From positions 13,562 through 77,561 of the forward strand of contig CAISLM010000014.1 of NCBI GenBank assembly GCA_903886255.1: a stretch of 64,000 nucleotides of DNA. Reading direction: 5' to 3'. Below, one piece after another: positions 1 to 64,000 of the stretch. The notes below the pieces were generated by a model. It was not told the origin of the DNA. It made no database searches and saw only the letters and a program-made list of their open reading frames with translations. Made by a program: the position numbers and the translations under genes. The stretch is from Candidatus Collierbacteria bacterium. GTDB taxonomy: Bacteria > Patescibacteriota > Microgenomatia > UBA1400 > MFAQ01. Each line of letters opens with the position of its first letter. The first letter of the stretch is position 1.

Positions 1-1
1 A

Positions 2-448
2 AATGAACTTATCGAAAAGCTTAGAGGGGAACTACCCCTACTACCCGATCAGTTAATCTCGGATTTAATTGGTAGAGGTATCGATGTGAAATACGCCAAA
101 ATCATAGTTGGAAACGAAGAAGCCTTATCTATCTTAAATAATTATAAAGACGATAGCGACATCGAGCCAAATAAGCTCGCCAGTTTATTAGCCAACAAAA
201 AAATAGACACAAAGGGGGATATAAAAGGGGAGTATCAAAAGGCTACAAAAGTTGGAAATACAAATATAGAAGAATTAAAATCGGTTGTCGAAAAAATCAT
301 CTCGTCAAACCCCAATGTCGTCGCCGAATTTAAAAAAGGTAAAACCGGTGTTGCCGGATTCTTTGTGGGTCAGGCGATGAAAGAAACTAAAGGCCAAGCC
401 GATCCCAAGACACTCAATAAAATAGTCATAGAACTGCTGAACAGTTAA
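2..448 (+). CDS. gatB: Asp/Glu-tRNA(Asn/Gln) amidotransferase subunit B, C-terminal part (5' end outside window)
   Basis: Frame open from base 2 with no upstream stop. The translation (...NELIEKLRGELPLLPDQLISDLIGRGIDVKYAKIIV...FFVGQAMKETKGQADPKTLNKIV) matches the GatB/YqeY C-terminal domain. Confidence 0.7.
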   Translation, partial: NELIEKLRGELPLLPDQLISDLIGRGIDVKYAKIIVGNEEALSILNNYKDDSDIEPNKLASLLANKKIDTKGDIKGEYQKATKVGNTNIEELKSVVEKIISSNPNVVAEFKKGKTGVAGFFVGQAMKETKGQADPKTLNKIVIELLNS

Positions 449-1314
449 GATTTAAAACATATCGCCCCTTCCTTAATCCAGCTATAAGCGACAGTTCCGT
501 CTTGGAAAACAACCAGCTGGCGGACAAAATCTTTCTTGGGGTCATGCTTCGTCACATAGTCTGTTATCCTCACCAAAGTACCATTGTAATCATAAACACC
601 ACCACCCCAAACATGACCATGACAGAGAATTGCATTATTTTTTAACCAAAGTCTGATTCTAAATAGATTCCAACGAGAAGGCGTACTCTCGTTTCTACTA
701 TTGTCAGGATTTCCGATTGGCCATGAAGAAATATTTTCACAACCACAACTCTTCAATTTTTCAATAATATTCAAATACGATTCCGGAGTGTCAATTCCTC
801 CTTTTCTCAGGAGTACAGTGGCTCTACATTGCAAACCATGTTTCCGGATATTCTTAAATATTTCCTCATATTTTGGATATTTGGGAATTCCATATACGGA
901 AGCCTGATCCTTCTCCGAAATTTCATGTATAGATACGGCTATAGCTGTTAGCCCCAGATTCTTCCAAACTGGTAAATATTTATCGCAGAACTTCTCGTTT
1001 CCCAATAATATTCCATTCGTAAATAGATTTACATTGGTGAAATATGCTCCTTCTTTTGCAACGTCTTGGTAATCCTTCAAGGCGTTTGCAACCGCTATGG
1101 GCGAACAAGTTGGTTCACCACTACTTGTTAGTGATAGTGACCATCCACCATATCTTGCGGACAATCTGAGGGCGCTTTTGAAAGTACTCGGCATTAGATT
1201 GTCTGTAGGCGCTACCTTTTTTAACTCCTTCGCCGCACAGAAAGCACAATTTCCATTACATACATTACTACCGAGTAAGGCGCTAACACTGTAAATCTTT
1301 TCTATACAGGCCAT
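445..1314 (-). CDS. radical SAM domain protein (NrdG/QueE-like core, subtype unknown)
   Basis: N-terminal CNGNCAFC (CX3CX2C) radical-SAM cluster motif and a downstream SGEPT glycine-rich SAM motif. 289 aa. Divergent from nrdR. Confidence 0.7.
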   Translation of the reverse strand: MACIEKIYSVSALLGSNVCNGNCAFCAAKELKKVAPTDNLMPSTFKSALRLSARYGGWSLSLTSSGEPTCSPIAVANALKDYQDVAKEGAYFTNVNLFTNGILLGNEKFCDKYLPVWKNLGLTAIAVSIHEISEKDQASVYGIPKYPKYEEIFKNIRKHGLQCRATVLLRKGGIDTPESYLNIIEKLKSCGCENISSWPIGNPDNSRNESTPSRWNLFRIRLWLKNNAILCHGHVWGGGVYDYNGTLVRITDYVTKHDPKKDFVRQLVVFQDGTVAYSWIKEGAICFKS

Positions 1315-1446
1315 TTGTATATTAATTGATAACTAATAAATCTTAAAAACCCCTCGACAGAATTGGTACGACATCATCCATGTATAAAATTATAAAAAAT
1401 TAATAAAAACATCAATATCTTGACATTTATTTGTATAATCTTAAAT

Positions 1447-1899
1447 ATGAAATGTCCATTTTGTGATAGCGATCAATTGATCGTCACCAATTCCAGACCT
1501 ACGAATAATGAAATGGAAATTTGGCGGAGAAGAAAATGTCTTCATTGTGGTGGCTTGTTAACTACCCACGAGAAAATTGATCTATCTTTCATAACAGTGA
1601 TAAAAAGATCAGGCAAAAGAGTTAAATACAATCGTGCCAAATTATATTCAAGTATTTATCACGTTGTTTCCGCAACAAAGAAAATCGATAGGGGAACTGC
1701 CGGCGATATTTCAGAAAAACTAATGGAAAAGGCTGAAAAGGAAATAATAAACCTTAAAATAAGAGAATTAAGCTCAGAAACAATTTTTTTAATTGTCTCT
1801 GAAATACTCAAGAGTTCATATCCGGACAGCTTCTTGAGGTACGTCGCCTATTTTTCGAAATCAATCATCCCGAAAGATTTACTCCTCAGTGGGTTCTAG
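1447..1899 (+). CDS. nrdR: transcriptional repressor NrdR (zinc ribbon + ATP-cone)
   Basis: MKCPFCDS...CLHCGG zinc ribbon followed by an ATP-cone-like region. The ORF track begins at a TTG at 1420; the ATG at 1447 gives the canonical NrdR N-terminus. Confidence 0.85.
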   Translation: MKCPFCDSDQLIVTNSRPTNNEMEIWRRRKCLHCGGLLTTHEKIDLSFITVIKRSGKRVKYNRAKLYSSIYHVVSATKKIDRGTAGDISEKLMEKAEKEIINLKIRELSSETIFLIVSEILKSSYPDSFLRYVAYFSKSIIPKDLLLSGF

Positions 1900-2523
1900 A
1901 GAAAACTTTACACCCATGTCGTCCAACTCCTGAGATAATTTGTCGTTTTTTTCCTCAGTTGATAGCAGATGTATGTGCGCATCCGACAGGTGAACTGATT
2001 TTTGAAGTACTCTCGCGTGCAGTTGGCCGAAAAGTTCAACTACCCTTTTCATATCTTTTTTGTCGAGAGTCATCATGTAAGTATTGCCCTTTGTCCCAAA
2101 TTTATATTGCAAAGCCGCCATAGGATTAAGCATCAAAACCAAGAAAACTGTTGTTGCCGCAGGAATGTAAAAACCTGAACCAATCGCCACGCCTATTGCC
2201 GCAGTAGTCCAAATAGTAGCAGCGGTAGTCACTCCTGAAAGTCTATTTCCGTTTTTAAGAATAACTCCGGCACCCAAGAAACCGACTCCGGATACAATCT
2301 GCGCCATGATTCTTGTAGGGTCTTGCCCCAAAACACCCAAACTGTTGGCGACATAAATAGAAAGTCCTGCAAACAGCGCCGAGCCAACACAGACCAGCAT
2401 TTGGGTTCTAAGGCCGGCCACCTTTCCGCTTCTTTCTCTATCGTAACCAATAAGTATTCCTGCAAAAAAAGCTATTAGTAAACGGAAAGCTATCGTCATT
2501 TGGATAGAATAATCAATTACCAT
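1879..2523 (-). CDS. MgtC/SapB family membrane protein
   Basis: GLRTQMLVCVGSALF...SGVTTAATIWTTAAIGVAIGSG matches MgtC family signatures. Hydrophobic N-terminal half. Confidence 0.8.
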   Translation of the reverse strand: MVIDYSIQMTIAFRLLIAFFAGILIGYDRERSGKVAGLRTQMLVCVGSALFAGLSIYVANSLGVLGQDPTRIMAQIVSGVGFLGAGVILKNGNRLSGVTTAATIWTTAAIGVAIGSGFYIPAATTVFLVLMLNPMAALQYKFGTKGNTYMMTLDKKDMKRVVELFGQLHARVLQKSVHLSDAHIHLLSTEEKNDKLSQELDDMGVKFSLEPTEE

Positions 2524-2592
2524 AACAAAAGTTTACACTACTTGATAATTCGACTCAAACAATTGAAGATATGTAAGTAGTAACATAAATCA

Positions 2593-5500
2593 ATGCCAAA
2601 GTTTACCCACCTTCATGTCCATACGGAATTTTCACTTTTGGACGGTCTTTCCAAGATCGGTAAGCTTGTTGCCAAAACAAAAGAATTTGGTCAAACACAT
2701 TTGGCAATTACAGATCACGGCACAATGTATGGTGCGATAGAATTTTATAAAAAAGCTACAAAAGAGGGTATTGTACCCATCATAGGTTGCGAAGTATATC
2801 TGGCTAAAAAATCACGTTTCGATAAAGAAAAACAAGATGCCAATCACTTGATTCTTTTATCCGAAAACTTTGAGGGTTACCAAAACCTAATGAAAATTGT
2901 AACTACCGGTTTCATGGAGGGTTTCTATTACAAGCCAAGAATCGACAAAGAAACTCTTGAGAAATATTCGAAAGGAATAATTTGTGCAACAGCATGTCCG
3001 GCGGGAAGAGTCCAGAAACTTTTAATCGAAGACAATTACGAAGCCGCCAAAACAGAGCTTCAGGAATATGAACGAATTTTTGGTCCCGACAACGTTTTTG
3101 TAGAACTTCAACGGCACCATTACGACCGATACGCACAGCTGCCTTCGGTTCCGCCGGAAATAAAACCAAAACTTCTGGAAATGTATGATAACCAGATCAA
3201 GGGAGAAAAAGGACTTATTAAGTTGAGTCGAGAGCTGGGAATTCCCCTAATCGCCACCAACGACTCACACTATATTAACCAAGACGATGCGGCTGCCCAA
3301 GATGCTCTTGTCTGCGTCCAGTCGGGTAAAATGCTTTCCGACACAAATCGAATTCGATATATCGATACTCCGGATTTTTACTTAAAATCACCTGAGGAAA
3401 TGGCTGTCGAATTTGAAGATCTTCCTGAGGCTATCGAAAACACTCAAAAATTAGCTGATCGTTGTAAGGTTGAAATCGTAATTGGTCAATGGTATTTTCC
3501 CAAAATTAAAATCCCTGCAGGAAAAACTGCCGGAGAAACCCTAAGAGACATGGCTTATGGTGGTGCCAAAGAAAGGTTCCCCGAAATTACCGAAGATATT
3601 TCCAAACGTTTGGAATACGAGCTGGAAATAATTGAGAAGAAAGGATACTCACCTTACTTTTTACTTGAGTCCGGCATTGTTAATTATGCCGATGAAGTCG
3701 GTATCTACACAAATACTAGAGGTTCTGCGGCCGGCTCTCTAGTTTCTTATTGTTGTGGAATTACGACAGTCGATCCGCTTCGATTTAGACTTCCATTTGA
3801 GCGTTTTCTGAATCCTTTCCGTCCATCTCCTCCCGACATTGACCTTGATGTTGCTGATATCCATCGTGACGATCTCATCAGGTATCTCGCTAATACTTAC
3901 GGAAAAGAAAAAGTCGGTCAGATCTGTACCTTTGGGACAATGAAAGCTAGGGCTGCAGTTCGCGATATCGGTCGAGTCATGGGAATGCCATACTCAAAAG
4001 TAGATTTGATAAGCAAGACAATCCCTGAAGGTAGTCAAGGTTTCCCCATGACGCTAAAAAAAGCCCTAGAGACTACTCCGGAATTGAAAAAAATGAAAGA
4101 CAGCGACCCCGAAGTTAGCAAGCTTTTGGAAATGGCTCAGAAGGTGGAAAGCAATGCTCGCCATATTTCTGTTCATGCCGCTGCCGTTATCGTCGGCCCG
4201 GATGATTTAGTAAAATTTACTCCTTTGCAAAAAGAAACCGGTGGAGGTGAACGCATCATCACTCAATACGAAATGCATGCTTGTGAAGATGTAGGTTTAA
4301 TAAAGCTTGATATCTTAGGCATTTCCAATCTTACGATTCTCGCTAATGCCGTAAAAATTGTTGAAGCCATTCATAATGTCAAAATTCTGATTAAAAAGTT
4401 ACCCCTAGATGATAAAGAAACTTATGAAATGTTAGCTAGAGGTGAGACATTTGGTGTTTTTCAGATGGCCGGCGGGGGAATGACAAAATACCTAATGGAT
4501 CTTCACCCGGAAAGAATTGAAGATCTTATGGCCATGGTAGCATTGTATCGTCCCGGCCCCATGGGATCTATTCCGGAGTATATCGCTAGAAAAAGGGATC
4601 CAAAGTTAATTAAATACTTTGTTCCCGGTTTGGAAAATATTCTTGACATGTCATATGGAATCATCACTTATCAGGATGACGTTTTATTCATGGCAATTCA
4701 GCTCGCCGGATACAACTGGGAAGAAGCCGACAAATTTAGAAAAGCCATTGGTAAAAAGATTCCTGAGGAGATGGAGAAGCAACACTCAAAATTTGTTGAT
4801 GGTTGTGTTGAATTTAGTCATATCCCCCGTGACAAAGCTGAGGAATTGTTCAAACAAATAGAAACATTTGCAGCTTATGGATTCAACAAGGCTCACGCTG
4901 CTTCTTACGGAGTTGTTTCTTACTGGACTGCTTACGTGAAAGCTCATTATCCGGTTGAATATATGACCGCGCTAATGTCCGTTGAGGCAGCCGACACGGA
5001 CAAGGTAGTTACTGCGATAGGAGAATGTGAAAATCTTGGAATAAGAGTTCTTTCGCCGGACATAAACGAGTCCAGAACAGACTTTACGGTTATCGACCTG
5101 CCTGAAGATCAATGGTTGCCTGAAGGAAGAGCCAGGGATACAGGAAGAGCTATTCGTTTTGGTCTTTCAGCAATCAAAAATGTCGGCGAATCGGCAATCA
5201 CCGCGATTTTGTCGGCGAGAGACAAAGGCGATTTTAAATCTTTTACAGACTTCCTACGTCGTGTCGATCTATCAAAGGTGAATAAAAAAGTTGTCGAATC
5301 TCTTATCAAAGCGGGAGCTTTGGATCGTTGGGGAAACCGGGCACAACTTTTAGCTGCACTACCGATTATTCGCGACAATACAGTCAAGCTGCAAAAAGGC
5401 AAAGATGCCAGCCAGGTTAGTTTATTTGCTAATGTTGCCCACACTGAGGATACAACCGACAATCTGCCTGATATTCCCGAAATGCCGCTTGATGAAAAGT

Positions 5501-6096
5501 TAAAGCTCGAGAAACAATTGCTTGGATTTTATTTAACTGATCATCCTGTTAAAAAAATCGTTCGAATTGTCGCCAATCAAATTAGCCACAAAATTAATCA
5601 GCTTGATCCAACGCTTCATCTAAACCAAACTGTCACCCTTGCCGGAGTTATTTCGAGGGTACGATTGGTGAATACTAAAAAAAATAACTCAAAAATGGCT
5701 TTTATCACCCTTGAAGACGACACAAAAAGCATTGACTGCGTAGTTTTCCCAAAACTTTATGCCGAAAACCCCCTCTATTACGTTGAAGATAATGCTGTCC
5801 TGCTTAAGGGAAAAGTCGACAACCGAGACGACAAACTACAAATTGTTGTTGATTCTGTGTCGCCCATAGACACAAAACTGACACCGCAAGACATGATTCA
5901 CGAGATTTTCGTCAAAAATGGCACTCCCAAGGATCGCCTGGAAAGGGTCAGTGAGCTTTTAAAGACTCACAAAGGCGACCATGAAATCATTATTGCCATT
6001 GAGTCCGGAAATAATTTGAAGAAAATTGTTCTACCCTATAAGGTTGACTACACTCCTGAACTTGAGAAAGAAGTGGAAAAAACCCTTCAAGGCTGA
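2593..6096 (+). CDS. dnaE: DNA polymerase III subunit alpha
   Basis: 1167 aa. N-terminal PHP domain (HLHVHTEFSLLDG...ITDHG), polymerase core, and OB-fold region near the C-terminus. Confidence 0.95.
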   Translation: MPKFTHLHVHTEFSLLDGLSKIGKLVAKTKEFGQTHLAITDHGTMYGAIEFYKKATKEGIVPIIGCEVYLAKKSRFDKEKQDANHLILLSENFEGYQNLMKIVTTGFMEGFYYKPRIDKETLEKYSKGIICATACPAGRVQKLLIEDNYEAAKTELQEYERIFGPDNVFVELQRHHYDRYAQLPSVPPEIKPKLLEMYDNQIKGEKGLIKLSRELGIPLIATNDSHYINQDDAAAQDALVCVQSGKMLSDTNRIRYIDTPDFYLKSPEEMAVEFEDLPEAIENTQKLADRCKVEIVIGQWYFPKIKIPAGKTAGETLRDMAYGGAKERFPEITEDISKRLEYELEIIEKKGYSPYFLLESGIVNYADEVGIYTNTRGSAAGSLVSYCCGITTVDPLRFRLPFERFLNPFRPSPPDIDLDVADIHRDDLIRYLANTYGKEKVGQICTFGTMKARAAVRDIGRVMGMPYSKVDLISKTIPEGSQGFPMTLKKALETTPELKKMKDSDPEVSKLLEMAQKVESNARHISVHAAAVIVGPDDLVKFTPLQKETGGGERIITQYEMHACEDVGLIKLDILGISNLTILANAVKIVEAIHNVKILIKKLPLDDKETYEMLARGETFGVFQMAGGGMTKYLMDLHPERIEDLMAMVALYRPGPMGSIPEYIARKRDPKLIKYFVPGLENILDMSYGIITYQDDVLFMAIQLAGYNWEEADKFRKAIGKKIPEEMEKQHSKFVDGCVEFSHIPRDKAEELFKQIETFAAYGFNKAHAASYGVVSYWTAYVKAHYPVEYMTALMSVEAADTDKVVTAIGECENLGIRVLSPDINESRTDFTVIDLPEDQWLPEGRARDTGRAIRFGLSAIKNVGESAITAILSARDKGDFKSFTDFLRRVDLSKVNKKVVESLIKAGALDRWGNRAQLLAALPIIRDNTVKLQKGKDASQVSLFANVAHTEDTTDNLPDIPEMPLDEKLKLEKQLLGFYLTDHPVKKIVRIVANQISHKINQLDPTLHLNQTVTLAGVISRVRLVNTKKNNSKMAFITLEDDTKSIDCVVFPKLYAENPLYYVEDNAVLLKGKVDNRDDKLQIVVDSVSPIDTKLTPQDMIHEIFVKNGTPKDRLERVSELLKTHKGDHEIIIAIESGNNLKKIVLPYKVDYTPELEKEVEKTLQG

Positions 6097-6130
6097 TAAA
6101 ATAGCTAGTCGCAATAATTAAACCAAAAAA

Positions 6131-6652
6131 ATGGCAAATCAAATCAAATGGCAGGATAAAATTGAGTTCGGTGTCGGAGACACAATAAAGGTGTCACAGA
6201 CCATTAAAGAAGGTGATAAAACTCGTACCCAGGCTTTCCAGGGTATCGTTATAGCTATCCGTGGCGATGGTCAAGGTAAAAACTTCATCGTGCGCAAAAT
6301 CGCTGTTGGCGGCGTCGGAGTCGAAAAAATCTACCCTATAAATACTCCCACAGTTACCGGAATTGAAATCATCAAAAAAGGCAAAGTCAGACGTGCCAAA
6401 CTTTATTACCTCAGAAACCTTCTTGGCAAAAAAGCTACAAAAATTAAAGACGTTTTTGTTCGCAAGGGCCAATCCGCTTCAGTTGAAGTTCCTGTCGAAA
6501 CTCCCAAAATTGAAACAGAAACCAAAGAAGAGAAACAAAGACCTGAACCTGTCAAGGTAAAAAACGCTCCTAAGGTGGAAGTCGTCAAAGAAAAGAAGGT
6601 CAAAAAAGGACCAAAAAAAATCGTCCGTAAAGAACGACAATTTACCCGCTAA
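6131..6652 (+). CDS. rplS: 50S ribosomal protein L19 with ~75-aa Lys/Glu-rich C-terminal extension
   Basis: Core GDTIKV...QAFQGIVIAIRG...FIVRKIAVGGVGVEKIYPINTP...RRAKLYYLR is L19. The tail is K/E/V-rich low complexity. Confidence 0.85.
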   Translation: MANQIKWQDKIEFGVGDTIKVSQTIKEGDKTRTQAFQGIVIAIRGDGQGKNFIVRKIAVGGVGVEKIYPINTPTVTGIEIIKKGKVRRAKLYYLRNLLGKKATKIKDVFVRKGQSASVEVPVETPKIETETKEEKQRPEPVKVKNAPKVEVVKEKKVKKGPKKIVRKERQFTR

Positions 6653-6681
6653 AAATAAAACCCCGGGAGTTACCCGGGGAA
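6650..6681. terminator. hairpin terminator between convergent rplS and pyrH
   Basis: CCCCGGGagttaCCCGGGG perfect 7-bp GC stem. On the minus strand it is followed by TTTTATTTTT, so it serves pyrH strongly and rplS weakly. Confidence 0.6.
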
Positions 6682-6687
6682 GAGATT

Positions 6688-7410
6688 TTAGCTTACTAGC
6701 GTTCCAATATTTTCGCCATTTAGAATTCGTTCAATGTTGTTCAAGTCCTCAACGTTGAAGACAATAATTGGAATTTTCTGATCCTTACAGACGGCAAACG
6801 CTGTGCTATCCATAACCATTAGTCCCTGAACCAGAGCTTCTTGAAAAGTTAGGGTAGAAAACATTTTTGCGTCTTTGTCGACTTTAGGATCGGCAGAATA
6901 AACTCCATCGACGCCACTACCCTTTAAAAGTATTTCACAATCCAATTCCGCTGCAAGCAACGCCGCGGTTGTGTCTGTTGTAAAAAATGGTCGGCCGGTA
7001 CCGCCTACCAGTATTACGACTCGGCCCACATCCAAGTGATGCATAGCCTTTAGCCTGATATATGGTTCGCAGGCCTGATCCAGACGAAGTGACGACATTA
7101 CGCGGGATTCAACATTGAGAATATTTAGTTCTCCCTGCAAGGCCAATCCGTTCATGATAGTTCCCATCATTCCAATGAAATCTGCTTGAGCCCTATCAAA
7201 GTTATCACCGCGAATATTTCTTCCCCGAAACAAATTACCGCCACCAATAACTATGGCAAGATCGGTATCGTGCACTTTGCGTAAATGAGCCAAATACTCT
7301 GCAATCCTCTTAACTACTACGAAATCAATACCGGTTCTACCTTTTTCACAAAAAAGTTCCCCTGTAAGCTTCAATAGGACTCTCTTATAACGGGGCAAAG
7401 GAACCTCCAA
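6688..7410 (-). CDS. pyrH: UMP kinase
   Basis: YKRVLLKLTGE...IVIGGGNLFRG...VDGVYSADP are typical PyrH motifs. GGAGG SD sits upstream of the ATG. Confidence 0.9.
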   Translation of the reverse strand: MEVPLPRYKRVLLKLTGELFCEKGRTGIDFVVVKRIAEYLAHLRKVHDTDLAIVIGGGNLFRGRNIRGDNFDRAQADFIGMMGTIMNGLALQGELNILNVESRVMSSLRLDQACEPYIRLKAMHHLDVGRVVILVGGTGRPFFTTDTTAALLAAELDCEILLKGSGVDGVYSADPKVDKDAKMFSTLTFQEALVQGLMVMDSTAFAVCKDQKIPIIVFNVEDLNNIERILNGENIGTLVS

Positions 7411-7508
7411 TTAAGAATTTAATGTTCAAAACCTGAATATCTTAACACTCCCTCCCATAATTACTCTATATTCAGCAATTATTAAGCAAGAAAGTATAAT
7501 CTAAGAGC

Positions 7509-8183
7509 ATGAGAATACTAATAGTAGAAGACGAACATAGGATCGCGACCTCCATCAAGAAAGGTTTGGAGCTGGAAAAATACGCCGTTGATGTTGCTTT
7601 TGATGGTCGGGATGGTTTTGATTTAGCTTCGACAGAAGAATATGACTGCATAATCCTAGACTTAATGTTGCCGGGAATGGACGGGCTTGAAATTTGTAAA
7701 AAACTGAGAGAAAAACAGATTCATACTCCAATATTGATCTTAACAGCCAGGAGCCAGACCGAAAACAAAATCGAAGGGCTCGACTCGGGTGCAGACGATT
7801 ATCTGACCAAACCATTTTCGTTTGAAGAGCTCCTCGCCCGCCTCAGAGCGCTAATTAGAAGACCAAATGGAACACAAGGAACGGTTCTTAAAGTCGGCAA
7901 TCTCGAGCTGGATACAGTAAGTTATAACGTCAAGAGGGGAGAGAAGGCCATTCAACTTTCAAGCAAAGAATATGCATTACTTGAATACCTTATGCGCCAA
8001 TCGGGGAACATAGTTTCTAAGGACAAAATAGTCACTCATGTCTGGAACTACGATGATGATGTTCTTCCAAATACAGTCGAGGTTTACATTAGAAAACTAC
8101 GACAAAAAATTGATATTCCTTTTAAAAATGAAAAATCGCTAATTAATACAATTAGAGGGTTCGGTTATAAAATCGAAAGTTAA
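7509..8183 (+). CDS. OmpR-family two-component response regulator
   Basis: Receiver domain (MRILIVEDE...DLMLPGMDG) plus a winged-helix C-terminus (LTKPF...VYIRKLRQKI...GFGY). Confidence 0.85.
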   Translation: MRILIVEDEHRIATSIKKGLELEKYAVDVAFDGRDGFDLASTEEYDCIILDLMLPGMDGLEICKKLREKQIHTPILILTARSQTENKIEGLDSGADDYLTKPFSFEELLARLRALIRRPNGTQGTVLKVGNLELDTVSYNVKRGEKAIQLSSKEYALLEYLMRQSGNIVSKDKIVTHVWNYDDDVLPNTVEVYIRKLRQKIDIPFKNEKSLINTIRGFGYKIES

Positions 8184-9196
8184 TGTTTCAAAAAGCAAGA
8201 CTAAAACTCACGGCTTGGTATCTCCTTATTATTATGCTGGTTTGCTTTTGCCTAAGTGCCGTAATTTTTAGGATTCAAATGTCCGAAGTTGATAGATTTG
8301 CCAGAGCCCAAAGAGTTAGGATGGAAAGTCAATTTCCTCCCGGAATATTTGCTAATCAAGTTCCCGTCGCAGTTGATCCGGATCTTATCGCGGAAACGCA
8401 AATGCATTTATTGTTTAATTTATTGACACTAAACGGAATAATCATTGTTATTGCCGGCGGCCTAGGTTATCTCTTGGCGGGTAAGACACTTTATCCAATT
8501 AAAATAATGTTGGAAGACCAAAATCGTTTTATATCAGATTCCTCCCATGAGTTACGAACACCCTTAACATCGCTTAAGAGCTCCATGGAAGTCGCCATGA
8601 TGGACAAAAACCTAACACTTACCGAAGCCAAAAATCTTATTATTGAGAATCTAGATGATGTTAATAGACTACAAAAACTATCTGACTCGCTTATACAGCT
8701 AACGAAAGGTAAAAACAATTCGGCTCAGAATCTTGACCTGGAAGTGGCCTCAACAACATTCCTGGTTAAAACCTCTATTGATCAACTCAAAGCCCAAGCA
8801 AGTATCAAGAAAATAAAAATCAGATCGTTAATTAAAAATGCATCATTGAAAGTAGATAAAAACAAAATCGTAAATTTATTGGTTATCCTTTTGGATAATG
8901 CAATCAAATACAGTCCTGAAAAAAGTACTGTTGTAGTCAAATCATGGAAGACCAAACATTTTGTCTTCTTCTCAATTAAAGATCAGGGTGTCGGAATTGC
9001 GGAAAAAGATCTTCCCCATATATTTGATAGATTCTATCGGGCTGATGCCTCGCGTTCAAATGCAAATACCCCCGGTTACGGACTTGGTTTGTCAATTGCA
9101 AAACTAATTGTAAATGAACACAAAGGCTCCATTTCTGTGAAAAGTTTTACTAAAAATGGTACGATTTTCTTGGTTAAGCTCCCTTCAAAAAACTAA
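8183..9196 (+). CDS. sensor histidine kinase
   Basis: Two N-terminal TM segments, an H-box SHELRTPLTSL, and a HATPase G-box GYGLGLSIAK. The start overlaps the RR stop (TAATG). Confidence 0.8.
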   Translation: MFQKARLKLTAWYLLIIMLVCFCLSAVIFRIQMSEVDRFARAQRVRMESQFPPGIFANQVPVAVDPDLIAETQMHLLFNLLTLNGIIIVIAGGLGYLLAGKTLYPIKIMLEDQNRFISDSSHELRTPLTSLKSSMEVAMMDKNLTLTEAKNLIIENLDDVNRLQKLSDSLIQLTKGKNNSAQNLDLEVASTTFLVKTSIDQLKAQASIKKIKIRSLIKNASLKVDKNKIVNLLVILLDNAIKYSPEKSTVVVKSWKTKHFVFFSIKDQGVGIAEKDLPHIFDRFYRADASRSNANTPGYGLGLSIAKLIVNEHKGSISVKSFTKNGTIFLVKLPSKN

Positions 9197-9265
9197 CCGG
9201 TATAAACATTTCAGCTACATTTAAGTTTCATAAACTAAATTACCAGCGTAACTAATAAAAATATT

Positions 9266-10552
9266 ATGCCGACTATAATAATCAATCTAAAAAACAAAAT
9301 TGTTGGTCTTCCCATTGCAGCCAAAATAATTATCGGTCTGGTCATTGTTGGTGGAGGCTGGTTAGCTTATTCAAAAATTGCTGCTAGCAAGGCGGCGGCT
9401 CCCACTTATCAAACAGCCCAAGTTGAAAAGGGAACCTTAATTACATCTGTCACTGCCTCGGGGAATATTACTACCGGTAACAACCTAACCATCTCCACAA
9501 CAGCTACGGGAACCGTAAACAAAGTTTATGTTCAAAACGGAGACACAGTAACAGCCGGACAAAAAATTGCCGATATTACTCTAGATCAGGATGGTCTGCA
9601 GAGACAAGCTTCCGCCTGGTCTCAATACATTTCTGCACAAAATAGTGTTAAATCACAAACCGACAATTTAAACTCTCTTCAGGCAGCCGAATTTACCGCC
9701 AATCAAAAATTCATGAACGATGCTGTTGTCAGAGGACTTGATACCTCGGACCCAACCTACATTGAAGAAAATGCTACTTGGCTCCAGGCAGAGGCTAATT
9801 ACACCAACCAATTTAGTTCGATTGCTCAAGCAAAAGCCAATCTAACTAGCGCCTGGTATGCATACCAACAAGTTGCCCCATCCGTCGTTTCTCCGGCCAA
9901 CGGAATTGTATCTAACCTTATGATTGCCAGTGGAACTGTAATTACAGGATCAACATCCGGTTCTTCAAATTCTGTTTCTTCTCAACAACTTGGTTCTATC
10001 AAACGACCTGATGAAAATACCCAAGCAATAGTTTCTCTTTCGGAACTTGACGCAGGTAAAGTTAATCCCGGCCAGAAGGTAACAATTACTATGGATGCTT
10101 ATCCTGATAAAACTTTCACCGGTAAAGTTCTCGTTGTAAACACAAATGGTGCCGTTAGCTCGGGAGTCACCACATACCCTGCCACAATTCAATTTGATAC
10201 GGCCACAGGGAACATCTATCCCAATATGGCAACCACAGCCAAAATCATTACCCAAGTAAAGAACGACGTACTCTTGGCACCATCGACAGCGGTACAAACT
10301 ACCAACGGGTCAACATCTTTAAGAGAATTAGTTAATGGTGTCCTTACAAACGTTCCTGTTGTAGTTGGAGATTCAAATGATACGCAAACAGAAATAGTTT
10401 CCGGCGCTAACGAGGGGGACATGGTAGTTACCAGTATTAGATCAACAAGCGCAACCACAACCAGCACCAATGCCACCTCAATATTTGGGGCTCTAGGTGG
10501 AGCTGCAAGGGGAGGTGTTGGTGGTGGAGCTGCGGTTAGATTCGGAAACTAA
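9266..10552 (+). CDS. efflux transporter periplasmic adaptor (HlyD/MacA-like membrane fusion protein)
   Basis: N-terminal TM anchor and a biotinyl/lipoyl-like hairpin (VQNGDTVTAGQKIADI). Sits immediately upstream of the ABC ATPase + FtsX-like permease. Confidence 0.65.
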   Translation: MPTIIINLKNKIVGLPIAAKIIIGLVIVGGGWLAYSKIAASKAAAPTYQTAQVEKGTLITSVTASGNITTGNNLTISTTATGTVNKVYVQNGDTVTAGQKIADITLDQDGLQRQASAWSQYISAQNSVKSQTDNLNSLQAAEFTANQKFMNDAVVRGLDTSDPTYIEENATWLQAEANYTNQFSSIAQAKANLTSAWYAYQQVAPSVVSPANGIVSNLMIASGTVITGSTSGSSNSVSSQQLGSIKRPDENTQAIVSLSELDAGKVNPGQKVTITMDAYPDKTFTGKVLVVNTNGAVSSGVTTYPATIQFDTATGNIYPNMATTAKIITQVKNDVLLAPSTAVQTTNGSTSLRELVNGVLTNVPVVVGDSNDTQTEIVSGANEGDMVVTSIRSTSATTTSTNATSIFGALGGAARGGVGGGAAVRFGN

Positions 10553-10553
10553 A

Positions 10554-11270
10554 ATGACAGAAAAACCAATAATTGTAACCAGGCACCTGTCTAAGATTTA
10601 CAAGACGGAATCGCTCGAAACTGTTGCCCTAGCGGATGTATCGATCCAAATTAATAAAGGTGAATTTGTGGCCATCATGGGTCCATCCGGGTCAGGAAAA
10701 TCAACCTTAATGCACATACTTGGTGCCCTTGATAAACCGACACAGGGAGAATATATTCTTGATGGAGAAAATGTTGAGAAACTATCTGATGATGAACTGG
10801 CCGACATTAGAAATCGTAAAATTGGCTTTGTTTTTCAAGCCTTTAATCTTCTTCCGCGAACCACGGCTTTAAAAAATGTTATGTTGCCCATGGTTTACGC
10901 GGGAATTCCCAAAGAAGAAAGATTAAAAATAGCCCAAAAATATTTAACCATGGTAGGCCTTGCAGATCGAATGAACCACACTACAAACCAGATTTCCGGT
11001 GGTCAGCAACAACGTGTAGCAATAGCCCGCGCCCTATGTTTGAATCCTGCCATGATTCTTGCAGATGAACCTACCGGAAATATAGCTTCAGCTCAAGCCG
11101 AGGAAATCATGGACATCTTTCAAAAATTAAATCGTGAAGGCCACACTATCGTCATGATTACCCACGAGCCGGACATCGCCGAACACGCTCAGAGAATTAT
11201 TCACATTAAAGACGGAAGAATTGTTTTGGATTCCACCTCACACAAACAAAGATTAATCAACAAAAAATGA
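10554..11270 (+). CDS. ABC transporter ATP-binding protein (MacB/LolD/FtsE-like)
   Basis: Walker A GPSGSGKST, signature LSGGQQQRVAIARAL, Walker B ILADEPTGN. ATG at 10554 directly after the adaptor stop. Confidence 0.85.
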   Translation: MTEKPIIVTRHLSKIYKTESLETVALADVSIQINKGEFVAIMGPSGSGKSTLMHILGALDKPTQGEYILDGENVEKLSDDELADIRNRKIGFVFQAFNLLPRTTALKNVMLPMVYAGIPKEERLKIAQKYLTMVGLADRMNHTTNQISGGQQQRVAIARALCLNPAMILADEPTGNIASAQAEEIMDIFQKLNREGHTIVMITHEPDIAEHAQRIIHIKDGRIVLDSTSHKQRLINKK

Positions 11271-12505
11271 TCAAAAAAAGTATAGACTACGCCGAGGTAC
11301 TTTCGGAAGGCATCGGAACACTAACCTTAAATAAAACCAGAACAGGTCTGGCTATTTTAGGAATTGTTATCGGGATTGGTAGTGTGATTGCTTTAGTTTC
11401 TCTTGGCCAAGCTACACAAGCAAGTATTTCTGCCAGGATAGAATCTTTAGGATCTAATCTTCTCACAATAAATCCGGGTGCCCAAAACACAGGGGCAGTT
11501 AGAGGTGCGGCCGGCAGTCGAACCACTCTCACTTTAGATGACGCTAATGCCATCGCCAATTCGCCTGATATAACTACGATAAATAGTGTCTCCCCCGAAT
11601 TTTCCAGAAGAACACAAATTATTACCGGCGCCAATAACACAAACACTCAAGTTGTTGGTGTTGCGGATACATATACTGAGGTTCATAAAGTCGCCATTGA
11701 TCAAGGAAGCTTCATCACACAAAGAGATGTTGCCGCCATAAATAAGGTGGCCGTGCTCGGCTCTCAAGTGGTTACCGATTTATTTGGTGCCGGCGCTAAC
11801 CCAATAGGACAAACGATTCGGATAAGCGGAAAAACATTTACTATTGTTGGTACTACAGTATCAAAAGGCGGAACCGGTTTCGGGAATCAAGACGACATTG
11901 TTTATGTACCAATTTCAACCGCCCAAAAAGAATTATTTGGTGTAAATTATTTAAGCTCAATCGCACTTGAGGCAAAATCTGCTTCAGTTATGACTGCCGC
12001 CCAAGATGAAGTTGGCTACTTTTTACTCACACGCCATCATCTAAGTGATCCCACCCAAGCTGATTTCTCCATTCTTTCTCAGCAAGACATCCTCAACACA
12101 GCCTCTGCGACAACATCAACCTTTACCTCTTTACTTTCTGGTATCGCTGCCATTTCGCTATTAGTCGGAGGAATCGGCATCATGAATATTATGCTCGTTA
12201 CCGTTACGGAAAGAACTAGGGAGATCGGCTTAAGAAAAGCACTCGGTGCCCAAAAAAGAAATATTATTGCTCAGTTTTTAACTGAATCAATTATTCTCAC
12301 CTTTACCGGTGGAATTATTGGTATATTTTTCGGAATCGCAGCCTCCTATATCATTTCTCGCCTCACAAGCTCAGGTTTTGTCATCTCACCCTCATCAATT
12401 CTTCTGGCATTTGTAGTTTCAGCAGGTATCGGAATTTTATTTGGATGGTACCCTGCCCAAAGAGCTGCAAATCTTCAACCGATTGAGGCTCTTAGATATG
12501 AATAA
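11267..12505 (+). CDS. ABC transporter permease, FtsX/MacB-type
   Basis: N-terminal TM segment, large periplasmic domain, C-terminal 3-TM FtsX-like bundle (GIGIMNIMLVTVTERTREIGLRKALGA). ATGA overlap with the ATPase. Confidence 0.8.
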   Translation: MIKKSIDYAEVLSEGIGTLTLNKTRTGLAILGIVIGIGSVIALVSLGQATQASISARIESLGSNLLTINPGAQNTGAVRGAAGSRTTLTLDDANAIANSPDITTINSVSPEFSRRTQIITGANNTNTQVVGVADTYTEVHKVAIDQGSFITQRDVAAINKVAVLGSQVVTDLFGAGANPIGQTIRISGKTFTIVGTTVSKGGTGFGNQDDIVYVPISTAQKELFGVNYLSSIALEAKSASVMTAAQDEVGYFLLTRHHLSDPTQADFSILSQQDILNTASATTSTFTSLLSGIAAISLLVGGIGIMNIMLVTVTERTREIGLRKALGAQKRNIIAQFLTESIILTFTGGIIGIFFGIAASYIISRLTSSGFVISPSSILLAFVVSAGIGILFGWYPAQRAANLQPIEALRYE

Positions 12506-12524
12506 TTATTAATTAATAAAATAT

Positions 12525-12965
12525 ATGAACAAAAATCTCACTACAACTATTATCGTTGCAGTAATTGCTATTGCGATTGGCTTTTTCGCGGGCACCAAAT
12601 ATCAAGCATCTAAAGCCACATCTGCTGCCGCTACTCTTCGAGCTCAGTTTGCAGCGGGAGGGACAGGACGAGGAACGGGTGGAGGAAGATTGGGTGCCGG
12701 TGGCGGTCAGGTAACCGGAACGATACTAAGCGCGGATAGTGGTTCGATTACTGTGAAGCTTCAAGACGGGAGCTCAAAGATCGTAATCATAAGCGGGTCA
12801 ACTGCCATTGATAAAACGGCTGTTGGATCGATGAATGATCTCTCTGTCGGCACACGAGTCGGCGTGTTTGGCACCACTAACTCTGATGGTAGCGTAACGG
12901 CTCAAAATGTTCAGGTAAACCCTGCTATGAGAACGGCAACGCCCAGTGCTGCGCCAACAAAATAG
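12525..12965 (+). CDS. membrane-anchored Gly-rich beta-rich small protein (DUF5666-like?)
   Basis: N-terminal TM anchor and a GGTGRGTGGGRLGAGGG linker, followed by repetitive beta-strand-like segments (ITVKLQDGSSKIVIISGSTAIDKT...). Confidence 0.45.
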   Translation: MNKNLTTTIIVAVIAIAIGFFAGTKYQASKATSAAATLRAQFAAGGTGRGTGGGRLGAGGGQVTGTILSADSGSITVKLQDGSSKIVIISGSTAIDKTAVGSMNDLSVGTRVGVFGTTNSDGSVTAQNVQVNPAMRTATPSAAPTK

Positions 12966-12984
12966 CATTGACTATCTGCCTAAC

Positions 12985-13012
12985 AAAAATCTCCCATTTC
13001 GGGGGATTTTTG
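12985..13012 (+). terminator. rho-independent terminator
   Basis: ATCTCCCatttcGGGGGAT stem-loop followed by TTTTGTT, downstream of the 12525..12965 gene. Confidence 0.55.
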
Positions 13013-13057
13013 TTATTGATAAGACACCAAACAAGCAATTTATGTTAATCTTAATTA

Positions 13058-15907
13058 ATGAGAGATTTGCGTGGGTTATTTTCGCCAAAATCCGTAACAA
13101 TAATTGGAGCATCGAAGTCCCCGGAAAAAGTAGGAGCAATCGTTTTAAAAAATATTATTGACTCCGGTTTCAAGGGAGCCGTGTACCCTGTTAATCCCAA
13201 AGAAACTGACATCTCCGGACTAAAGTGTTTCCCAAATGTAAATAGTCTCCCGGAAATTCCTGATTTGGCTGTGTTTGCTATTCCTTCTTCCGTTGCCATT
13301 GGTGTCCTGGAAGAAGTCGGAATAAAAGGCATAAAAAATGCAGTCATTTTTACCGCCGGATTTAAAGAGATTGGCAGAGAAGGGGAGATCTTAGAAAAAG
13401 AGCTTGTAGACGTTGCCAATAAATATCAAATTAATGTGTTGGGACCAAATTGTTTAGGATTTGCGAATAATAATTTGCCAATAAATGTTACCTTCGGACA
13501 AGTAGTCAAGGAACAAGGTAATCTTCGGATTATTTCTCAATCCGGAGCTATTGCTGCCAGTCTCTTTGATTGGTGTCAAACAACAAAGCTTGGATTTGGT
13601 GAATTCATCACAATCGGAAATAAAGCTGTAGTGACCGAAAATGACGTCTTAAATTACTGGGCGTCAAATCCTCAACCCATCATCGATCAGCCGGGAATTT
13701 CCAAAGTTTCACCTATTGGCTTATATTTAGAATCAATCGCCCAAGGCGAGGATTTTGTTAAAATCGCCACAGAAATTTCCAAAACAACACCCATATTTGC
13801 ACTTAAACCCGGTAAATCTATCGCAGCCGCATCAGCTATGCATTCGCACACCGGAGCTATCGCCGGTGTTGATAGCGTTCTTGACATCGCACTAAAACAG
13901 TCAGGGGTTATTCGATGTGCAGATTTAAATGTATTTTTTGATTTGGCGAGAGCCTTTTCTTGGGAAAATGTTCCTAAAGGCCCAAGAGTCGCTGTTGTAT
14001 CCAATGCCGGTGGTCCAGCTGTTCTTAGTACTGACTCTATTGAAGAATTTGGTTTACAAATGGCCCAGTTTGGATCAGAAACTCAAAAAAAATTAGCCGC
14101 CTTTTTGCCAAGGATGGCCAGCTTCCTTAATCCCGTTGATGTTTTGGGAGATGCTTTGGCAGACCGGTTTGGTCATGCCCTTGAAGCTGTTTTGCAGGAG
14201 CCGACTGTCGATGCCGCTATCGTCATTCTTACTCCTCAGTTAATGACTCAGATAGAAAAAACTGCCGAAATAATCGGCAATATGTCCGCCAAATTTTTTC
14301 AGCCGATTTTATGCTCATTTATTGGAGGAAGTTTGGCCGCGGTAGGAGAAAAAAAATTAAATGAATGTAAAATTCCTTCGTTCCCCTTTCCCGAAATGTC
14401 TATAAAAACACTTTCGTTGATGTGGAAATGGCAAGATTGGAGAAACAAAAACATCACTTTACCAACGCCCGAAGAATCTCTCTCTCAAAATACTGATACA
14501 GTAAAAAATATTTTATCTTCAGCCAGAGCCAATCGCCAACTAAATCTTGATAGCTTTGCGGCAAACGATGTCATGGTTGCCGCCGGGATCTCAACACCAC
14601 CCACACTCTCGGTGTCAGACTCATCCCAAGCACAGCAATTTGCCGACAAAGAAGGTTGGCCGGTCGTCCTAAAAATTTCGTCACCCAATCTATTACATAA
14701 GGCAGACGTTGGCGGGGTCATTGCACATATCCACAACACAAACGAGTTGTTGATTGCAGGAAATAAAATAATCCAACAAATTAGAACATTAGATCAGGAA
14801 ACAAAAAGTGGTGCCAAAATTCAAATTCAAAAAGAAATCATTGGCGGTGTCGAAGTAATCGTCGGAGTCAAAAGAGATCCTAATTTCGGACCGGTTATTT
14901 TGTTTGGAGCCGGAGGAAAATTCGCAGAGCTGCTGGTAGACAGGAACCTTCATCTTTTGCCTATCAACCGCGAGCAAGCCAAGCAATTAGTTGCCGGCTC
15001 AAAAGTTTATACGTTATTAAACGGATTCCGAGGGGATGAATCATACGATCTAGAGCCTTTGTACAGTACGATAATTCGTCTTGGACAGCTTGCTGAAATG
15101 GTCCCCGATATTGCTGAAATAGAAATCAATCCACTAATTATTACTCACAACGGAGTTTGGGCGGTAGACAGTAAGGTTGTCTTAACACAGCCAACCGACC
15201 GACCACTCAACATTCCTAAATTTAACTCTGCAACGGCTATTTCTCACAATATTCTTTCTCCAAATATTCACGAAATCGAGTTTCAAACTCAACTTCCAAT
15301 AGTAATCAAGTCCGGACAATTTATCAGTGTTAGAGTTAGTGATCAAAGAATCAACGCCTACTCAATCGCTGGGTCAACCGACCCAAATCATTTCCAACTA
15401 TTGATAGATGTCAGTCCTCAAGGCGTCGGTTCAAAATATTTTGAAAATTTGAAAGTAGGAGAAACAATTACTTTCTTAGGACCGGTCGGTTTATTTAATC
15501 TAAAGCCGGACGATGGCTCCCAACAACTTCTTTTCTTAGGAACAGGGTCGGGAATTGTTCCCCTGAAATTTATTATTGAAGATGCTCTAAAAAACAAAAA
15601 TATCACTCAACCAATCTCGCTTTATTTTGGCTTAAGATACAAAGAAGATATTTTTTGGCAAGATATTTTCGATGATTTAACCGGTAAATATCCCAATTTT
15701 CATTACAAACTTTGCTTGTCCAAACCAACGGAAGATTGGACAGGATACAAAGGGCATATCACCGACCTCGTTCACCAAGAGTTTCCTGACACTTCGCGAT
15801 GCGGTGCCTATTTGTGTGGCGGCAAGACAATGGTAGAAGAATCATCTAATATATTACTTAGCTCTGGTTGTCCGGCCGAAAGGATATATTCAGAAAAATT
15901 TAATTAA
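13058..15907 (+). CDS. acetate--CoA ligase (ADP-forming), fused alpha+beta, with C-terminal ferredoxin-NADP reductase-like FAD/NAD(P) domain
   Basis: N-terminal CoA-binding/ligase-CoA region (SVTIIGAS...VNP...NVLGPNCLG), central ATP-grasp-like part, C-terminal ~230 aa with FNR motifs RINAYSIAGS (RxYS), LFLGTGSGIVPL, YLCGGKTMVE, ERIYSEKF. Confidence 0.8.
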   Translation: MRDLRGLFSPKSVTIIGASKSPEKVGAIVLKNIIDSGFKGAVYPVNPKETDISGLKCFPNVNSLPEIPDLAVFAIPSSVAIGVLEEVGIKGIKNAVIFTAGFKEIGREGEILEKELVDVANKYQINVLGPNCLGFANNNLPINVTFGQVVKEQGNLRIISQSGAIAASLFDWCQTTKLGFGEFITIGNKAVVTENDVLNYWASNPQPIIDQPGISKVSPIGLYLESIAQGEDFVKIATEISKTTPIFALKPGKSIAAASAMHSHTGAIAGVDSVLDIALKQSGVIRCADLNVFFDLARAFSWENVPKGPRVAVVSNAGGPAVLSTDSIEEFGLQMAQFGSETQKKLAAFLPRMASFLNPVDVLGDALADRFGHALEAVLQEPTVDAAIVILTPQLMTQIEKTAEIIGNMSAKFFQPILCSFIGGSLAAVGEKKLNECKIPSFPFPEMSIKTLSLMWKWQDWRNKNITLPTPEESLSQNTDTVKNILSSARANRQLNLDSFAANDVMVAAGISTPPTLSVSDSSQAQQFADKEGWPVVLKISSPNLLHKADVGGVIAHIHNTNELLIAGNKIIQQIRTLDQETKSGAKIQIQKEIIGGVEVIVGVKRDPNFGPVILFGAGGKFAELLVDRNLHLLPINREQAKQLVAGSKVYTLLNGFRGDESYDLEPLYSTIIRLGQLAEMVPDIAEIEINPLIITHNGVWAVDSKVVLTQPTDRPLNIPKFNSATAISHNILSPNIHEIEFQTQLPIVIKSGQFISVRVSDQRINAYSIAGSTDPNHFQLLIDVSPQGVGSKYFENLKVGETITFLGPVGLFNLKPDDGSQQLLFLGTGSGIVPLKFIIEDALKNKNITQPISLYFGLRYKEDIFWQDIFDDLTGKYPNFHYKLCLSKPTEDWTGYKGHITDLVHQEFPDTSRCGAYLCGGKTMVEESSNILLSSGCPAERIYSEKFN

Positions 15908-15916
15908 ATCATATTT

Positions 15917-17635
15917 ATGTCAAATAAAGTCTACTCAATAAAAATAGGAGGAATGGCGGGTCAAGGTATAAAAAGTGCCGGATTAAATTTTGCCAAAGTT
16001 GCAGCCAGATCAGGTTATAACATCTACAACTATATTGAGTACCCTTCATTAATCAGGGGTGGCCACAATGTTATGCAAACTACTTTCTCTTTGGATGAGG
16101 TTCATTCACAGATTCAGTCTGTTGATTTTTTAATTGCTCTCAATCAAGAAACAATTAACCTTCATAAAGACGAATTAGTTTCAGGAGCAGGTATCATCTT
16201 TGAAGACGAAGGGAAAATTGATGCAACCGCCTGTAAAGACAAATGCCGACTTTTCGCAGTCCCTCTAAAAAAACTGGCCACTGAAGCCGGAGGTCAGGAA
16301 ATAGTTTCAAACAATGTTGCTCTTGGAGCATCTATTTCCTTAATGGGAGGAGACATAAAATATCTATTCGACTTAATCGATGAGGATTTTTCTTTCAAAC
16401 CGGAAATTGCCGAAATAAATAAAAAAGCTGCTCAATCCGGTTATGAATATGCCCAAACAAATTTCCCCAATAAATTTGATTCGTTGCTTACACCCCAAAA
16501 AAACGCCAATAAAAAAATTGTAGTCAATGGTACTGATGGAGTGGCCTTCGGTGCAATTGCGGCCGGACTTCAATATACAGCTATATATCCCATGTCACCG
16601 ACCTCAAACATTCTAACCATTCTCGCCGCCAATCAACGCGAATATGGATATATATACAAACAAGCAGAAGATGAAATTGCTGCCATAAATATGTCTCTTG
16701 GAGCCTCTTTTGCCGGAGCAAGAGCTATGACAACCACATCTGGTGGCGGGTTTTGTCTTATGACCGAAGGTTTTGGCTTAGCTGGGCAAACTGAAACGCC
16801 TATTGTCATTGTCGAGGGCATGAGAGGAGGCCCCGGTACCGGTTTGCCAACCTGGAGTGAACAGGGTGACTTGCGTATGGTGCTTCACGCGCACCAAGGT
16901 GAATTTCCCAGAATCGTAGTTGCCGCAGGCGATGCAGAGGAAGCTTTCCATCAAATAATGCTCGCCTTTAATCTTGCCGAAAAGTATCAAACGCCTGTTG
17001 TACTTTTGGTAGATAAAAATATTTTGGACGATGAACAAACATTCCCTAAATTCGACTATTCTTCATATCAGATTAATCGTGGCAAGATGGTCAGAGAAAA
17101 GGATCCTGAATACCACCGCTATGTCGTTACAGATGACGGCATTTCTCCTAGAACCATTCCGGGAGTAGGAAATCACCTTGTCGCCAATTCTGATGAACAT
17201 AACTCCTATGGTTATTCCAGCGAAACAATCTCCGACCGAAATGAACAAGTTCAAAAAAGATTGAGAAAACTAGAAACCTGTGCCAAAGAAGATATGGGAA
17301 AACCCATACTTTTTGGTCCTGAAAATGCAGAGATAACTATTGTTTCCTGGGGTAGTTGCAAAGGACCAATTTTGGAGGCTATGAAGGATTATCCCTTTGT
17401 AAATTACCTTCACATAAATTGGATTAATCCGTTCCCGGCAGACGCAATTAAAGCCATTCTTTCACGTTCCACGTACCTTTTAGATATCGAGTGCAACAGC
17501 ACGGCTCAGATGGCTGGTTTAATTAGGGAAAAAACGGGTATTGACATACTTGATAGATTTTTAAAGAACGACGGCCGTCCATTTTTCCCGGAAGAGATTA
17601 AAGATAAAATTAACAGTATTATAAAAACACGATGA
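15917..17635 (+). CDS. 2-oxoacid:ferredoxin oxidoreductase subunit alpha (gamma-alpha fused)
   Basis: N-terminal POR/KOR gamma-type domain (GGMAGQGIKSAG), then the alpha domain (TDGVAFGAIAAG...PMSPTS...GGGFCLMTEG). Confidence 0.85.
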   Translation: MSNKVYSIKIGGMAGQGIKSAGLNFAKVAARSGYNIYNYIEYPSLIRGGHNVMQTTFSLDEVHSQIQSVDFLIALNQETINLHKDELVSGAGIIFEDEGKIDATACKDKCRLFAVPLKKLATEAGGQEIVSNNVALGASISLMGGDIKYLFDLIDEDFSFKPEIAEINKKAAQSGYEYAQTNFPNKFDSLLTPQKNANKKIVVNGTDGVAFGAIAAGLQYTAIYPMSPTSNILTILAANQREYGYIYKQAEDEIAAINMSLGASFAGARAMTTTSGGGFCLMTEGFGLAGQTETPIVIVEGMRGGPGTGLPTWSEQGDLRMVLHAHQGEFPRIVVAAGDAEEAFHQIMLAFNLAEKYQTPVVLLVDKNILDDEQTFPKFDYSSYQINRGKMVREKDPEYHRYVVTDDGISPRTIPGVGNHLVANSDEHNSYGYSSETISDRNEQVQKRLRKLETCAKEDMGKPILFGPENAEITIVSWGSCKGPILEAMKDYPFVNYLHINWINPFPADAIKAILSRSTYLLDIECNSTAQMAGLIREKTGIDILDRFLKNDGRPFFPEEIKDKINSIIKTR

Positions 17636-18489
17636 TAACCGCTGCAGAATTAGCCACTCCAAATTTTCCGAACTGGTGCCCGGGTTGTGGCAACTTTGGT
17701 ATTTGGGCTGCTTTTAAAAACGCCGCCGTCACATCAGACTGGGACAATACAAATACCGCTTTTGTCGCCGGCATAGGCTGCCATGGGCATATGGTCAATT
17801 TTGTTAAACTTACCTCGTTCGAGGGACTGCACGGAAGACCAATTCCTGTGGCAACAGGAATAAAGATGGCTAATCACAGATTAAATGTTTTTGTTTTTAC
17901 CGGTGATGGCGATTGTCTCGGTGAAGGCGGAAATCATTTTATCAACGCAGCCCGGAGAAATCACAACATTACAGTCCTCTTACACAACAATAATATTTAT
18001 GGTCTGACCACCGGCCAAACCTCTCCCACCACCAGGAAAGATTTCCCAACCAAATCCACCCCGGACGGCAATCCCGATGAACCGTTTAAAGTTTTAAATC
18101 TGGCCATCGCCGCCGGAGCCACTTTTGCAGCCAGGGTCTACGCCAATGATATTGCCGGTCTTTCGGCCATGATCATTAAAGCTAATGAGCATCAGGGATT
18201 TTCTGTCGTGGAAATGCTCCAGCCCTGCATTACCTTCAACAAAGAATGTTCTCCCACTTTCTTTACGGATAATACTTATAAACTTCCCGATTCTTACGAT
18301 CCGACCAATATTGCTGCCGCTCTAGAAAAAACCTTGGAATTCGGTGAAAAACAAATTCCGGTAGGACTATTTTATAAAGTTGACAAACCAACTGCCGAAT
18401 CAGAATTTCCTCAGATAGATGCAAAGCCTTTAGTTGATAATCAAGTTGAAAAAAGAGATGTTTCCGAACTTTTGCAAACCCTTTATTAA
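17632..18489 (+). CDS. 2-oxoacid:ferredoxin oxidoreductase subunit beta (TPP-binding)
   Basis: WCPGCGNFG...GIGCHG...FTGDGDCLGEGGNHF TPP/Mg-binding pattern. ATGA overlap with the alpha subunit. Confidence 0.85.
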   Translation: MITAAELATPNFPNWCPGCGNFGIWAAFKNAAVTSDWDNTNTAFVAGIGCHGHMVNFVKLTSFEGLHGRPIPVATGIKMANHRLNVFVFTGDGDCLGEGGNHFINAARRNHNITVLLHNNNIYGLTTGQTSPTTRKDFPTKSTPDGNPDEPFKVLNLAIAAGATFAARVYANDIAGLSAMIIKANEHQGFSVVEMLQPCITFNKECSPTFFTDNTYKLPDSYDPTNIAAALEKTLEFGEKQIPVGLFYKVDKPTAESEFPQIDAKPLVDNQVEKRDVSELLQTLY

Positions 18490-18541
18490 TTAACAATGTC
18501 ATTCCCGACCGAGGTCGTGGAATCTATACAAATTACAAAAT

Positions 18542-18805
18542 ATGGATAATCAAACGCCAGCAACAGATAAAGAAGTCATGGTCGGTAAATACAAAGTTAA
18601 AGTTGTTCGCAATATGTGCATCGGAGCAGCCACTTGTGTCGCAGTAGCCGCCGCCAATTTTCAGCTGGATTCGGAAAACAAAGCAGTCCCGGCAGAAGGA
18701 GGAGCCGATTTGGAAGCAGCGGTTCTTTTGGCCGCCCAATCATGTCCCACCAAAGCCATTGTGATTATTGATACCACCACCGGCAAACAAGTCTGGCCCG
18801 ACTAA
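18542..18805 (+). CDS. small single-cluster ferredoxin
   Basis: CIGAATC...CP spacing typical of mono-cluster [3Fe/4Fe-4S] ferredoxins. The real start is possibly the internal MVGKYKV (~18578). Confidence 0.6.
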   Translation: MDNQTPATDKEVMVGKYKVKVVRNMCIGAATCVAVAAANFQLDSENKAVPAEGGADLEAAVLLAAQSCPTKAIVIIDTTTGKQVWPD

Positions 18806-19527
18806 ATACTTTCAGCCACCTTCCTTGTCCAAAACCTAAGCCTTTCGCTTTGATTTTGTGTGAGTTTGGCAGCCAAATAACCTAGATGGACCGCGATATC
18901 ATTTCCAATGTTCAGCCCATGGGTTAGATCAGGATCAATTCGCACCTCTTGTTTTCTGGAATTTACTTCATATTTACCATCGTTTTTGACATTTATAATT
19001 TCTCTCTCCACGGATGCCTTCGCATTATTTGTATCTAGTGCTATTACTTTTCCATATGCCACCATACAGTTATTTATTCTATTTTCCTTTTCCGCATTTT
19101 CATAATCGGCTGCTGCAATTAAAATTACCTGTGAAAGGTGGGTTAAATATAATTTTTCCGGCAGTTGTTTTTCAAGGCCTTTTGCAAATCCGCCCGGCAG
19201 TTGTTTTTCATATTGATCTACTAACGCCTCTCCAGCATTATCGGCAGCTATTTCAGTTAGATCTTCACCCAGCCAATACGACTCAACAACATGTTCGTCA
19301 AACATATCCAAGCCACTAGTTTGAGAAATTGCTCTAAGAAAAGCATTCAAATGTGGAAAACCATGGTTGCAAAGAGTTTCTCTAACCAAATCGTAATCTA
19401 ATTCTTTTTCCGATACGAGGTTCCTTAATATTACCTGGCTAGCATCCTCTCCACAAAAACCCCACATATTTGGCTGTATTGCAAATCTCGCAGCATTTTC
19501 CAGTCCATCCATTATATTTTCCTTCAT
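18802..19527 (-). CDS. hypothetical protein; C-terminal ~95 aa resembles a HypC/HupF-like beta-barrel
   Basis: CMVAYGKVIALD...EVRIDPDLTHGLNIGNDIAVHLGYLAAKL parallels the HypC consensus (MCLAIPxKVIxID...VxLxLVP...VGDYVLVHVGFA). Its Cys is internal, not N-terminal. Confidence 0.45.
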   Translation of the reverse strand: MKENIMDGLENAARFAIQPNMWGFCGEDASQVILRNLVSEKELDYDLVRETLCNHGFPHLNAFLRAISQTSGLDMFDEHVVESYWLGEDLTEIAADNAGEALVDQYEKQLPGGFAKGLEKQLPEKLYLTHLSQVILIAAADYENAEKENRINNCMVAYGKVIALDTNNAKASVEREIINVKNDGKYEVNSRKQEVRIDPDLTHGLNIGNDIAVHLGYLAAKLTQNQSERLRFWTRKVAESI

Positions 19528-19564
19528 TACTGAGATTATATTACTTTCGTTATAATGAACCTAA

Positions 19565-19963
19565 ATGAATATCTTAGTTTTTGGCAACCAAGACCACCCT
19601 GATGATAATCTTGCATTTAAAGTCTCGGAAAAACTAAGCGGCTTAGCCAATATTTCCTTTCAGGTCATTAATCCAAATTCAGATATTCCACTTCCGGACA
19701 ATAAAAAGATATATCTAATCGACACAGTAGTCGGAATTGATAATGTGACACTTATTACGGAAAATGATCTCAATAAAATACTTCTCTCTCCAAGAACAAC
19801 CGCACATGATTATGACTTGGGATTTCAACTCAAATATTTAACAAAAATTGGCAAAATAAAAAAAGTCTTCATTATCGGCTTGCCCATTAGCGGAAATGTG
19901 GATTACGATCTAATCCACTTGATCTTAAGAAAGTTGGTTGCGCAAGACATGCAAGGATCATAA
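19565..19963 (+). CDS. hydrogenase maturation endopeptidase (HycI/HoxW/HybD family)
   Basis: MNILVFGNQDHPDDNLAFKV N-terminus matches the family ILVLGxGNxLxxDDGxGxxV. Its 3' end overlaps the large-subunit 3' end by 61 nt (convergent). Confidence 0.7.
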   Translation: MNILVFGNQDHPDDNLAFKVSEKLSGLANISFQVINPNSDIPLPDNKKIYLIDTVVGIDNVTLITENDLNKILLSPRTTAHDYDLGFQLKYLTKIGKIKKVFIIGLPISGNVDYDLIHLILRKLVAQDMQGS

Positions 19964-21204
19964 GCTCGTATTATCTTTTCGGCGTTTAATTTCAAAGTTT
20001 GTTCATCTTTATCCAGGTTTGCTCCGAAATATTTTTTAAGATCGTTTTCTATGTTAATTTGGTTTTGTGCCGTCGGTACAATCACGTCGTAGTTTTTTAT
20101 TCTGCCCTTACTGTCAGTTTCAACATGATGATATAGTGTTCCTCTCGGAGCTTCTACAACCCCAACTCCTACACCTGCTTTTGGGGGCTGGGTAATTGGT
20201 TTTTCTTCCACTAATTTTATCGATTTTAATATTTCGATCGAATCGTCTACACAATTAAGTATTTCGATAGCTTGAGCCAAATTATTGTGATAAACGTTAT
20301 TTGAAGGAAATATGTCCAAATATTTTGCCGCATCTGTTTTAGTTCTTTGATTCAACAGTTCTTTTTCCAAATTTATTCTGGCTAGAGCCCCCACTAAATA
20401 ATCATCGTGTGTATCGGAAAAGATATAACCTTCCGACTGAGAATAAGGAATAATTACAGAATGTAGAAAATCGTGAAAATGTTCTTCCGTAGTGATTCTG
20501 CCACTACTATTAACAATATTTCCTTCCAAGAAATCATAATGATCGGAATTTTTTAAGCAAAGATAGTCTGAATTTCTCACGAGAACATCCGGCATTTTTG
20601 AAAAAGCTTCAATACCTCTTAATACTTGAACACGAATTTTTTCCAGTCGATCAATCATTGTTGGGAATAACGAGGGATCAGGCATCTTTAAGAATCCTCC
20701 CACTGTCGGAAGTGGCGCATGAATAGCTGCTCCGGAGATCATAACCGAAAGATCGGATCCGACCTCCTTTATGTCAAACGAGTCGTGTAACAATTGGTGG
20801 CCGAGATTTCCGTCTTCGTCCGGAATATCCAATATTGAATCGATACCCAGCAGATCCGGCAATACAAAAAAATATAAGTGGAGTGCATGATCACGTATCA
20901 TCAAGCCGTTGTAGGTTAATCTTCTCAGTAATTTTGTCTGATCTGAAGGAATAATTCCTTGAGATTTTTCAATCGCCTCAATGGAGCAAAGCAAATGGGC
21001 TATCGAACAAGTTCCGCAGATTCTCGAAATAAATGAAGGAACTGCCACAAAAGGTTTTCCTTCGACTGCTTTTGCATAGAAACGTCGATAATCCTTAATC
21101 ATAAATTTCAGATCAACTACCTTATCATCTACTATTTTTACCTTCAAACCGGCCGTGCCTTCGATCTTAGTAATATTTTCGATCGTGATATCTGCTGTAT
21201 GCAT
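19903..21204 (-). CDS. [NiFe] hydrogenase large subunit (433 aa, short group 3/4-like form)
   Basis: L1 motif RICGTCSIAH near the N-terminus and L2 motif DPCMSCATN with a 9-aa C-terminal extension. Confidence 0.85.
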   Translation of the reverse strand: MHTADITIENITKIEGTAGLKVKIVDDKVVDLKFMIKDYRRFYAKAVEGKPFVAVPSFISRICGTCSIAHLLCSIEAIEKSQGIIPSDQTKLLRRLTYNGLMIRDHALHLYFFVLPDLLGIDSILDIPDEDGNLGHQLLHDSFDIKEVGSDLSVMISGAAIHAPLPTVGGFLKMPDPSLFPTMIDRLEKIRVQVLRGIEAFSKMPDVLVRNSDYLCLKNSDHYDFLEGNIVNSSGRITTEEHFHDFLHSVIIPYSQSEGYIFSDTHDDYLVGALARINLEKELLNQRTKTDAAKYLDIFPSNNVYHNNLAQAIEILNCVDDSIEILKSIKLVEEKPITQPPKAGVGVGVVEAPRGTLYHHVETDSKGRIKNYDVIVPTAQNQINIENDLKKYFGANLDKDEQTLKLNAEKIIRAYDPCMSCATNFLKIKWIRS

Positions 21205-21209
21205 TATTT

Positions 21210-21698
21210 TTAAATTATGTTAAACAATTTTAAATATTTATCGACTATTTTGACAAATATATCCGGATTCATCGGACAACCATTAACTTCATCATCTACC
21301 TTTACGAAATCGGAAATCTTTTGTACATCCTTACTGTAGTCGAAGTGACACATATAAAATGCAATCTTGTAATTAATTTCTTCAGGCATAAAAGCATTCC
21401 TGCTGGATGAAGGTTGTCCTGTGCATGCACAAGCACCGATCGTTACCAAATATTTACAATTCTCTCTAATTTTCTTTAAATCCGCTTCTTGTAATTCTGA
21501 TGAGATTGCACCTTCTACAAAAGCAACATCCAAACCCTCAATGCTATTATTGGTTTTTAAAGCTTTGAAATGCTGAAAATCAATCACTTTTTTCCATTCG
21601 TCCAGATGTCTATTAAGCATTTCTGTCAGTAGGATTGTGCTGTCTTCACAACAAGTAAACGAAAACCAGCCAATTTTAAGTTTCTGTTTATTATCCAT
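21210..21698 (-). CDS. [NiFe] hydrogenase small subunit, minimal (proximal-cluster domain only)
   Basis: FTCCEDS, GACACTGQP, GCPMNP are the proximal [4Fe-4S] ligands. Only ~160 aa with no medial/distal cluster domain. Start chosen at MDNKQK; the ORF track extends to 21791. Confidence 0.7.
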   Translation of the reverse strand: MDNKQKLKIGWFSFTCCEDSTILLTEMLNRHLDEWKKVIDFQHFKALKTNNSIEGLDVAFVEGAISSELQEADLKKIRENCKYLVTIGACACTGQPSSSRNAFMPEEINYKIAFYMCHFDYSKDVQKISDFVKVDDEVNGCPMNPDIFVKIVDKYLKLFNII

Positions 21699-21715
21699 GC
21701 TAATATCCATTATAT

Positions 21716-21925
21716 ATGTGTCTAGCATACCCAGGAATAGTAAAAGAAATAAATGGTTTAAAAGCAACTGTCGAATATCCATCTTTTTCAAAAAATGTGC
21801 TGGTAGGCGACCAATATGTAAAGGTTGGGGACAGGGTATTGGTTCAAATGGGGATAATCATAAAAACTATTTCCACAAAAGAGTCCAAGCTAATCACAAA
21901 AGCGTGGGATGAAATTTCAAAATAA
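21716..21925 (+). CDS. hypC: hydrogenase maturation factor HypC/HupF
   Basis: MCLAYPGIVKEINGLKATV...VKVGDRVLVQMGIIIK matches HypC, with Cys2 N-terminal after Met removal. Confidence 0.8.
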   Translation: MCLAYPGIVKEINGLKATVEYPSFSKNVLVGDQYVKVGDRVLVQMGIIIKTISTKESKLITKAWDEISK

Positions 21926-22636
21926 TTAAAATCCTCTAGCATCTCTAAGCGCCTTTATGTTCATTTGAATTCTCGTAAATGCGGTTACCGAACTGTATAA
22001 ATAAAATTTATTATTTTTTTTGGCATCAGAAGGCAAGTCTCTTGGCTTTGCATATATCCTCACCTTACCAATATCCAAAAGCATCAGATACCAACTTGAA
22101 TCAGCATTAACAACAATGTGAAATGGTCCGTCAGGCATTAGTTCAATGCCTGACTTATTTGCCAAATAGAGAATATTCTCCGCTTCTTCTTGAAGCATTT
22201 TTCGAGGGATCTTTACAAACTCCTTATCCATAGGAAAAGTATCCCTTACCTCGGAAGCATCGATCTTTTGATCATAAACACTGGTCACCTCGTCGGCAGA
22301 CAGGTTTGTTGTTGCTACAGTGTTATCATCGACTTTTCGAACAGTTGGGACGACAGTAAATCCACGTTCTCTTAAAGTCTTCCACGCCAAATCATAAGTA
22401 TCCGAGTATGAGAGCGATCTATCAAAGTCGAAACCGGTCAGAGTCGGCAAACAAAAATCTTCGACCTTTCTAGTTAGTACACTAGCTTTATGTTTTTCTC
22501 CAAGATCAAAATATATAAAACTTTTATTTTCTGCGGCTTGTCTTGTTTTTGGAATATGATATTCGAATCTAATAGGGAAAACCGACACTTTTTCCGGAAG
22601 TCCAAATTTTTTCAAATTTATTGATTTTTCTACCAT
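21926..22636 (-). CDS. hypothetical protein
   Basis: 236-aa ORF with no recognised motif. Tightly packed between hypC and ppdK. Confidence 0.45.
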   Translation of the reverse strand: MVEKSINLKKFGLPEKVSVFPIRFEYHIPKTRQAAENKSFIYFDLGEKHKASVLTRKVEDFCLPTLTGFDFDRSLSYSDTYDLAWKTLRERGFTVVPTVRKVDDNTVATTNLSADEVTSVYDQKIDASEVRDTFPMDKEFVKIPRKMLQEEAENILYLANKSGIELMPDGPFHIVVNADSSWYLMLLDIGKVRIYAKPRDLPSDAKKNNKFYLYSSVTAFTRIQMNIKALRDARGF

Positions 22637-22709
22637 ACAGCCGTATATTCTACTCCAAATTCATTTGCTAATTGCCAAAAAGGTCCTTAACCATTAAAGT
22701 ATTATCTGT

Positions 22710-25349
22710 ATGAAAAAATATGTCTATTCTTTTGGGAGTCAGTCGACTGAAGGCTCAGCCGATATGAAATATATTTTGGGTGGTAAAGGAGCTAACCTTG
22801 CCGAGATGAGTAAAATCGGAATCCCGGTTCCCCCAGGATTCACGATTTCGACTGAGGTTTGTAAAGATTTCAGCAATAACGGAAATAAATATCCATCAGG
22901 TTTGGAAACGGAAGTCGAAGACTACTTGGTCAAACTGGAGATTGTCACCGGAAAAAAATTTGGAGACGTCAAAAATCCTCTTTTAGTCTCCGTTCGTTCC
23001 GGGGCTGCCTCATCTATGCCGGGAATGATGGATACAATTTTGAATCTTGGTTTAAATGAAGAAGTAGCATCTAGTATTGCAAACAGCACCGACAATCCTC
23101 GCTTCGCTTGGGATTCATATCGCAGATTTGTCCAAATGTATGGAAACGTCGTTGAAGGTATCGAGCACGAAAAATTCGAAACTGTAATTGATGAAATAAA
23201 GTCCGGTAAGGGAATAAAAGGCGACACAGATATGACAGCAGACGATTGGCAGGCTGTTGTAAAAGGCTATAAAAAATTATTCAAAATAGAAAAAGGCAGA
23301 GATTTCCCTGACGATGCCAAAGAACAGCTCTGGGGTGCTATCAAGGCGGTAATTGGTTCTTGGAATAATCAACGCGCCATAACCTATCGTCGTCTCAATC
23401 ATATTGATGAGAATAAAGTTTTCGGCACAGCCGTTAACATTCAATCAATGGTTTTTGGCAATCTAGGTAGTGATTCCGGAACTGGTGTCGCTTTTACCCG
23501 TAATCCCGCAACCGGAGAAAACGTTCCTTATGGAGAGTATCTAATGAACGCCCAAGGCGAAGACGTTGTCGCCGGAATTCGTACTCCCAAACATTTAGAC
23601 TCTCTTAAAGAAGACAATGAAGTTGTTTACAAACAGCTCATCGATATTTTTTCCACACTGGAAAAACACTATAAAGACATGCAAGATGTTGAATTTACAA
23701 TAGAAAATGGGAAACTCTTCATTCTTCAAACCCGCAATGGCAAAAGAACTGCTCCTGCATCTGTAAAAATAGCAGTTGATTTAGTTAAAGAAAAAAGAAT
23801 TACCGAGAAAGAGGCCATACTCCGTGTAGAACCGGAAAAATTAGAGCAACTTCTTCACCCAACTCTAGATCCAAAATCAAAATCTAAATTCAAAATGATA
23901 GCAAAAGGTTTACCTGCTTCTCCTGGTGCAGGGGTTGGTCAGGCGGTTTTCAATGCGCAGACCGCTGTTGACTGGAAAGAAAACGGCAAGAAAGTTATCT
24001 TAGTTCGTGCCGAAACATCTCCGGAAGATATCTCTGGAATGGATGCTGCAGAAGGAATACTAACCGCAAGAGGAGGTATGACCTCTCATGCTGCAGTTGT
24101 AGCAAGAGGCATGGGAAAGTGCTGTGTCGCTGGTTGTGAAGTGTTAACAGTGTCAGAGATAGAAAAGAAATTCCGTGTCGGAGAAATAATCGTCAACGAA
24201 GGTGATGTCATAACCCTTGATGGTTCCACCGGAGAAGTTTTCTTGGGGCAGGTCCCCACAATTGACCCTGAGTTGTCAGGATACTTTGGCACTATCATGG
24301 AATGGTCGGATAAATATAAAAAGCTAGGTGTTCGCACTAATGCAGATACACCAAGAGATGCGAAAGTTGCTAGAGACTTCGGAGCTGCAGGTATCGGTCT
24401 TTGTCGTACGGAACATATGTTTTTCCAAGCAGACCGAATTTTTGCTGTCCGTCAAATGATTGTTTCCGAAACTCTTGATCAGCGAAAGGCTGCTCTATCC
24501 AAAATCTTTCCCATGCAAAAGAATGATTTCATCGAACTATTTAGAATTATGAAGGGTTTTCCGGTAAAGATTAGACTTCTTGATCCACCTCTACATGAAT
24601 TTTTACCTAAGACCAAAGAAGAGATAGAAGATATTGCCAAAGAAATGGGAATTTCTGCAGAAAAGTTAACCGAAAAAGTTGAATATCTTCATGAATTCAA
24701 TCCCATGATGGGGCATCGTGGTTGCCGATTGGGGGTTACCTTCCCGGAAATATTCGAAATGCAAGTTGAGGCAATTGCGCAGGCAGCTTGCGAGCTAATC
24801 AAAAAAGGGGAATCTATTGTTCCCGAAATCATGATCCCCTTAGTCGGAGAATTCAATGAATTAAAGTGGTTAAAAGATCGTTTAGTTCCGGTAATAGAAT
24901 CCACAATTAAAAAATATGGTGTAAAAATGGTTTATGAAATTGGTACCATGATTGAAATTCCACGTGCGGCACTAACCGCCGACACTATCGCCACTGAGGC
25001 TGATTTCTTTTCCTTTGGAACTAACGACTTGACCCAAATGACTTACGGCTTCTCTCGCGATGACGCAGGGAAATTCTTAAAAGATTACCTCGAAAAGAAA
25101 ATTCTTCCCGAAGACCCATTTAAGAGTCTCGATACAGTTGGAGTAGGGAAATTAATGAAAATGGCAGTCGATCTAGGCAGAAGTACGAAGAAAAATCTAC
25201 ATATCGGAATTTGCGGCGAACAGGGTGGCGATCCGGCAACAATAAAATTTTGCCATCAAATAGGCTTAAATTATGTTTCTTGTTCACCATATCGCGTTCC
25301 GATTGCGCGACTCGCCGCCGCCCAGGCTGCAATTGAGTCGGAAAAATAA
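22710..25349 (+). CDS. ppdK: pyruvate, phosphate dikinase
   Basis: 879 aa. N-terminal LGGKGANLAEM, central phosphohistidine domain GGMTSHAAVVARGMGKCCV, C-terminal PEP-utilising TIM barrel (CGEQGGDP). Confidence 0.95.
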   Translation: MKKYVYSFGSQSTEGSADMKYILGGKGANLAEMSKIGIPVPPGFTISTEVCKDFSNNGNKYPSGLETEVEDYLVKLEIVTGKKFGDVKNPLLVSVRSGAASSMPGMMDTILNLGLNEEVASSIANSTDNPRFAWDSYRRFVQMYGNVVEGIEHEKFETVIDEIKSGKGIKGDTDMTADDWQAVVKGYKKLFKIEKGRDFPDDAKEQLWGAIKAVIGSWNNQRAITYRRLNHIDENKVFGTAVNIQSMVFGNLGSDSGTGVAFTRNPATGENVPYGEYLMNAQGEDVVAGIRTPKHLDSLKEDNEVVYKQLIDIFSTLEKHYKDMQDVEFTIENGKLFILQTRNGKRTAPASVKIAVDLVKEKRITEKEAILRVEPEKLEQLLHPTLDPKSKSKFKMIAKGLPASPGAGVGQAVFNAQTAVDWKENGKKVILVRAETSPEDISGMDAAEGILTARGGMTSHAAVVARGMGKCCVAGCEVLTVSEIEKKFRVGEIIVNEGDVITLDGSTGEVFLGQVPTIDPELSGYFGTIMEWSDKYKKLGVRTNADTPRDAKVARDFGAAGIGLCRTEHMFFQADRIFAVRQMIVSETLDQRKAALSKIFPMQKNDFIELFRIMKGFPVKIRLLDPPLHEFLPKTKEEIEDIAKEMGISAEKLTEKVEYLHEFNPMMGHRGCRLGVTFPEIFEMQVEAIAQAACELIKKGESIVPEIMIPLVGEFNELKWLKDRLVPVIESTIKKYGVKMVYEIGTMIEIPRAALTADTIATEADFFSFGTNDLTQMTYGFSRDDAGKFLKDYLEKKILPEDPFKSLDTVGVGKLMKMAVDLGRSTKKNLHIGICGEQGGDPATIKFCHQIGLNYVSCSPYRVPIARLAAAQAAIESEK

Positions 25350-25393
25350 GCAAATGGCTATTTTTATAGGCTCAATTATGGTAAAATTTAACC

Positions 25394-26278
25394 ATGCTTC
25401 TAAAATTTAGTTCTAACCTGGACAAACAAGAAATATGGGCAACCGGTGCGGAATTAACCGGGATTATGGGAAAGAGCAAGGAGGGTGGCAATCTTCTTGT
25501 CCACATCTTCGAAAACCCGGTTTTGGTCACAGATAATTATCGGATTTCAAAGCTAAACCCGACTCTTAGGGACACTTTGTTTGCTATTTTAAACAGCCGT
25601 CCAAGAATCGTTGAATATGACGATGTCAGTGTTCATTGGGATGATTCCCATAAACGCGTTTGGAGTCCGTCTATTGATACCATTTTACTTGCCAAAACAC
25701 TTAGAAAAATCTTGCCTGCAAATCCACAAATCAAATCGGCAATTGAACTGGGTTGCGGCTCAGGATTTATCAGCAAATACATTTTGGCTAAATCCGATTC
25801 GTTAAAAACAATGGTCATTAACGACATCAGTCCTTTTGCCATCAAATGTGCCAAAGATAATATCAGTGATACGAGAGCCGATTTTAGAGAAGGGGATGGT
25901 CTTAAAGAGTTGGAAGGTAAGACATTTGATCTAATTACCTGCAACCCACCATACATCCCAAGACCCAATAGTGATGCCAGCAACCCCTACGAGGGAATCG
26001 GTATTCTTAATTATCTTGTTCACAATGGTCAAAAACATTTAAATAAAGGTGGCATTATCGTCATCAGTATGTCAAATTTATCAAACGATCCTGTTTTTAA
26101 TGATCCCTCTGAGCTGGTAATCAAAAATGTAGAAGAAATGGAAGTTCCTCTAAAAATAAATAATATCTTAAACAATCAGGAATGGATGGAGTATTTACAA
26201 AAACACGGGTTGGCAAAAAACTATCATGACGGATATGAATATTGGCACCGAATTAAGACAATTGCTTGTAGAAAATAA
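25394..26278 (+). CDS. class I SAM-dependent methyltransferase, HemK/PrmC-like (NPPY motif)
   Basis: SAM motif I ELGCGSGFIS and catalytic FDLITCNPPYIP. The N-terminal region resembles PrmC/PrmB substrate-binding helices. Confidence 0.7.
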   Translation: MLLKFSSNLDKQEIWATGAELTGIMGKSKEGGNLLVHIFENPVLVTDNYRISKLNPTLRDTLFAILNSRPRIVEYDDVSVHWDDSHKRVWSPSIDTILLAKTLRKILPANPQIKSAIELGCGSGFISKYILAKSDSLKTMVINDISPFAIKCAKDNISDTRADFREGDGLKELEGKTFDLITCNPPYIPRPNSDASNPYEGIGILNYLVHNGQKHLNKGGIIVISMSNLSNDPVFNDPSELVIKNVEEMEVPLKINNILNNQEWMEYLQKHGLAKNYHDGYEYWHRIKTIACRK

Positions 26279-26286
26279 GCATATTT

Positions 26287-26604
26287 TCAGCAATTTATGG
26301 ATCGTTCAATCCATTCGATAAGTTTTCCTTCGTCACTGAATATCTCATCCGGTAATGTCCAATAAGGCAAAAATACGATTTTCCCTTGGCGTGAAAAAGA
26401 GAATGGATGAGAGCCATTTTCCTCAAAATATTTCAAGTTGTTCTCATTTGTTTTGAAATATAATTCGTCGTCGATAATTATCCCAAAAATTTTTCCGTAT
26501 TTATAAATTCCCCAGCCACTAAATAATTTTTTAGACGCTATCCCGGGTATGTCTCTCAGTACATCCATTAAAATATAATCTCGATATTCATGTTTTCTTG
26601 ACAT
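26287..26604 (-). CDS. TfoX N-terminal domain protein
   Basis: GIASKKLFSGWGIYKYGKIFGIIIDDELYFK matches the TfoX/Sxy N-domain consensus (GIxxKKMFGGxGLY...DDxLYFK). Confidence 0.65.
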   Translation of the reverse strand: MSRKHEYRDYILMDVLRDIPGIASKKLFSGWGIYKYGKIFGIIIDDELYFKTNENNLKYFEENGSHPFSFSRQGKIVFLPYWTLPDEIFSDEGKLIEWIERSINC

Positions 26605-26707
26605 ATCAATGCATTATACATTTACTATTTACTTTATTGATTTCTAGGACGTAAAATATCTGTGGTATTTAATACAATTAATTATTCATTTATGTTATCG
26701 TAGTTAT

Positions 26708-27076
26708 ATGATCAAAAAAACAATTTTCGCTATCACTTTGGCGCTACTCCTTTCGGCTTGTACTCTCTATGGAGGAAATTCATCTGCCGCTCCTGTTCAA
26801 AATCCATCTTCCACCACTCATGCACAGGGAGACATCACAATTATGAATTTTGCCTTTTCACCACAGTCTATTACAGTGAAGCCGGGCCAAACAGTCACGA
26901 TCGTAAATAACGACTCGGTTACCCACACTTTTACGAGCGACGATGGTACCTCGTTTAATACCAACAGCATTGAGCCGGGAGCCACAGCCACCATTACAGC
27001 GCCCAGTGCATCAGGAACTTATGGATTTCACTGCAATATCCACAAGAGCATGACCGGCACCCTTATCGTACAGTAG
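26708..27076 (+). CDS. cupredoxin (blue copper) domain lipoprotein
   Basis: Lipobox LLLSAC. Type-1 Cu ligands: H in VTHTFTS and C/H/M in HCNIHKSMTGTL (C-x2-H-x4-M). Confidence 0.7.
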   Translation: MIKKTIFAITLALLLSACTLYGGNSSAAPVQNPSSTTHAQGDITIMNFAFSPQSITVKPGQTVTIVNNDSVTHTFTSDDGTSFNTNSIEPGATATITAPSASGTYGFHCNIHKSMTGTLIVQ

Positions 27077-27082
27077 TTAAAG

Positions 27083-28423
27083 ATGGAAAATAATGAGATT
27101 TTTTCTTCAGTCACGAACTTTCATACTGCTTTTATAAATGGTCTGGACAAAATTTTAAGCAGTGAAGATCTCAAACCAGCCTCATTCAATTTGGTTTTTG
27201 GTAATGCCATCTATCATCACCAAGAAAGAGAATTCCTGGAAAGGCTTGAGTCGGCAAAAGCCAAATTAGCTGCAGCAATCGACCCAAACTCCACCGACGA
27301 CGACTCAGTCATTTTCTTGAAGTTAAAGGACATGAAGTTGGATTGGCAAAACTGGACTATGTTGGAAGATCGGAAAATTAATTCCTGGAATGTTCAGCTG
27401 AATAAATTTAGAGTCTTAAAACCAAGGGGATTTTCCGACCTATTAATTACTCAAGTTCATTTGCCCTTCAATGGAAACGACTTTAATTTCAATAAAATAT
27501 CGGATCCTACACTCTGGTCCGGTGAAATAATCGGTAGAAAAGTCTCACTCTATTACAACAAATTCCCCAACAAAGACCTTCAAACGCTTCTTGTTCTTGA
27601 TCCGGACCAGAATAAGGAACAATTCCTCACGGAAGAAGACCATAATTTTGTCTTTGAAATGACAAGTTCACTTAGCCGTCTTTACAACGTTTCTTTTGGA
27701 TACAATTCCCTGGGCGCTTCCGCATCCATTAATCACCTTCATTTTCATCTTATGATTGGTATAGAAAAGCTTCCGGTGGCCGAAGACGAATGGCTGCACA
27801 ACGGCGGCAGCAAAACATATCCTGCCAACATTTATGTCTTTAATAATCCTGAGGAATCCTGGAAACTAATCGACAAACTCAATCAAAAGAATGTTGCCTA
27901 CAACATTCTTTATCTTCCCGGGAAAGTCTTTATCTTTCCAAGAAAATTCATGGGTACATATAAAGCAGTACCTTGGTCTACAAGTTTTGGCTGGCTTCAA
28001 TTTTCCGGTAACTTTACAGTCTATGATGAAGACGCAGTCAATCGGCTAACTGAAGATATTATTAACGAAGCATTGCAAGATGCATCAATAAAACTGGAGG
28101 AACAAACGGGTATGGGAACATATATTACAATAGCCAAATTAGAGGACGTAAAAGAAGGTAAACCGCATTGTGTGGACGTGGAGGGCAAAAGTCTCGCAGT
28201 GTTCAAGGTGGGTGATGAATATTTCGCCACTACCGGAATTTGCACACATGCAGGAGGACCTTTGTGTCAAGGGGAAATAGTTAATGGAGTTGTAACCTGC
28301 CCCTGGCATGGTTCACAATTCGACGTAAAAAATGGTAAGGTCGAAAGAGGTCCTGCCAAGGATCCAATAAAGACATACAAGTTGCGAAAAACAGACACGA
28401 CACTGGAAGCAGATCTTGTTTAA
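27083..28423 (+). CDS. fusion protein: HIT-superfamily GDP-sugar phosphorylase-like domain (VTC2/GDPGP1-like) + C-terminal Rieske [2Fe-2S] domain
   Basis: SINHLHFHLM closely resembles the VTC2/GDPGP1 HIT motif (NHLHFQ). The C-terminus has CTHAGGPL-x16-CPWHG Rieske CxH...CxxH. Confidence 0.6.
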   Translation: MENNEIFSSVTNFHTAFINGLDKILSSEDLKPASFNLVFGNAIYHHQEREFLERLESAKAKLAAAIDPNSTDDDSVIFLKLKDMKLDWQNWTMLEDRKINSWNVQLNKFRVLKPRGFSDLLITQVHLPFNGNDFNFNKISDPTLWSGEIIGRKVSLYYNKFPNKDLQTLLVLDPDQNKEQFLTEEDHNFVFEMTSSLSRLYNVSFGYNSLGASASINHLHFHLMIGIEKLPVAEDEWLHNGGSKTYPANIYVFNNPEESWKLIDKLNQKNVAYNILYLPGKVFIFPRKFMGTYKAVPWSTSFGWLQFSGNFTVYDEDAVNRLTEDIINEALQDASIKLEEQTGMGTYITIAKLEDVKEGKPHCVDVEGKSLAVFKVGDEYFATTGICTHAGGPLCQGEIVNGVVTCPWHGSQFDVKNGKVERGPAKDPIKTYKLRKTDTTLEADLV

Positions 28424-29205
28424 GGATATTTCTGTCTTAGCCAATAAAAAACTAAATTCCCCACAAGCAAACTAACCAGAAGTGTATCTGGTAGGAAGAA
28501 GAAAGGGAAAAAGTTAAAAAACGCTGCCAAAATTCCCACAAAGGCGCCAAAGAAAATCTGAAGCCTCCTATTATTCGGAGAAGTCATTGGTTCCGGAAGC
28601 ATCACCATACTAAAAAAGAGAACCAGGGGTGATAATAGTGTACTAAAAACAACTTTTGGAGTGTCAGCAGAATTAAACCTAAGTAAAATTTCCGTTAAAG
28701 TAAAAATAATCAAAAAACTAACAATCAACCTCCCTCTCCTCATTCTGAAAATCGAAATATAGCCGGGAACAAGAATCAGTATGAATAAAAAGATTGATAG
28801 TGGGTTCAACTTTAAAGATTGGAAGATTACACCCCACCAAGAAACATTTTGACTAAAGATCAATCCCCCTACAACCAATCCGAAGGCAGCCGGGTTGAAC
28901 ACATGCCGATTGTTCATCTTTAAAAAGTTTTTGCTTGCCATGGCCAACAGACAGACAGATACGAGATAATACCAGGGGAGAAGGGGATACGCCAAAAGCC
29001 CTATGATAAGTCCGGATACCAATGCTGCAGATAAAACGAATGGTTGGATTTTTCTCAGGCGTATAAAACAATAATCAGCAATAAAAGTTGTCCCAACTGC
29101 CAGAATGACGGATAAAAATGCACCATTTTGACCGCTGAAAAATATCGCTCCCAACGCAATAAACCCAAGGAATATTGCCATCTGTATCTTAGGTAAATTA
29201 ATCAT
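28420..29205 (-). CDS. polytopic membrane protein, unknown function
   Basis: At least 7 hydrophobic helices. The ORF track extends to 29370; the ATG at 29205 (MINLPKIQMAIFLG) avoids overlap with the divergent 29283 gene. Confidence 0.45.
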   Translation of the reverse strand: MINLPKIQMAIFLGFIALGAIFFSGQNGAFLSVILAVGTTFIADYCFIRLRKIQPFVLSAALVSGLIIGLLAYPLLPWYYLVSVCLLAMASKNFLKMNNRHVFNPAAFGLVVGGLIFSQNVSWWGVIFQSLKLNPLSIFLFILILVPGYISIFRMRRGRLIVSFLIIFTLTEILLRFNSADTPKVVFSTLLSPLVLFFSMVMLPEPMTSPNNRRLQIFFGAFVGILAAFFNFFPFFFLPDTLLVSLLVGNLVFYWLRQKYP

Positions 29206-29282
29206 TATTTTAAGTTTACTACTATTAGAAAAGTTACAAAAAATATTTTTAGCAGTTTTACGATGTAAAATTACGGCACACA

Positions 29283-29843
29283 ATGAAAAACAAATTGAAT
29301 ATATCAAAAGAACTAGAATATACACGAGAAGACTGGCTTCACTATTCTTACCATTTCCGAACTGCAACAAACTATGCCTATTTCCGTTGCTTTTTCTTTG
29401 GTTTTTTGACCCCCATGATTTTGGCCGGCCTCTTAACCAAACCCGATTTAAGTACTTTGTTTTATTCCTTGGTGTTTATCCTTATGATCTTTCCCGGACT
29501 TATCCTCACGCCAATCGTCTGGATAAAAAGTATGATTAAGAAACCGGAGAAAAAGGTTTATTCATTCGAATTCACCGAATCCTATTTAAGCTTTAAAAAA
29601 GGTGGAATCACCACTAAAATTATGTGGGAGGAATTTACGGGAAGGATTATCGAAGATAAATACGCCTTCGTATTTCTTCGTGAACGCTCTTATACATTAC
29701 CCAAAAGACTATTTACAGATCAAGAATGGCAAGATTTGATTCGGCTAATAACTGCCAAAGTAAATCCGAAGAAGCTCCCTACTATCGGTAAAAAAATTCT
29801 CTGGGTGTTGATCGGTTTGGCTCTACCCTTCCTTCTTCCGTAA
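29283..29843 (+). CDS. small membrane protein (YcxB-like architecture: 2 TM + cytosolic domain), unknown function
   Basis: Two hydrophobic helices (FFFGFLTPMILAGLL / LVFILMIFPGLILTPIVW), a soluble region, and a C-terminal TM segment. Confidence 0.45.
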   Translation: MKNKLNISKELEYTREDWLHYSYHFRTATNYAYFRCFFFGFLTPMILAGLLTKPDLSTLFYSLVFILMIFPGLILTPIVWIKSMIKKPEKKVYSFEFTESYLSFKKGGITTKIMWEEFTGRIIEDKYAFVFLRERSYTLPKRLFTDQEWQDLIRLITAKVNPKKLPTIGKKILWVLIGLALPFLLP

Positions 29844-29916
29844 CAAAAAACAGAAATACAAATTTCAAATTGTGACCCCGGCGGAATCCTCTCGGTAAAA
29901 TTCAGCTGAATTTTCC

Positions 29917-29975
29917 TCAAGACCTGGCTCGACAAGATCGTTACTAGCTTGTCTCCGCCCTTCGATTCCCTGCGT
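29917..29975. repeat. ~58-nt direct repeat, copy 1 (downstream of tRNA-Glu)
   Basis: AGACCTGGCTCGACAAGATCGTTACtAGCTTGTCTCCGCCcTTCgAtTCC. Near-identical to the copy at 30150..30208 (about 5 mismatches). Confidence 0.7.
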
Positions 29976-29982
29976 TTGACAA

Positions 29983-30012
29983 ATAAAAAAGGTTGGACTA
30001 GCCAACCATTTT
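29983..30012 (-). terminator. rho-independent terminator downstream of tRNA-Glu
   Basis: aaaaaaGGTTGGactagCCAACCattttt perfect 6-bp stem flanked by A/T runs; potentially bidirectional. Confidence 0.65.
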
Positions 30013-30018
30013 TACTTG

Positions 30019-30092
30019 TGATCCCGGCGGGAATCGAACCCGCGATATTCAGGATGAAAACCTGACGTCCTAGGCCGCTAGACGACGGGACC
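30019..30092 (-). tRNA. tRNA-Glu (anticodon TTC)
   Basis: Hand-folded cloverleaf: acceptor GGTCCCG/CGGGATC, D-stem GTCT/GGAC, anticodon stem TCAGG/CCTGA with loop TTTTCAT, T-arm GCGGG-TTCGATT-CCCGC, discriminator A. Confidence 0.85.
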
Positions 30093-30149
30093 AAATTTTA
30101 ACAAATACGATTTCCGAGGGACTTCTCAAAATAATTTTCTTCTGAAAAT

Positions 30150-30208
30150 TTTTTGAGACCTGGCTCGACAAGATCGTTACGAGCTTGTCTCCGCCTTTCA
30201 AGTCCACT
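30150..30208. repeat. ~58-nt direct repeat, copy 2 (downstream of tRNA-Lys)
   Basis: AGACCTGGCTCGACAAGATCGTTACgAGCTTGTCTCCGCCtTTCaAgTCC. Same spacing (~45-50 nt) from the tRNA 3' end as copy 1. Confidence 0.7.
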
Positions 30209-30256
30209 AAAAGATCATTATTAGTATTTTTACCGCTAGGTTAAAAATACTAATAG

Positions 30257-30330
30257 TGGGTCAGGTGGGACTTGAACCCACGACACCCTGCTTAAAAGGC
30301 AGGTGCTCTAACCGACTGAGCTACTGACCC
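30257..30330 (-). tRNA. tRNA-Lys (anticodon TTT)
   Basis: Acceptor GGGTCAG/CTGACCC, D-arm GCTC-AGTCGGTTA-GAGC, anticodon stem CCTGC/GCAGG with loop CTTTTAA, T-arm GTGGG-TTCAAGT-CCCAC. Confidence 0.85.
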
Positions 30331-30392
30331 ATACGAGGCATATTTTACCATGATTACCCTCGGATTATCTATAAAATAGGCTAAGATAGACT

Positions 30393-30872
30393 ATGAAAGT
30401 TTTAGGCATCGACCCTGGTACAGGAAGGGTTGGTTGGGCATTTGTTAGCCATGAAAAGGGGATTGATTCTCTTATCGAATGCGGTTGTTTTGAAACAAAA
30501 GTTAATTCGGAGCTTCCCGATAGACTTCAAAAAATATATATTTTTCTAAAGGAACTAATTAAAGAGAACAAACCTGATGTTCTGGCAGTTGAGTCTTTGT
30601 TTTTTGCTACAAACGTAAAGACTGCTTTTGATGTTGGAGCTGCTAGGGGAGTGATCCTTTTGGCAGGACAAGAAGCGGGTTTACCGATTTTTCAGTACAC
30701 ACCTCTTCAGGTTAAATCGTCTCTCACCGGTTATGGGAAAGCAGAAAAAAATCAAATTCAATTTATGGTTACCAAAATCCTCCATCTTCAAGAAATTCCC
30801 AAACCCGACGACGCAGCCGACGCAGTTGCCATATCTCTTACTCATATTTTTCATCATCCCCACAAGATGTAA
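30393..30872 (+). CDS. ruvC: crossover junction endodeoxyribonuclease RuvC
   Basis: MKVLGIDPGTGRVGWA..., LAVESLFF, and the C-terminal acidic catalytic residues of the RuvC family. Confidence 0.9.
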   Translation: MKVLGIDPGTGRVGWAFVSHEKGIDSLIECGCFETKVNSELPDRLQKIYIFLKELIKENKPDVLAVESLFFATNVKTAFDVGAARGVILLAGQEAGLPIFQYTPLQVKSSLTGYGKAEKNQIQFMVTKILHLQEIPKPDDAADAVAISLTHIFHHPHKM

Positions 30873-30875
30873 AAA

Positions 30876-30900
30876 ACCCTCCATCAAGGAGGGCTTTTGT
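30876..30900. terminator. bidirectional hairpin terminator after ruvC
   Basis: aaaaaCCCTCCatcaaGGAGGGcttttg. Confidence 0.6.
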
Positions 30901-30904
30901 CGAA

Positions 30905-31312
30905 CTAATTTGAATATCTCCGGCGCTGATTGGAGTTGGATTTGGATTTGCACAGAAAGCTGATGAAAGCAAATGCAAAGCCGATTAAAATTGCTTCCCA
31001 CCAGGCAGAGCTCAATATCCAAGGGACGCTGAGCTTGGCGATCCACAGGGAAGCAAGATATAAGCTGGCGTACTTGAAAACGCCTTCGATTATCCAGCCA
31101 ACCCATCCGGCGGTTAAACAAGACAAGGGCAGCGCGGCCAGCTCAATTAAAAATTTCACGCCCAATAGCAGCAAGTCGATCAGGCCCATGGCTAGAATCA
31201 CCAGGAAAGCAATCCAGAAAATATCGTTGCCGGGGAAGATCACAATCCAGCCGAGCAAGCTGAAGCCGAATAAAGCCAAAACAGTTAGTAAAAATTTCGC
31301 TAAACAACCCAT
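30905..31312 (-). CDS. small integral membrane protein, unknown
   Basis: Four hydrophobic helices. Preferred over the overlapping plus-strand ORFs, which are low complexity. Confidence 0.4.
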   Translation of the reverse strand: MGCLAKFLLTVLALFGFSLLGWIVIFPGNDIFWIAFLVILAMGLIDLLLLGVKFLIELAALPLSCLTAGWVGWIIEGVFKYASLYLASLWIAKLSVPWILSSAWWEAILIGFAFAFISFLCKSKSNSNQRRRYSN

Positions 31313-31427
31313 TTACGCCTCCAATTTGAATGTCCAGGATAAGAAAGTACCCTATAATAGCACACCAAGCGTATTTTGTCAACTATACCCATTAAAAAAC
31401 CGAAACTAGCCATGCTATACTGGCTAT

Positions 31428-31985
31428 ATGATCGGCTACCTAGAAGGCTCAGTTAAGTATGCAACTACAGGGAAAATAATCCTATTTGCCGGTGGAGTCG
31501 GGTTTATGGTCCACCTCCCAAGCAACGTAATTTTTCTCGAAAATCAAAAAGCTGTTCTTTATATTCACACCCATCTGCGGGAAGATAATTTGTCCTTATT
31601 TGGTTTCAAAACTCCACAAGACCTGGATATTTTTGAACTTCTTCTCACTGTTTCCGGAGTAGGGCCCAAAATTGCCCTTGCTTTGCTTTCATCCTCAACC
31701 GAAGAAAATATCAAAAAGGCCATTACCGAAAGCAATCTTGCCTTCTTCTCCTCAATTTCCGGAGTTGGCAAAAAGACTGCCCAAAAAATTATTCTCGATC
31801 TTAAATCAAAAATTGGCAAAGGCGACGTTAATATGGGAAACTTGGAAGGAAACTCGGAATTAATCGACTCACTAACTGCTCTAGGTTTCCAAAAAGGAGA
31901 AATTTCCTCAATTTATTCTCAAATTGATTCATCATTACCTTTAGGGTCACAAGTTAAATCGGCTTTGAAGCTTTTGCGCAAATGA
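31428..31985 (+). CDS. ruvA: Holliday junction DNA helicase RuvA
   Basis: MIGYLEG N-terminus, OB-fold, and HhH motifs ([16 protein letters not shown] ... [12 protein letters not shown]). Confidence 0.9.
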
Positions 31986-32947
31986 CCAATCAACCGGAAA
32001 CATCAACTATCCGACCATCACAGTGGAAAGATTTTACCGGCCAGCCCCAAGTGGTTAGGTCGCTCCAAATCGCCATTCAAGCCGCCAAATCCCGTGAAGA
32101 ACCCATGGAACACACTCTTTTGTATGGACCACCGGGTTTGGGAAAAACCACCCTTGCTCACATCATCGCCAACGAGATGGGTGTAAATCTTAAAGTCACT
32201 TCGGGACCGGCACTAACAAGAGCCGGAGACTTGGCGTCAATTCTCACAGCTCTGGAACCGGGTGACGTTTTATTTATTGACGAAATCCATCGACTCAACA
32301 AACCTGTTGAAGAAGCACTTTATCCCGCCATGGAAGATTTTGCTATCGATATCATTCTTGGTAAAGGTCCGGCTGCCAAAAACCTTCGTCTTGATCTGAA
32401 TCCGTTCACTCTTATTGGCGCTACAACCCAGGCCGGAAAAATCAGTTCACCACTAAGGGATCGTTTTGGAATTGTCCACCGACTGCGTTTCTATGAGCCG
32501 ACAGAGTTAAAAGGAATCATTCTTAAAGCAGCCAAAAAAATAAATTTGGTTCTTGATGATGAATCTGCACTCGAAATAGCTAAGCGATCCAGAGGAACTG
32601 CCCGTATTGCTCTTAAACTTCTTAGGCGCGTTCGGGATTTTAATCTGGTAGAACACGATTCAAAATCAAACGTTGACATCACAAAAAAGTCACTAGATTT
32701 TTATGAGGTGGATGATGAAGGGCTTGATGCCACAGACCGCAGATTGCTAGAAGCAATAATTCTTCAGCATAATGGCGGTCCGGTTGGCTTGGAGACTTTA
32801 GCTGCCCTTATTTCCGAATCTGTCGACACCATTTCCGATCTCTATGAACCATATTTGCTTCAGTCTGGATTTTTATCTAAAACCAGCCGTGGAAGGGTTG
32901 CAACCGATAAGGCCTATTCACATCTCGGTGTTTCAAAAAAAGAATAA
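31982..32947 (+). CDS. ruvB: Holliday junction DNA helicase RuvB
   Basis: AAA+ Walker [16 protein letters not shown], Walker [10 protein letters not shown], sensor GATT. Confidence 0.95.
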
Positions 32948-34132
32948 GTGACCTATGTTAAGGAGTGTTCTTGTGTTTTGCCATATAATAATGTTGTGTC
33001 AATTTTTGCAATCCTAATTAGCTTCCTAATTTTTATATCTTTTCCTGTTAAAACATTTGCCATATCAGATCCACTTTCTGTGCCGAACAACAAGATAGGT
33101 ATCCATATTTTGTTTCCTGATGAGGTGGACCCGGCCTCAAAAATAATTAATAATAACGGAAAAGGAGGCTGGGGTTACGTCACAATTCCCATTCAGGCCT
33201 CAGACCGAGACCGCATAAAATGGCAACGTTTTTTTGATCAATGTAAAAATGATAAAGTCATTCCCATCATTAGAGTGGCTACTGTGCCGGACGGATCAAA
33301 CTGGGTTCAGCCAAACAGCTTTGATCTAGTGGATTTTGCTAACTTTCTTGGGGATTTGAATTGGCCTACGGAAAACCATTACGTTGTTATTTTTAACGAG
33401 GTTAATCGTTCTGACGAATTTGGTGGATTTGTATCACCGGAAAATTATTCTGACATATTAAATAACGCTATTGATATATTTAAAGCTAAATCGGACAATT
33501 TTTTCATACTTCCGGCCGGTCTGGATAACGCTGCATCAAATAGCCGCTCTTCACTGAACTGGCGAGTCTACATCGAAAGAATGTATCTTCAACATCCCGA
33601 TATTTTCAACAAAATCGATGGCTGGACTTCTCATGCTTATCCTAATCCCGGATTTTCGGCCAGACCTGATTTATCGGGTTCAAACAAAATTGATTCATTT
33701 AGAAGCGATCTAAATTACATCCGTTTTTTTACTACCAAAAAACTTCCTGTTTTCATCACGGAAACAGGATGGTCTGATTCCAACTTATCTGAGCACCAGG
33801 TCGCTTTATATTATCAATATGCACTTACACATCAATGGACAGATGCAAACATTGTAGCCATAACCCCATTTTTGTTAAATGCCCAGGACGGACCATTTGA
33901 ACAATTTAGTTTCAAGAAAAACGACGGCACTTGGAAAGAATTCACTACAACTCTAAGCTCATTTGCCACCATTGGTCAGCCGAACCCATCGATAATTCAA
34001 ATCAAACCAATCGCTACACCATCTGCCGAACTCTTTCCCGCTGAAAGCCCATCAAGTCAGGGAAACGCACTATCTCTACTTCAAAGGTTCTACAATAGTT
34101 TAAAGTCAATTATAGGATTATTTGGAAAATGA
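32948..34132 (+). CDS. secreted/anchored glycoside hydrolase, clan GH-A TIM-barrel type
   Basis: N-terminal TM/signal. VIFNEVN (acid/base NEP-like) and FITETGW (nucleophile) motifs about 110 aa apart. Confidence 0.55.
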   Translation: MTYVKECSCVLPYNNVVSIFAILISFLIFISFPVKTFAISDPLSVPNNKIGIHILFPDEVDPASKIINNNGKGGWGYVTIPIQASDRDRIKWQRFFDQCKNDKVIPIIRVATVPDGSNWVQPNSFDLVDFANFLGDLNWPTENHYVVIFNEVNRSDEFGGFVSPENYSDILNNAIDIFKAKSDNFFILPAGLDNAASNSRSSLNWRVYIERMYLQHPDIFNKIDGWTSHAYPNPGFSARPDLSGSNKIDSFRSDLNYIRFFTTKKLPVFITETGWSDSNLSEHQVALYYQYALTHQWTDANIVAITPFLLNAQDGPFEQFSFKKNDGTWKEFTTTLSSFATIGQPNPSIIQIKPIATPSAELFPAESPSSQGNALSLLQRFYNSLKSIIGLFGK

Positions 34133-34812
34133 TCATACTGCACGGCGAAGACGCCAACAAATCATATGCTAGGTTAGCAGCCATTACCGATGACTTAAAG
34201 TCAAAACAGGTTGAAGTAGTTACTCAAGATGCAGCCGAAATAGATATTACCAATCTCCGTCAAGAAATTGGTTCTTCCGGACTATTTGGTTCGACAAAAT
34301 GTTTCGTTATTAAAAATTTGTTAAGTGGCACCAAATCAAAAAATAAAGATAAGTTAATTGATGTATTAAATCAAGACACCAGTCATGAAATTATTCTTTG
34401 GGAAAACAAAGGACTTGGAGTCACCATTTTAAAAAAATTCCCCAAAGCAAAAATAGAAAGCTTTTCTATAAGCCCGGTTATCTTTAAGTTTCTTGACTCA
34501 CTTCGCCCAAATAATTCTAGGAACATACTTCTTTCCTGGAAAAAACTTGTAAGTGAAAATACAGAGCCGGAGTTCGTATTTGCCATGATTGTCCGGCAAA
34601 TCAAACTTCTATCCCAAGCAAAATCTGATCCGGCATTTATCAAACTAGCACCTTATCCGGCCAGGCTGATAAAGGTGCAATCAACATACTTCACATTAGA
34701 CCATTTGCTTGATTTATATCACCGGCTTTATGAAATTGATCTAAAAATTAAAACAGGTTCCGGAGGAAATACGATAGACAATCTATTAGTAAATTTTTTC
34801 CAAAAAATATAG
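34129..34812 (+). CDS. holA: DNA polymerase III delta subunit-like (HolA, short form)
   Basis: The MIILHGEDANKSY N-terminus resembles delta-subunit LYGEE starts. Helical C-terminal half. Weak call. Confidence 0.45.
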   Translation: MIILHGEDANKSYARLAAITDDLKSKQVEVVTQDAAEIDITNLRQEIGSSGLFGSTKCFVIKNLLSGTKSKNKDKLIDVLNQDTSHEIILWENKGLGVTILKKFPKAKIESFSISPVIFKFLDSLRPNNSRNILLSWKKLVSENTEPEFVFAMIVRQIKLLSQAKSDPAFIKLAPYPARLIKVQSTYFTLDHLLDLYHRLYEIDLKIKTGSGGNTIDNLLVNFFQKI

Positions 34813-34849
34813 TAGTAAGATAAGAAAAGTATTATTAATTACGAAAAAT

Positions 34850-35143
34850 ATGTCCGGCAAAATAAATAAAGGTCAAGGAGTAATTTGGATAATCCTAATA
34901 ATAGCAATCATCGGCATCATCGGTTTCTGGCTTTCTCGGAATCGATCAACTTCACTTACAGTCACAGCGCCTATATTATCCGTGACATTGACTCCAACGA
35001 TGCAAGCAGCTGCCACTCCAACCATTTCGCCGACTCCAACACAGACATTAAACGATATTAACAAATCTCTTAATGATTTAAATTCTTCATCTACGAATGT
35101 AGATAAGGCTTTAAACGATTCTCAAATAAATATTAATCAATAA
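34850..35143 (+). CDS. small membrane-anchored secreted protein, unknown
   Basis: N-terminal TM (VIWIILIIAIIGIIGFWL), PT-rich linker, Asn-rich tail. Confidence 0.4.
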   Translation: MSGKINKGQGVIWIILIIAIIGIIGFWLSRNRSTSLTVTAPILSVTLTPTMQAAATPTISPTPTQTLNDINKSLNDLNSSSTNVDKALNDSQININQ

Positions 35144-35147
35144 AACC

Positions 35148-35795
35148 ATGAAGAAACAAATAATAATTACATTCTCATTAATACTCTTAGGAGTAATTAG
35201 CTACCCAAAGTTAGCCAATGCCGCCGTACTTTCTCCTACAGCCGTAGCAATCCCGCTTAGGAGGGCTGAGATCAAAGTAGCTCTCAAAAAAACTAATGCC
35301 ATAAAGGAAATTGATCGGAGATTGGCTAGTTTAACTAACATAACAACACGAATAAACGGGATTACCAGAATAACAGACGCCCAAAAACAAAGCTTGTTGA
35401 CACAGGTCCAGAACGAAATAAATAATCTCAATGATTTAAAAACTAAAATTCAAGCCGAGACTGATGCCACAGCTCTCCAAGCCGAAAAAACTTCTATCGT
35501 CCAGTCTTATCGCGTTTACGCCTTATTCGTCCCAGAAATAGAAATAATTGCTCAAGCAGACAAAATTATGGATATTGCAGACGCGATGTCGAGTAAAACC
35601 ACCGACGCCACGCTACTCAGCAAAATCGCAGACGCAAAATCAAAGGCACAAAATGCAATAGATTTAGTTTTGCCACTTACACCCGAAGGATATCCTGGCA
35701 ATAGATCCGTTCTTCTATCCGCAAGAGATACCCTAAAGACAGCCCGAGTCAATTTAACCGGATCTTTTGCTTTACTAAAGGCAAACAGCAAATAA
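35148..35795 (+). CDS. secreted coiled-coil protein, unknown
   Basis: Signal peptide (LILLGVISYPKLANA), then helical heptad-like A/K/Q/T-rich sequence. Confidence 0.45.
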   Translation: MKKQIIITFSLILLGVISYPKLANAAVLSPTAVAIPLRRAEIKVALKKTNAIKEIDRRLASLTNITTRINGITRITDAQKQSLLTQVQNEINNLNDLKTKIQAETDATALQAEKTSIVQSYRVYALFVPEIEIIAQADKIMDIADAMSSKTTDATLLSKIADAKSKAQNAIDLVLPLTPEGYPGNRSVLLSARDTLKTARVNLTGSFALLKANSK

Positions 35796-35834
35796 TGGTA
35801 GCGTCTTAATAACTCGTAGAGTTACAATAAATTT

Positions 35835-35999
35835 ATGAGGTGGACAAAAACAATAATTGTGGTTGTGCTAATAATCTTGGCTATTATCTTTGGAATAAGA
35901 ATGTTAACACCTGAGGATACCTGGATTTGTCAAAAAGGGAACTGGGTCAAACATGGTCACCCTAAGGCTCCGATGCCAACCACTCAATGCGTCAAATGA
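35835..35999 (+). CDS. possible 54-aa small membrane protein (not in ORF track)
   Basis: ATG at 35835. MRWTKTIIVVVLIILAIIFGIRML TM helix, then CQKGNWVKHGHP...C. Its end overlaps the DUF2207 start. Confidence 0.25.
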   Translation: MRWTKTIIVVVLIILAIIFGIRMLTPEDTWICQKGNWVKHGHPKAPMPTTQCVK

Positions 36000-37828
36000 A
36001 AAGGATACTCTTACCATTGCTATTTCTTATCTCTTTTTTGTTTTCTACAAAACCTTGCTTCGCCAAAAGCTATTCGATAGATAAAGCAAATATCGATATC
36101 CAAATAAATAAGGACGGAACAGCTAATATTTCTGAAACAAGAACTTATACTTTTTTGGGACAATTTACTAGTGGTTGGTGGTCTACCGGTCTAAAAAAAG
36201 CCTGTACATCAGACAATTGTGACTCTTTGCAAATTACCGACGTCAAAGTTCTCGAGGGTACTAAAACTATTCCTTCAACAATTACGACGGAAAATAATCA
36301 ACGTGTTGTAACGTGGAGCTATTCAGCTCTGAATGAAACAAAAGATTTTACCATCACCTATAAAGTAGTCAATCCCATCAACAACTATCAAGATACTGCA
36401 GAATTTTATTGGCAATTAATTCAAGATGGTTGGGGAGTAGGCACCAAGCAATTGTTGGCAACAGTCCACTTACCATATCCTGCTCCAAATAGTGCTTTGA
36501 AAGCTTGGGGTCACGGACCACTAGCCGGAAAAGTCTCAATTCCCGACAATCAGACGATTATATTTTCTGCCGATAATATCCCCAGTAATACATTTGTAGA
36601 AGCCAGAATAATTTTTCCACCACTAGCCGGTCTTCCTACAATTAAAGAGAACGCTATAGAAAGAATTAATCAAGAAGAGGCCAATTTTATTAATCAGACT
36701 ATTGCCGGAACTAAAGCAACCTTGCCAAATTTAAAATTTGTATTCACAGTACTTTTGACAATCGGGTTGTTATTGATTGCAAGAATAATTTATTGGATAA
36801 CTGAATGGAAACAATTCGGCAAAGATCTTCCTCTTCCTGAAATCAATCTTGCCGGTAGTCTTCATGAACCACCTTCAGACACAGAACCATCACTGGTTGA
36901 AGCCTTAGTCAGCTCAAACTATACTCCCAGTGCAAATTCAATTACAGCAACAGTTCTTGATCTCTGTCGTTTGAAATTTCTTAAAATTTCTCAAGAAAAT
37001 CGCGGCCCACTTTTGGGTATATTCCACCAAGACCCCGAAATATGGTTTGAGCTTCAAAGCAATAACGAATCTAAATATACTCAAAACCAACAAGACATTA
37101 TTAGCATGCTTTATTTGGATGTGCTCCCCAAAATTTCCAAAACAGTGATGCTTGGTAAACTTCGTACCGACTCAGGTGCCAAATTAAGATATAAAACTTG
37201 GCAAGCAGGATTCGAAAAATTAATGCTAAAAATAAATTTGGTCGATCAGGATAGTAATAAAGAAAAAAATAAAATGGCAATTGACGTTGTTATCTCCATT
37301 GCCATCTCAATAATCCTTTTTATTCTTCTCACAAAATCCTTCTTCAAAGATACAACCTCTGTTGTAACGGCTATCGGTGTTTTGATTGAATGCGTTTTGT
37401 TTTCATTTACTACAGGCATAATTAGTAACTTTATGGAAAGACTTACCTCTGAAGGAGCCAAACAAAAATCATCATGGCTTGCTTTTAAAAAATATCTAAA
37501 AGATTATTCAGTTACGAAAAGTTCTCCACTGGAATCGGTAATTATTTGGGAAAAATACATCGTTTACGGCGCAGCTTTAGGAATCTCCCTGAAAGCTTTA
37601 TCCGAACTTCCCATCAAATTTGGATCGGAAGCCCAGAATTCATTTGTTTATTTGGCAGGTGTAAGCGCAGCCGGAAATTCATTTAATTTTTCACAAATAG
37701 GTACCGGTCTGGAGTCTGTTAGCTCTTCGTTTGCCAGTTATGGTGCATCAGGAGCCGGAGGGGGTGGAGGATTTTCAGGCGGCGGTGGGGGTGGGGGAGG
37801 CGGTGGGGGTGGGGGGGGCATGGGTTGA
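35987..37828 (+). CDS. DUF2207-family membrane protein with C-terminal poly-Gly tail
   Basis: Signal peptide, large extracytoplasmic N-domain, TM segments, and the typical FSGGGGGGGGGGGGGG tail. Confidence 0.65.
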   Translation: MRQMKRILLPLLFLISFLFSTKPCFAKSYSIDKANIDIQINKDGTANISETRTYTFLGQFTSGWWSTGLKKACTSDNCDSLQITDVKVLEGTKTIPSTITTENNQRVVTWSYSALNETKDFTITYKVVNPINNYQDTAEFYWQLIQDGWGVGTKQLLATVHLPYPAPNSALKAWGHGPLAGKVSIPDNQTIIFSADNIPSNTFVEARIIFPPLAGLPTIKENAIERINQEEANFINQTIAGTKATLPNLKFVFTVLLTIGLLLIARIIYWITEWKQFGKDLPLPEINLAGSLHEPPSDTEPSLVEALVSSNYTPSANSITATVLDLCRLKFLKISQENRGPLLGIFHQDPEIWFELQSNNESKYTQNQQDIISMLYLDVLPKISKTVMLGKLRTDSGAKLRYKTWQAGFEKLMLKINLVDQDSNKEKNKMAIDVVISIAISIILFILLTKSFFKDTTSVVTAIGVLIECVLFSFTTGIISNFMERLTSEGAKQKSSWLAFKKYLKDYSVTKSSPLESVIIWEKYIVYGAALGISLKALSELPIKFGSEAQNSFVYLAGVSAAGNSFNFSQIGTGLESVSSSFASYGASGAGGGGGFSGGGGGGGGGGGGGGMG

Positions 37829-37851
37829 TGCGTATAATGTAAGATTAATAT

Positions 37852-40260
37852 ATGAAATGGCGTGGCTTATCTGATCAGGAAGCGAAAGAGGGTAAAAAAA
37901 AATATGGCGACAATTCTCTCCCTGAAAGAGAACCATTGATTTGGACTAGGATTCTCATAAATCAATTCAAAAGTCCTCTGATTTATATACTTTTGGCTGT
38001 TATCACGATTTCCCTTATCCTTAAAGAAATAAACGACGCCATTTTGGTATCTGCTGTTGTCATTTTAAATGTGATCATGGGATTCGTTCAGGAATTCGGT
38101 GCCCAAAAAACATTAAAAAGTCTAAAAAATATTGTTCACGACACAGTGACAATAATTAGAAATGACCAAAGAGCGATATTGGAAACGATCGATCTCGTTC
38201 CTGAAGATATTGTCCTCCTGGGATCAGGAGATAAGGTTCCCGCAGACTGTGAAGTTGTTGAAGGATCGGTTTTGGTGAGCGAAGCAATTCTCACAGGCGA
38301 AGAAGAACCTGTTAGTAAAAACGAGGCCGGTTCAAAAGAATTATTTATGGGAACAATTATTCTGTCTGGAAGATGTACTGCTATCGTGAAAAAGATTGGC
38401 ACAAAAACAGAAATTGGCCAGATCGGTCAAAGCCTTTCCGAAATTAAAGAAAGAGAAACTCCACTCCAAAGAAGATTAGAAAAATTCTCAGGAAGTCTGG
38501 CTATTCTCGTTGTGTTTATTGGATTGATTATTTTTATAATCGGCATTTTATCTCATCACAACATTATCGAAATGCTCACTTTTTCCATTATTCTCTCAAT
38601 CGCAGTTATTCCTGAGGGTTTGCCTATCGCCGTCACGGTTATTTTATCGATTGGTATGAAACGGGTTCTACGGCAAAAAGGATTAGTAAAAAAATTAATT
38701 TCAATTGAAACGCTCGGATCCACATCAGTCATCTGCACCGACAAAACCGGAACACTTACAGAGGGCGTGATGAAGGTAGTTCGTGTGGAAACCGACGATC
38801 AAAAAAAACTTCTTTACGGCCTAAACATATTAAATTCACAACGGACCAGCCTTGAAATCGCTATTTGGAAATATCTTAAGGAAAATATAAACGTTGACCC
38901 GCAGGTTGTTTTAGATAAGGCCAAAATTTTATACGAAGAAACCTTTGAAAGTGAGAAGAAATTTGCCTTGTGTATAGTACAAACGGACAACACAAAAGAA
39001 TCGTTCATTTTAGGAGCTCCGGAAATAATCATAAATTTTTGCAAAATTACCCCGGCGGAAAAACAAAAAATTACCGACAAATTTCAAAAATGGACAAAGG
39101 AAGGCAATCGTGTTGTCGGACTAATTCACAAAAATAGTGTGGATAAAGAAAAATCAGGTTATTCCTGGTTAGGTCTTCTCGGAATTGAAGATCCGATAAG
39201 ACCGGGTGTAAAAGAAGCAATTGAAAAGGCATTTAATGCAGGGATAAAAGTAAAAATTGTTACGGGAGATTACAAAAACACAGCAGTAAAGGTGGCAGAA
39301 AGTATTGGTATTCAAGTTTCTGATGATTCTGTAATGGATGGGGAACAGCTTGACAAAATTTCTAGCGAAAATCTCAGAGAGTTAATTGACAAAATTAATC
39401 TTTTTTGTCGAGTTTCGCCGCACCAAAAACTAAAAATAATTACAGCTTTACAGGCCAATGGTGAGGTAGTTGCCATGACCGGAGATGGCGTAAACGATGC
39501 ACAAGCCATAAAGAAAGCAGATATTGGTGTCGTCGTTGGCACAGCGACGGATGTTGCCAAAGATTCTGCAGATCTGATTCTCTTAGACAATAACTTCAAA
39601 ACTATTGTTGCTGCCTGTGAAGAAGGAAGAATCATTTACCAAAACATTGTCAAGGTTGTTGGCTATGTTCTTTCAAATTCTCTGGTAGAAATTGTCCTCA
39701 TTGTCGGCGCCCTGATTATGGATATACCATTTCCCCTTACTGTTGTTCAGATTCTCTGGCTCCACTTGATTTGCGATGGACCTCCGGACATTGCTTTGGG
39801 GTTCGAGCCCGGTGATCCTGAGATTATGAAAGATAAACCCAACAAAAATAATGGCAACATCTTGGGCTGGCCGATGGTTTTTCTCATTTTTGCCATAAGC
39901 CTTACTGCCGGTATTGCTTCTTTGGTTCTTTTCAACAAAGAATTATTTGGAGGCAATATTGATCACGCACGGACAATGGTATTTGCCATTGTAGGCTCAA
40001 TTGATCTCATCTATATTTTTGCCTACAAAGATCTTTCTAAGACAATTCTGAAGCTCAGACGTCTGCTCGACAATAAATATCTGATTCTCAGTGTCGTTTA
40101 TGGATTTGCTCTTCTGCTATTTGGAATCTACAGTCCATTAGGCAATCGGGTTTTAAACACTACGCCACTTGAGCTGACTGCATGGCTAATAATCATTGGT
40201 GTAGCTTTGATAACAACACTTTGGGTAGAAGTTGTTAAAAGATTCAAGAAGTTTACATAA
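37852..40260 (+). CDS. cation-transporting P-type ATPase (type II, Ca2+/Mg2+-like)
   Basis: ICTDKTGTLT phosphorylation site, TGDGVNDAQAIKKADIG hinge, about 10 TM segments. Confidence 0.9.
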   Translation: MKWRGLSDQEAKEGKKKYGDNSLPEREPLIWTRILINQFKSPLIYILLAVITISLILKEINDAILVSAVVILNVIMGFVQEFGAQKTLKSLKNIVHDTVTIIRNDQRAILETIDLVPEDIVLLGSGDKVPADCEVVEGSVLVSEAILTGEEEPVSKNEAGSKELFMGTIILSGRCTAIVKKIGTKTEIGQIGQSLSEIKERETPLQRRLEKFSGSLAILVVFIGLIIFIIGILSHHNIIEMLTFSIILSIAVIPEGLPIAVTVILSIGMKRVLRQKGLVKKLISIETLGSTSVICTDKTGTLTEGVMKVVRVETDDQKKLLYGLNILNSQRTSLEIAIWKYLKENINVDPQVVLDKAKILYEETFESEKKFALCIVQTDNTKESFILGAPEIIINFCKITPAEKQKITDKFQKWTKEGNRVVGLIHKNSVDKEKSGYSWLGLLGIEDPIRPGVKEAIEKAFNAGIKVKIVTGDYKNTAVKVAESIGIQVSDDSVMDGEQLDKISSENLRELIDKINLFCRVSPHQKLKIITALQANGEVVAMTGDGVNDAQAIKKADIGVVVGTATDVAKDSADLILLDNNFKTIVAACEEGRIIYQNIVKVVGYVLSNSLVEIVLIVGALIMDIPFPLTVVQILWLHLICDGPPDIALGFEPGDPEIMKDKPNKNNGNILGWPMVFLIFAISLTAGIASLVLFNKELFGGNIDHARTMVFAIVGSIDLIYIFAYKDLSKTILKLRRLLDNKYLILSVVYGFALLLFGIYSPLGNRVLNTTPLELTAWLIIIGVALITTLWVEVVKRFKKFT

Positions 40261-40380
40261 AAGTATGTTACAATATCCCATATTGTTCTTAGGCCGAGTA
40301 ATTAGCTCGTCTTGCTTGACGCTCTCACGATTGTCCAGCCAGTATATTCCATAGGACAATCGGGGAAATCCCCATAAAAT

Positions 40381-41598
40381 ATGTTTAATCGTCGCCCTTC
40401 TGGCGGCCATGGCGCAAGCCAGGGCTTCAATCGTGGTGGTGCCAGCCACTCATTTAATAGAAATTCTTTTGGAAACAAGAGAGCTAGGTTTATGCCTAAA
40501 GCCCTCGATCCACGTATGTTTGTTCGCCCTGCTATGCCGGAAACACAAGAGGATGTAACCACACAGCATACTTTTGAAGACTTTAACATCTCCAAGCAAA
40601 TGCTGTTAAATGTCCAATCAAAAGGTTACAAGACTCCTACACCAATTCAAGACCAGGCTCTTGAAGCTGCTTTAGCAGGTAGAGACGTATTAGGTCTAGC
40701 CGATACGGGAACAGGAAAAACAGCCGTATTCGCTTTGTCTGTAATCAAAAACATTTTGGAGAATCCCAACGATACGGCTTTGGTAGTTGCACCCACAAGA
40801 GAATTGGCTGTTCAAATTAGAGATGAAATTAGGTCTCTTTCAACAGGACTTCAAGTCTATTCAAGCTTGTTTATCGGCGGTTCTGATATCCGCAGGCAGC
40901 TTGACGAGCTTAGACGCCGTCCAAATGTATTTATTGGCACTCCTGGCCGTCTACGTGACCTCTACAACCGCCGTGCTCTCCGTCTGGACAATACGAGGAC
41001 AGTCGTGCTCGATGAAGTCGACAGAATGCTTGATATGGGATTTGTTCACGAAATTACCGAGCTTCTTTCATTCCTACCTCAAGATCACCAAACCCTTCTA
41101 TTTTCAGCCACGATTGATCAAAAAGTTGAAGGAATTGCTTTGAAATTCATGAATAACCCAGAAAAAATTTCTGTTAAAACCAATGCCGGTTCATTAAATG
41201 TGGAGCAAAATATTATCAGAGCTTCAGGTAAACAAGGCAAAATCGCGGTCTTGAATGATTTACTTTCTAAGGATACTTTCAGAAAAGTGCTTATTTTTGG
41301 TCGAACAAAATATGGTGTTGAAGAAATCGCTGTCAGCCTGCAAAAATCAGGTTTTAGCGCCGACTCTATCCATGGAGACAAACGCCAAAATCAGCGTGAG
41401 ACAGTTTTGAGAAAATTCAAGGATAATCAGCTTCGAATTCTGTGTGCCACAGATGTTGCCGCTCGTGGAATCGACGTCAAAGATATTACCCATGTCATTA
41501 ACTTCGACCAGCCAGCAACCTATGACGACTATATTCATAGAATCGGCCGTACAGGCAGAGCGGGAAAATCCGGAATTGCTCTAACCTTCGTTGATTAA
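40381..41598 (+). CDS. DEAD-box ATP-dependent RNA helicase
   Basis: Q-motif region, motif I ADTGTGKT, motif II DEVD, SAT, HRIGRTGRAG. Gly/Arg/Asn-rich ~50-aa N-terminal extension. Confidence 0.9.
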   Translation: MFNRRPSGGHGASQGFNRGGASHSFNRNSFGNKRARFMPKALDPRMFVRPAMPETQEDVTTQHTFEDFNISKQMLLNVQSKGYKTPTPIQDQALEAALAGRDVLGLADTGTGKTAVFALSVIKNILENPNDTALVVAPTRELAVQIRDEIRSLSTGLQVYSSLFIGGSDIRRQLDELRRRPNVFIGTPGRLRDLYNRRALRLDNTRTVVLDEVDRMLDMGFVHEITELLSFLPQDHQTLLFSATIDQKVEGIALKFMNNPEKISVKTNAGSLNVEQNIIRASGKQGKIAVLNDLLSKDTFRKVLIFGRTKYGVEEIAVSLQKSGFSADSIHGDKRQNQRETVLRKFKDNQLRILCATDVAARGIDVKDITHVINFDQPATYDDYIHRIGRTGRAGKSGIALTFVD

Positions 41599-41601
41599 AA
41601 A

Positions 41602-41631
41602 TTTGCCCTCCTTGCGGAGGGCTTTTTTTAT
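41602..41631. terminator. rho-independent terminator after the helicase gene
   Basis: GCCCTCCttgcGGAGGGC followed by TTTTTTT. Confidence 0.7.
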
Positions 41632-41635
41632 ACCA

Positions 41636-41902
41636 TTACTGGTTAATATTGAAGCGAGTAATATCTGCAACAGTCAATTCTTCCCCAGCCTCAAGTTTTT
41701 GCAGTCCCTTTACGAGCCAGGGTGCCGGCTGTGGGTCAAGGGTGCATATGCGTACACCCTTTTCATAATAATCCAGTACCAGTTGCAATAATTCTTCATC
41801 CGAACTTTGTTCACTACCAACATGACGAATCACTATTGACTCCTTTAAAGCTAAGATAGCCGTGATTATAGTGCTTGAAAAGTAAAACAGCAAGCTGTAC
41901 AA
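41636..41902 (-). CDS. small hypothetical protein
   Basis: 88-aa ORF. The real start is possibly the internal GTG, giving (M)IRHVGSEQSSDEELLQLVLDYYEKGVRICTLDPQPAPW... No recognised family. Confidence 0.3.
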   Translation of the reverse strand: MYSLLFYFSSTIITAILALKESIVIRHVGSEQSSDEELLQLVLDYYEKGVRICTLDPQPAPWLVKGLQKLEAGEELTVADITRFNINQ

Positions 41903-41903
41903 T
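41875..41903 (+). promoter_or_regulatory. sigma70-like promoter for pncB (-35 TTGAAA, 17-nt spacer, -10 TACAAT)
   Basis: TTGAAAagtaaaacagcaagctgTACAAT. Followed by a ~55-nt leader with GTGCTgatgaAGCAC hairpin and AGGAGG SD 5 nt before the ATG. Confidence 0.5.
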
Positions 41904-41964
41904 ATAGGCTACTAATCAACACATTCGTGCTGATGAAGCACTCTTAAATTCACAGGAGGATCAA

Positions 41965-43227
41965 ATGTCTAGAACAACCAGCAGAAAAATTAACAGAAGT
42001 TCAGGTACCGACATAGTTCGTGACGTTCTGGAAACAGATGTCTACGACTGTTCACAGATCAATGCAGTTATACAACTTTACCCTGATGCTTGGGCTTGGT
42101 ATGTAGCGCACGATCGCGATCACGCGATTTACCCAAAAGGCTTCGCGGGACTCATTACTGAAAAATTTCAAGATCTTCGTAGTTTGCACTCTGACACGGA
42201 ACTCCGAAAATTTCTTCGAGAAAAATGGGGATTCCTTGCTCAAGAGTTTTTTGACTGGCTGGAGAAATATCGGTTTATTCCTGAGTACATCAAAACATGG
42301 CAGGACGAAGAAGGACATTTGTTCGCAAAAATCCTCGGACCTTGGGCCGATATAATTTTTGATGAACAGATCTTTATGGCAGTCGTCTCTCAAACCAGGA
42401 ATGAAGAACTCGGGTTCTATCCTGACGAAAACTGGATCGATGTACTGCTCCAAAATATCTACAACATGAGAGCTTCGAATCTCCACACATCCGAATTCGG
42501 GATGCGTCGACGCGCCTTTAATTGGATGCAGGATATCGTTACCGATAAGCTTATTCAATATGGTGGAGACATGTATGTTGGTAGTAGCTCACCATATCAC
42601 GCCAAAATGTCCGGCCTGTCTCCGAAAGGCACAGTCGCTCACCTCTGGTACCTCTTCCACGGTGCCAAATATGGGGTAGAAAATGCAAACTTGGCTGCAT
42701 CCGTCGCCTGGAGAGCCATTTATGGACCAAACGTTGGTACAGCATTACCCGATACGTGGGGATTGAAGTTCTTTTTGGCGACGCTTACACCGGGAATGGG
42801 AAGACTGATAAAAAGTTATCGTCATGATAGTGGAGACCCTGTTGAGTTCGTTGATAATATTCGTCGATTTTACGCACACCCCAAGAACAAGATCGATGAT
42901 CTTTCCGAGATCACTCTTATGTTCTCTGATTCCTTATCAATTGATGCCGCCAAAAAAATCGATAAATACGCATCACAATGGTTCAAAACAGCGTATGGCA
43001 TCGGCGGATTTTTCACCAACAATAAGGACTATTTCAGGAACACACCAGCATACAGCCCTCTGAATATGGTTGTAAAACCATGGGGATTCAGTTTTGATCA
43101 TGGAGAAACCTGGATTCTTGTTGCTAAAGTTCCGGACGGAAATGGTAAAAATGTCGGCGACCCTGACGTCATCGCCAAGATCATCGAGATAAAAAAGAAA
43201 TATCCATTTCTCTACAACACTTTCTAG
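41965..43227 (+). CDS. pncB: nicotinate phosphoribosyltransferase
   Basis: EFGMRRR (FGTRRR motif), AYGIGGFFTN (GIGT motif), and overall NAPRTase length and pattern. Confidence 0.75.
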   Translation: MSRTTSRKINRSSGTDIVRDVLETDVYDCSQINAVIQLYPDAWAWYVAHDRDHAIYPKGFAGLITEKFQDLRSLHSDTELRKFLREKWGFLAQEFFDWLEKYRFIPEYIKTWQDEEGHLFAKILGPWADIIFDEQIFMAVVSQTRNEELGFYPDENWIDVLLQNIYNMRASNLHTSEFGMRRRAFNWMQDIVTDKLIQYGGDMYVGSSSPYHAKMSGLSPKGTVAHLWYLFHGAKYGVENANLAASVAWRAIYGPNVGTALPDTWGLKFFLATLTPGMGRLIKSYRHDSGDPVEFVDNIRRFYAHPKNKIDDLSEITLMFSDSLSIDAAKKIDKYASQWFKTAYGIGGFFTNNKDYFRNTPAYSPLNMVVKPWGFSFDHGETWILVAKVPDGNGKNVGDPDVIAKIIEIKKKYPFLYNTF

Positions 43228-43234
43228 CTTAACA

Positions 43235-43262
43235 GGAGGCACATTCGTGCCTCCATTTTTTA
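43235..43262 (+). terminator. rho-independent terminator after pncB (bidirectional with pgm)
   Basis: GGAGGCACattcGTGCCTCC followed by ATTTTTTATTT. Confidence 0.65.
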
Positions 43263-44699
43263 TTTCAAAAAATCCAAATTCACACATAGCTCATCTTTCC
43301 AAATCATCTCCGGATATTTCTTTAACATTTCCCGCACATAGGTTCGTCTTTCCTCAAAAACTTCATTACTTTTTGCCTCAAATTTAATTGTTATGTATGG
43401 ACCATTCTGTGAATACCGAAAAACCATCATGCCATCATCAAAGTCAGCCCTTACGCCATCGTCACCGGGAATTACATTATCGTCCGTAATCTGAGCATTA
43501 GGGAAATCTGCTCTAAATTTTATAGCCAAATCATTAATTACACCAACCTTCTTGTTATCAGGACAACCGATTTTGATTTCCGGTGATGAAATATATTTAG
43601 GAAAGCTTTCATAAACAGTACTAAGCGAAACATTTTTATCCGACAGATATTCCAAAATTCTTAGTGCAGCCAAAGTTCCATCATCAAAACCATACGCATC
43701 GTCGGCAAAAAAGAAGTGTCCGGACAATTCACCACCCAAGGCCGCACCCTCCGCCGACATTTTTTCCTTAATAAATGTATGTCCTGTTCTCCAAATAATC
43801 GGTATGCCTTTATGTTTTTCTACAATCTCACTTACTACCCGAGAACAAAGAGTATTAAAAATAATTTTAGAACCAGGTTTTTTTTCGAGAAGCTCATCTG
43901 CAAAAATTGCCAGTACAAAATCATTCCATAAAACATTTCCTTTTTCGTCAACAATTCCCATCCGGTCACCATCACCATCAAAAGCGAAACCTATATCTGC
44001 GATATTTGAGACGACTTTATTTGCTAGGATATTCATTAATTTCGCGTCAGTTGGATCTGGGGTTCCCATCGGAAACGAACCATCAACTTTCGTATTCATC
44101 CCAATTACCTCACAACCGGCTCTTTGTAGAATTTCAGGATTAAAATTCCCCGTCGTACCACAGTGTGTATCAACAACTACTCTAAACTTTTTCTGAATTT
44201 TTACGCGTTTCAGTACATCCTGTATATAATCTTCTTTTACATCCATCTTTGTTAAAACGCCGGGGTTGTTAGAAACAAAATATTTTTCGGTTTGGGTTAA
44301 GTCTTTAATTTCGCGAAGTTCCTCCGGTCCGGTAGTTTGCGAGTAGCCGGTTGCCAGTTTAAAGCCATTGTAATTTTTTGGGTTATGAGATGCAGTTATC
44401 ATTGCCCCGCCGGCGGTTTGGAATTTGTATTGACCAAAATACATCATTTGTGTCATAACCATTCCCAAATCTATTACACATACCCCAGCGCTTAGCACAC
44501 CATTTGTAAAAGCAATTTGATAGGACTCACTGCTCAATCTACAATCCCTTCCGCAAACAATCTTTTCAATATTTCTATAATGTAAAAAGGTGCCGTATGC
44601 CTTTCCAATAGCCTCTACGTTTTCCGGATTTAAATCGGTTCCGGCTATTCCACGTATATCATAATTACGAAATATTTCAGGATTAATTTTCATATTCAA
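43260..44699 (-). CDS. phosphoglucomutase/phosphomannomutase (alpha-D-phosphohexomutase)
   Basis: Active-site ITASHNPKNYNGFK, metal-binding FDGDGDR, sugar-binding GGELSGH. Confidence 0.85.
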   Translation of the reverse strand: MNMKINPEIFRNYDIRGIAGTDLNPENVEAIGKAYGTFLHYRNIEKIVCGRDCRLSSESYQIAFTNGVLSAGVCVIDLGMVMTQMMYFGQYKFQTAGGAMITASHNPKNYNGFKLATGYSQTTGPEELREIKDLTQTEKYFVSNNPGVLTKMDVKEDYIQDVLKRVKIQKKFRVVVDTHCGTTGNFNPEILQRAGCEVIGMNTKVDGSFPMGTPDPTDAKLMNILANKVVSNIADIGFAFDGDGDRMGIVDEKGNVLWNDFVLAIFADELLEKKPGSKIIFNTLCSRVVSEIVEKHKGIPIIWRTGHTFIKEKMSAEGAALGGELSGHFFFADDAYGFDDGTLAALRILEYLSDKNVSLSTVYESFPKYISSPEIKIGCPDNKKVGVINDLAIKFRADFPNAQITDDNVIPGDDGVRADFDDGMMVFRYSQNGPYITIKFEAKSNEVFEERRTYVREMLKKYPEMIWKDELCVNLDFLK

Positions 44700-44758
44700 C
44701 CTAAGGTTAACAGAATCACATTCTTGATGTCAAACAATAATACGTATATATTGACCTA

Positions 44759-46075
44759 ATGGGCAGAGAAATCGTTATAGGTTTGCATTTTTATCAACCG
44801 CCTCGTGAAGCCGTTCACCCCTTATTATCCAAAATATCTACCGATCCAGAAGGAAAGAATTGGACCGAGATTATAGATCATCAATGTTACGAGCCGCTTG
44901 CGGCGGAAGGAGTACTGGAAAAGGTGACTTTTGATATATATCAGTCTCTATTGATCCAGTTGGAAAAAATTAGTCCGGAAACAGCTGCAATCTACAAAAA
45001 ATCTATGATGGAAAATGGTGTCGGAGAATCCTTTATTCACCCCATTCTTCCCGATCTTTCCAAAGTTGATAAAGAAATTATTATTTCCGCAGGTGTAAAC
45101 AGATTCAAAGAAATCACAGGACAAAATCCAAAAATATTTTGGCCTCCTGAAACTGCCATCGACACCGAAACTTTAGAAGTGCTTTCGGAAAACGGCTACG
45201 AAGGATTTGTCTGCGCTCCCGAACAAATAATACAGCAAGATGGAGGCAACTCAGACAATCGTCCTACAATGATCGGGTTGCCAAATGGCAAAAGAATTGT
45301 TGCCTATCCTTTTGATCGTACAATTAGCAGCTTGCTTGCATTCGATCCTAAACAAAATGCCGACGTTTTCACCCAAAACTATCTCAGACCCAAAAGAGAT
45401 TCCATTGCTTCGAATCAAGTTATCATTGCCTGGACAGACGCCGAAACATTTGGTCACCATTACAAAAATGGTGATAAATTTTTAGATTACTTTCTTGACT
45501 CATCACTTCCAAGCATTGGCTTATATCCAACATCAATAAACAAGTTAAATTTTACCGATAAAACATTTTCCTGTGGAAAAATAAGAGAAAGATCGGCCTG
45601 GAGCTGTCCACATGGTAATCTTATTCGATGGTCAGGATCATGCGATTGTGGCTGGGGAGAAGATACTTCTTGGAAACAACCATTTTCACAATCAATGGAT
45701 TTCTTGAATGCTGAAGTCTCAAAAATTATTCAGAAAGAACTTGGACAGAGGTATTGGGAGTTTACGGCAAATAAGTTTTATGAAAATTACGCTCATCCCG
45801 AGACTGTAAATAATCCACAAAAGGCTCTTATTTCCGCCAAAATTTCCTCACTTATAGCCAAAACCAGTTGTGCTACATTTTTTAGCTCTCCCGAAGTCTC
45901 TGGAAAAATAAATCTACTCTATGCATACCAGTCACTACTATATTTAAAAGATGCCGGTTTGGAAACTGTATCAAACGATCTTGGGAAAAATTTTTTCGAA
46001 AAATTGTCCAAAATTATCTATCCCAATAGCGAGGAAACAGCACTTACCACACTGCAAGACATGCTTGAGGCTTAG
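44759..46075 (+). CDS. glycoside hydrolase family 57-like protein
   Basis: N-terminal HFYQPPR (GH57 HQP-type motif) and WTDAETFGHH (Glu nucleophile region). Tentative. Confidence 0.5.
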   Translation: MGREIVIGLHFYQPPREAVHPLLSKISTDPEGKNWTEIIDHQCYEPLAAEGVLEKVTFDIYQSLLIQLEKISPETAAIYKKSMMENGVGESFIHPILPDLSKVDKEIIISAGVNRFKEITGQNPKIFWPPETAIDTETLEVLSENGYEGFVCAPEQIIQQDGGNSDNRPTMIGLPNGKRIVAYPFDRTISSLLAFDPKQNADVFTQNYLRPKRDSIASNQVIIAWTDAETFGHHYKNGDKFLDYFLDSSLPSIGLYPTSINKLNFTDKTFSCGKIRERSAWSCPHGNLIRWSGSCDCGWGEDTSWKQPFSQSMDFLNAEVSKIIQKELGQRYWEFTANKFYENYAHPETVNNPQKALISAKISSLIAKTSCATFFSSPEVSGKINLLYAYQSLLYLKDAGLETVSNDLGKNFFEKLSKIIYPNSEETALTTLQDMLEA

Positions 46076-46099
46076 GATGTTGGTATACTAAATTAGCCA

Positions 46100-47170
46100 A
46101 TGAAAACTTTTCTCGATGATCCGAAAACATACAGTCAACTTGACACACGTGGGGTCTATGACTCAATTATGTCCTTTGGCCAACAGTTTGAATCTTCTTG
46201 GCACGATACTCAGTTCATTAGTCTAAACTTTGAGCCGGACAAAATTAAAAATGTTGTATTTGTCGGAATGGGTGGGTCAAATCTTCCCGCTTTCGTAATT
46301 CAATCATTATCTCCGCTACTCCTAAAAATACCATTTGAAATTGTTGCAAACTATCGGCTCCCGCAATACACGTCCAAAGAAACTTTAGTAATTCTCTCCA
46401 GTTATTCGGGGAAAACAGAAGAGATACTTTCTTGTGCCCAGGATGCTATCAAGCGTCAATGTAAGACTGTGGTTATTACAACCGACGGAAAATTAAAGGA
46501 CCTGGCGATTAGTGAACACTGGCCTCTCGTTTTATTGGATGCAAAATTAAATCGTTCACATGATCCGCGTTTTGGAATTGGTTTGTCGCTCGGTGCTGCA
46601 ATGGGGCTAATCGTTCGTTTAAATCCGGACGCTTTTCGTTTTGTTGATCCAAAGGAGATCGAAAGAGTTCTTGAAAGATCACTCGAGCTGCTTAGATCAG
46701 ATAAACCGACCTCGGATAATCCAGCCAAAACTTTTGCTCTAAAAAATAAAGGTCAAGCAATTATAATTTTTTCTGCCAATCATCTTTCCGGTGTCGGTAA
46801 TATATTCGTTAACTATTTAAACGAGACCGCCAAAACTTTTGCGACTCATTTTGTTATCCCTGATCTAAATCACCATCTTTTGGATGGACTTTCTTTCCCC
46901 ACAACATTAAAAGATCATACCCGGTTTATTTTGTTAAATTCTTCTCTGTATCCGGAAATAATTCAGAAAAGATTTCAAATCACGAAGGATATTTTGATTA
47001 AGCAAAACTACCAATTGACAGTTATCAAGCCTGAATCCTCTGACATTGTCTCACAGGTATTTGAGTCATTAGCATTTTTAATCATGATTAGCTATTATTT
47101 GAGTATAATAAATAAGCAAGACCCTGGAACAAACCCTTGGGTGGAATATTTTAAAAAACAACTAATATAA
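46100..47170 (+). CDS. bifunctional phosphoglucose/phosphomannose isomerase (SIS domain, archaeal-type PGI/PMI)
   Basis: VFVGMGGSNL and ILSSYSGKTEE SIS motifs, about 350 aa. Confidence 0.65.
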   Translation: MKTFLDDPKTYSQLDTRGVYDSIMSFGQQFESSWHDTQFISLNFEPDKIKNVVFVGMGGSNLPAFVIQSLSPLLLKIPFEIVANYRLPQYTSKETLVILSSYSGKTEEILSCAQDAIKRQCKTVVITTDGKLKDLAISEHWPLVLLDAKLNRSHDPRFGIGLSLGAAMGLIVRLNPDAFRFVDPKEIERVLERSLELLRSDKPTSDNPAKTFALKNKGQAIIIFSANHLSGVGNIFVNYLNETAKTFATHFVIPDLNHHLLDGLSFPTTLKDHTRFILLNSSLYPEIIQKRFQITKDILIKQNYQLTVIKPESSDIVSQVFESLAFLIMISYYLSIINKQDPGTNPWVEYFKKQLI

Positions 47171-49447
47171 ATGCCAAATATACCTGCCCTGGTATTACCA
47201 TTCAGTAAAATTCGCAAAGAAGATATACCTTTAGTCGGAGGAAAAGGCGCCAATCTGGGCGAAATGGTTAGTTTTGGCATCCCCGTACCCAATGGTTTCG
47301 TAATTACTGCTCAAGCCTACGAAAAAGTTATTGAGCACAATGGTCTTCAGCCTGTTATAAGAGAAATAATTCGCCAAACGGAAGTCACCAACGAAAAAGA
47401 ACTTGAAAAGGCAGCTATTAAAATTCAAAGATTAATACACACTGCTGATATACCTGACGAACTTGTTAAGGAAATATTTTTTAATTACACCCATCTAAAG
47501 CCTGGAGATAGTAGTCCCTTGGTAGCAGTTCGATCGTCGGCTACGGCCGAGGATCTACCCGACGCTTCGTTCGCCGGACAGCAAGAATCATATCTGGATA
47601 TAAAGGGAGAATCAAACCTTATTCAAGCCATTCGTAGTGCTTGGGGATCGTTATGGGGAGGTAGGGCAATTTTTTACCGAGCCACTAAAGGTTATGATCA
47701 TTTTAAAGTTCTTCTTGCCATTCCGGTTCAGCTCATGGTTCAATCCGATGTGTCCGGAGTTATGTTTTCTGTAAATCCTGTCACCAGAAATAAAAATCAG
47801 GTTGTAATTGAAGCTGTTTGGGGGCTTGGCGATTTCATGGTTCAGGGAGTTGTCAATCCTGATCACTACATAGTAAACAAAAAGGATTTAACGATCCATT
47901 CACGTCAACATGTTTCTCAATCAGTCATGGAGATTCGAGAATATCCCAGTGGCGTCAAGAAGGTAAAAGTTCCGGAAAGAATGATTAACGCTCCAAAATT
48001 AACGGACGAACAGGTAATTGAGTTGGCAAAGCTGTCAATCAAGATTCATCAACATTATTTCTTTCCCCAGGATGGTGAGTTCGCTATAGAAAATGGAAAA
48101 ATATTCTTGGTGCAAACCAGGCCAATCACCACTCTTGATATGGAAAAAGGAACCAAGCGAATTTCCGAAAGTCAAATTGCCAATTTAAAACAAATAATTC
48201 AAGGAGAACCTGCATCTTTTGGAATTGGCTTCGGAAAAGTAGTCAAAATAAAATCGGCCAAAGAAATCGATAAAGTTAAGGCTGGAGACGTGTTAGTTAC
48301 AGAAATGACTGCCCCGGATTTCGTTCCGGCCATGAAAAGAGCCAGCGCCATCGTTACCGACAAGGGTGGTCAAACATCACATGCAGCCATCGTCTCTCGT
48401 GAACTTGGTATTCCCGCTGTTGTTGGTACAAAAGTTGCCACAAAAACGCTTAAAGAAGACCAGCTCATTACTGTTAATGGTTCAACCGGTGCAGTTTTTA
48501 ACGGCGTTCCCGAAAAGGGCAAGGCGATTGCTGTAAAAGAATTTAAAGAGGAAGAATTTCCTCAAACAGCAACAAAGGTATATGTTAATTTGGGCGAACC
48601 GGCACTTGCGCCTATCGTTGCCCAGGGTAACGCCGATGGTGTTGGTCTACTTCGCGCTGAGTTTATGATTGCCGAAATTGGCACGCATCCCAAAAAAATG
48701 ATCCGTGATGGAAAAAGCCAAATTTTTATCGACAAGCTTGCCGAAAATCTCATGAAATTTACATATAGTTTTGGAGATAGACCGGTTGTTTACAGAGCCA
48801 CAGACTTCAAGTCTAATGAGTACAAAAACTTAATCGGTGGTCAAAATTATGAACCGAATGAGCCCAATCCGATGTTAGGTTTCAGAGGTTGTTATAGATA
48901 CATAAAAGATGAATCTGTTTTTAATCTAGAGCTCGAAGCAATTAAACAAGTTAGAAATAAATATGGATTCAAAAATCTTCACTTAATGATTCCTTTCGTC
49001 AGAACAGTTGACGAACTAATTAAAGTTAAAAGAATTATTTCGGCGTCCGGTCTTTCCAGATCAAACACTTTCAAGCTTTGGATGATGGTAGAAATTCCGT
49101 CAAACGTAATCCTTCTCGAAGACTTTATCAATGCCGGAATTGATGGTGTCTCTATCGGTTCAAATGATTTAACTATGCTCATCTTGGGGACTGATCGCGA
49201 TAATGAGACAGTTGCTTCAGAGTTTGATGAAAGAAACCCTGCTGTTTTGTGGGCACTCGAACATGTGGTCAAAACAGCGGCCAAACACAATGTCACATGT
49301 TCGCTTTGTGGACAAGCAGCGAGTTTATACCCTGACCTTGTCGATAAATTAGTCTCATGGGGAATAACTTCCGTATCGGTTAGTCCGGATGCTGTAGACA
49401 ACACCAGGAGAGTAATTTCACTCATCGAGAAAAGGCTACTCAAATAA
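47171..49447 (+). CDS. ppsA: phosphoenolpyruvate synthase (pyruvate, water dikinase)
   Basis: N-terminal PPDK_N-like ATP-grasp (VGGKGANLGEM), phosphohistidine domain (GGQTSHAAIVSRELGIPAVVG), C-terminal PEP-utilising domain. 758 aa. Confidence 0.9.
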   Translation: MPNIPALVLPFSKIRKEDIPLVGGKGANLGEMVSFGIPVPNGFVITAQAYEKVIEHNGLQPVIREIIRQTEVTNEKELEKAAIKIQRLIHTADIPDELVKEIFFNYTHLKPGDSSPLVAVRSSATAEDLPDASFAGQQESYLDIKGESNLIQAIRSAWGSLWGGRAIFYRATKGYDHFKVLLAIPVQLMVQSDVSGVMFSVNPVTRNKNQVVIEAVWGLGDFMVQGVVNPDHYIVNKKDLTIHSRQHVSQSVMEIREYPSGVKKVKVPERMINAPKLTDEQVIELAKLSIKIHQHYFFPQDGEFAIENGKIFLVQTRPITTLDMEKGTKRISESQIANLKQIIQGEPASFGIGFGKVVKIKSAKEIDKVKAGDVLVTEMTAPDFVPAMKRASAIVTDKGGQTSHAAIVSRELGIPAVVGTKVATKTLKEDQLITVNGSTGAVFNGVPEKGKAIAVKEFKEEEFPQTATKVYVNLGEPALAPIVAQGNADGVGLLRAEFMIAEIGTHPKKMIRDGKSQIFIDKLAENLMKFTYSFGDRPVVYRATDFKSNEYKNLIGGQNYEPNEPNPMLGFRGCYRYIKDESVFNLELEAIKQVRNKYGFKNLHLMIPFVRTVDELIKVKRIISASGLSRSNTFKLWMMVEIPSNVILLEDFINAGIDGVSIGSNDLTMLILGTDRDNETVASEFDERNPAVLWALEHVVKTAAKHNVTCSLCGQAASLYPDLVDKLVSWGITSVSVSPDAVDNTRRVISLIEKRLLK

Positions 49448-49448
49448 C

Positions 49449-50717
49449 ATGGCAAAAATAAAATCGGTTTATTCTAGAGAAATTCTAGATTCGAGAGGAA
49501 ATCCAACTGTTGAAACGACAATCTGGACCGACAACAATCACGGAGCCGTTTCTTCTGTCCCCAGTGGCGCTTCCACCGGTAGATTGGAAGCAATGGAGCT
49601 AAGAGATGGTGACCCTCAAAGATTTGAAGGAATGGGAGTGCTTAAAGCCGTTGCTAATGTAAACCAGATAATAAGTAAATACGTCATTGGCCAAGATCCC
49701 AGCAAACAAAACAATATTGATCAAATACTACTTAATCTGGATGGCACGGAAAATAAATCAAGGCTGGGTGCCAATGCCATACTTTCGGTTTCGCAAGCAT
49801 GTTTTGAGCTAGGGGCCGCCTGTGAAGAAATGCCCACGTTCCAATATACCGTCGAAAAATATGGATTTGCCAAGCCAACTGCACTACATTTACCAACTCC
49901 AATATTCAATCTTATCAATGGTGGAAAACATGGTGCAGGGAATTTAGACTTCCAAGAGTTCCATGTAATACCCAGCAGTCAAAAAAAATTTTCCGAAGCA
50001 CTGGAAATGGGTAGCGAGCTTTATCATAATCTCAAAAATATTTTGGTTGAAAAAAAAGCGATTCATTCCGTCGGAGATGAAGGGGGTTTTGCTCCAAATC
50101 TTTTTAGCAACACAGATGCGATTGAACTTCTTGTAGAAACTATTGATTCTAGTCCTTATAAGCTCAACAAAGATGTTTTCCTAGGGCTGGATGTTGCAGC
50201 TTCAACTTTATACAAAAACGGAAAATATAAAATAAGCGATGTTAAGGAAAACATGTCAGGGGAACAGCTGCGTGATTTTTTAATTGACTTAAATAAGAAA
50301 TACAGTTTACTGTCGATTGAGGATCCCTTTGATCAGGAGGCTTGGAAAGACTGGGCAGAGTTAACTCAAAATATAGGAAAACAAGTCATGATTGTGGGAG
50401 ACGACCTACTTGTAACAAACCGCAAACGTCTTGAAGAAGCAATACAAAAAAATGCATGCAATGCAATTTTAATTAAACCCAATCAAATTGGAACCATATC
50501 CGAAACAGCCTCGGTGATCAAGCTTGCCAAGAAAAACAACTTTTCGATTGTCGTTTCTCACCGTTCCGGTGATACCGATGAAGATTTTCTGGCTGATTTT
50601 GCAGTCGGAGTAGGGGCAGATTTTGTGAAATTTGGTGCACCGGGAAGAGGCGAGAGAGTAGCAAAATACAATCGTCTATCCTTCATTCAAGAATATCTCA
50701 CAAGTTTAAATGGATAA
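49449..50717 (+). CDS. eno: enolase
   Basis: SREILDSRGNPTVE N-terminal signature and the IKPNQIGT C-terminal signature. Confidence 0.95.
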   Translation: MAKIKSVYSREILDSRGNPTVETTIWTDNNHGAVSSVPSGASTGRLEAMELRDGDPQRFEGMGVLKAVANVNQIISKYVIGQDPSKQNNIDQILLNLDGTENKSRLGANAILSVSQACFELGAACEEMPTFQYTVEKYGFAKPTALHLPTPIFNLINGGKHGAGNLDFQEFHVIPSSQKKFSEALEMGSELYHNLKNILVEKKAIHSVGDEGGFAPNLFSNTDAIELLVETIDSSPYKLNKDVFLGLDVAASTLYKNGKYKISDVKENMSGEQLRDFLIDLNKKYSLLSIEDPFDQEAWKDWAELTQNIGKQVMIVGDDLLVTNRKRLEEAIQKNACNAILIKPNQIGTISETASVIKLAKKNNFSIVVSHRSGDTDEDFLADFAVGVGADFVKFGAPGRGERVAKYNRLSFIQEYLTSLNG

Positions 50718-52239
50718 GAAATCCGTAATTCTTTGTATTTTGGATGGTTGGGGAATCGCTCCAAGTAGCCCAGGAAATCCTATTACTCTAGCAAACCCAA
50801 AAGTTTATAGGCATTTGCTCAACAGCTATCCCTCAACAAAGTTGCTCGCCTCTGGGGCCGCTGTAGGGTTACCAGAAGGGCAGGATGGTGATAGCGAAAC
50901 CGGTCACTTAAACATTGGAGCCGGAAGAATCGTCTTTCAAGATTTATCTCTGATCAACATGGCAATCGCCGATGGGAGTTTTTTCACCAACAGAGCTCTT
51001 CTTGATACAGCAAAGCACATTAATTCATTTCAATCAAGCCTTCATCTCATCGGACTAATCGGAAGTTCTGGTGTCCATGCATACAATGAGCATTTATATG
51101 CATTGTTGATTTTTGCAAAAAAACATAATATTTCCAATGTCTATCTGCATTTAATAACTGATGGAAGGGATAGTCCTCCCGACAATGGTATAGAACAGTT
51201 AAGAACTGTACAGGAAAAAATAAATAAAATCGGAGTAGGCAAAATCGTTTCGATTTCCGGTCGGTATTATGCTATGGATAGAGACCAAAGATTGGATCGA
51301 ACCAAACGAGAATTTGACTGTCTAACAAAAGAAAATCAAAATTCAGTTTCAAATCCGGAAATTTATCTTCAAAAATCATATGCCAATCAAATATTTGATG
51401 AGTTTATTGAACCATCACCAATAGGAGATAACGTAAACGTCTCAAGAATAAAGTCTGGGGACGCAGTTATATTTTATAACTTTAGGACTGATCGCCCAAG
51501 ACAGCTAACTGAGATGTTTTTAAACTCAGGAATTCCCAACCTTCGATTTGTTACTATGACAAAATATCGTAAAGATTTCCAAAATCCGGTAATGTTTGCA
51601 ACCACCGATATAAAAAATACCTTAGGTGAAATCATTTCAAAAAACAACTTTAATCAGCTTAGGGCCGCAGAAACAGAAAAAATTGCCATGGTTAGTTATT
51701 ATTTCAACGGCCTAAACGAAAACATCTTTCCCGGAGAAACACATTTATATGTTGATTCACAAAAGGTTGCCACTTACGATCTCACTCCCCGTATGTCAAC
51801 CGATAAACTAATTGATGAATTTTGCCGAAAAGTCAAAGACGATAACCTAACTTTATCGGTAGTGAATATCGCCTGTCCGGACATGGTTGCCCATACCGGC
51901 AAGATTGATAAAACCATTGAGGCGATATTTGCTGCAGACGATGCTATGGGGAATCTAGTTAATCTTGCCAAAGAGACAAATTCATATTTAATTATTACAG
52001 CCGATCACGGGAATGCCGAAGAATTGCTGGACATAAAAACCGGAGCGGTTAACACTCAACACTCAACTAATCCTGTACCATTGATCATTTATCATCAAAC
52101 AGATACAAAGTTTCAGCTTCAGCCAGGTAAACTAGGGGACATTGCTCCAACTATATTAAATTTACTCGAACTTCCAATTCCATACGAAATGAACGGAAAA
52201 GACTTAATTGTTCGAGATGTTGAGACTAAGCTCCAATAG
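50710..52239 (+). CDS. gpmI: 2,3-bisphosphoglycerate-independent phosphoglycerate mutase
   Basis: ILDGWGI start, catalytic Ser region, ITADHGNAE metal site. 509 aa. Confidence 0.9.
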   Translation: MDKKSVILCILDGWGIAPSSPGNPITLANPKVYRHLLNSYPSTKLLASGAAVGLPEGQDGDSETGHLNIGAGRIVFQDLSLINMAIADGSFFTNRALLDTAKHINSFQSSLHLIGLIGSSGVHAYNEHLYALLIFAKKHNISNVYLHLITDGRDSPPDNGIEQLRTVQEKINKIGVGKIVSISGRYYAMDRDQRLDRTKREFDCLTKENQNSVSNPEIYLQKSYANQIFDEFIEPSPIGDNVNVSRIKSGDAVIFYNFRTDRPRQLTEMFLNSGIPNLRFVTMTKYRKDFQNPVMFATTDIKNTLGEIISKNNFNQLRAAETEKIAMVSYYFNGLNENIFPGETHLYVDSQKVATYDLTPRMSTDKLIDEFCRKVKDDNLTLSVVNIACPDMVAHTGKIDKTIEAIFAADDAMGNLVNLAKETNSYLIITADHGNAEELLDIKTGAVNTQHSTNPVPLIIYHQTDTKFQLQPGKLGDIAPTILNLLELPIPYEMNGKDLIVRDVETKLQ

Positions 52240-52930
52240 AAATAAGTAAAACCAGCTCCCCCTTGATCCTTTTTTCTTTAACCATTGTAAGTAACTGACC
52301 GAGATTGCCACGGAGCACTTTTTGAGAAACCTTGGTCAAATCTATTGCTAAACAAGACTGGGCTTCTTCTCCAAATATTGAAATTGCTTCCGGAAGAATT
52401 TTTTGTATTCTCATGGGGGATTCGTAAATTACGGCAGTCATTTTGCTGTGTTCTCCCATTTCCTTGAGAGTTGTTAGTGTCGAAGTTCTCTTACCTATCT
52501 TTTTTGGCAAAAATCCCACAAATATATATCTGTCAGTGGGTAAGCCGGAAACAGCTAGAGCAGCACTTTCTGCAGTGGGGCCGGGAACAACATCGATCTC
52601 CCATCCCATTTCGATAGCCTTATTGACGAGCTTAAACCCAGGGTCAGAAATAAGTGGCATGCCGGCATCCGATACTAATACTACAGACTCAAGAGAACAA
52701 ATCTCGGCAAATATTCGAGGCAATATCCGCGCTTCGTTAAAGTCGTTAACAAATCGAATTGTTCCACTGAATTTTTGTGCGTGGCCAAGCTGTATCAGCT
52801 TAGTCCACAAATTATTAAACATTCGACTGTCCTCACAAATCAAATACTTAGCCTCCTGTAGAGTTTTCAAAGCTCTTAAAGAAATATCATCGATATTGCC
52901 GATGGGTAGACCAACTATTGTTAGTTTCAT
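52226..52930 (-). CDS. rsmI: 16S rRNA (cytidine1402-2'-O)-methyltransferase
   Basis: LTIVGLPIGN...ISLRAL...ICEDSR tetrapyrrole-methylase-fold N-terminus typical of RsmI. Confidence 0.8.
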   Translation of the reverse strand: MKLTIVGLPIGNIDDISLRALKTLQEAKYLICEDSRMFNNLWTKLIQLGHAQKFSGTIRFVNDFNEARILPRIFAEICSLESVVLVSDAGMPLISDPGFKLVNKAIEMGWEIDVVPGPTAESAALAVSGLPTDRYIFVGFLPKKIGKRTSTLTTLKEMGEHSKMTAVIYESPMRIQKILPEAISIFGEEAQSCLAIDLTKVSQKVLRGNLGQLLTMVKEKRIKGELVLLISIGA

Positions 52931-52933
52931 TAA

Positions 52934-53551
52934 TTAAAACTTACGAATAACACCAACGCACTTTCCCTGTACTTTAACATTAATTGCAAAAATAGGGGAC
53001 ATGGATGAGTTCGCAGGCTCAAGACGGACTCTGGTTCTTTCGCGGAAGAACCTTTTCAAGGTTGCCAATCCGTTTTCCAGTAGCGCTACAACAATATCTC
53101 CATCTTTAACACCGGTAGCATCACACTCTTCAATAATTACATAATCATGGTCGAAAATGCCTTCTTCAATCATGGAATCGCCCTTAACCTGTAGCACAAA
53201 TGCCCGCTTTTTTCCCGAAACCATTGACGACGCGACTTTCATAGATGCGTTTGGATCAGTTAAGGGTTCGATTGGCCTTCCGGCAGCTATAAACCCAAGA
53301 ATTGGAAGCTCGATTGAATTCGTCTCCACATTACCATGATCAACTAGAGAAATTCCTCTAATTGCTCCTTCAAATTTTTTAATTATATTTTTCTTTTCCA
53401 AAGCCTGAAGATGTTCGTGCACTGTGGCCAAAGAGGAAACGCCTATAGCTCCGGCAATTTCTGAAAGAGTTGGGGAATAACCATTTTTTTGAATAAACTG
53501 AGAAATAAACTCAACAATTTGTCTTTGTCTTCTGTAAAGTGTTACCGTCAT
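52934..53551 (-). CDS. lexA: LexA repressor
   Basis: HTH (LSEIAGAIGVSSLATVHEHLQALEKK), cleavage site region (IAAG), S24 peptidase Ser/Lys (VKGDSM...). ATG at MTVTLYRRQ preferred over the TTG start at 53593. Confidence 0.85.
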   Translation of the reverse strand: MTVTLYRRQRQIVEFISQFIQKNGYSPTLSEIAGAIGVSSLATVHEHLQALEKKNIIKKFEGAIRGISLVDHGNVETNSIELPILGFIAAGRPIEPLTDPNASMKVASSMVSGKKRAFVLQVKGDSMIEEGIFDHDYVIIEECDATGVKDGDIVVALLENGLATLKRFFRERTRVRLEPANSSMSPIFAINVKVQGKCVGVIRKF

Positions 53552-53710
53552 ATTTTCATTATTACCAAATATTACCCAAATGTCAACAAACAATACCCAA
53601 AACTTGCTAGCCCATTAGCCATATTCTATAATGCAGCTCTTATCTAAAAATTGAAATGTTTTGATGAATAGATAAAATTTGTTCCTTGACAAGTTTTGGA
53701 ATAGGAGGCT

Positions 53711-54310
53711 ATTACGAAGAAGCTTACATTCACGACTCTACTTATTATATTTTTTCTCTCAGCCTGTTCCCCTACATCTTCCCAGATCCAACTTGCGATA
53801 GCTCAAACACAAACAGCGGCGCCATACCCAACACAGACACAGTTGCCAACACCTACTGCATATCCTACTCTAACGCAGTATCCAACCAACACCACAGTTC
53901 CTGCAACAGCTACGCCTAAATCCGGGAAGCTTGCTTGGGCAGAGTTAATAGATTTTATCCTTAATGACCATACCAATTGGAATACCTATAGTGATATATA
54001 TAATTGTGTTAATTTTTCAATAGATTTGGTTTCAGGTGCGAGACAAAAGGGAATTCAGGCCTGGATTGTTTCAGTAAGTTTTGTAGGAAAAACAATAGGT
54101 CACAGTTTTGTAGCCTTTCCGACAAAAGATCGAGACGAAATATGGATTGAACCACAAAGTGATGAGGCCTATACAATTTCTCAAGTAGGACAACCTTTGT
54201 GTCTTGCTAATAATCCTAATCTTTGTTGGGACCAGGGGATTATTTCTCAAATCATCGAACCGGCAGAATGTGATCCTGTGACACATGAGTGTTGGCAAGG
54301 AAATCAATAG
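53711..54310 (+). CDS. lipoprotein with PT-rich linker and transglutaminase-like (Cys-His-Asp) core; apparent non-ATG (ATT) start
   Basis: Frame 2 reads (I)TKKLTFTTLLIIFFLSAC|S, a textbook lipoprotein signal with lipobox LSAC, right after AGGAGG. Downstream: YNCVNFS (Cys), GHSFVAF (His), DEIWIEP (Asp). The ORF track only begins at a TTG at 53843. Confidence 0.5.
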   Translation: MTKKLTFTTLLIIFFLSACSPTSSQIQLAIAQTQTAAPYPTQTQLPTPTAYPTLTQYPTNTTVPATATPKSGKLAWAELIDFILNDHTNWNTYSDIYNCVNFSIDLVSGARQKGIQAWIVSVSFVGKTIGHSFVAFPTKDRDEIWIEPQSDEAYTISQVGQPLCLANNPNLCWDQGIISQIIEPAECDPVTHECWQGNQ

Positions 54311-54392
54311 ACATGAAGTGATATACTACGTATACGTTTTTTACAAAGAAAAACGTGAACGTTTACACCACCCAATTCCTTAAGGAGGAGAA

Positions 54393-54947
54393 ATGAAGAT
54401 TCGTCTTTTGTCTGTGGTTTTGGTAATTGCTTTTGCCATGTCGGCTTGTGGAGTTTTCCCCCCTGCGGCAACTCCCACCCCCCAGCCGACCTATACCCCC
54501 CAGCCGACCTATACCCCTCAACCTACCTATACCCTTCAGCCGACTTTCACCCCGATTCCCACCAACACCCCAGTTCCTGCTCGGCCCGGCATCGACACAC
54601 CAATTACGGTCATGGGTGTTGACTTCACTGTTACCGATGTAAAAGTCTTAACTTCATATTTCTATCCAATTGAGGGAAAACCTTATTCACCGAATTCAAC
54701 CTCCGACAGGTTTTATTCGGTCGAGATGAACTTCGCCGGTGATATTGATCCTATATTTAATCTTCCGGACGGAGCGTTTTATTTCACTGACAGTCAGGAA
54801 ACGAGCAAATATTATAGTGGGTTTTGGTATTCAAAACGCAGTTTAAGCCTGTTTGCACTGACCTTTGTCTGCCCGGCAAATTTGAGTCAACTTTTGGTCG
54901 TGTTTCCAGACGGACAAAAGATTGACGTTAGTTCATTCCTTAAGTAA
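54393..54947 (+). CDS. lipoprotein with (PQPTYT)n linker and beta-rich C-terminal domain (DUF4352-like?)
   Basis: Signal with lipobox AMSAC, AAGGAGG SD, four 18-nt tandem repeat units encoding PQPTYT. Confidence 0.6.
   Translation: MKIRLLSVVLVIAFAMSACGVFPPAATPTPQPTYTPQPTYTPQPTYTLQPTFTPIPTNTPVPARPGIDTPITVMGVDFTVTDVKVLTSYFYPIEGKPYSPNSTSDRFYSVEMNFAGDIDPIFNLPDGAFYFTDSQETSKYYSGFWYSKRSLSLFALTFVCPANLSQLLVVFPDGQKIDVSSFLK
54475..54546 (+). repeat. 4 x 18-nt tandem repeat (coding PQPTYT units)
   Basis: cccagccgacctataccc x2 perfect, then ctcaacctacctataccc and ttcagccgactttcaccc degenerate. Confidence 0.7.
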
Positions 54948-54963
54948 TAAACATTTACACCAC

Positions 54964-54990
54964 GCCCCGGCTTCATGCCGGGGTTTTTAT
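54964..54990 (+). terminator. rho-independent terminator
   Basis: CCCCGGCttcatGCCGGGG followed by TTTTTATTT. Confidence 0.7.
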
Positions 54991-55014
54991 TTGTAAATCG
55001 GTTAAAATATAGAC

Positions 55015-57063
55015 GTGGAGTTCAAAATAAAGTCCGATTATCAGCCGATGGGAGATCAACCTCAAGCAATTGAGAAGCTTTCTGCTGCAATTTCTAAAGG
55101 AAATCCACACCAAACTCTTCTCGGTGTTACCGGATCAGGAAAAACATTCACTGTTGCCAAAGTCATCGAAAAGACACAGCTTCCCACACTAATCATTTCT
55201 CACAACAAAACTCTAGCCAGCCAACTCTATCAAGAATTCCGTGATTATTTCCCGGATAACGCCGTTAGTTACTTTGTTAGTTACTACGATTACTATCAGC
55301 CGGAAGCTTATCTACCTCAAACAGACACATATATTGAAAAAGAGGCTGACATTAACCCCGAAATTGATAAACTTCGTCTCACTACTACTGCCAATCTTCT
55401 TTCTCGTCCCGACAGTATTGTTATCGCCTCAGTCTCGTGTATTTACAACATCGGTTCTCCCGTAGATCAAGAAAAAAACATTCTTACTCTTGCTCGAGGC
55501 CAAATAATTGCCCGTGATACTGTATTGATGAGACTCGGTGATCTTCAGTACACCAGGACAAACGCCGAACTTTCTAGAGGCATGTTTAGAGCCGTCGGTG
55601 GAAACGTTCAGCTTTACCCCTCATACAAAGATATCGTCATTTCTATGGTCTTCGAAGGTACTGTCCTCAAAACAATAGATATCCTTGACCCATACAATTT
55701 TACTAAAATTGAAGATCCGGATTTGGAAAACACAGGTTGGATCACGATAAACCCTGCCAAATTGTTCATTACCGATCCAAAAACTCAAGGTCAGGCCATT
55801 GACAACATTCGCGTCGATCTCCAAAAACAAATTGAAAAATTCAAAAGTGAAGGCAAAACCATCGAAGCATATAGATTGGAACAAAAAGTTAACTATGACT
55901 TGTCTATGCTCGAAGAGGTTGGCTATGTTAATGGTATCGAAAATTACTCACGCTATTTTGACGGCCGCAACCCCGGAGATCCGCCGTATTCTTTAATGGA
56001 ATATTTCCATTACAACGTTAAAAAATTCCATAAATCGAATTTCCTAACTGTAATTGATGAGTCACATATTAGTCTTCCTCAAATAAGGGGAATGTACAAT
56101 GGCGACCAGGCCAGAAAAGAAAATCTAATTAATTATGGTTTTCGTTTACCCAGTGCCAAAGACAATCGGCCTCTAACCTTCACAGAATTTCTTTCACGCA
56201 CGCCACAAAAATTATATTGTTCGGCAACACCTTCAGAATATGAACTTTCTTTATCCAGATCAAGCGCCATCCCCACAATTGCCGAGCAATTAATCCGCCC
56301 CACAGGACTTCTCGATCCTGAAGTTTTCGTTCGCCCCGTTGAAGGTCAAATCGAAGACATAAGCAGAGAAATACTTGAAAGAAAAGCCAAAGGAGAAAGA
56401 ACATTAGTCCTCACTATGACCAAAAAAATGGCCGAGGATTTATCGGAGCATCTAAAAGATAAATACAAAATATTGGTAGAGTATCTCCACTCAGACATAA
56501 AAACACTTGACCGGGCCGATATTCTTGAAAAACTTCGTTTGGGAAATTTTGATTGTTTAGTAGGTATTAATCTTCTTCGTGAGGGGCTTGATCTACCTGA
56601 AGTTTCATTGGTTGCCATTCTGGATGCCGACAAAGAAGGTTTCCTGCGTACACCTACAGCTCTTATTCAAACAATGGGAAGGGCGGCTCGACACATCAAT
56701 GGTCAAGTAATTCTTTACGCGAACAAAATCTCCGCCTCCATGGACATTGCCATGAAAGAAACCGCCAGAAGAAGAATTACTCAAGCTGAATACAATCTCA
56801 AAAACGGAATAACACCTGTCGGTATCATTAAACCAATTCGGGAAGCTCTTATGCACAGAGAGGCATCAGCTCCCGCTCCCAGAATAAAAGAACTCGCTGA
56901 GTTTGGTTGGACGGAAATAGAAGATGTAAACCCACAATCTCTTACACCACAAAAAAAGAAGGCTCTTGTGACCAAACTAAAAAAAATGATGACAATTGCT
57001 GCTAACTCCTGGAACTTCGAATTGGCCGCTCGATATCGTGATACTATCAAAAGACTCCAATAA
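55015..57063 (+). CDS. uvrB: excinuclease ABC subunit B
   Basis: GTG start. MEFKIKSDYQPMGDQPQAI, helicase motifs GVTGSGKT and DESH, the beta-hairpin region, and a C-terminal UvrB/UvrC interaction helix. Confidence 0.95.
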   Translation: MEFKIKSDYQPMGDQPQAIEKLSAAISKGNPHQTLLGVTGSGKTFTVAKVIEKTQLPTLIISHNKTLASQLYQEFRDYFPDNAVSYFVSYYDYYQPEAYLPQTDTYIEKEADINPEIDKLRLTTTANLLSRPDSIVIASVSCIYNIGSPVDQEKNILTLARGQIIARDTVLMRLGDLQYTRTNAELSRGMFRAVGGNVQLYPSYKDIVISMVFEGTVLKTIDILDPYNFTKIEDPDLENTGWITINPAKLFITDPKTQGQAIDNIRVDLQKQIEKFKSEGKTIEAYRLEQKVNYDLSMLEEVGYVNGIENYSRYFDGRNPGDPPYSLMEYFHYNVKKFHKSNFLTVIDESHISLPQIRGMYNGDQARKENLINYGFRLPSAKDNRPLTFTEFLSRTPQKLYCSATPSEYELSLSRSSAIPTIAEQLIRPTGLLDPEVFVRPVEGQIEDISREILERKAKGERTLVLTMTKKMAEDLSEHLKDKYKILVEYLHSDIKTLDRADILEKLRLGNFDCLVGINLLREGLDLPEVSLVAILDADKEGFLRTPTALIQTMGRAARHINGQVILYANKISASMDIAMKETARRRITQAEYNLKNGITPVGIIKPIREALMHREASAPAPRIKELAEFGWTEIEDVNPQSLTPQKKKALVTKLKKMMTIAANSWNFELAARYRDTIKRLQ

Positions 57064-57065
57064 AA

Positions 57066-57092
57066 AGCGGAGTTCTCTTGAACTCCGCTATT
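57066..57092. terminator. hairpin terminator after uvrB
   Basis: AGCGGAGTTctcttgAACTCCGCT 9-bp stem with a weak T tract. Confidence 0.5.
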
Positions 57093-57100
57093 CAATTTCT

Positions 57101-57292
57101 TTAATCGTTCTTTTTTACACGCCCCGCAGACAATGCTTCGTCCAACTCTTTCTGGGTCACATTCGTGGCTGGCACAACGCCGTCACAATCCAAACAAGCA
57201 ACTCCATCAATAATCCAAAGGTTCCTCAATTTAGCCTCCAAACACAAGAATTTGATACCCTGGAGTATATTACAAAGAGATATATTTGTCAA
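57101..57292 (-). CDS. possible 63-aa Cys-containing small protein
   Basis: C7, C17, and CLDC pattern. Lone minus-strand ORF between two plus-strand genes. Confidence 0.2.
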   Translation of the reverse strand: MTNISLCNILQGIKFLCLEAKLRNLWIIDGVACLDCDGVVPATNVTQKELDEALSAGRVKKND

Positions 57293-57356
57293 GAAACAAG
57301 GCTAATCTAAAAATAGCGGCTGGACAAAGTCAGAGATCAGTTTAGAATAAATAGAT

Positions 57357-58853
57357 ATGGACACGCAAGAAATCAACCTTATCCCGGCAGATCAAGCATT
57401 AGATAGTCAAAGAGACGAAGGTTTGCCCAGATCGGCTGAGGAAAAAAATGCTTTGCTGGAAAGGCAATATAACGACGGATTAGACACTGCGGCAAAAAAT
57501 AGTTTGCTGGAAATCGGGATTAACCCGGACGACAACGGACGATTTTCGCCAGAAACTTTTACCTTTGTTAGGAGAATTCTCAAGGAGCGCACAACTCCAT
57601 CAAAGCGAGGGAAACAATATTTGGCATCTGATTCACATTCAAAACGAATTGCCAATCTTATGTACCCATCTATAAAAACTGAGGATCCAAAAACTAAAAA
57701 AAGGTATGACAACTTCGTAACAAATGAAAGAATAATTTTGGAAGAAGGTCATCCCAACAAAAAAATAATAGAGATTCATTATGGTGCAGGAGAAACCGAT
57801 AAAGATTTGGAATTTATTGACCAAATTATTTCTGACCCAGAAAGTTTTGTGAAGGAAACTCTTGGAATTAACAGGCGGATTGGCGAACCATTAGAGTTAA
57901 GTTTAAATCTACGTTATCCCGCTGACATACCCCAAAATGAAAATGTTTTGCGGGAAATCAAAGAAAAAATAGAAGAAAATTCCAAAGATAAATTTAAGAT
58001 TTCTTTAGATTTATCTGTAAAAAATTTACCTTTCACTACTGAACAAATAAAAAAACTTGATGGGGTGATTGATAAACACAAAAAGGAGGTTGGAAGACAT
58101 CCATCTGAACAATATCTGGAAATAAGAGAAGCATCAGTTCGGAATGTTGTCGAAAATATATTAAGTGAACTTCCTGAAACATCAACCCTTTCAAAACTAA
58201 TTAAAATGGACTCCGATTTTGTCATCAAACAGATATATGAAAGTGTCAAAAACTATAAAGGCGGCAACCTCGAAGAAGCCATGGGATACGTTTTTGAGGC
58301 TGCGGTTGCAATTGAAATGAGAGATAACGTCTTTGACGATCAAATGTCCGAATTAATCTGGGGTGCGATGAATGCCAACAAATCAGCCAAAGGAGGAATC
58401 CTGGACCTCACCAGTTCAGACTTTAGAACCCTAAACAGTGAATATCAAAAGTATATGTCTGCTCACTGGTTAGGCCATGGCGACTTCGTTATTGATGAAA
58501 AAATTGCCGGAATTCCTACTGTCACAGCAATAATCGAATGTAAGGTTTCACCAAATGAACACATGCAGGATAGCGTAAGAGGTCAGATTTTAAACGAACT
58601 GGCAAATGTTCAGAAATTTATAGATAAGCACAGTGAAACCGGAAAAGGTGAACTAAGAACACTTTCGGAAAAAGATCTAAGAGTGATAGTCATAAGGCCG
58701 TTACCTGCAGGAAAGGACAATATTCCTAAAAACAGAATGGTCGGTTCAGAAATACTGGGCTCAAGTGTGGTCACAACAATCAGATCAGCAATTTCAACCG
58801 AGGATATGAACATCGTTCGCAAATACATGGGGGGGATCGAGCCGGCGGCTTAA
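57357..58853 (+). CDS. hypothetical 498-aa protein with candidate C-terminal PD-(D/E)xK nuclease-like core
   Basis: No TM or signal. Acidic/Lys-rich helical N-half. In the C-half, ...GYVFEAAVAIE...GGILDLT...HGDFVIDEK-x15-IIECKVS fits helix-E / beta-D / beta-ExK spacing. Confidence 0.5.
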   Translation: MDTQEINLIPADQALDSQRDEGLPRSAEEKNALLERQYNDGLDTAAKNSLLEIGINPDDNGRFSPETFTFVRRILKERTTPSKRGKQYLASDSHSKRIANLMYPSIKTEDPKTKKRYDNFVTNERIILEEGHPNKKIIEIHYGAGETDKDLEFIDQIISDPESFVKETLGINRRIGEPLELSLNLRYPADIPQNENVLREIKEKIEENSKDKFKISLDLSVKNLPFTTEQIKKLDGVIDKHKKEVGRHPSEQYLEIREASVRNVVENILSELPETSTLSKLIKMDSDFVIKQIYESVKNYKGGNLEEAMGYVFEAAVAIEMRDNVFDDQMSELIWGAMNANKSAKGGILDLTSSDFRTLNSEYQKYMSAHWLGHGDFVIDEKIAGIPTVTAIIECKVSPNEHMQDSVRGQILNELANVQKFIDKHSETGKGELRTLSEKDLRVIVIRPLPAGKDNIPKNRMVGSEILGSSVVTTIRSAISTEDMNIVRKYMGGIEPAA

Positions 58854-58924
58854 TCTTTCCATTATCATTTTTGAAAACAAGCATTTCGGGTATTGTTGGG
58901 TGATAGATGATAAAATAGAGCATT

Positions 58925-61849
58925 ATGCCCGAAATCTCACCATCCACTCATTTAATTATTCACGGGGCTCGTCAACACAATCTTAAAAATGTTGATCTGA
59001 CCATCCCAAAGAACAAACTTGTGGTTTTTACCGGAGTTTCAGGCAGTGGCAAATCTAGCATGGCTCACGACACGATCTACGCAGAAGGCCAACGCCGTTA
59101 CGTTGAGTCGCTAAGCTCATATGCTCGCCAATTCTTGGGTGTCATGGACAAGCCGGATGTTGACTCAATTGAAGGTTTATCACCGGCGATTCTCATTGAT
59201 CAGAAACAAGGCAGTCACAACCCAAGAAGCACTGTTGGTACAGTTACTGAAGTCTACGATTATCTCCGTCTCTTATTCGCCAGAATTGGCCATCCACATT
59301 GTCCCAAGTGTGGTCGCGAAATCATGCCCCAAGATATCAACCAGATATATAAATCTGTAGTTGAGCTAGCCGTTTCTCATCCTTTGTATCATAAACAAAA
59401 GGGGACACGTATTTTAATTTTGGCTCCCATTGTCAAAAACCAAAAAGGTGAATTTGCTGACCTTTTTCCCAATTTAAACAAACAAGGAATTGCGGAGGTG
59501 CGTGTTGATGGAAAAATTATTTCAACTCAATCAACACTTTCCCTTTTTAAAAATAATCGTCACAGCATTGAAGCAGTAATTGATAAATTAGTTATTGGAC
59601 AAGTTAATGGTGTTACAGAATATGAGAAACAACGCTTAATTGATTCAATTGAGCAATCAATAAAAATGGCTGATGGCGAAAGTATCATCAGTATTATCGG
59701 TGATGCTTCGCTTTCATTTCCGGAAAACCCGGAAATAATGGAGGACCATTTATTCTCACAAAAGTTGGCTTGTCCGGTCGACAACATTTCCATTCCCGAA
59801 CTAGAACCCCGATACTTTTCTTTTAATGCACCCGACGGCGCCTGTCCCGAGTGTACCGGTCTTGGTACAAAAATGGTTCTTGACACAGAAAGTATTATTT
59901 CTCCAACTCTAACTCTATATGAAGGAGCAATAATTCCATTAGCAGCTCAATTCGAAATGAGGACCTGGTTGGCCAAGCTCATTGTTGAAGCCATGCAATC
60001 GGTTGATTTTTCACCCACAACGCCTCTTTCGCAGATGACAGAAAAACAAAGTCACGCATTATTTTCCGGAACGGGAGATAAAATTTTCGCCGTAAAAGGG
60101 ATAAATCGTCACGGAAAAAACGTAGCATGGAAAAGTCGGTATGAAGGACTCGCAAAAGAATTTGAAAGAAGATATACCGAAAGCTCGTCTGAAGCCTTGA
60201 AAGAAGAAATCGAAAAATATTTAATTAAAAAAACATGTCCGGTCTGTAATGGTACTAGGTTAAAACCGGAAGTTCTGGGGGTCACTGTAGACGGAAAATC
60301 TATTAGTGATGTCACTTCACAATCAATTGAAAATACTGTTATATTTTTCGAAAATCTCGACGCTAAGCTCACAGTATCTGAAAAACAAATTAGTGAGCCA
60401 ATAGTAAAAGAAATTCAAGATAGATTAAGTTTCCTCGTATCTGTGGGACTGGACTACCTCACTCTCGGTAGAGAGTCAGGAACACTTTCAGGAGGAGAAC
60501 TTCAGCGTATTCGCTTAGCTAGTCAAATTGGTTCCCGCCTTACCGGAATACTTTATGTTCTTGATGAACCAACTATTGGATTGCATCAAAGAGACAATGC
60601 AAAGCTCATCAAAACCCTTCAGGAACTTGTTAATTTGGGAAACTCACTTGTTGTCGTGGAACATGACCAACAAACAATGGAGTCAGCTGATCACTTAGTC
60701 GAATTCGGTCCTCATGCCGGAGAAAAAGGCGGAGAGGTTACTTTTCAAGGAACACTCGAAGAAATGAAAAAGTCCGGATGTCTCACTGGTGAATATATAT
60801 CCGGAAAAAAGAAAATCATTGCCAATAAACCCAAAAATATTCCTGAAAGCCAAGGTTCAATTCGTCTCACCGGCTGTAATCATCACAACCTGAAAAAAAT
60901 AGATGCAGAATTTCCCTTAAATCGCTTTATCGCCATAACAGGAGTTTCCGGATCGGGAAAATCATCTTTAATTGTTGACACTTTATATGAGGCCCTTTCT
61001 CAAAAACTAAATTTAATGCACAGGAAGCAAGATATTCCTTACGGATCAATTCTAATCCCGGATATTGTTAAAAGAGTTTCTTTAATTGATCAAAGTCCTA
61101 TTGGGAAAACACCCAGAAGTAATCCCGCCACCTACACAAAAGTTTTCGATCACATTCGACAATTATTTTCAAATACACAAGAGGCTCGTTTCCGTGGATA
61201 CGGTCCGGGAAGATTTAGCTTTAATGTCAAAGGTGGCAGATGCGAAACCTGTCAAGGAGATGGTCAGCTTAAAATCGAGATGCAATTTATGGGAGACATA
61301 TATATCACATGCGAAACCTGTAAAGGTGCCAGATTTAATGAACCGACTCTCGAAGTAGAGTACAAAGGCAAAAATATTGCCGACGTTCTCAATATGACCA
61401 TGGATGACGCAGCTGTCTTTTTCAAAAATATTCCGGTAATCAGCAAAAAACTAGACACAATCAGAAAAGTCGGTCTTGGTTATATAAAACTCGGCCAATC
61501 CGCCCCCACATTATCGGGAGGAGAGGCCCAGCGTGTTAAGCTGGCAACCGAGCTTGCCAAAACGGGAAATGGCCACACAGTTTACATTCTCGATGAACCC
61601 ACAACGGGTCTTCACTTTGACGACTTAAACAAACTTGTTCAAACATTAGTCGATCTTGTAAATCAAAACAATACGGTAATTGTTATCGAACACAACCTTG
61701 ATGTCATTAAAAATGCCGACTACATCATCGACATGGGTCCCGAAGGGGGAGACGAAGGGGGAGAGATAATCGCTACAGGGAATCCACAGAAAGTTGCCGA
61801 TCATTTTGACACGCCAACCTCGCAGGAATTGCGAAAGCTTCTGTTGTAA
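58925..61849 (+). CDS. uvrA: excinuclease ABC subunit A
   Basis: Two ABC modules (GVSGSGKSS x2, LSGGE signatures) and zinc-finger cysteines (CPKCG, CPVCNG, CETCQGDG...CETCKG). Confidence 0.95.
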   Translation: MPEISPSTHLIIHGARQHNLKNVDLTIPKNKLVVFTGVSGSGKSSMAHDTIYAEGQRRYVESLSSYARQFLGVMDKPDVDSIEGLSPAILIDQKQGSHNPRSTVGTVTEVYDYLRLLFARIGHPHCPKCGREIMPQDINQIYKSVVELAVSHPLYHKQKGTRILILAPIVKNQKGEFADLFPNLNKQGIAEVRVDGKIISTQSTLSLFKNNRHSIEAVIDKLVIGQVNGVTEYEKQRLIDSIEQSIKMADGESIISIIGDASLSFPENPEIMEDHLFSQKLACPVDNISIPELEPRYFSFNAPDGACPECTGLGTKMVLDTESIISPTLTLYEGAIIPLAAQFEMRTWLAKLIVEAMQSVDFSPTTPLSQMTEKQSHALFSGTGDKIFAVKGINRHGKNVAWKSRYEGLAKEFERRYTESSSEALKEEIEKYLIKKTCPVCNGTRLKPEVLGVTVDGKSISDVTSQSIENTVIFFENLDAKLTVSEKQISEPIVKEIQDRLSFLVSVGLDYLTLGRESGTLSGGELQRIRLASQIGSRLTGILYVLDEPTIGLHQRDNAKLIKTLQELVNLGNSLVVVEHDQQTMESADHLVEFGPHAGEKGGEVTFQGTLEEMKKSGCLTGEYISGKKKIIANKPKNIPESQGSIRLTGCNHHNLKKIDAEFPLNRFIAITGVSGSGKSSLIVDTLYEALSQKLNLMHRKQDIPYGSILIPDIVKRVSLIDQSPIGKTPRSNPATYTKVFDHIRQLFSNTQEARFRGYGPGRFSFNVKGGRCETCQGDGQLKIEMQFMGDIYITCETCKGARFNEPTLEVEYKGKNIADVLNMTMDDAAVFFKNIPVISKKLDTIRKVGLGYIKLGQSAPTLSGGEAQRVKLATELAKTGNGHTVYILDEPTTGLHFDDLNKLVQTLVDLVNQNNTVIVIEHNLDVIKNADYIIDMGPEGGDEGGEIIATGNPQKVADHFDTPTSQELRKLLL

Positions 61850-61858
61850 TATCAATAG

Positions 61859-63667
61859 ATGAAGAGAATTTCAGGGACAATACAAATAATTCTTCTTCTT
61901 ATTGTTACGCTAACTATTCCCCATAAAGTTTTCGGAATAGATAAGTTTAATACTGATTTCCAGAACTATTATCGAGTAGATCCAAATGGAAATACTCATG
62001 TTACTTTCCTAATAAACCAAACTAACAATCTCTCGGTCGTTTACGCCACCGACTTTGGCTTTAATATCAACGAGACAAAAATTAGCAACGTTAAAGTCAC
62101 AGATGAAGGTACAACGATAATTCCGGATATTGTAAAGACATTAAATCAAACTACAATTTCTTTTCCTTTTGCCAATAAAATAGTCGGCAAAGACAAAGTT
62201 CACACTTTCATCATTGAGTACGATACATCAGATATAGCTACAGAATTTGGAAACACCTGGCAGATAAATATTCCTCGACTGGAAACCGATGAAAATGTAT
62301 CAAGTCGAGAGGTTATACTGACAGTTCCCGGCAGCTTTCCAACTCCGGCATATATAGATCCAAAACCGGATACGATAAATAAAAATGCCTACTATTTTAG
62401 TGGTGATAGATTAAGTAACAAAGCGATTAGCGCCGTTTTTGGACAGACACAATTTTACAAAGGGTCCATTTCCTATCATTTGGTAAACGATTCCGATTCG
62501 CCAGTAACAACCGAGATCGCAATTCCTCCTAACACAGCTTATCAAACCATATTTATAGAAAAAATAGACCCCAAACCTCTTCAAATATCTTCCGACGAAG
62601 ATGGGAATTTTCTGGCAAAGTATCGTTTAGAGAGCAATTCTAAGACTGACGTAAATCTATCGATTTATATAAAACTAAACTTCATCCCCAAGCCAACAAC
62701 CATAATTCCCTCTGATAAACTTCTTCTGTCAAACGATATCTGGAACTTCGACAATGGTGTCTTTACTACCCCCGATATAAAAAATTTAATATCGGCAAAA
62801 TCAATTTATGATTTTGTTGCAGACAAACTGAAATATGATTATGAAAAGGTCAATCGTCAACAATCCCAAAAAACACCCGCGGCAGAGTCGTTAATAAATA
62901 GTCAGAGTGCTATCTGCACTGACTTCGCTAACGTCTTTGTCGCAATAGCGCGGAAGTCCGGTATTCCGGCTCGGGAATTGGAAGGCTTTGGTATATCGGA
63001 AAATCAAGACCTCAAACCTCTTTCGTTAACCCAAGATGTTTTGCATGCTTGGCCGGAATATTTTGATAGAAACAACAGTACGTGGATACAGATAGATCCA
63101 ACTTGGTCTAATACCACAAGGGGTATTGATTACTTTAACAAACTCGATTTTAACCATATCGTTTTTGCCATTCATGGAGTTAGCCCAGATTATCCAATTC
63201 CCGCAGGAGGCTACAAATACAAGGATGAAAAATCAAAAGACGTTTCTATTGAGCCGACAGATCCTGTCACCTTTCCGGAACCAACCTTCACAATTTTGTC
63301 CAGCAATCAAGAGGACAATAGTCTCAAAATTAATGTCAGCAACAATACCGGGGTTTCATATTCAGGCAATACCATAGCCGAGAAAGGCGATTATATAAAT
63401 GAAACAGAACAGCAAATAAACATTCCACCATTCGGAACTACAGAGATGAAATTTAAAGTCATTAAACAGCCACTCATCGGCCAAATTAAAACAAAAGCTA
63501 TAATCTATATCAATGGACAGCGTTTCGAACAAACAATTACTATCGAGCCAATCATCCCGCAGATTGCGTTTTTCTCCGTCATCGGAGTCATTTTGGCAGG
63601 GATTACCTTCCTTGCCAGGCATTTATATCTTCGAAGACAAAAACAAAAAACCATTATATATCGGTAA
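61859..63667 (+). CDS. transglutaminase-like domain protein, signal peptide + C-terminal TM anchor
   Basis: AICTDFANVFVAIARKSGIPAR (Cys), LHAWPEYF (His), WIQIDPT (Asp) form the canonical TGase-like triad. C-terminal IAFFSVIGVILAGITFLA helix. Confidence 0.7.
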   Translation: MKRISGTIQIILLLIVTLTIPHKVFGIDKFNTDFQNYYRVDPNGNTHVTFLINQTNNLSVVYATDFGFNINETKISNVKVTDEGTTIIPDIVKTLNQTTISFPFANKIVGKDKVHTFIIEYDTSDIATEFGNTWQINIPRLETDENVSSREVILTVPGSFPTPAYIDPKPDTINKNAYYFSGDRLSNKAISAVFGQTQFYKGSISYHLVNDSDSPVTTEIAIPPNTAYQTIFIEKIDPKPLQISSDEDGNFLAKYRLESNSKTDVNLSIYIKLNFIPKPTTIIPSDKLLLSNDIWNFDNGVFTTPDIKNLISAKSIYDFVADKLKYDYEKVNRQQSQKTPAAESLINSQSAICTDFANVFVAIARKSGIPARELEGFGISENQDLKPLSLTQDVLHAWPEYFDRNNSTWIQIDPTWSNTTRGIDYFNKLDFNHIVFAIHGVSPDYPIPAGGYKYKDEKSKDVSIEPTDPVTFPEPTFTILSSNQEDNSLKINVSNNTGVSYSGNTIAEKGDYINETEQQINIPPFGTTEMKFKVIKQPLIGQIKTKAIIYINGQRFEQTITIEPIIPQIAFFSVIGVILAGITFLARHLYLRRQKQKTIIYR

Positions 63668-64000
63668 ATCCATAAGCCTAAGGACCAGAATTAAACAACA
63701 CTTCGAAGGCTTCAAGGACGGCTCAACTAGTGCCGCAAGCTTTATTCCCCAAACAAAATTCTTATATTTCAAAATCGTAAATAACGACTTGGAAGCTGTC
63801 ATCACCGAAGCAAATTACATAAAGACATATTTACCCAGATATAACGTAATCACCAAAGATGGCAGGTCAAACATTTACATCATTTTCACAAACTCTCCCG
63901 ACACAAAAATAAAAATTATCCACGCAACCGACATCCAAACACTAGAATTGGATGATTACAAAAAACAAGTATTCGGTCCATACACTTCAACCAAAACTGC
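63612..64000 (+). CDS. uvrC: excinuclease ABC subunit C, N-terminal GIY-YIG domain (3' end outside window)
   Basis: A different frame from the upstream gene reads LPGIYIFEDKNKKPLYIGKSISLRTRIKQHF...YLPRYN (GIY-YIG). Start is TTG 63612 or ATG 63513, overlapping the upstream CDS. Not in the ORF track. Confidence 0.8.
   Translation, partial: MPGIYIFEDKNKKPLYIGKSISLRTRIKQHFEGFKDGSTSAASFIPQTKFLYFKIVNNDLEAVITEANYIKTYLPRYNVITKDGRSNIYIIFTNSPDTKIKIIHATDIQTLELDDYKKQVFGPYTSTKT

Follow-up and report, generated by a model that had tools for sequence, protein, structure and literature searches.

Both repeats of the window (the whole 64-kb stretch of DNA analysed here) are copies of an undescribed, widespread non-coding module that is linked to tRNA genes in Microgenomates. 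The unit is roughly 135 nt long, within about 115-150 nt, contains no open reading frame and keeps a constant order of parts: a complete tRNA gene, a hairpin (hairpin H), an antisense stretch, a core formed by P2 and P3, and a copy of the tRNA 3' end. As the leading explanation, to which we give about even chances, we propose a miniature non-coding element that inserts at T-loop positions 56/57, provides a replacement tRNA 3' end together with a terminator, and uses its antisense stretch for target recognition. The main rival, for which a case can be made only tentatively, is a host-functional RNA linked to the tRNA.

The tRNA-Lys and tRNA-Glu locus

A previous sequence-only reading had described tRNA-Glu and tRNA-Lys genes on the minus strand, each followed by a terminator hairpin and, some 45-50 nt behind the tRNA, by a direct repeat of about 58 nt. 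Both genes were called by ARAGORN and by Rfam, and the distance from the tRNA to the start of the repeat is 48 nt for tRNA-Lys and 46 nt for tRNA-Glu. The features of the locus are the following:

30256..30330, minus strand: tRNA-Lys(UUU), complete, no encoded CCA, host gene of unit 1 (ARAGORN; Rfam tRNA model, 77.4 bits)
30216..30258, minus strand: hairpin H of unit 1, AT-rich, without a strong T-run (inverted repeat; not scored as a terminator)
30117..30207, minus strand: element copy 1, three-way junction (covariance model, 95.6 bits; fold z = -3.8)
30197-30207, minus strand: copy 1, P1 strand antisense to the T-arm
30161-30195, minus strand: copy 1, P2 (GGC-GGA-GACAAG-loop-CTTGTC-GA-GCC)
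30125-30157, minus strand: copy 1, P3
30118-30124, minus strand: copy 1, P1 3' strand, a truncated tRNA-Lys remnant, AAGTCC(C)
30018..30092, minus strand: tRNA-Glu(UUC), complete, host gene of unit 2 (ARAGORN; Rfam tRNA model, 61.3 bits)
29985..30007, minus strand: hairpin H of unit 2, GGTTGG-CTAGT-CCAACC then TTTTTT (terminator-like in the terminator scan, 29991-30007)
29881..29971, minus strand: element copy 2, three-way junction (covariance model, 95.4 bits; fold)
29961-29973, minus strand: copy 2, strand antisense to the T-arm
29926-29959, minus strand: copy 2, P2
29889-29921, minus strand: copy 2, P3
29883-29888, minus strand: copy 2, P1 3' strand, GATTCC
29871..29888, minus strand: second direct copy of the tRNA-Glu 3' end, GATTCCGCCGGGGTCACA (sequence; same architecture in 59 tRNA-linked copies)

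The hairpins behind both tRNAs are real, one with GGTTGG/CCAACC arms and a T-run, the other AT-rich with arms of 17 nt each (30216-30232 and 30242-30258, 94% complementary). The terminator scan upheld the label of terminator for the tRNA-Glu hairpin and not for that of tRNA-Lys; the repeat itself, located 3' of hairpin H, is no terminator. Both copies contain the internal hairpin GACAAG...CTTGTC with its GGC...GCC flanks, and the direct repeat exists as described except for its length, which reaches about 91 nt. In the analysis of direct repeats it appears as a family of two 92-nt copies (29878-29969 and 30114-30205; 76% identity), lying 236 nt apart, whose central 41 nt differ by a single base. 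The outer stem P1 differs between the two in a compensatory manner (GGACTT/AAGTCC vs GGAATC/GATTCC), as do the P3 stems, and the fold of copy 1 recurs when the whole Lys-Glu precursor is folded. The full extent of the repeat, the three-way junction with its compensatory P1 and the copy of the tRNA-Glu 3' end had all escaped the sequence-only reading. This last feature, GATTCCGCCGGGGTCACA (29871-29888), spans T-loop position 57 to just beyond the discriminator, and is one deletion and one substitution apart from GATTCCCGCCGGGATCACA in the tRNA-Glu gene.

Unit 1 separates tRNA-Lys from tRNA-Glu in the window, and in relatives these genes lie 1 nt apart. Unit 2 is placed after tRNA-Glu, with no gene downstream of copy 2. 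A search of the 64-kb window for integrase, transposase and reverse transcriptase genes gave none, the genes being housekeeping ones only. A promoter for tRNA-Glu was also sought, and no convincing -35/-10 pair was seen.

Match of the unit to its cognate tRNA

The antisense stretch, of 12-14 nt, is the reverse complement of positions 53/54-65 of the cognate tRNA, comprising the T-loop and the 3' strand of the T-stem, and its pairing with the downstream tRNA copy closes the three-way junction. The opposite end of the unit is formed by a direct repeat of the 3' end of the cognate tRNA, 18-23 nt long and usually running from position 57 to 1-3 nt past the discriminator. This repeat starts at position 57 in 27/59 copies and at position 56 in 8/59, 26 of the intact repeats have their end at positions 74-76, and the longest exact repeats of the tRNA 3' end reach 23 nt. 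As at attL and attR sites, direct repeats of a tRNA 3' segment that extend from a loop to the gene end flank an insert; the integrase that tRNA integrative elements hold inside them is absent.

The match of the antisense stretch is specific, with a mean of 10.5/12 matching positions for the cognate T-loop and T-stem against 8.6/12 for non-cognate tRNAs. The stretch follows T-loop positions 54-56, which are absent from the downstream copy: GAA corresponds to TTC in 46/52 cases, GGA or GGG to TCC in 5/6 and GAG to CTC in 1/1. Only the last 7-18 nt and the first 12 nt of the element are derived from the tRNA. In most Lys-Glu copies the acceptor portion of the repeat is missing and the fold is kept.

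Other readings of the unit were discarded. When it was considered as a tRNA or tRNA pseudogene, ARAGORN and the model RF00005 (threshold 29 bits) called only the two real tRNAs, and the element gave no tRNA match at E <= 10. A tRNA-like cloverleaf or minihelix was rejected with no match to a tRNA model and with the acceptor part of the remnant lacking a partner inside the unit. A fixed duplication of 18 nt by a staggered cut is weakened by a variant that starts in the anticodon loop and shares the same tRNA end.

Covariation of the fold

The stems of the element covary strongly, with 90.2% of cells paired vs 66.5% in shuffles and a covariation score of 0.626 vs 0.218 in shuffles; this score was reached by 0/500 shuffles, and slid controls gave 0.08-0.14. 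The hairpin stems show all four Watson-Crick combinations, and some stems are fully variable yet always paired. Near-invariant unpaired nucleotides are found in P2 (GGA/GA), at the P2-P3 junction (GG) and in P3 (a bulged A), and the P2 tip UCGURACGA is near-invariant as well. GA-type motifs are located on the tRNA-sense strand, and P3 contains 26 G-U vs 5 A-C. Hairpin H, P2 and P3 show no mutual similarity.

In an alternative fold of the locus the 5' strand of the acceptor pairs with the downstream copy, and this is the minimum-energy structure at 34/34 intact-repeat loci, a figure that refers to unconstrained prediction; a constrained-energy comparison of both folds gave absolute values that were inconsistent and was left unused. 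The helix between the antisense stretch and the T-arm is predicted with DNA parameters too. A hammerhead reading of CUGACGGA in locus L015 was rejected, its bases covarying within the P2a helix (GAC/GUC vs GGC/GCC).

Distribution among Microgenomates

The survey consisted of a pattern scan of metagenomes, which yielded 97 loci, and then a covariance model, which gave 110 matches, 87 of them unique. The association with tRNAs that the sequence-only reading had suggested to check is borne out: 59/87 distinct copies lie directly after tRNA genes, starting <=80 nt behind a tRNA on the same strand, and these involve 19 anticodons and 15 amino acids. All 59 are on Microgenomates-like contigs, that is, within the candidate phyla radiation. 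About half of the tRNAs in the sampled loci (60/128) bear the element, a frequency that is biased because the loci were sampled by presence of the element. Far from occurring only in the window, the repeat has 87 distinct copies elsewhere and is conserved in relatives behind at least 19 tRNA kinds, and the idea of a duplicated unit in the sense of a simple local duplication has to be abandoned.

No known family accounts for the element: Rfam returned no match to it at gathering thresholds and only chance-level ones at E <= 10, and a search of the related loci returned none for the element either. Among viral contigs a specific pattern gave 0 matches and a looser one gave 13, none with an element-like fold, and blastn against phage and plasmid collections gave no match. 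In a genome collection that does not include the window's own genome, 13 matches of GGCGGAGACN{17,23}GTCGAGCCAGGTC were attributed to chance, since they fall in GC-rich actinobacterial coding DNA. A description of such an element was not found in the literature.

Hairpin H, T-runs and transcription

The T-run of hairpin H has a median length of 5 in terminal units and of 2-4 before tRNA-Glu, where short T-runs were seen in 10/10 distinct loci. The loss of the T-run between tRNA-Lys and tRNA-Glu (Mann-Whitney p = 2e-4) implies that transcription of the Lys-Glu precursor takes in the unit. In terminal position the element would rarely be transcribed, because it lies behind a strong terminator.

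Occupied, empty and variant sites

Relatives carry both window copies, one of them or neither. Empty Lys-Glu sites, in which tRNA-Lys and tRNA-Glu are 1 nt apart, were found in loci L020, L021 and L098, all of diverged genomes; these were the only empty sites obtained when near-identical filled and empty allele pairs were sought through the downstream flanks. Unit 2 occurs in the window, L015, L020, L098 and L121 and is missing from L016, L018, L022 and L023. Tandem, nested, truncated and orphan copies also occur, and the array of L121 shows that at least some tandem arrays arose from unequal crossing-over rather than from reinsertion. Neither an excised form nor a full-length autonomous relative of the element was found.

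An inverted variant has a duplication of 37 nt that begins in the anticodon loop and stops at the same tRNA end, and the closing stem of this variant is not derived from the tRNA. Taken with the main form, it indicates that in every case the repeat begins in a tRNA loop and continues to the gene end, as in the attachment sites of integrases. Apparently orthologous copies, namely those of the Lys-Glu spacer and the Arg(CCG) variant in L054, L058 and L063, keep the fold via compensatory changes, and such evolution at the same position is seen across genomes whose RuvC is 72-100% identical to that of the window.

Discussion

We propose that the element enters tRNA genes in the T-loop, between positions 56 and 57, following the same logic as the integration of phages and islands into tRNA genes. 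It would bring a new tRNA 3' end and a terminator hairpin and push the original 3' end downstream, and the tRNA gene would stay functional because both parts are replaced. The antisense stretch would straddle the crossover, with 3-4 nt on its left side and 9 nt on its right, and may base-pair with the target tRNA gene in a folded single strand, either ssDNA or RNA. The alternative fold could then join both repeat copies for precise excision. Since the element has no protein gene, it would depend on an enzyme encoded elsewhere in the genome, and a recombinase, a transposase or a reverse transcriptase may carry out the chemistry. Among the options of the sequence-only reading, an att-like integration element comes closest because a direct repeat of the cognate tRNA 3' end follows each copy; what is present is, however, a complete covarying module and not a mere att site.

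The insertion of such an element is consistent with 87 unique copies, 59 of them behind tRNAs of 19 anticodons, with the direct repeats of the cognate tRNA 3' end, with an antisense stretch specific to the cognate tRNA, with the empty sites, the tandem, nested and orphan copies and the inverted variant, and with a covarying structure whose alternative fold is predicted at 34/34 loci. Against it, the window offers no candidate enzyme, no excised form, autonomous relative or near-identical filled/empty pair has been found, some tandem arrays (L121) are due to unequal crossing-over, and the orthologous-looking copies with compensatory changes fit a host function at least as well. Furthermore, if the element carries the tRNA 3' end, switching among 19 tRNA kinds requires an extra and unexplained step. 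IS200-like transposases were found near only 2 of ~75 loci, the Y1_Tnp genes (PF01797) being restricted to L047/L046 and L071, where the L071 copy interrupts a unit; with this distribution and with end hairpins of its own (CCCCGCACA in L071), IS200-like TnpA was rejected as the mobilising enzyme.

A bolder version, which we consider rather doubtful, is that of a self-guided class of mobile nucleic acid, or of a tRNA-linked ribozyme-like RNA, of ~135 nt, excised and reinserted as a single-stranded circle. The 12-14-nt antisense segment across the insertion point would recognise the T-arm of one particular tRNA, the locus would fold into a four-way junction uniting both repeat copies, and a small single-stranded circle, RNA or DNA, would leave a working tRNA behind. 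If true, this would be a bacterial T-loop 'intron' equipped with its own spare 3' exon and terminator.

The main rival mentioned above supposes a structured RNA, maybe a domesticated element, made with the tRNA or just after it. The junction, together with its near-invariant unpaired nucleotides, would have a protein partner or would act on the cognate tRNA, with possible roles in 3'-end processing, quality control, sequestering or mimicry of the T-arm and 3' half, or the formation of an alternative 3' end, and the tRNA-derived parts would be functional determinants that match each copy to its tRNA. Compensatory evolution at the same genomic position (RuvC 72-100% identical), the near-invariant unpaired nucleotides, the GA-type motifs on the tRNA-sense strand with the 26 to 5 bias in P3, the loss of the T-run in Lys-Glu hairpins, which implies transcription inside the precursor, the occurrence at 60/128 tRNAs and an antisense stretch that follows T-loop positions lacking a cis partner all argue for such a function. 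Difficult to reconcile with it are the patchy presence and absence at the same tRNA among close relatives, the truncated, nested and orphan copies, the loss of the acceptor portion in most Lys-Glu copies with the fold unaffected, the terminal copies that would rarely be transcribed behind a strong terminator, and the inverted variant, whose closing stem is not from the tRNA. The sequence-only reading had also considered a conserved processing or regulatory element; the conservation is confirmed in relatives, and the function remains a live rival.

It is unlikely that the units are decayed scars of tyrosine-integrase phages or islands, with attL and attR fused by internal deletion and a conserved sequence representing binding sites for integrase or accessory proteins, without any function of the folded strand. 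The direct repeats do begin in the T-loop or the anticodon loop and extend to the tRNA end, starting points that we take to be classical sublocations of tRNA attachment sites; a serine recombinase gene stands beside tRNA-Glu in L023, and L113 has a 4.6-kb island between tRNA-His and an element. However, protein-binding DNA sites show neither four-way Watson-Crick covariation nor variable, always-paired stems, and the same ~115-nt unit occurs at 19 tRNA kinds, where a series of intermediate deletions is lacking. None of the sampled copies examined adjoins an integrase, and phage, viral and plasmid collections contain nothing similar.

Even harder to sustain, in our opinion, is an intron-like insertion acting at the RNA level, in which the tRNA, interrupted at 56/57, would be closed by the downstream 3' end and the unit would be lost from the transcript, either through its own cleavage and ligation or through a host enzyme. 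What is released may be a small circular RNA, which could re-enter tRNAs guided by the antisense stretch. The alternative fold predicted as the minimum-energy structure (34/34 intact-repeat loci), an antisense stretch that spans the 56/57 junction, invariant junction nucleotides as in small ribozymes and a G-U bias towards the tRNA-sense strand are in its favour. However, splicing is unnecessary because the upstream gene is already a complete tRNA, a terminator hairpin precedes the core, and the thermodynamic prediction ignores co-transcriptional folding and processing. No match to a ribozyme or intron of Rfam appeared even at E <= 10, and no reverse transcriptase was seen nearby.

As for the idea that the two copies arose by a recent tandem duplication at the window locus alone, or that they resemble each other by chance, we give it practically no weight. 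In its favour, they share an orientation, lie 236 nt apart and have near-identical cores. Against it stand 87 distinct copies on other contigs, the compensatory differences in P1 and P3 and relatives with one, both or neither copy. Chance is excluded, in agreement with the sequence-only reading, because a search of the window for the 24-mer core gave exactly two occurrences, even with 3 mismatches allowed, and 0 are expected.

Bacteria of the candidate phyla radiation have very small genomes with little non-coding DNA. If our proposal is correct, the element would be a previously unrecognised, abundant component of these genomes and the smallest known element that targets tRNA genes and preserves its targets. 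The antisense copy of the target suggests that the T-arm may be found by base pairing, in a manner programmable like that of bridge RNAs, the guides of IS200/IS605 and group II introns. The covarying three-way junction is a candidate RNA family absent from Rfam, with 87 sequences ready for probing and biochemistry. The element would account for the duplicated tRNA 3' fragments and the enlarged tRNA spacers of these genomes, and its masking or annotation would be advisable in metagenome-assembled genomes.

Comparison with known systems

Short non-autonomous multicopy hairpin elements are known among the derivatives of IS200/IS605 and the REP/REPIN sequences mobilised by Y1/HUH enzymes, in which 'guide' nucleotides near a hairpin also pair with the site and excision from a single strand is precise. 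They depart from the element in lacking a target duplication, in bearing a pair of similar hairpins at their ends and in having no link to tRNAs; an IS200/IS605 derivative (PATE) or REPIN was rejected given that the unit has no two similar hairpins and no Y1 or RAYT association beyond 2 loci. A MITE was rejected too, since the two ends of the unit are not linked by an inverted repeat and the duplication is tRNA-specific and of 18-23 nt; the only inverted repeat found in that test pairs the tRNA T-arm with the antisense stretch inside the unit.

The non-canonical tRNA introns and the split or permuted tRNAs of archaea and red algae share with the element an interruption at T-loop 56/57 and, in the alternative fold, a structured insertion. 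They differ in that here the host is a bacterium, the upstream gene is complete and the insert has a duplicate 3' exon and a terminator. We know of no splicing endonuclease of the archaeal tRNA-intron type in candidate phyla radiation bacteria. Self-cleaving ribozymes, group I and II introns and riboswitches were discarded by the lack of an Rfam covariance match.

The attC sites of integrons and the attP of CTX phage resemble the element in that structure is conserved over sequence, a folded inverted repeat rebuilds a target-like duplex, and a non-coding stretch of ~60-140 nt is acted on in trans by an enzyme. In contrast, the element has no RYYYAAC/GTTRRRY boxes, integron integrase or cassette array, it targets a tRNA gene, and invariant unpaired nucleotides mark its three-way junction; its consensus GGGAYUCGAA...GARUCCC has no 3' GTTRRRY, and in a window without an integrase the identification as attC was rejected.

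With prophages and islands integrated in tRNA genes the element has in common the direct repeat from loop to gene end, the intact tRNA gene, the repeated or tandem occupation and the variable presence. It differs from them in measuring only ~115-150 nt without an integrase or any other gene, in being constrained as a covarying folded strand instead of protein-binding arms, and in containing an antisense copy of the target T-arm; moreover, one core serves at least 19 tRNAs.

The tRNA-Lys/tRNA-Glu locus

The window is an unremarkable piece of chromosome from a Collierbacteria-like organism within the Microgenomates (40% G+C). Its 64 kb include ruvC, ruvA, ruvB, dnaE, uvrA/uvrB and genes of glycolysis, and no gene for an integrase, a transposase or a reverse transcriptase was found there. 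Four of its ORFs have no Pfam match at the thresholds used (30905-31312, minus; 35148-35795, plus; 57357-58853, plus; 21926-22636, minus); one of the four sits between ruvC and ruvA, where relatives L014 and L015 (L-numbers denote compared contigs or loci) have an unannotated gene of 131-132 aa.

Features of the locus
30330-30256, minus strand: tRNA-Lys(UUU), first in minus-strand order
30258-30216, minus strand: AT-rich hairpin after tRNA-Lys
between the AT-rich hairpin and tRNA-Glu, minus strand: repeat copy 1
30092-30018, minus strand: tRNA-Glu(UUC), after repeat copy 1
30007-29985, minus strand: GGTTGG/CCAACC hairpin with T-run, after tRNA-Glu
after the GGTTGG/CCAACC hairpin, minus strand: repeat copy 2
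29888-29871, minus strand: terminus of copy 2, GATTCCGCCGGGGTCACA, near-copy of the tRNA-Glu 3' end
beyond repeat copy 2: convergent gene, ending at 29843

The sequence-only reading had described a pair of ~58-nt direct repeats behind these tRNA genes. The pair is real, because a 24-mer core has just two occurrences in the whole 64 kb, against 0 expected by chance, and a 92-nt family is seen (two copies, 76% identity, 41-nt core with a single base difference); it is, however, more than a 58-mer, being a folded module. Each copy is predicted to form a three-way junction of a closing stem, P1, and two hairpins, P2 and P3. P2 is long and irregular (G-N-C, a GGA/GA internal loop, 5-6 base pairs and a UCGURACGA tip), and P3 is variable, differing in sequence between the window copies with the same shape. 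P1 is compensatory between them (GGACUU/AAGUCC versus GGAAUC/GAUUCC), the core being nearly identical. A covariance-model search of Rfam, suggested in the same reading, was run and gave no family for the element, even when the gathering thresholds were relaxed to E <= 10.

Anatomy of the unit

Behind a complete tRNA, each unit starts with an A-run, a hairpin and usually a T-run, followed by a spacer of ~10-15 nt and an antisense stretch of 12-14 nt, the reverse complement of cognate tRNA positions 53/54-65, which covers the T-loop and the T-stem 3' strand. After the junction and the P2/P3 core, the unit ends in a direct copy of the cognate tRNA 3' end, starting at position 57 in 27 of 59 cases (56 in 8, 54 in 4) and, where intact, reaching positions 74-76, with exact identity up to 23 nt. 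In tRNA-His (L078) and tRNA-Gly (L105) the CCA is gene-encoded, yet the direct copy ends at position 74. Of tRNA-Lys, window copy 1 keeps AAGTCC(C) alone; such a truncated remnant is also found in most Lys-Glu spacer copies, all 18 nt being kept in L022.

The antisense stretch matches its cognate tRNA at 10.5 of 12 positions, versus 8.6 of 12 for other tRNAs, and mirrors unusual T-loops (GGA for UCC, GAG for CUC). Positions 54-56 are usually missing from the downstream copy, so that the antisense nucleotides facing them have no partner in the three-way junction, yet the antisense stretch tracks them. The T-loop TCCGAnT, whose position 55 is C rather than U, is present in L086, L093, L105, L107, L126 and L050, and the tRNA-Trp of L037 has CTCAACA (CUC at 54-56); the element's antisense stretch follows all of these non-canonical loops.

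The hairpin T-runs have a median of 5 in terminal units versus 2-4 between tRNA-Lys and tRNA-Glu (p = 2e-4, samples not phylogenetically independent), consistent with the Lys-Glu hairpin being a terminator disarmed where a downstream tRNA still needs expression.

Covariation and the folded strand

A model-guided alignment of 86 distinct rows, related to one another and fitted to the covariance model, contained standard pairs in 90.2% of cells (66.5% when shuffled) and 596 double-change cells (187 shuffled), with a covariation score of 0.626 (0.218 shuffled) that was matched by 0 of 500 shuffles. When the 3' partners were shifted by 1-3 columns, the score fell to 0.08-0.14. The middle pair of P2a is G-C (24), U-A (24), A-U (20) or C-G (14), and RNAalifold on an independent MAFFT alignment recovered P2 and P3, with double changes in 17 of 19 pairs.

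The folded strand is favoured to be the tRNA-sense strand, because in P3 G-U outnumbers A-C (26 versus 5) and because that strand holds the purine-rich side of the conserved non-Watson-Crick motifs (GGA/GA, tandem GA, bulged A); RNA and single-stranded DNA both fit. The same strand test gave 6 versus 6 in P2b, and P1 was too noisy for it.

Distribution and turnover

In relatives, whose loci were obtained through RuvC homologues, the element lies between tRNA-Lys and tRNA-Glu and/or after tRNA-Glu, its stems changed yet paired. The unit after tRNA-Lys is missing from L020, L021 and L098, where the two tRNAs are 1 nt apart and the site is thus empty. The unit after tRNA-Glu is present in the window, L015, L020, L098 and L121 and missing from L016, L018, L022 and L023. 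In the junctions read in L020 (4652-4803) and L021 (4298-4449) tRNA-Lys encodes its CCA end, the L098 junction being known from alignment coordinates only; most tRNA-Lys genes with an element behind them end in ...CAC plus A/T-rich sequence.

Metagenome contigs were scanned with a degenerate pattern, which yielded 97 loci, about a quarter of them chance matches in GC-rich DNA and the remainder 57-71 nt downstream of many kinds of tRNA on the same strand. A covariance model built from 48 copies and run on the window and 99 loci gave 110 matches, 87 of them distinct, with exactly two in the window (95.6 and 95.4 bits) and 3-5 copies on several contigs. Among the distinct copies, 59 begin no more than 80 nt behind a tRNA on the same strand (19 anticodons, 15 amino acids), 6 stand in tandem behind another element, 8 at contig ends and 14 in other contexts. 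The element is found at 60 of 128 tRNAs in the sampled loci, a sample biased towards it. No copy was found in the viral contigs, phage genomes and plasmids searched, and a scan of representative genomes gave chance matches alone. A purely local tandem duplication, the scenario that the sequence-only reading had set against itself, is refuted by this dispersal behind many tRNAs and by conservation in relatives.

Tandem arrays occur in L061, L064, L105, L114 and L056. The two units of L121 have a common private 6-nt insertion, and the array therefore arose by unequal crossing-over between repeats. Remnants are nested or interrupted in L098, L054, L042, L070 and L071, and orphans (L093, L113, L064, L069) have a remnant mismatched to the neighbouring tRNA or no adjoining tRNA. 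An inverted variant at orthologous loci (L054, L058, L063) keeps the P2 core with a P1 that is not tRNA-derived, lies in opposite orientation beside tRNA-Arg(CCG), and has behind it a 37-nt duplicate that covers the tRNA from its anticodon loop to its end. In L063 and L054, next to the remnant of tRNA-Arg(CCG), the duplicated 3' half of tRNA-Arg leads straight into 5-11 tandem copies of the octamer CAAGAACT.

The repeat always spans from a tRNA loop to the gene end, at any length. Elements that enter a gene and replace its 3' portion follow this logic; a target duplication of fixed stagger does not.

Neighbouring repeats and mobile sequences

A second dispersed non-coding repeat of 350-510 nt, with no Rfam match and a T-loop-like terminus ...AAGTTCGAATTTCGTTATAAC, is present in the element's Microgenomates loci.

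Sequences near the element
350-510 nt repeat: L047:1340-1850; L069:5590-5940; L094 (3 places); further loci L074, L118, L127, L085, L068, L099/L083, L114, L056, L058
palindrome CCTGCCTGCCGGCAGGCAGG: L076:2197, L086:4925, L047:1772, L083:2960; duplicate loci L109, L112, L046, L099
GC-rich motif GCGCCCGCCCACGC[AG]CGGAGCGATG: L023:1729, L068:4928, L085:2247, L094:10/11183/12919, L115:3464, L118 (minus strand), L127:4963
IS200-like Y1 transposase genes (Pfam PF01797): L071:262-880, L047:1903-2331

The 350-510 nt repeat takes the place of the tRNA directly upstream of hairpin, element and remnant in L069, L074, L094 and L064, the remnant being a tRNA-Gln 3' end in the first three, and adjoins the transposase gene in L047. 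The perfect 20-nt palindrome (8 sites, 4 distinct) splits the tRNA remnant just past its T-loop part in Tyr and Arg units, occurs also within the 500-nt repeat, and may be another tiny insertion sequence; comparable inserts, ~20 nt long with CAGGC at the end, interrupt remnants in L042 and L054. The conserved GC-rich motif lies just downstream of tRNAs or remnants at several loci. The L071 transposase copy, with its own flanking CCCCGCACA...TGTGCGGGG hairpins, is inserted in a tandem array that follows tRNA-Lys(CUU), within its second unit. In L113 a 4.6-kb island (470-5050) lies between tRNA-His and an element with an antisense stretch that still fits the unusual tRNA-His T-loop TTCAAGT; the island holds fragments of IS256-like transposases, and its genes encode a methyltransferase, a NUDIX protein, a glycosyltransferase and a polyprenyl synthetase-like protein.

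Competing folds and interpretation

For tRNA-Glu with its unit, the predicted minimum-energy fold differs from a tRNA plus trailer. The antisense stretch is predicted to pair with the T-loop and T-stem 3' strand of the tRNA gene itself in a 12-13 bp helix enclosing the hairpin, while the T-stem 5' and acceptor 5' strands would pair with the downstream copy. This would give a cloverleaf that the second 3' end closes and in which the unit forms a structured insert at position 56/57. Antisense tracking of positions 54-56 would be explained by their pairing in this fold, which is predicted in 34 of 34 loci with intact repeats; DNA parameters predict the antisense helix too. The fold, a thermodynamic prediction only, would also bring both repeat copies side by side at a junction. 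For the window Lys-Glu precursor, with its truncated remnant, two tRNAs, a hairpin and a three-way junction are predicted. Folding during transcription, termination at the hairpin and processing of the tRNA would all work in favour of the ordinary tRNA.

The units have a common architecture with cognate direct and inverted tRNA segments; they covary, are dispersed and are polymorphic. Our preferred reading, to which we give an even chance, is that they are miniature non-coding insertion elements specific for tRNA genes. Such an element would enter at position 56/57 and supply the working tRNA 3' end and the terminator, the antisense stretch would act as a base-pairing recognition segment within the folded single strand, and mobilisation would occur in trans, by an enzyme encoded elsewhere. 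The main rival, a host-functional tRNA-linked RNA, possibly a domesticated element, seems to us somewhat unlikely; in its favour are the compensatory changes between copies that occupy one position and the invariant unpaired nucleotides, and it is compatible with the insertion element. Plain decaying att scars are improbable because of the hairpin covariation, and an intron-like or ribozyme mechanism acting on the RNA is a very slim possibility.

Comparison with known systems

The element is not described in the literature searched, the coverage of which is incomplete, and it may have been described elsewhere; there is a substantial, though minority, chance that it is a self-guided element, or an RNA, of a new class. 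The closest in working are the tRNA-integrating islands, which likewise carry a repeat of the tRNA 3' end without damaging the gene, but the element has no integrase. It also resembles folded-strand recombination sites (integron attC, CTX-phage attP), although it lacks the attC boxes, and guide-bearing hairpin elements (IS200/IS605, REPINs), although it lacks an associated Y1 transposase; terminal inverted repeats and an Rfam model are missing as well. Each of these families has a defining feature that the element lacks, and we regard it as a candidate tRNA-gene-targeting insertion element.

What the first reader, a model, noticed from the sequence alone, without database searches (positions are those of the whole stretch)
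53686..54310. Lipoprotein gene with a perfect signal peptide but no canonical start codon (ATT start or ATG->ATT error)
Directly after AGGAGG, frame 2 reads ATT ACG AAG AAG ... = (I)TKKLTFTTLLIIFFLSAC-S. This is an ideal n-region/h-region/lipobox signal leading into a PT-rich linker and a transglutaminase-like Cys/His/Asp domain. There is no ATG/GTG/TTG between the upstream stop (53702-04) and the lipobox. The ORF finder starts only at a TTG at 53843, inside the linker, and an overlapping frame-1 ORF (53686..53919) is low complexity. The simplest readings are an AUU start (as in infC) with an unusually short SD spacer, a single-base sequencing error, or a recent start-codon mutation.
Basis: seen in the sequence. 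Interest (0 to 1): 0.5.

Follow-up and report, generated by a model that had tools for sequence, protein, structure and literature searches.

The report
Lipoprotein gene starting at ACG codon

Summary
Between the in-frame TAG (53702-04) and the lipobox Cys (53765-67) there is no ATG, GTG or TTG. The stretch still encodes a textbook lipoprotein signal peptide that aligns with those of orthologues. It is not a sequencing error: two independent assemblies are identical here, the truncated 155-aa call sits on at least 26 contigs, and no full-length "M" version exists among 15 billion proteins.

The ATT reading is probably wrong. Two other species-level orthologues (L049, which shares the lexA neighbourhood, and L022) also lack any canonical start. 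All three share a Shine-Dalgarno site, 5-6 nt, then ACG-AAx-Axx. ATT is not conserved (AAC and GAC in the other two) and lies only 2 nt after AGGAGG. ACG (53714-16) lies 5 nt after it, matching the ATG/GTG orthologues.

All three genes have intact ORFs, invariant Cys/His/Asp residues and plausible transcription signals (own promoter in two, likely operon in the third). Synonymous sites are saturated while pN is 0.2-0.4.

Best reading (about 0.6): a functional gene that starts at near-cognate ACG, giving weak or tunable expression. Main rival (about 0.2): recurrent recent ATG-to-ACG inactivation. The mature protein is a lipid-anchored, PT-linked domain with a papain/transglutaminase-like fold. 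All evidence is comparative; nothing was tested experimentally.

The parts
53604..53632 (+). Candidate promoter TTGCTA-17-TATAAT for the lipoprotein gene. A second candidate, TTGAAA-16-TAAAAT, lies at 53651-53678.
   Evidence: Consensus scan. The syntenic orthologue L049 has TTGACT-17-TATAAT at a comparable place. Function is inferred, not shown.
53702..53704 (+). In-frame TAG that closes the reading frame upstream. It overlaps the SD (TAGGAGG).
   Evidence: The same TAGGAGG arrangement occurs in L049.
53703..53708 (+). Shine-Dalgarno sequence AGGAGG.
   Evidence: It is conserved as AGGAGGT in L049 and AAGGAG in L022 although the rest of the intergenic DNA is unalignable. Most genes of the window have no SD.
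53711..53713 (+). It is most likely part of the 5-nt SD spacer (CTATT).
   Evidence: It lies 2 nt after AGGAGG. It is not conserved: AAC in L049 and GAC in L022.
53714..53716 (+). ACG, the proposed initiation codon (near-cognate, one transition from ATG). It would give fMet-KKLTFTTLLIIFFLSAC.
   Evidence: It lies 5 nt after AGGAGG. The same SD-N5/6-ACG-AAx arrangement occurs in L049 and L022, which also lack any canonical start. ATG or GTG sits at the equivalent distance in six other lineages.
53714..53767 (+). Lipoprotein signal peptide: n-region KK, h-region LTFTTLLIIFFL, lipobox L-S-A-C with Cys at 53765-67.
   Evidence: Read directly. It aligns with the signal peptides and Cys of orthologues. 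No signal-peptide predictor was available.
53768..53920 (+). Conserved QIQLAIAQTQTAAPYPTQT block followed by a Pro/Thr-rich linker. The model is low-confidence and disordered here.
   Evidence: Alignment. pLDDT is below 50 for residues 38-69.
53843..53845 (+). TTG inside the linker. It is the start used by ORF finders and public annotation (155-aa product without a signal peptide), and is probably not the real start.
   Evidence: Protein-level conservation continues upstream of it.
53921..54310 (+). Papain/transglutaminase-like domain. It has invariant Cys (54005-07), His (54101-03) and Asp (54128-30), plus four further invariant Cys. The stop codon is at 54308-10.
54135..54135 (+). Strain polymorphism A/G: Asp in the window, Gly in L001, at a Gly that is nearly invariant in the family.
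   Evidence: It is the only difference in 4311 nt between L001 and the window. Column G142 is conserved in at least 90% of sequences.
54393..54947 (+). Downstream partner lipoprotein (ATG start, AGGAGG plus 4 nt, PQPTYT repeats). It is probably co-transcribed. A terminator lies at 54964-54984.
   Evidence: Homologues of this protein flank the family in L022/L043 and L012.

Best explanation
The gene at 53714-54310 is a functional lipoprotein gene of a Patescibacteria (Microgenomatia-like) bacterium. Translation starts not at ATT but at the near-cognate codon ACG (53714-16), placed 5 nt downstream of a strong AGGAGG Shine-Dalgarno site. Initiator fMet-tRNA would read ACG with a second-position mismatch and give fMet-KKLTFTTLLIIFFLSAC. 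The precursor would be exported, lipidated on the lipobox Cys and cleaved. That leaves a membrane-anchored protein made of a Pro/Thr-rich stalk and a papain/transglutaminase-like Cys-His-Asp domain outside the cell. Because ACG is a poor start in characterised bacteria, the likely effect is low expression of a potentially harmful surface protease or transamidase. Expression may also depend on how strictly the cell proofreads start codons, and a single C-to-T transition would turn it up over evolutionary time.

Shown here: the absence of a canonical start, the conservation of SD-N5/6-ACG in three species, the intact and conserved ORFs, and the fold.

Inferred: that ribosomes initiate at ACG, the expression level, and the enzymatic activity.
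For: (1) Three species-level orthologues (window, L049, L022; about 60% identical to each other) lack any ATG/GTG/TTG between the upstream stop and the lipobox. All three have SD + 5-6 nt + ACG + AAx: window TAGGAGGctattACGAAGAAG, L049 TAGGAGGtaaacACGAACAGG, L022 AAGGAGactgacACGAAAAAA. ACG is the only near-cognate codon common to all three between the SD and the charged n-region.

(2) L049 shares the lexA neighbourhood with the window. A 58-nt lexA promoter block is about 95% identical, and the rest of the intergenic DNA does not align, yet TAGGAGG-N5-ACGAA is retained.

(3) Six other lineages of the same clade have ATG or GTG at the same distance from the SD (L012, L014, L015, L016, L019, L021). 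Credible SD-led starts in the window lie 4-5 nt after the motif.

(4) The sequence is real. The window species has two further identical assemblies (L001, L002) and its truncated 155-aa call sits on at least 26 contigs. L022 is identical in 3 assemblies. No M-initiated full-length version exists in the protein collection.

(5) There is no decay. All three ORFs are intact and keep all invariant residues. pS is 0.68-0.90 (saturated) against pN 0.20-0.40, including the segment upstream of the first canonical start and the ACG-versus-ACG pairs. Each gene has plausible transcription signals and an unstructured ribosome-binding region in the two cases where it has its own promoter.

(6) Of 32 distinct lipoprotein signal peptides in all fetched DNA, only these three lack a canonical start. 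Four other truncated gene calls in the family turned out to have canonical starts.

(7) In E. coli, ACG supports measurable initiation with an N-terminal Met. It falls in the 0.1-1% of AUG group (bioRxiv 10.1101/063800).
Against: There is no experimental evidence of initiation: no proteomics, ribosome profiling or transcript data.

In E. coli, ACG is weaker than AUU (0.1-1% against 1-2% of AUG). On codon identity alone, the window's ATT is therefore not worse than ACG.

The protein tree is star-like. It cannot be shown that ACG was inherited from a common ancestor rather than arising three times recently.

Strains of each species are nearly clonal, so the age of ACG within a lineage is unknown.

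The major allele of the window species carries Asp at a nearly invariant Gly, which could hint at relaxed constraint.

Only 9 lineages of the clade could be examined at DNA level. I know of no validated natural bacterial ACG start (own knowledge; literature searches found none).
Confidence: 0.6

Rival explanations
1. Start-codon-dead gene. ATG mutated to ACG (T to C at 53715) and the gene is silenced or nearly so. It would be a very young pseudogene, or a gene switched off by selection, and the same thing happened independently in L049 and L022.
For: ACG is one transition from ATG. In E. coli ACG gives 1% of AUG or less. The tree does not show that the three ACG genes form one clade. Strains are clonal, so the mutation could be recent. 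G142D sits at a nearly invariant Gly in the major allele. Surface proteins are often lost.
Against: Start loss is a small mutational target compared with frameshifts and nonsense changes, yet this family shows three start 'losses' against one visibly disrupted copy (L023). All three went to the same codon. All three keep the SD, intact ORFs and all invariant residues, and each has plausible transcription signals. Window and L049 are syntenic and share TAGGAGG-N5-ACG while synonymous sites are saturated, which suggests long retention. My rough estimate, which is inference and not a computed test: the chance that 3 of 9 lineages are caught in the short interval between start loss and the first disabling lesion, all with ACG, is well below 1e-3.
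Confidence: 0.2
2. AUU start. Translation starts at ATT 53711-13 with a 2-nt SD spacer, as in infC and pcnB of E. coli.
For: ATT is a recognised rare bacterial start, and in E. coli it is stronger than ACG (1-2% against 0.1-1% of AUG). It lies upstream of the n-region and would give a valid signal peptide, MTKKL....
Against: A spacer of 2 nt is outside the 4-7 nt seen for every other SD-led start examined. The only apparent short-spacing case, at 15946, is an internal AGGAGG in a gene that starts at 15917. ATT is replaced by AAC in L049 and by GAC in L022, which have no ATT, ATC or ATA at that place.
Confidence: 0.1
3. The genomic ACG is converted to AUG in the mRNA by C-to-U editing, as in plant organelles, or it is read efficiently because of a lineage-specific change in initiator tRNA, IF3 or 16S rRNA. 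It would then be a full-strength start.
For: The pattern resembles organellar start-codon editing sites: genomic ACG exactly where relatives have ATG, recurring in related lineages with conserved ORFs. Nothing here excludes it.
Against: I know of no precedent for C-to-U start-codon editing in bacteria (own knowledge). No other gene in 64 kb of the window or 20 kb of L043 shows a missing start, so a genome-wide relaxed start rule is not indicated. IF3 in L043 looks ordinary and has a TTG start.
Confidence: 0.05
4. Translation starts at TTG 53843 as annotated, giving a 155-aa cytoplasmic protein. Alternatively, the missing start is a sequencing or assembly error.
For: Gene callers and the public annotation use the TTG.
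Against: Protein-level conservation, the lipobox and the SD all lie upstream of the TTG. No SD precedes the TTG. The domain has four extra invariant Cys, typical of extracytoplasmic proteins. The sequence is identical in independent assemblies of two species, and the same feature occurs in a third species.
Confidence: 0.03

Closest known systems
AUU-initiated genes of E. coli (infC, pcnB)
   Same: A near-cognate, non-NUG start codon sits downstream of an SD. The start is intrinsically weak and in principle sensitive to IF3 proofreading. It is conserved rather than accidental.
   Different: Here the codon is ACG, a second-position mismatch, which is not in the start set of NCBI translation table 11 (own knowledge). 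It is weaker than AUU in E. coli. The gene is a surface lipoprotein, not a translation or RNA-metabolism factor. No link to IF3 has been shown. Only 3 of 9 examined lineages carry it.
ACG start codons of plant chloroplast and mitochondrial genes restored to AUG by C-to-U RNA editing (for example ndhD, psbL)
   Same: A genomic ACG lies exactly where orthologues have ATG, in a bacterial-type translation system, with a conserved ORF (mentioned in PMC9845219).
   Different: No editing machinery or edited transcript is known or tested here. Editing of this kind has not been described in bacteria (own knowledge).
ACG initiation in eukaryotic and viral mRNAs (AAV VP2, Sendai virus C', mammalian reporters)
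   Same: The same near-cognate codon is used deliberately to keep a product at low stoichiometry (references listed).
   Different: That mechanism is scanning-dependent and eukaryotic, with no SD. It is an analogy only.
Papain/transglutaminase-like cysteine enzymes: LapG/BTLCP periplasmic proteases, protein-glutaminase, the MOA lectin protease domain, CPR-C4
   Different: There is no sequence-level match to any Pfam family or PDB chain. The protein is lipid-anchored through a PT-rich stalk. It has an extra C-terminal region with four Cys. Its substrate and chemistry are unknown.
Pseudogenes created by start-codon loss
   Same: A single-base change from ATG removes the canonical start, and annotation then falls back on a downstream start.
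   Different: There is no further decay. The SD and transcription signals are retained, and the same codon recurs in three species.

Membership tests
Bacterial lipoprotein (Lgt/LspA substrate) | Positively charged n-region followed by a hydrophobic h-region of 7-22 residues | tested here: met
   KK followed by LTFTTLLIIFFL, read. Orthologues share the layout.
Bacterial lipoprotein (Lgt/LspA substrate) | Lipobox [LVI][ASTVI][GAS]C with a conserved +1 Cys | tested here: met
   L-S-A-C with Cys at 53765-67. The Cys column aligns in 13 of 15 homologues and passes the pattern scan.
Bacterial lipoprotein (Lgt/LspA substrate) | The lipidation and cleavage machinery (lgt, lspA) is present in the genome and the protein is actually lipidated | not tested
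   The genome outside the 64-kb window is not available. Lipidation requires experiment.
Non-canonical (near-cognate) bacterial initiation, infC/pcnB type | Near-cognate codon at functional SD spacing with no canonical alternative upstream of the essential N-terminus | tested here: met
   ACG is 5 nt after AGGAGG. There is no ATG/GTG/TTG before the lipobox. For ATT the spacing criterion is not met (2 nt).
Non-canonical (near-cognate) bacterial initiation, infC/pcnB type | The unusual codon is conserved in orthologues | tested here: inconclusive
   ACG is present in 3 of 9 lineages examined at DNA level (window, L049, L022), and ATG/GTG in 6. The tree is unresolved. ATT is not conserved.
Non-canonical (near-cognate) bacterial initiation, infC/pcnB type | Initiation at that codon is demonstrated (N-terminal Met, toeprint, ribosome profiling) and responds to IF3 | not testable with these tools
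   Needs experiment or metaproteome/metatranscriptome data.
Transglutaminase-like / papain-like cysteine peptidase superfamily | Alpha+beta fold with the catalytic Cys at a helix N-terminus and the His on a beta-strand | tested here: met
Transglutaminase-like / papain-like cysteine peptidase superfamily | Conserved Cys-His-Asp/Glu triad | tested here: inconclusive
   C99, H131, D140, E147 and D151 are invariant. I did not superpose the triad on a known enzyme, and the third residue is not assigned.
Transglutaminase-like / papain-like cysteine peptidase superfamily | Sequence membership in a curated family (for example Pfam Transglut_core, BTLCP) | tested here: not met
   No Pfam hit at E<=1. 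No PDB sequence hit with the family profile at E<=1.
Pseudogene by start-codon loss | Additional lesions or relaxed constraint (frameshifts, stops, loss of invariant residues, loss of SD or promoter) | tested here: not met
   The ORFs are intact with invariant residues kept in all three. pN is far below pS. The SD is retained in all three and transcription signals are plausible for each. The only hint is the G142D polymorphism.
Organelle-type ACG-to-AUG start-codon RNA editing | The transcript carries U where the genome has C | not testable with these tools
   No transcript data. M-initiated protein versions are absent from the assemblies, but it is not known whether any of those are RNA-derived.

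The most novel reading that the evidence does not exclude
In this Patescibacteria lineage ACG is not just a leaky near-cognate codon but a properly decoded start. Either the mRNA is edited C-to-U to restore AUG, as in plant organelles, or the lineage has a relaxed or dedicated start-codon recognition system. Recurrent ATG/ACG exchange in this surface-protease family would then be a heritable expression switch.
Probability: 0.07. Interest if true: 0.9.

Novelty: new variant of a known kind. Interest (0 to 1): 0.62.

Why it matters
If ACG really initiates this gene, it would be, to my knowledge, the first natural bacterial gene family with a recurrent ACG start. ACG is absent from the bacterial start-codon table and no gene caller uses it.

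One practical consequence is already visible. The public annotation truncates the protein to 155 aa and removes its signal peptide, so a surface lipoprotein is misread as a cytoplasmic protein. The same happens in the two other species.

More broadly, it would add a second-position near-cognate codon to the ways bacteria keep a gene at very low or tunable expression. It would also offer a simple test system: an SD, a 5-nt spacer and ACG in front of a short signal peptide. That system could probe start-codon fidelity in the little-studied, uncultured Candidate Phyla Radiation.

If the genes are instead being silenced, three parallel ATG-to-ACG changes in one family would still be an unusual case of recurrent gene shut-off by start-codon mutation.

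Tried and rejected
- **Sequencing error:** rejected. Independent assemblies are identical, and M-initiated versions are absent from 15 billion proteins.
- **Other truncated family calls as further examples:** P0099, P0057, P0071 and P0109 all have canonical TTG, ATG or GTG starts upstream. They are gene-caller errors, not further cases.
- **A precedent for very short SD spacing at 15946 (AGGAGG + 1 nt + ATG):** rejected. The motif is internal to a KorA-like gene that starts at ATG 15917.
- **Genome-wide non-canonical starts:** none seen in the window, L043, L012 or L014. The SD scan found no other SD-ACG in front of an ORF.
- **Frameshift or fusion with the overlapping frame-1 or frame-3 ORFs (53686, 53679):** they have no SD, no homology and no signal-peptide features. 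Not pursued further.
- **Alternative genetic code:** TAA, TAG and TGA all end long ORFs (38/11/8), so nothing suggests recoding.
- **RNA structure around the start:** nothing significant in the window or L049 (z +0.7 and +1.6). L022 has only an upstream hairpin.
- **Population genetics to date the ACG:** strains are nearly clonal, with 1 SNP per 4-6 kb, so this is uninformative.
- **Phylogeny to decide between one origin and three:** the NJ bootstrap tree is star-like.
- **Initiator tRNA:** none lies in the window or L043.
- **Viral contigs scan:** no relatives found.
- **Literature:** no report of natural bacterial ACG starts or of unusual start usage in Patescibacteria.

Full report
**Observation.** The region reads ...TTTTGGAA TAG GAG GCT ATT ACG AAG AAG CTT ACA TTC ACG ACT CTA CTT ATT ATA TTT TTT CTC TCA GCC TGT TCC.... 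In the frame of the 155-aa ORF that the ORF finder starts at TTG 53843, the frame is open back to TAG 53702-04. It encodes (E-A-)I-T-K-K-L-T-F-T-T-L-L-I-I-F-F-L-S-A-C-S. No ATG, GTG or TTG lies between the TAG and the Cys codon (53765-67). AGGAGG is at 53703-08, ATT at 53711-13 (2 nt after the motif, not directly after it) and ACG at 53714-16.

**The upstream part is coding.** A search with the full 199-residue translation found 15 homologues. Thirteen begin with Met, a signal peptide and a lipobox Cys that align with the window's. The block QIQxAIAQTQTAAPYPTQT, which lies upstream of the TTG, is strongly conserved. The only near-identical database entry (P0001, 155 aa) is the TTG-truncated call from the same species. 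A profile search enlarged the family to about 180 proteins, mostly lipoproteins or membrane-anchored forms.

**Not an error.** Contigs from two other samples, L001 (Logan ERR4197941) and L002 (ENA ERZ27313079), are 100% identical to the window over 53560-53860. The truncated protein is recorded on 22+4 contigs. Hypothetical full-length versions beginning with M at either the ATT or the ACG position are absent from the 15-billion-protein collection, so no sampled strain has a canonical codon there. The strains are almost clonal, with 1 SNP in 4311 nt and 1 in 6468 nt.

**Two more orthologues lack a canonical start, and they point to ACG.** L022 (JGI Ga0182027_10000909; about 59% identical over the whole protein, about 63% in the domain) reads tga|AAG GAG ACT GAC ACG AAA AAA GTT CTC ... 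TCG GGC TGT. There is no canonical start before the lipobox, and the SD is AAGGAG followed by 6 nt and ACG. It is identical in three assemblies (L043, L044, L045).

L049 (ENA ERZ27256924; protein P0013, 63% identical) reads tTAG|GAG GTA AAC ACG AAC AGG TTA GTC ATT ACC ... AGC GCT TGT. Again there is no canonical start; the first ATG is 76 codons downstream. L049 is syntenic with the window. Both lie next to a divergent lexA, and a 58-nt block covering the lexA promoter is about 95% identical. The remaining intergenic DNA is unalignable, yet TAGGAGG-N5-ACGAA is retained.

The codon at the window's ATT position is AAC in L049 and GAC in L022. ACG is the only near-cognate codon common to all three between the SD and the charged n-region. 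Initiation at ACG would give MKKLTF..., MNRLVI... and MKKVLV..., all typical lipoprotein N-termini. P0003/P0004 (MMKMNRLF) have Met where L049 has ACG.

**Spacing.** Six other lineages of the same clade have canonical starts at the same distance from the SD:
- L012: AGGAGAatgtATG
- L016: AGGAGGttccATG
- L015: AGAGGTGaaaaATG
- L014: GGAGGgtttGTG
- L019: AAGGAGatctgccGTG
- L021: AAGGAGGttcaaATG

In the window, most genes have no SD at all, and AGGAGG is not enriched overall (27 found against 22.5 expected). The credible SD-led starts are 4-5 nt after the motif: 41954 AGGAGG-5-ATG, 54383 AGGAGG-4-ATG and 7408(-) GGAGGT-4-TTG. An apparent 1-nt case at 15946 is an internal Ile-Gly-Gly of a KorA-like gene that starts at 15917. 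ACG at +5 fits this pattern and ATT at +2 does not.

**Functional gene or dead gene?** Several results argue for function.
- All three ACG genes have intact ORFs that retain every invariant column of the family.
- Between any two of them, and between them and ATG-bearing relatives, synonymous differences are saturated (pS 0.68-0.90) while pN is 0.20-0.40. This also holds for the segment upstream of the window's TTG.
- Each has plausible transcription signals. The window has TTGCTA-17-TATAAT at 53604-32 or TTGAAA-16-TAAAAT at 53651-78. L049 has TTGACT-17-TATAAT. In L043 a promoter precedes the upstream partner gene and a terminator follows the target, suggesting an operon.
- The ribosome-binding regions of the window and L049 are less structured than shuffled controls.
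- Across all fetched DNA, 32 distinct lipoprotein-type signal peptides were found in stop-bounded ORFs, and only these three lack a canonical start.
- Four other N-terminally truncated family calls that I checked all have ordinary TTG, ATG or GTG starts that the gene callers missed.
- Only one family member looks disrupted by a stop or frameshift (L023).

Start codons are a tiny target compared with frameshift and nonsense mutations. Three start losses, all to ACG, all otherwise undamaged, against one ordinary disruption, is not what neutral gene death predicts. This last step is my inference from rough rates, not a computed test.

The weak point is phylogeny. The 14-member clade has 100% support but is star-like inside. 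I therefore cannot show whether ACG was inherited once, which would imply long retention, or arose three times. Either way the pattern is non-random.

**What is known about ACG.** In E. coli reporters, AUA, AUC, AUU and CUG initiate at 1-2% of AUG. The remaining codons, ACG among them, fall in the 0.1-1% group. Mass spectrometry showed N-terminal Met, with a trace of Thr, from an ACG construct. Only infC and pcnB (both AUU) are confirmed non-canonical starts in E. coli (bioRxiv 10.1101/063800). ACG start codons are known in plant organelles, where editing restores AUG, and in some eukaryotic and viral mRNAs (PMC9845219 and its reference list). My searches found no natural bacterial ACG start and nothing on start-codon usage in Patescibacteria. 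From my own knowledge, ACG is not in the start set of translation table 11.

- arylamine N-acetyltransferases

Cys99 (54005-07), His131 (54101-03) and Asp140 (54128-30), plus E147 and D151, are invariant, as are four further Cys. The likely product is a lipid-anchored, stalked, extracytoplasmic cysteine peptidase or transamidase of unknown substrate.

**Organism and context.** The best named UvrB relatives are Candidatus Woesebacteria (84%), Collierbacteria (78%) and the "Patescibacteria group". The window therefore comes from a CPR bacterium of the Microgenomatia type. More distant family members sit in Anaerolineae/Chloroflexota metagenome-assembled genomes (MAGs). The gene lies between a divergent lexA (52934-53551) and a second PT-rich lipoprotein (54393-54947), followed by a terminator and uvrB. 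Relatives of that second lipoprotein also flank the family in L022 and L012.

**Verdict.** The ATT-start reading is probably wrong.
- About 0.6: a functional lipoprotein gene initiated at the near-cognate ACG 53714-16, 5 nt after AGGAGG, giving low or tunable expression of a surface cysteine enzyme.
- About 0.2: recurrent recent silencing by ATG to ACG.
- About 0.1: an AUU start in this species only.
- About 0.05: editing or efficient lineage-specific decoding of ACG.
- Remainder: the annotated TTG start, or error.

All evidence is comparative.

Noticed in passing
window 53547-53604 (and L049 1-58): A 58-nt non-coding block upstream of lexA is about 95% identical between the window and L049, although nearby coding sequence has diverged to about 60% protein identity. 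It holds the minus-strand promoter TTGACA-17-AATAAT, whose -10 ends 7 nt before the lexA ATG (53551). That suggests a leaderless lexA mRNA. It also holds direct repeats ATTACC(C)AAAT that could be an operator.
   Followed up: partly
window 54393-54947: A second lipoprotein (MKIRLLSVVLVIAFAMSAC, three PQPTYT repeats, no Pfam hit) lies directly downstream and is probably co-transcribed. Homologues (GIDTP...V.GV motif) also flank the protease-like family in L022/L043 (upstream) and L012 (downstream), so this looks like a conserved gene pair of unknown function. The only SNP between L002 and the window (54535) falls in its repeat region.
   Followed up: partly
L012 2050-4394: Three consecutive lipoprotein genes share a nearly identical 5' UTR, SD and signal peptide (MKTKRLF...MVGC) but have different mature domains. 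This looks like a cassette-like duplication of the export module.
   Followed up: no
L043 9875-9925 (L022 1455-1505): A hairpin, GGAGGCC-N10-GGCCTCC followed by a T-run, sits immediately upstream of the SD of the ACG gene. The 3' arm and T-run (CTCCTTTC) are also perfectly complementary to the SD region GAAAGGAG, so terminator formation and SD sequestration would be mutually exclusive. The region folds better than shuffled controls (z -2.5).
   Followed up: partly
window 54135: The only difference between L001 and the window in 4311 nt is non-synonymous. It changes a nearly invariant Gly (kept in L001) to Asp in the window's more widespread allele, in a predicted beta-turn of the catalytic domain.
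   Followed up: partly
whole window; L003-L011: By UvrB similarity the window is from a Patescibacteria (Woesebacteria/Collierbacteria-like) genome. The more distant branches of this lipoprotein family are in Anaerolineae/Chloroflexota MAGs, so the family may have moved between these phyla.
   Followed up: no
whole window: Most of the roughly 57 long ORFs have no recognisable Shine-Dalgarno motif, whereas the two adjacent lipoprotein genes and a few others have perfect AGGAGG sites. SD use appears restricted to a subset of genes in this genome.
   Followed up: partly
L046 2294, L047 2348, L048 2251, L050 110: Public gene calls for four other family members (P0099, P0057, P0071, P0109) start too far downstream and drop the signal peptide, even though canonical TTG, ATG or GTG starts are present upstream. 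N-terminal mis-annotation is common in this family.
   Followed up: yes
L023 413-1009: One family member has its signal-peptide ORF closed by a stop after 27 codons, with the homology continuing in another frame (called protein P0117 is truncated). This is a probable frameshift pseudogene or an assembly error, and the only visibly disrupted copy seen.
   Followed up: no

What the first reader, a model, noticed from the sequence alone, without database searches (positions are those of the whole stretch)
57357..58853. Unknown 498-aa protein with a candidate PD-(D/E)xK nuclease core inserted between uvrB and uvrA
uvrB, uvrA and uvrC are all on the same strand within 9 kb, and this gene occupies the uvrB-uvrA gap. 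It matches no family recognised by eye. Its C-terminal third has the ordered pattern expected of a restriction-endonuclease-fold core: helix with Glu (GYVFEAAVAIE), strand Asp (GGILDLT / HGDFVID), then ExK (IIECK) about 18 residues later. A standalone nuclease embedded in an NER/SOS neighbourhood (lexA is 4 kb upstream) could be an uncharacterised repair nuclease or a defence/toxin module riding an SOS locus.
Basis: inference. Interest (0 to 1): 0.7.

Follow-up and report, generated by a model that had tools for sequence, protein, structure and literature searches.

The report
Orphan nuclease between uvrB and uvrA
A real 498-residue gene in an uncultured Collierbacteria (candidate-phyla-radiation) genome belongs to a tiny, fast-evolving family whose C-terminal third looks like an active restriction-enzyme-type DNA nuclease; it is more likely an optional, lineage-specific gene in a variable spot next to uvrB than part of the DNA-repair machinery.

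Summary
The ORF (57357-58853, +) is real and lies between uvrB (55015-57063) and uvrA (58925-61849). It matches no Pfam, NCBIfam, PADLOC or PHROG model. An exhaustive HMMER scan of 1.84 billion representatives found 13 matches at E<=0.001, about 11 of them true relatives.

The repair/SOS reading is weak. Every relative with context follows uvrB, but all are Collierbacteria with the same gene order. The closest species joins uvrB and uvrA directly, and others carry different cargo or a gene remnant. The protein diverges far faster than UvrB. A candidate operator shared by the lexA and uvrA promoters is absent upstream of it. UvrC has both nuclease domains.

Best reading: an accessory, restriction-like endonuclease of unknown target.

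The parts
57357..58853 (+). Gene X: 498-aa orphan-family protein (stop codon included)
   Evidence: ORF list and translation. The identical protein is on 18 contigs read from several metagenomes. Full-length relatives at 14-44% identity show it is a real coding gene.
57357..57431 (+). Residues 1-25: variable, probably disordered N-terminus
   Evidence: pLDDT is below 50 in both models. This stretch is poorly aligned in the family.
57432..58256 (+). Residues 26-300: lineage-specific N-terminal module. It comprises a long helix 27-52, an alpha/beta sandwich at about 113-245 and a helical linker 249-299. It includes the HYGAGET loop and the LPExSxLxKLI motif.
58257..58850 (+). Residues 301-498: predicted PD-(D/E)xK (restriction-endonuclease-fold) nuclease domain
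58296..58298 (+). Codon E314 (GYVFE, first core helix), invariant
58482..58484 (+). Codon D376 (HGD, immediately before strand 377-383); D in 8 and E in 1 of 9 members
58536..58544 (+). Codons E394-C395-K396 (the ExK at the end of strand 386-395); E and K invariant
   Evidence: In homologue P0009 this D...ExK stretch gives a sub-threshold match to Pfam RE_BsaWI (E 0.009).
58584..58586 (+). Codon Q410, invariant, on the helix after the ExK strand
57321..57348 (+). Promoter-like site TGGACA-16-TAGAAT ending 8 nt before the ATG, with no Shine-Dalgarno sequence (near-leaderless start)
   Evidence: Consensus scan, 10 of 12 matches. Homologues carry a TATAGAAT-type -10 element at the same distance from the start. 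Function is inferred only.
57066..57089 (.). Hairpin after uvrB (10-bp stem), terminator-like on both strands. It separates uvrB from gene X.
   Evidence: sequence.
57064..58884 (.). Segment with no nucleotide counterpart in the closest species (L008); it holds only the spacer and gene X
   Evidence: blastn homology to L008 stops at 57052 and resumes at 58885. The L008 uvrB-uvrA gap is 283 bp with no ORF longer than 38 aa.
58885..58901 (+). Candidate operator TTCGGGTATTGTTGGGT in the uvrA promoter, downstream of gene X. It is listed as context: it marks where conserved sequence resumes.
   Evidence: Perfect match to the motif also found twice in the lexA promoter. It is conserved upstream of uvrA in six other genomes.

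Best explanation
Gene X encodes a cytoplasmic, two-module DNA endonuclease. The C-terminal ~200 residues form a metal-dependent PD-(D/E)xK (restriction-endonuclease-fold) catalytic domain. Glu314 on the first core helix, Asp376 at the start of one strand and Glu394-x-Lys396 at the end of the next would bind Mg2+ and activate water for phosphodiester cleavage. Gln410 sits on the following helix. The N-terminal ~300 residues (a helical part plus an alpha/beta sandwich) are specific to this family. They presumably supply target recognition or regulation, as the non-catalytic domains of FokI-type or type IV restriction enzymes do.

The gene is an accessory, fast-evolving member of a mosaic gene islet that Collierbacteria carry between uvrB and uvrA. 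It is kept in some lineages and lost, eroded or disrupted in others. It has its own promoter-like site and lacks the candidate operator that lexA and uvrA share. The most likely role is a solitary restriction-like (self/non-self) nuclease, not a step of nucleotide excision repair.

Shown: the gene is real, the family is tiny and clade-restricted, the motif is conserved, the predicted fold fits, and presence/absence and divergence rates are as stated.

Inferred: catalytic activity, DNA as the substrate, the role of the N-terminal module, and the defence-like function.
For: Family. There are 13 matches at E<=0.001 among 1.84e9 representatives; one (P0015, a tape-measure-like protein) is judged spurious and one (P0013) is a gene remnant. 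There are no relatives in phage, plasmid or viral collections.

Active site. E314, E394, K396 and Q410 are invariant and D376 is D/E. These fall within the 26 most conserved of 498 columns.

- also LlaBIII, Cap4, SdaI, BstEII, HamA, Can2, NucS, NgoMIV, Upx, Avs4, ERCC1, Spo16, Rpb5 and VC1899

By my own classification from memory, about 20 of the top 60 are restriction-endonuclease-fold proteins. One homologue gives a sub-threshold RE_BsaWI match exactly over D...ExK.

Accessory status. L008 (UvrB 87% identical) has uvrB, 283 bp, then uvrA. L009-L012 carry NUDIX and other cargo instead. L011 keeps only a ~70-100-aa C-terminal remnant. In L097 the 5' part is replaced by a phage-like/TnpB block.

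Fast evolution. X is 22-45% identical where UvrB is 75-79% and UvrA 79-82%. X is 31% identical where UvrB is 96% (dN 0.75 against 0.03).

No SOS signal. The motif TTYGGGTAWTNTTKGKT is perfect only at lexA (twice) and uvrA, and is absent upstream of X and its homologues.

NER nucleases complete. UvrC has GIY-YIG, UVR and RNase H domains.

Against: For the defence reading there is no PADLOC hit, no adjacent methyltransferase or partner gene in the window, and no recognised defence gene among those island genes that were scanned against Pfam. The strict linkage to uvrB in every relative with context could still reflect function rather than ancestry.
Confidence: 0.5

Rival explanations
1. X is a repair nuclease that works with UvrB/UvrA. 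It could be an extra incision or damage-processing enzyme (analogous in role to Cho or UVDE), kept next to uvrB for co-expression.
Against: All relatives come from one clade with the same overall gene order, so linkage is explained by descent. The closest species and several others lack the gene at this locus. The gene decays to a remnant and evolves far faster than UvrA/UvrB. A terminator-like hairpin and a 290-bp spacer separate it from uvrB. There is no UVR or other UvrB-binding motif. The candidate lexA/uvrA operator is absent. UvrC is complete.
Confidence: 0.15
2. X is a selfish, locus-specific (homing-like) endonuclease. It would persist by cutting X-less uvrB-uvrA junctions and being copied in by recombination with the conserved flanks.
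For: The insertion site is the same in all lineages, with presence/absence polymorphism between close species. Divergence is discordant: X is 31% identical where UvrB is 96%, and X synonymous sites are more saturated than those of adjacent uvrB (pS 0.74 against 0.63). Erosion to a remnant fits a gain-decay cycle. In L091 a 76-bp duplicate of the uvrB 3' end sits next to X, showing recombination at this boundary.
Against: At 498 aa it is large for a free-standing homing endonuclease. The islet also holds several other recurrent, unrelated gene families with the same patchy pattern. No flanking repeats exist in the window. The discordance can also arise from weak constraint plus alignment error at 31% identity. 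No target site has been identified.
Confidence: 0.1
3. X is a DNase toxin of a toxin-immunity or polymorphic-toxin type.
Against: The window copy has no neighbouring small gene; uvrA follows directly. The small-gene family also occurs without X (L012). X has no signal peptide, transmembrane segment or delivery domain visible in the sequence. There are no PADLOC hits and no toxin-family Pfam hits.
Confidence: 0.05
4. The nuclease resemblance is coincidental. X would then be a non-catalytic or otherwise unrelated protein, and the conserved E/D/E/K residues would serve structure or another chemistry.
Confidence: 0.15

Closest known systems
FokI-type cleavage domains of type IIS enzymes (FokI 2fok, nickase N.BspD6I 2ewf, R.BspD6I small subunit 2p14)
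   Different: No cognate methyltransferase is nearby. The N-terminal module shows no recognisable winged-helix recognition domains. The family is confined to Collierbacteria.
Solitary or modification-dependent (type IV-like) and defence nucleases with a PD-(D/E)xK domain (McrC 6hz4, LlaBIII/Mrr-like 4xqk, HamA 8vxy, Cap4 6vm6, Can2 8bao, Avs4 8dgf, Upx 9wuf)
   Different: No PADLOC model matches. No helicase, ATPase, SAVED/CARF or other partner is present in the protein or next to it. It does not sit in a recognisable defence island.
CdiA-CT DNase toxins (EC869 4g6u, Y. pseudotuberculosis 4zqu)
   Different: No delivery domain, no immunity gene, and a cytoplasmic protein in a chromosomal housekeeping neighbourhood.
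NER and repair nucleases (UvrC/Cho, NucS 2vld, XPF-ERCC1 6sxa)
   Different: No GIY-YIG, RNase H-like or UVR domain. The gene is dispensable in close relatives. It is not linked to the candidate lexA/uvrA operator.

Membership tests
PD-(D/E)xK phosphodiesterase superfamily (restriction-endonuclease-like fold) | [quoted passage not shown] | tested here: inconclusive
PD-(D/E)xK phosphodiesterase superfamily (restriction-endonuclease-like fold) | Asp at the N-terminus of the second core strand and (D/E)xK on the third strand | tested here: met
   D376 directly precedes strand 377-383. E394-C-K396 close strand 386-395. The spacing is 18 residues.
PD-(D/E)xK phosphodiesterase superfamily (restriction-endonuclease-like fold) | Acidic residue (usually Glu) on the first core helix contributing to the site | tested here: met
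   E314 is invariant and E320 is conserved in 8 of 9 members; both lie on helix 305-320.
PD-(D/E)xK phosphodiesterase superfamily (restriction-endonuclease-like fold) | Catalytic residues conserved across homologues | tested here: met
   E314, E394 and K396 are invariant. D376 is D in 8 of 9 members and E in 1. D350 is not conserved.
PD-(D/E)xK phosphodiesterase superfamily (restriction-endonuclease-like fold) | Significant sequence-profile match to a curated member family | tested here: not met
   No Pfam or NCBIfam hit. Only a sub-threshold RE_BsaWI match (E 0.009, 16.5 bits against a cut-off of 26.2) in homologue P0009. The PDB profile search returned only noise.
PD-(D/E)xK phosphodiesterase superfamily (restriction-endonuclease-like fold) | Metal-dependent phosphodiesterase activity | not testable with these tools
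   Needs biochemistry.
Type II / IIS restriction-modification system | Cognate DNA methyltransferase encoded next to the endonuclease | tested here: not met
   The neighbours are uvrB and uvrA. A motif scan of all ORFs of at least 150 aa in the 64-kb window finds only an NPPY protein at 25385-26275 (30 kb away; PrmC-like by size, from my own knowledge) and a chance DPPY in UvrB.
SOS (LexA) regulon | LexA operator in the promoter region | tested here: not met
   No Cheo-box (GAAC-N4-GTTC) lies near the gene. The candidate lineage-specific operator TTYGGGTAWTNTTKGKT is perfect at lexA (twice) and uvrA, but absent from 57064-57356 and from the upstream regions of the homologues. Caveat: the identity of this operator is inferred from conservation, not from binding data.
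Core nucleotide excision repair machinery | Co-occurrence with uvrABC in related genomes | tested here: not met
   L008, L009, L010, L011 and L012 have uvrB (and uvrA in all but L010, whose contig does not reach it) but no intact X at the locus. tblastn finds X-like sequence in none of the 80 UvrB loci except the L011 remnant. Whole genomes were not searched.
Known anti-phage defence systems (PADLOC-DB 2.0) | Match to a defence-system protein model | tested here: not met
   No hit at E<=1.
Polymorphic / CdiA-CT-type DNase toxins | Delivery domain plus adjacent immunity gene | tested here: not met
   No such domain is present. uvrA follows after 71 bp with no small ORF in between.
Free-standing homing endonucleases | Fixed insertion site with presence/absence polymorphism and cleavage of the empty site | tested here: inconclusive
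   A fixed site and polymorphism are seen. Cleavage of the empty site is not testable here. Size and co-resident cargo are atypical.

The most novel reading that the evidence does not exclude
Gene X may be functionally tied to its locus. One form is a UvrB-coupled auxiliary incision nuclease peculiar to Collierbacteria. The other is a homing-like endonuclease that targets the uvrB-uvrA junction and drives turnover of the islet. Either would explain why every known relative, down to 14-25% identity to the window protein, sits immediately after uvrB.
Probability: 0.12. Interest if true: 0.65.

Novelty: new member of a known kind. Interest (0 to 1): 0.3.

Why it matters
If the prediction holds, this is a previously undescribed, clade-restricted family within the very large PD-(D/E)xK nuclease superfamily, joined to an N-terminal module with no known relatives. 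Candidate-phyla-radiation bacteria have tiny genomes and few recognised defence or accessory functions. A solitary nuclease that is maintained, diversified and repeatedly lost at one chromosomal spot is a small handle on how these organisms handle foreign or damaged DNA.

It is also a caution about reading function from position. Location inside a uvr cluster here reflects a clade-specific variable islet, not demonstrable involvement in repair.

The practical value is modest. It could become a new nuclease scaffold if the N-terminal module proves to be a specificity domain.

Tried and rejected
**Family and homology searches with no useful result**
- Pfam, NCBIfam, PADLOC and PHROGs scans of X, of its two halves and of all family members gave nothing above threshold.
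- Word-indexed searches of 5.8 billion proteins found only the protein itself and P0002, even with the 11-sequence profile.
- Pattern-based scans of genome, metagenome and viral contigs with the family alignment found nothing. The peptide patterns were too narrow to catch the divergent members, so these negatives are weak.
- tblastn against phage and plasmid records gave no match.
- Profile searches against PDB sequences returned only noise such as MetJ and albumin.

**Structure**
- The first AF2 run with 2 sequences left the C-terminal third unmodelled (pLDDT below 50) and was superseded.
- Foldseek against PDB and BFVD gave no hit at E<=0.001. The AFDB libraries were unavailable.

**Regulation and the spacer**
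- The Cheo-box search was at chance level, with none near the gene. A first guess at the operator spacing (TTACC-N6-TTACC) was wrong.
- Rfam on 56900-59000 returned only sub-threshold snoRNA noise.
- The 63-aa minus-strand ORF in the uvrB-X spacer looked similar by eye to ORFs in L008 and L009. BLASTP, tblastn and blastn show no similarity to any fetched locus, so it was dropped.
- Flanking direct or inverted repeats around X are only chance-level short matches.

**Ideas abandoned**
- 'UvrC lacks its GIY-YIG domain, so X might supply the 3' incision.' This came from the database gene call (352 aa). The GIY-YIG N-terminus is encoded upstream of the called start.
- 'L092 is an insertion-free allele of L091.' L092 is most simply the same sequence starting inside the repeat.
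- P0015 (879 aa) as a distant relative. It looks like a phage tape-measure-like protein matched through a coiled-coil stretch.

**Literature**
- The 2017 Environmental Microbiology paper on the Patescibacteria SOS network could not be read, so the operator could not be checked against published motifs.

Full report
**1. The observation**

The ORF at 57357-58853 (+) starts with ATG and encodes 498 residues.

- Upstream is a complete uvrB at 55015-57063, with ResIII, UvrB_inter, Helicase_C, UvrB and UVR domains.
- Downstream is a complete uvrA at 58925-61849.
- lexA is at 52934-53551 on the minus strand.
- The gene after uvrA (61859-63667) is a transglutaminase-core protein with N- and C-terminal hydrophobic segments.
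- uvrC follows on the same strand. The public gene call starts it at a TTG equivalent to 63789. Translating the frame from 63450 shows the GIY-YIG N-terminus (LPSLPGIYIFEDKNKKPLYIGKSISLRTR...) from about 63513, overlapping the end of the transglutaminase-like ORF.
- Together with the UVR and RNase H domains, UvrC therefore has both nuclease domains.

**2. Organism and family**

UvrB of the window is 87% identical to that of a Candidatus Collierbacteria MAG (L008). It is 76-78% identical to other Collierbacteria/Patescibacteria MAGs. The window therefore comes from a candidate-phyla-radiation bacterium.

Gene X matches nothing in Pfam, NCBIfam, PADLOC or PHROGs. In a 5.8-billion-protein collection it has one relative, P0002, at 36% identity. 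An exhaustive HMMER scan of 1.84 billion representatives finds 13 proteins at E<=0.001. One of these is a spurious tape-measure-like match. Another is a 63-aa fragment. No relatives occur in phage, plasmid or viral-contig collections. This is a genuine, very small, clade-restricted family.

**3. Is there a PD-(D/E)xK core?**

In the 11-sequence alignment, identities to the window protein run from 14% to 44%.

- The invariant residues are S276, G310, F313 and E314.
- A315, E320, Y363, E394, K396, Q410, P448 and S477 are nearly invariant.
- In nine C-terminal domains, G310, F313, E314, Y363, E394, K396, Q410, P448 and S477 are invariant.
- D376 is Asp in eight members and Glu in one.
- Only 26 of 498 columns are conserved in at least 8 of 9 members, and all four proposed catalytic residues are among them.

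AlphaFold2 with only two sequences failed on the C-terminal third. With 11 sequences it reached mean pLDDT 81 and pTM 0.64. The model gives:

- helix 305-320, carrying E314 and E320
- two inserted helices
- strand 377-383, preceded by H374-G-D376
- strand 386-395, ending in E394-C-K396
- helix 405-427, carrying Q410
- the hydrophobic strand 442-449
- two more strands and a final helix

This is the residue placement that defines the superfamily: Asp at the start of the second core strand, ExK on the third, and Glu on the first helix (PMC3424549).

Several points count against a firm assignment:

- Foldseek finds nothing significant.
- No profile method links the family to a known nuclease family.
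- The first core strand is not resolved in the model.
- The fold can occur as a substructure elsewhere.

I rate the nuclease-fold assignment at about 0.8.

**4. The N-terminal 300 residues**

**5. Does the position mean repair?**

Every relative with usable context lies just after uvrB:

- P0002 (uvrB C-terminus 44 bp upstream)
- P0005
- P0006
- P0009
- P0010
- P0012

Where contigs are long enough it also lies before uvrA. All these loci share the same order: PPDK, enolase, iPGM, TP-methylase, lexA, uvrB, a variable stretch, uvrA, a transglutaminase-like gene, then uvrC. The linkage is therefore what descent within one clade would give.

The stretch between uvrB and uvrA is a mosaic islet:

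- L008 has 283 bp and no gene. Nucleotide homology to the window stops at 57052 and resumes at 58885.
- L009 and L010 carry a NUDIX gene and others.
- L011 carries six other ORFs plus a 70-100-aa C-terminal remnant of X at 12893-13192.
- L012 carries four unrelated ORFs.
- Several islet gene families recur with and without X: NUDIX, a 135-160-aa family, a 118-aa family and a coiled-coil family.
- In L097 the sequence is 100% identical to L095 from inside X onward, while the upstream part is a phage-like block with a TnpB gene. This is either a real disruption or an assembly chimera.

X diverges much faster than its neighbours. It is 22-45% identical where UvrB is 75-79%, UvrA 79-82% and the transglutaminase-like protein 49-58%. 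Between L091 and L093, UvrB is 96% identical (dN 0.03, dS 1.34) but X is only 31% identical (dN 0.75). That fits weak constraint or diversifying selection (apparent dN/dS about 0.5), or exchange of old alleles by recombination in the conserved flanks. Alignment error at this identity prevents a firm choice.

**6. SOS control**

No Cheo-box lies near the gene. Comparing lexA upstream regions of four genomes revealed conserved repeats. The same motif sits between the -35 and -10 regions of uvrA in seven genomes. As TTYGGGTAWTNTTKGKT it has three perfect matches in the 64-kb window. Two are in the lexA promoter (53564-53580 and 53585-53601) and one is before uvrA (58885-58901). None of 100 shuffles reaches the observed count of six matches at up to two mismatches. 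It is absent from the 293 bp upstream of X and from the upstream regions of all homologues.

X has its own promoter-like site ending 8 nt before the ATG and no Shine-Dalgarno sequence. Its homologues, uvrB and uvrA are arranged in the same way. A terminator-like hairpin follows uvrB. The operator's link to LexA is inferred, and the one paper on the Patescibacteria SOS network could not be read.

**7. Interpretation**

The evidence supports a real gene for a two-module protein whose C-terminal domain is very probably an active PD-(D/E)xK nuclease. It does not support membership of the NER machinery or the SOS regulon. Several observations point to an accessory, restriction-like nuclease or, less likely, a selfish locus-specific one:

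- dispensability in close relatives
- erosion to a remnant and disruption in others
- rapid divergence, with the N-terminal module (residues 26-245) least conserved
- an own promoter-like site
- absence of a partner gene

A defence role is not demonstrated. There is no PADLOC hit and no methyltransferase nearby. The islet genes that were scanned against Pfam (NUDIX, acetyltransferase, coiled-coil) are not recognised defence genes.

**8. Novelty and score**

This is a new small family in a very large, well-known superfamily, with an unknown N-terminal module, in an uncultured lineage. A specialist would not be surprised by another divergent PD-(D/E)xK family. The strict uvrB linkage is the only unusual aspect, and it has an ordinary explanation. 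Interest is 0.3. The most novel reading not excluded is a locus-tied function (UvrB-coupled or homing-like), at about 0.12 probability.

Noticed in passing
window 53564-53580 (-), 53585-53601 (-), 58885-58901 (+); also L008, L011, L012, L088, L091, L095 upstream of uvrA: A direct-repeat motif TTYGGGTAWTNTTKGKT occurs twice in the lexA promoter and once in the uvrA promoter. It is conserved at both places in related Collierbacteria genomes, which makes it a candidate LexA operator for this lineage. A 2-mismatch copy lies at 12998-13014, upstream of the 949-aa ORF 13058-15907.
   Followed up: partly
window 63513-64000 (+); L001 16433-17491: The public gene call for uvrC starts at an internal TTG (352 aa) and drops the GIY-YIG domain. 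The reading frame continues upstream to about 63513 and encodes PGIYIF...LYIGKS...R, overlapping the last ~155 nt of the preceding ORF. UvrC appears to lack the C-terminal helix-hairpin-helix region: the RNase H domain ends at residue 338 of 352.
   Followed up: partly
window 61859-63667 (+): A 602-aa transglutaminase-core protein with hydrophobic N- and C-terminal segments lies between uvrA and uvrC. It is at this position in the related loci checked that extend past uvrA (L001-L004, L088, L091, L095, L097). It evolves quickly, at 49-58% identity.
   Followed up: no
L091 7084-7159 and 7843-7918: A 76-bp direct repeat (93% identical) of the 3' end of uvrB flanks an inserted 215-aa gene of unknown family that sits between uvrB and the X homologue. 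This shows recombination or integration at the uvrB 3' boundary.
   Followed up: partly
L097 1-8592 versus L095 (identical from L095:2531 / L097:8593 onward): In one assembly, uvrB and the 5' 40% of the X homologue are replaced by a phage-like block (XkdF-type prohead protease domain fused in frame, N6/N4 methyltransferase, SH3 domain protein) next to a TnpB (OrfB_IS605) gene. This is either a mobile-element insertion into X or an assembly chimera.
   Followed up: partly
L011 12893-13192 (+): A 63-aa ORF (P0013) and its surroundings are a decayed C-terminal remnant of an X homologue (E 7e-11 to P0005). It lies inside the uvrB-uvrA islet of Collierbacteria UBA12020.
   Followed up: yes
window 57101-57292 (-), promoter-like 57292-57264 (-), hairpin 57066-57089: The 293-bp uvrB-X spacer holds the best sigma-70-like match of the region on the minus strand (TTGACA-17-TATACT, 11 of 12), a 63-aa ORF and a hairpin followed by a T-run on the minus strand. 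There is no homologue in any fetched locus and no Rfam match, so a small antisense transcript is possible but unsupported.
   Followed up: partly
window 53843-54310 (+) and 54393-54947 (+): Two small proteins with Pro/Thr-rich linkers lie between lexA and uvrB; the second has a lipoprotein-like signal (…AMSAC). This second gap is also variable: it is empty in L008, and ORFs of different size (109 aa in L088, 160 aa in L091) sit there in two other relatives.
   Followed up: no
window 55006-55014, 57340-57356, 58905-58924: uvrB, gene X and uvrA all lack a Shine-Dalgarno sequence. Each has a -10-like element (TAAAAT, TATAGA or TAGAAT) a few nucleotides before the start codon, which suggests leaderless or near-leaderless mRNAs. 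The gene at 54393 has a strong AGGAGG.
   Followed up: no
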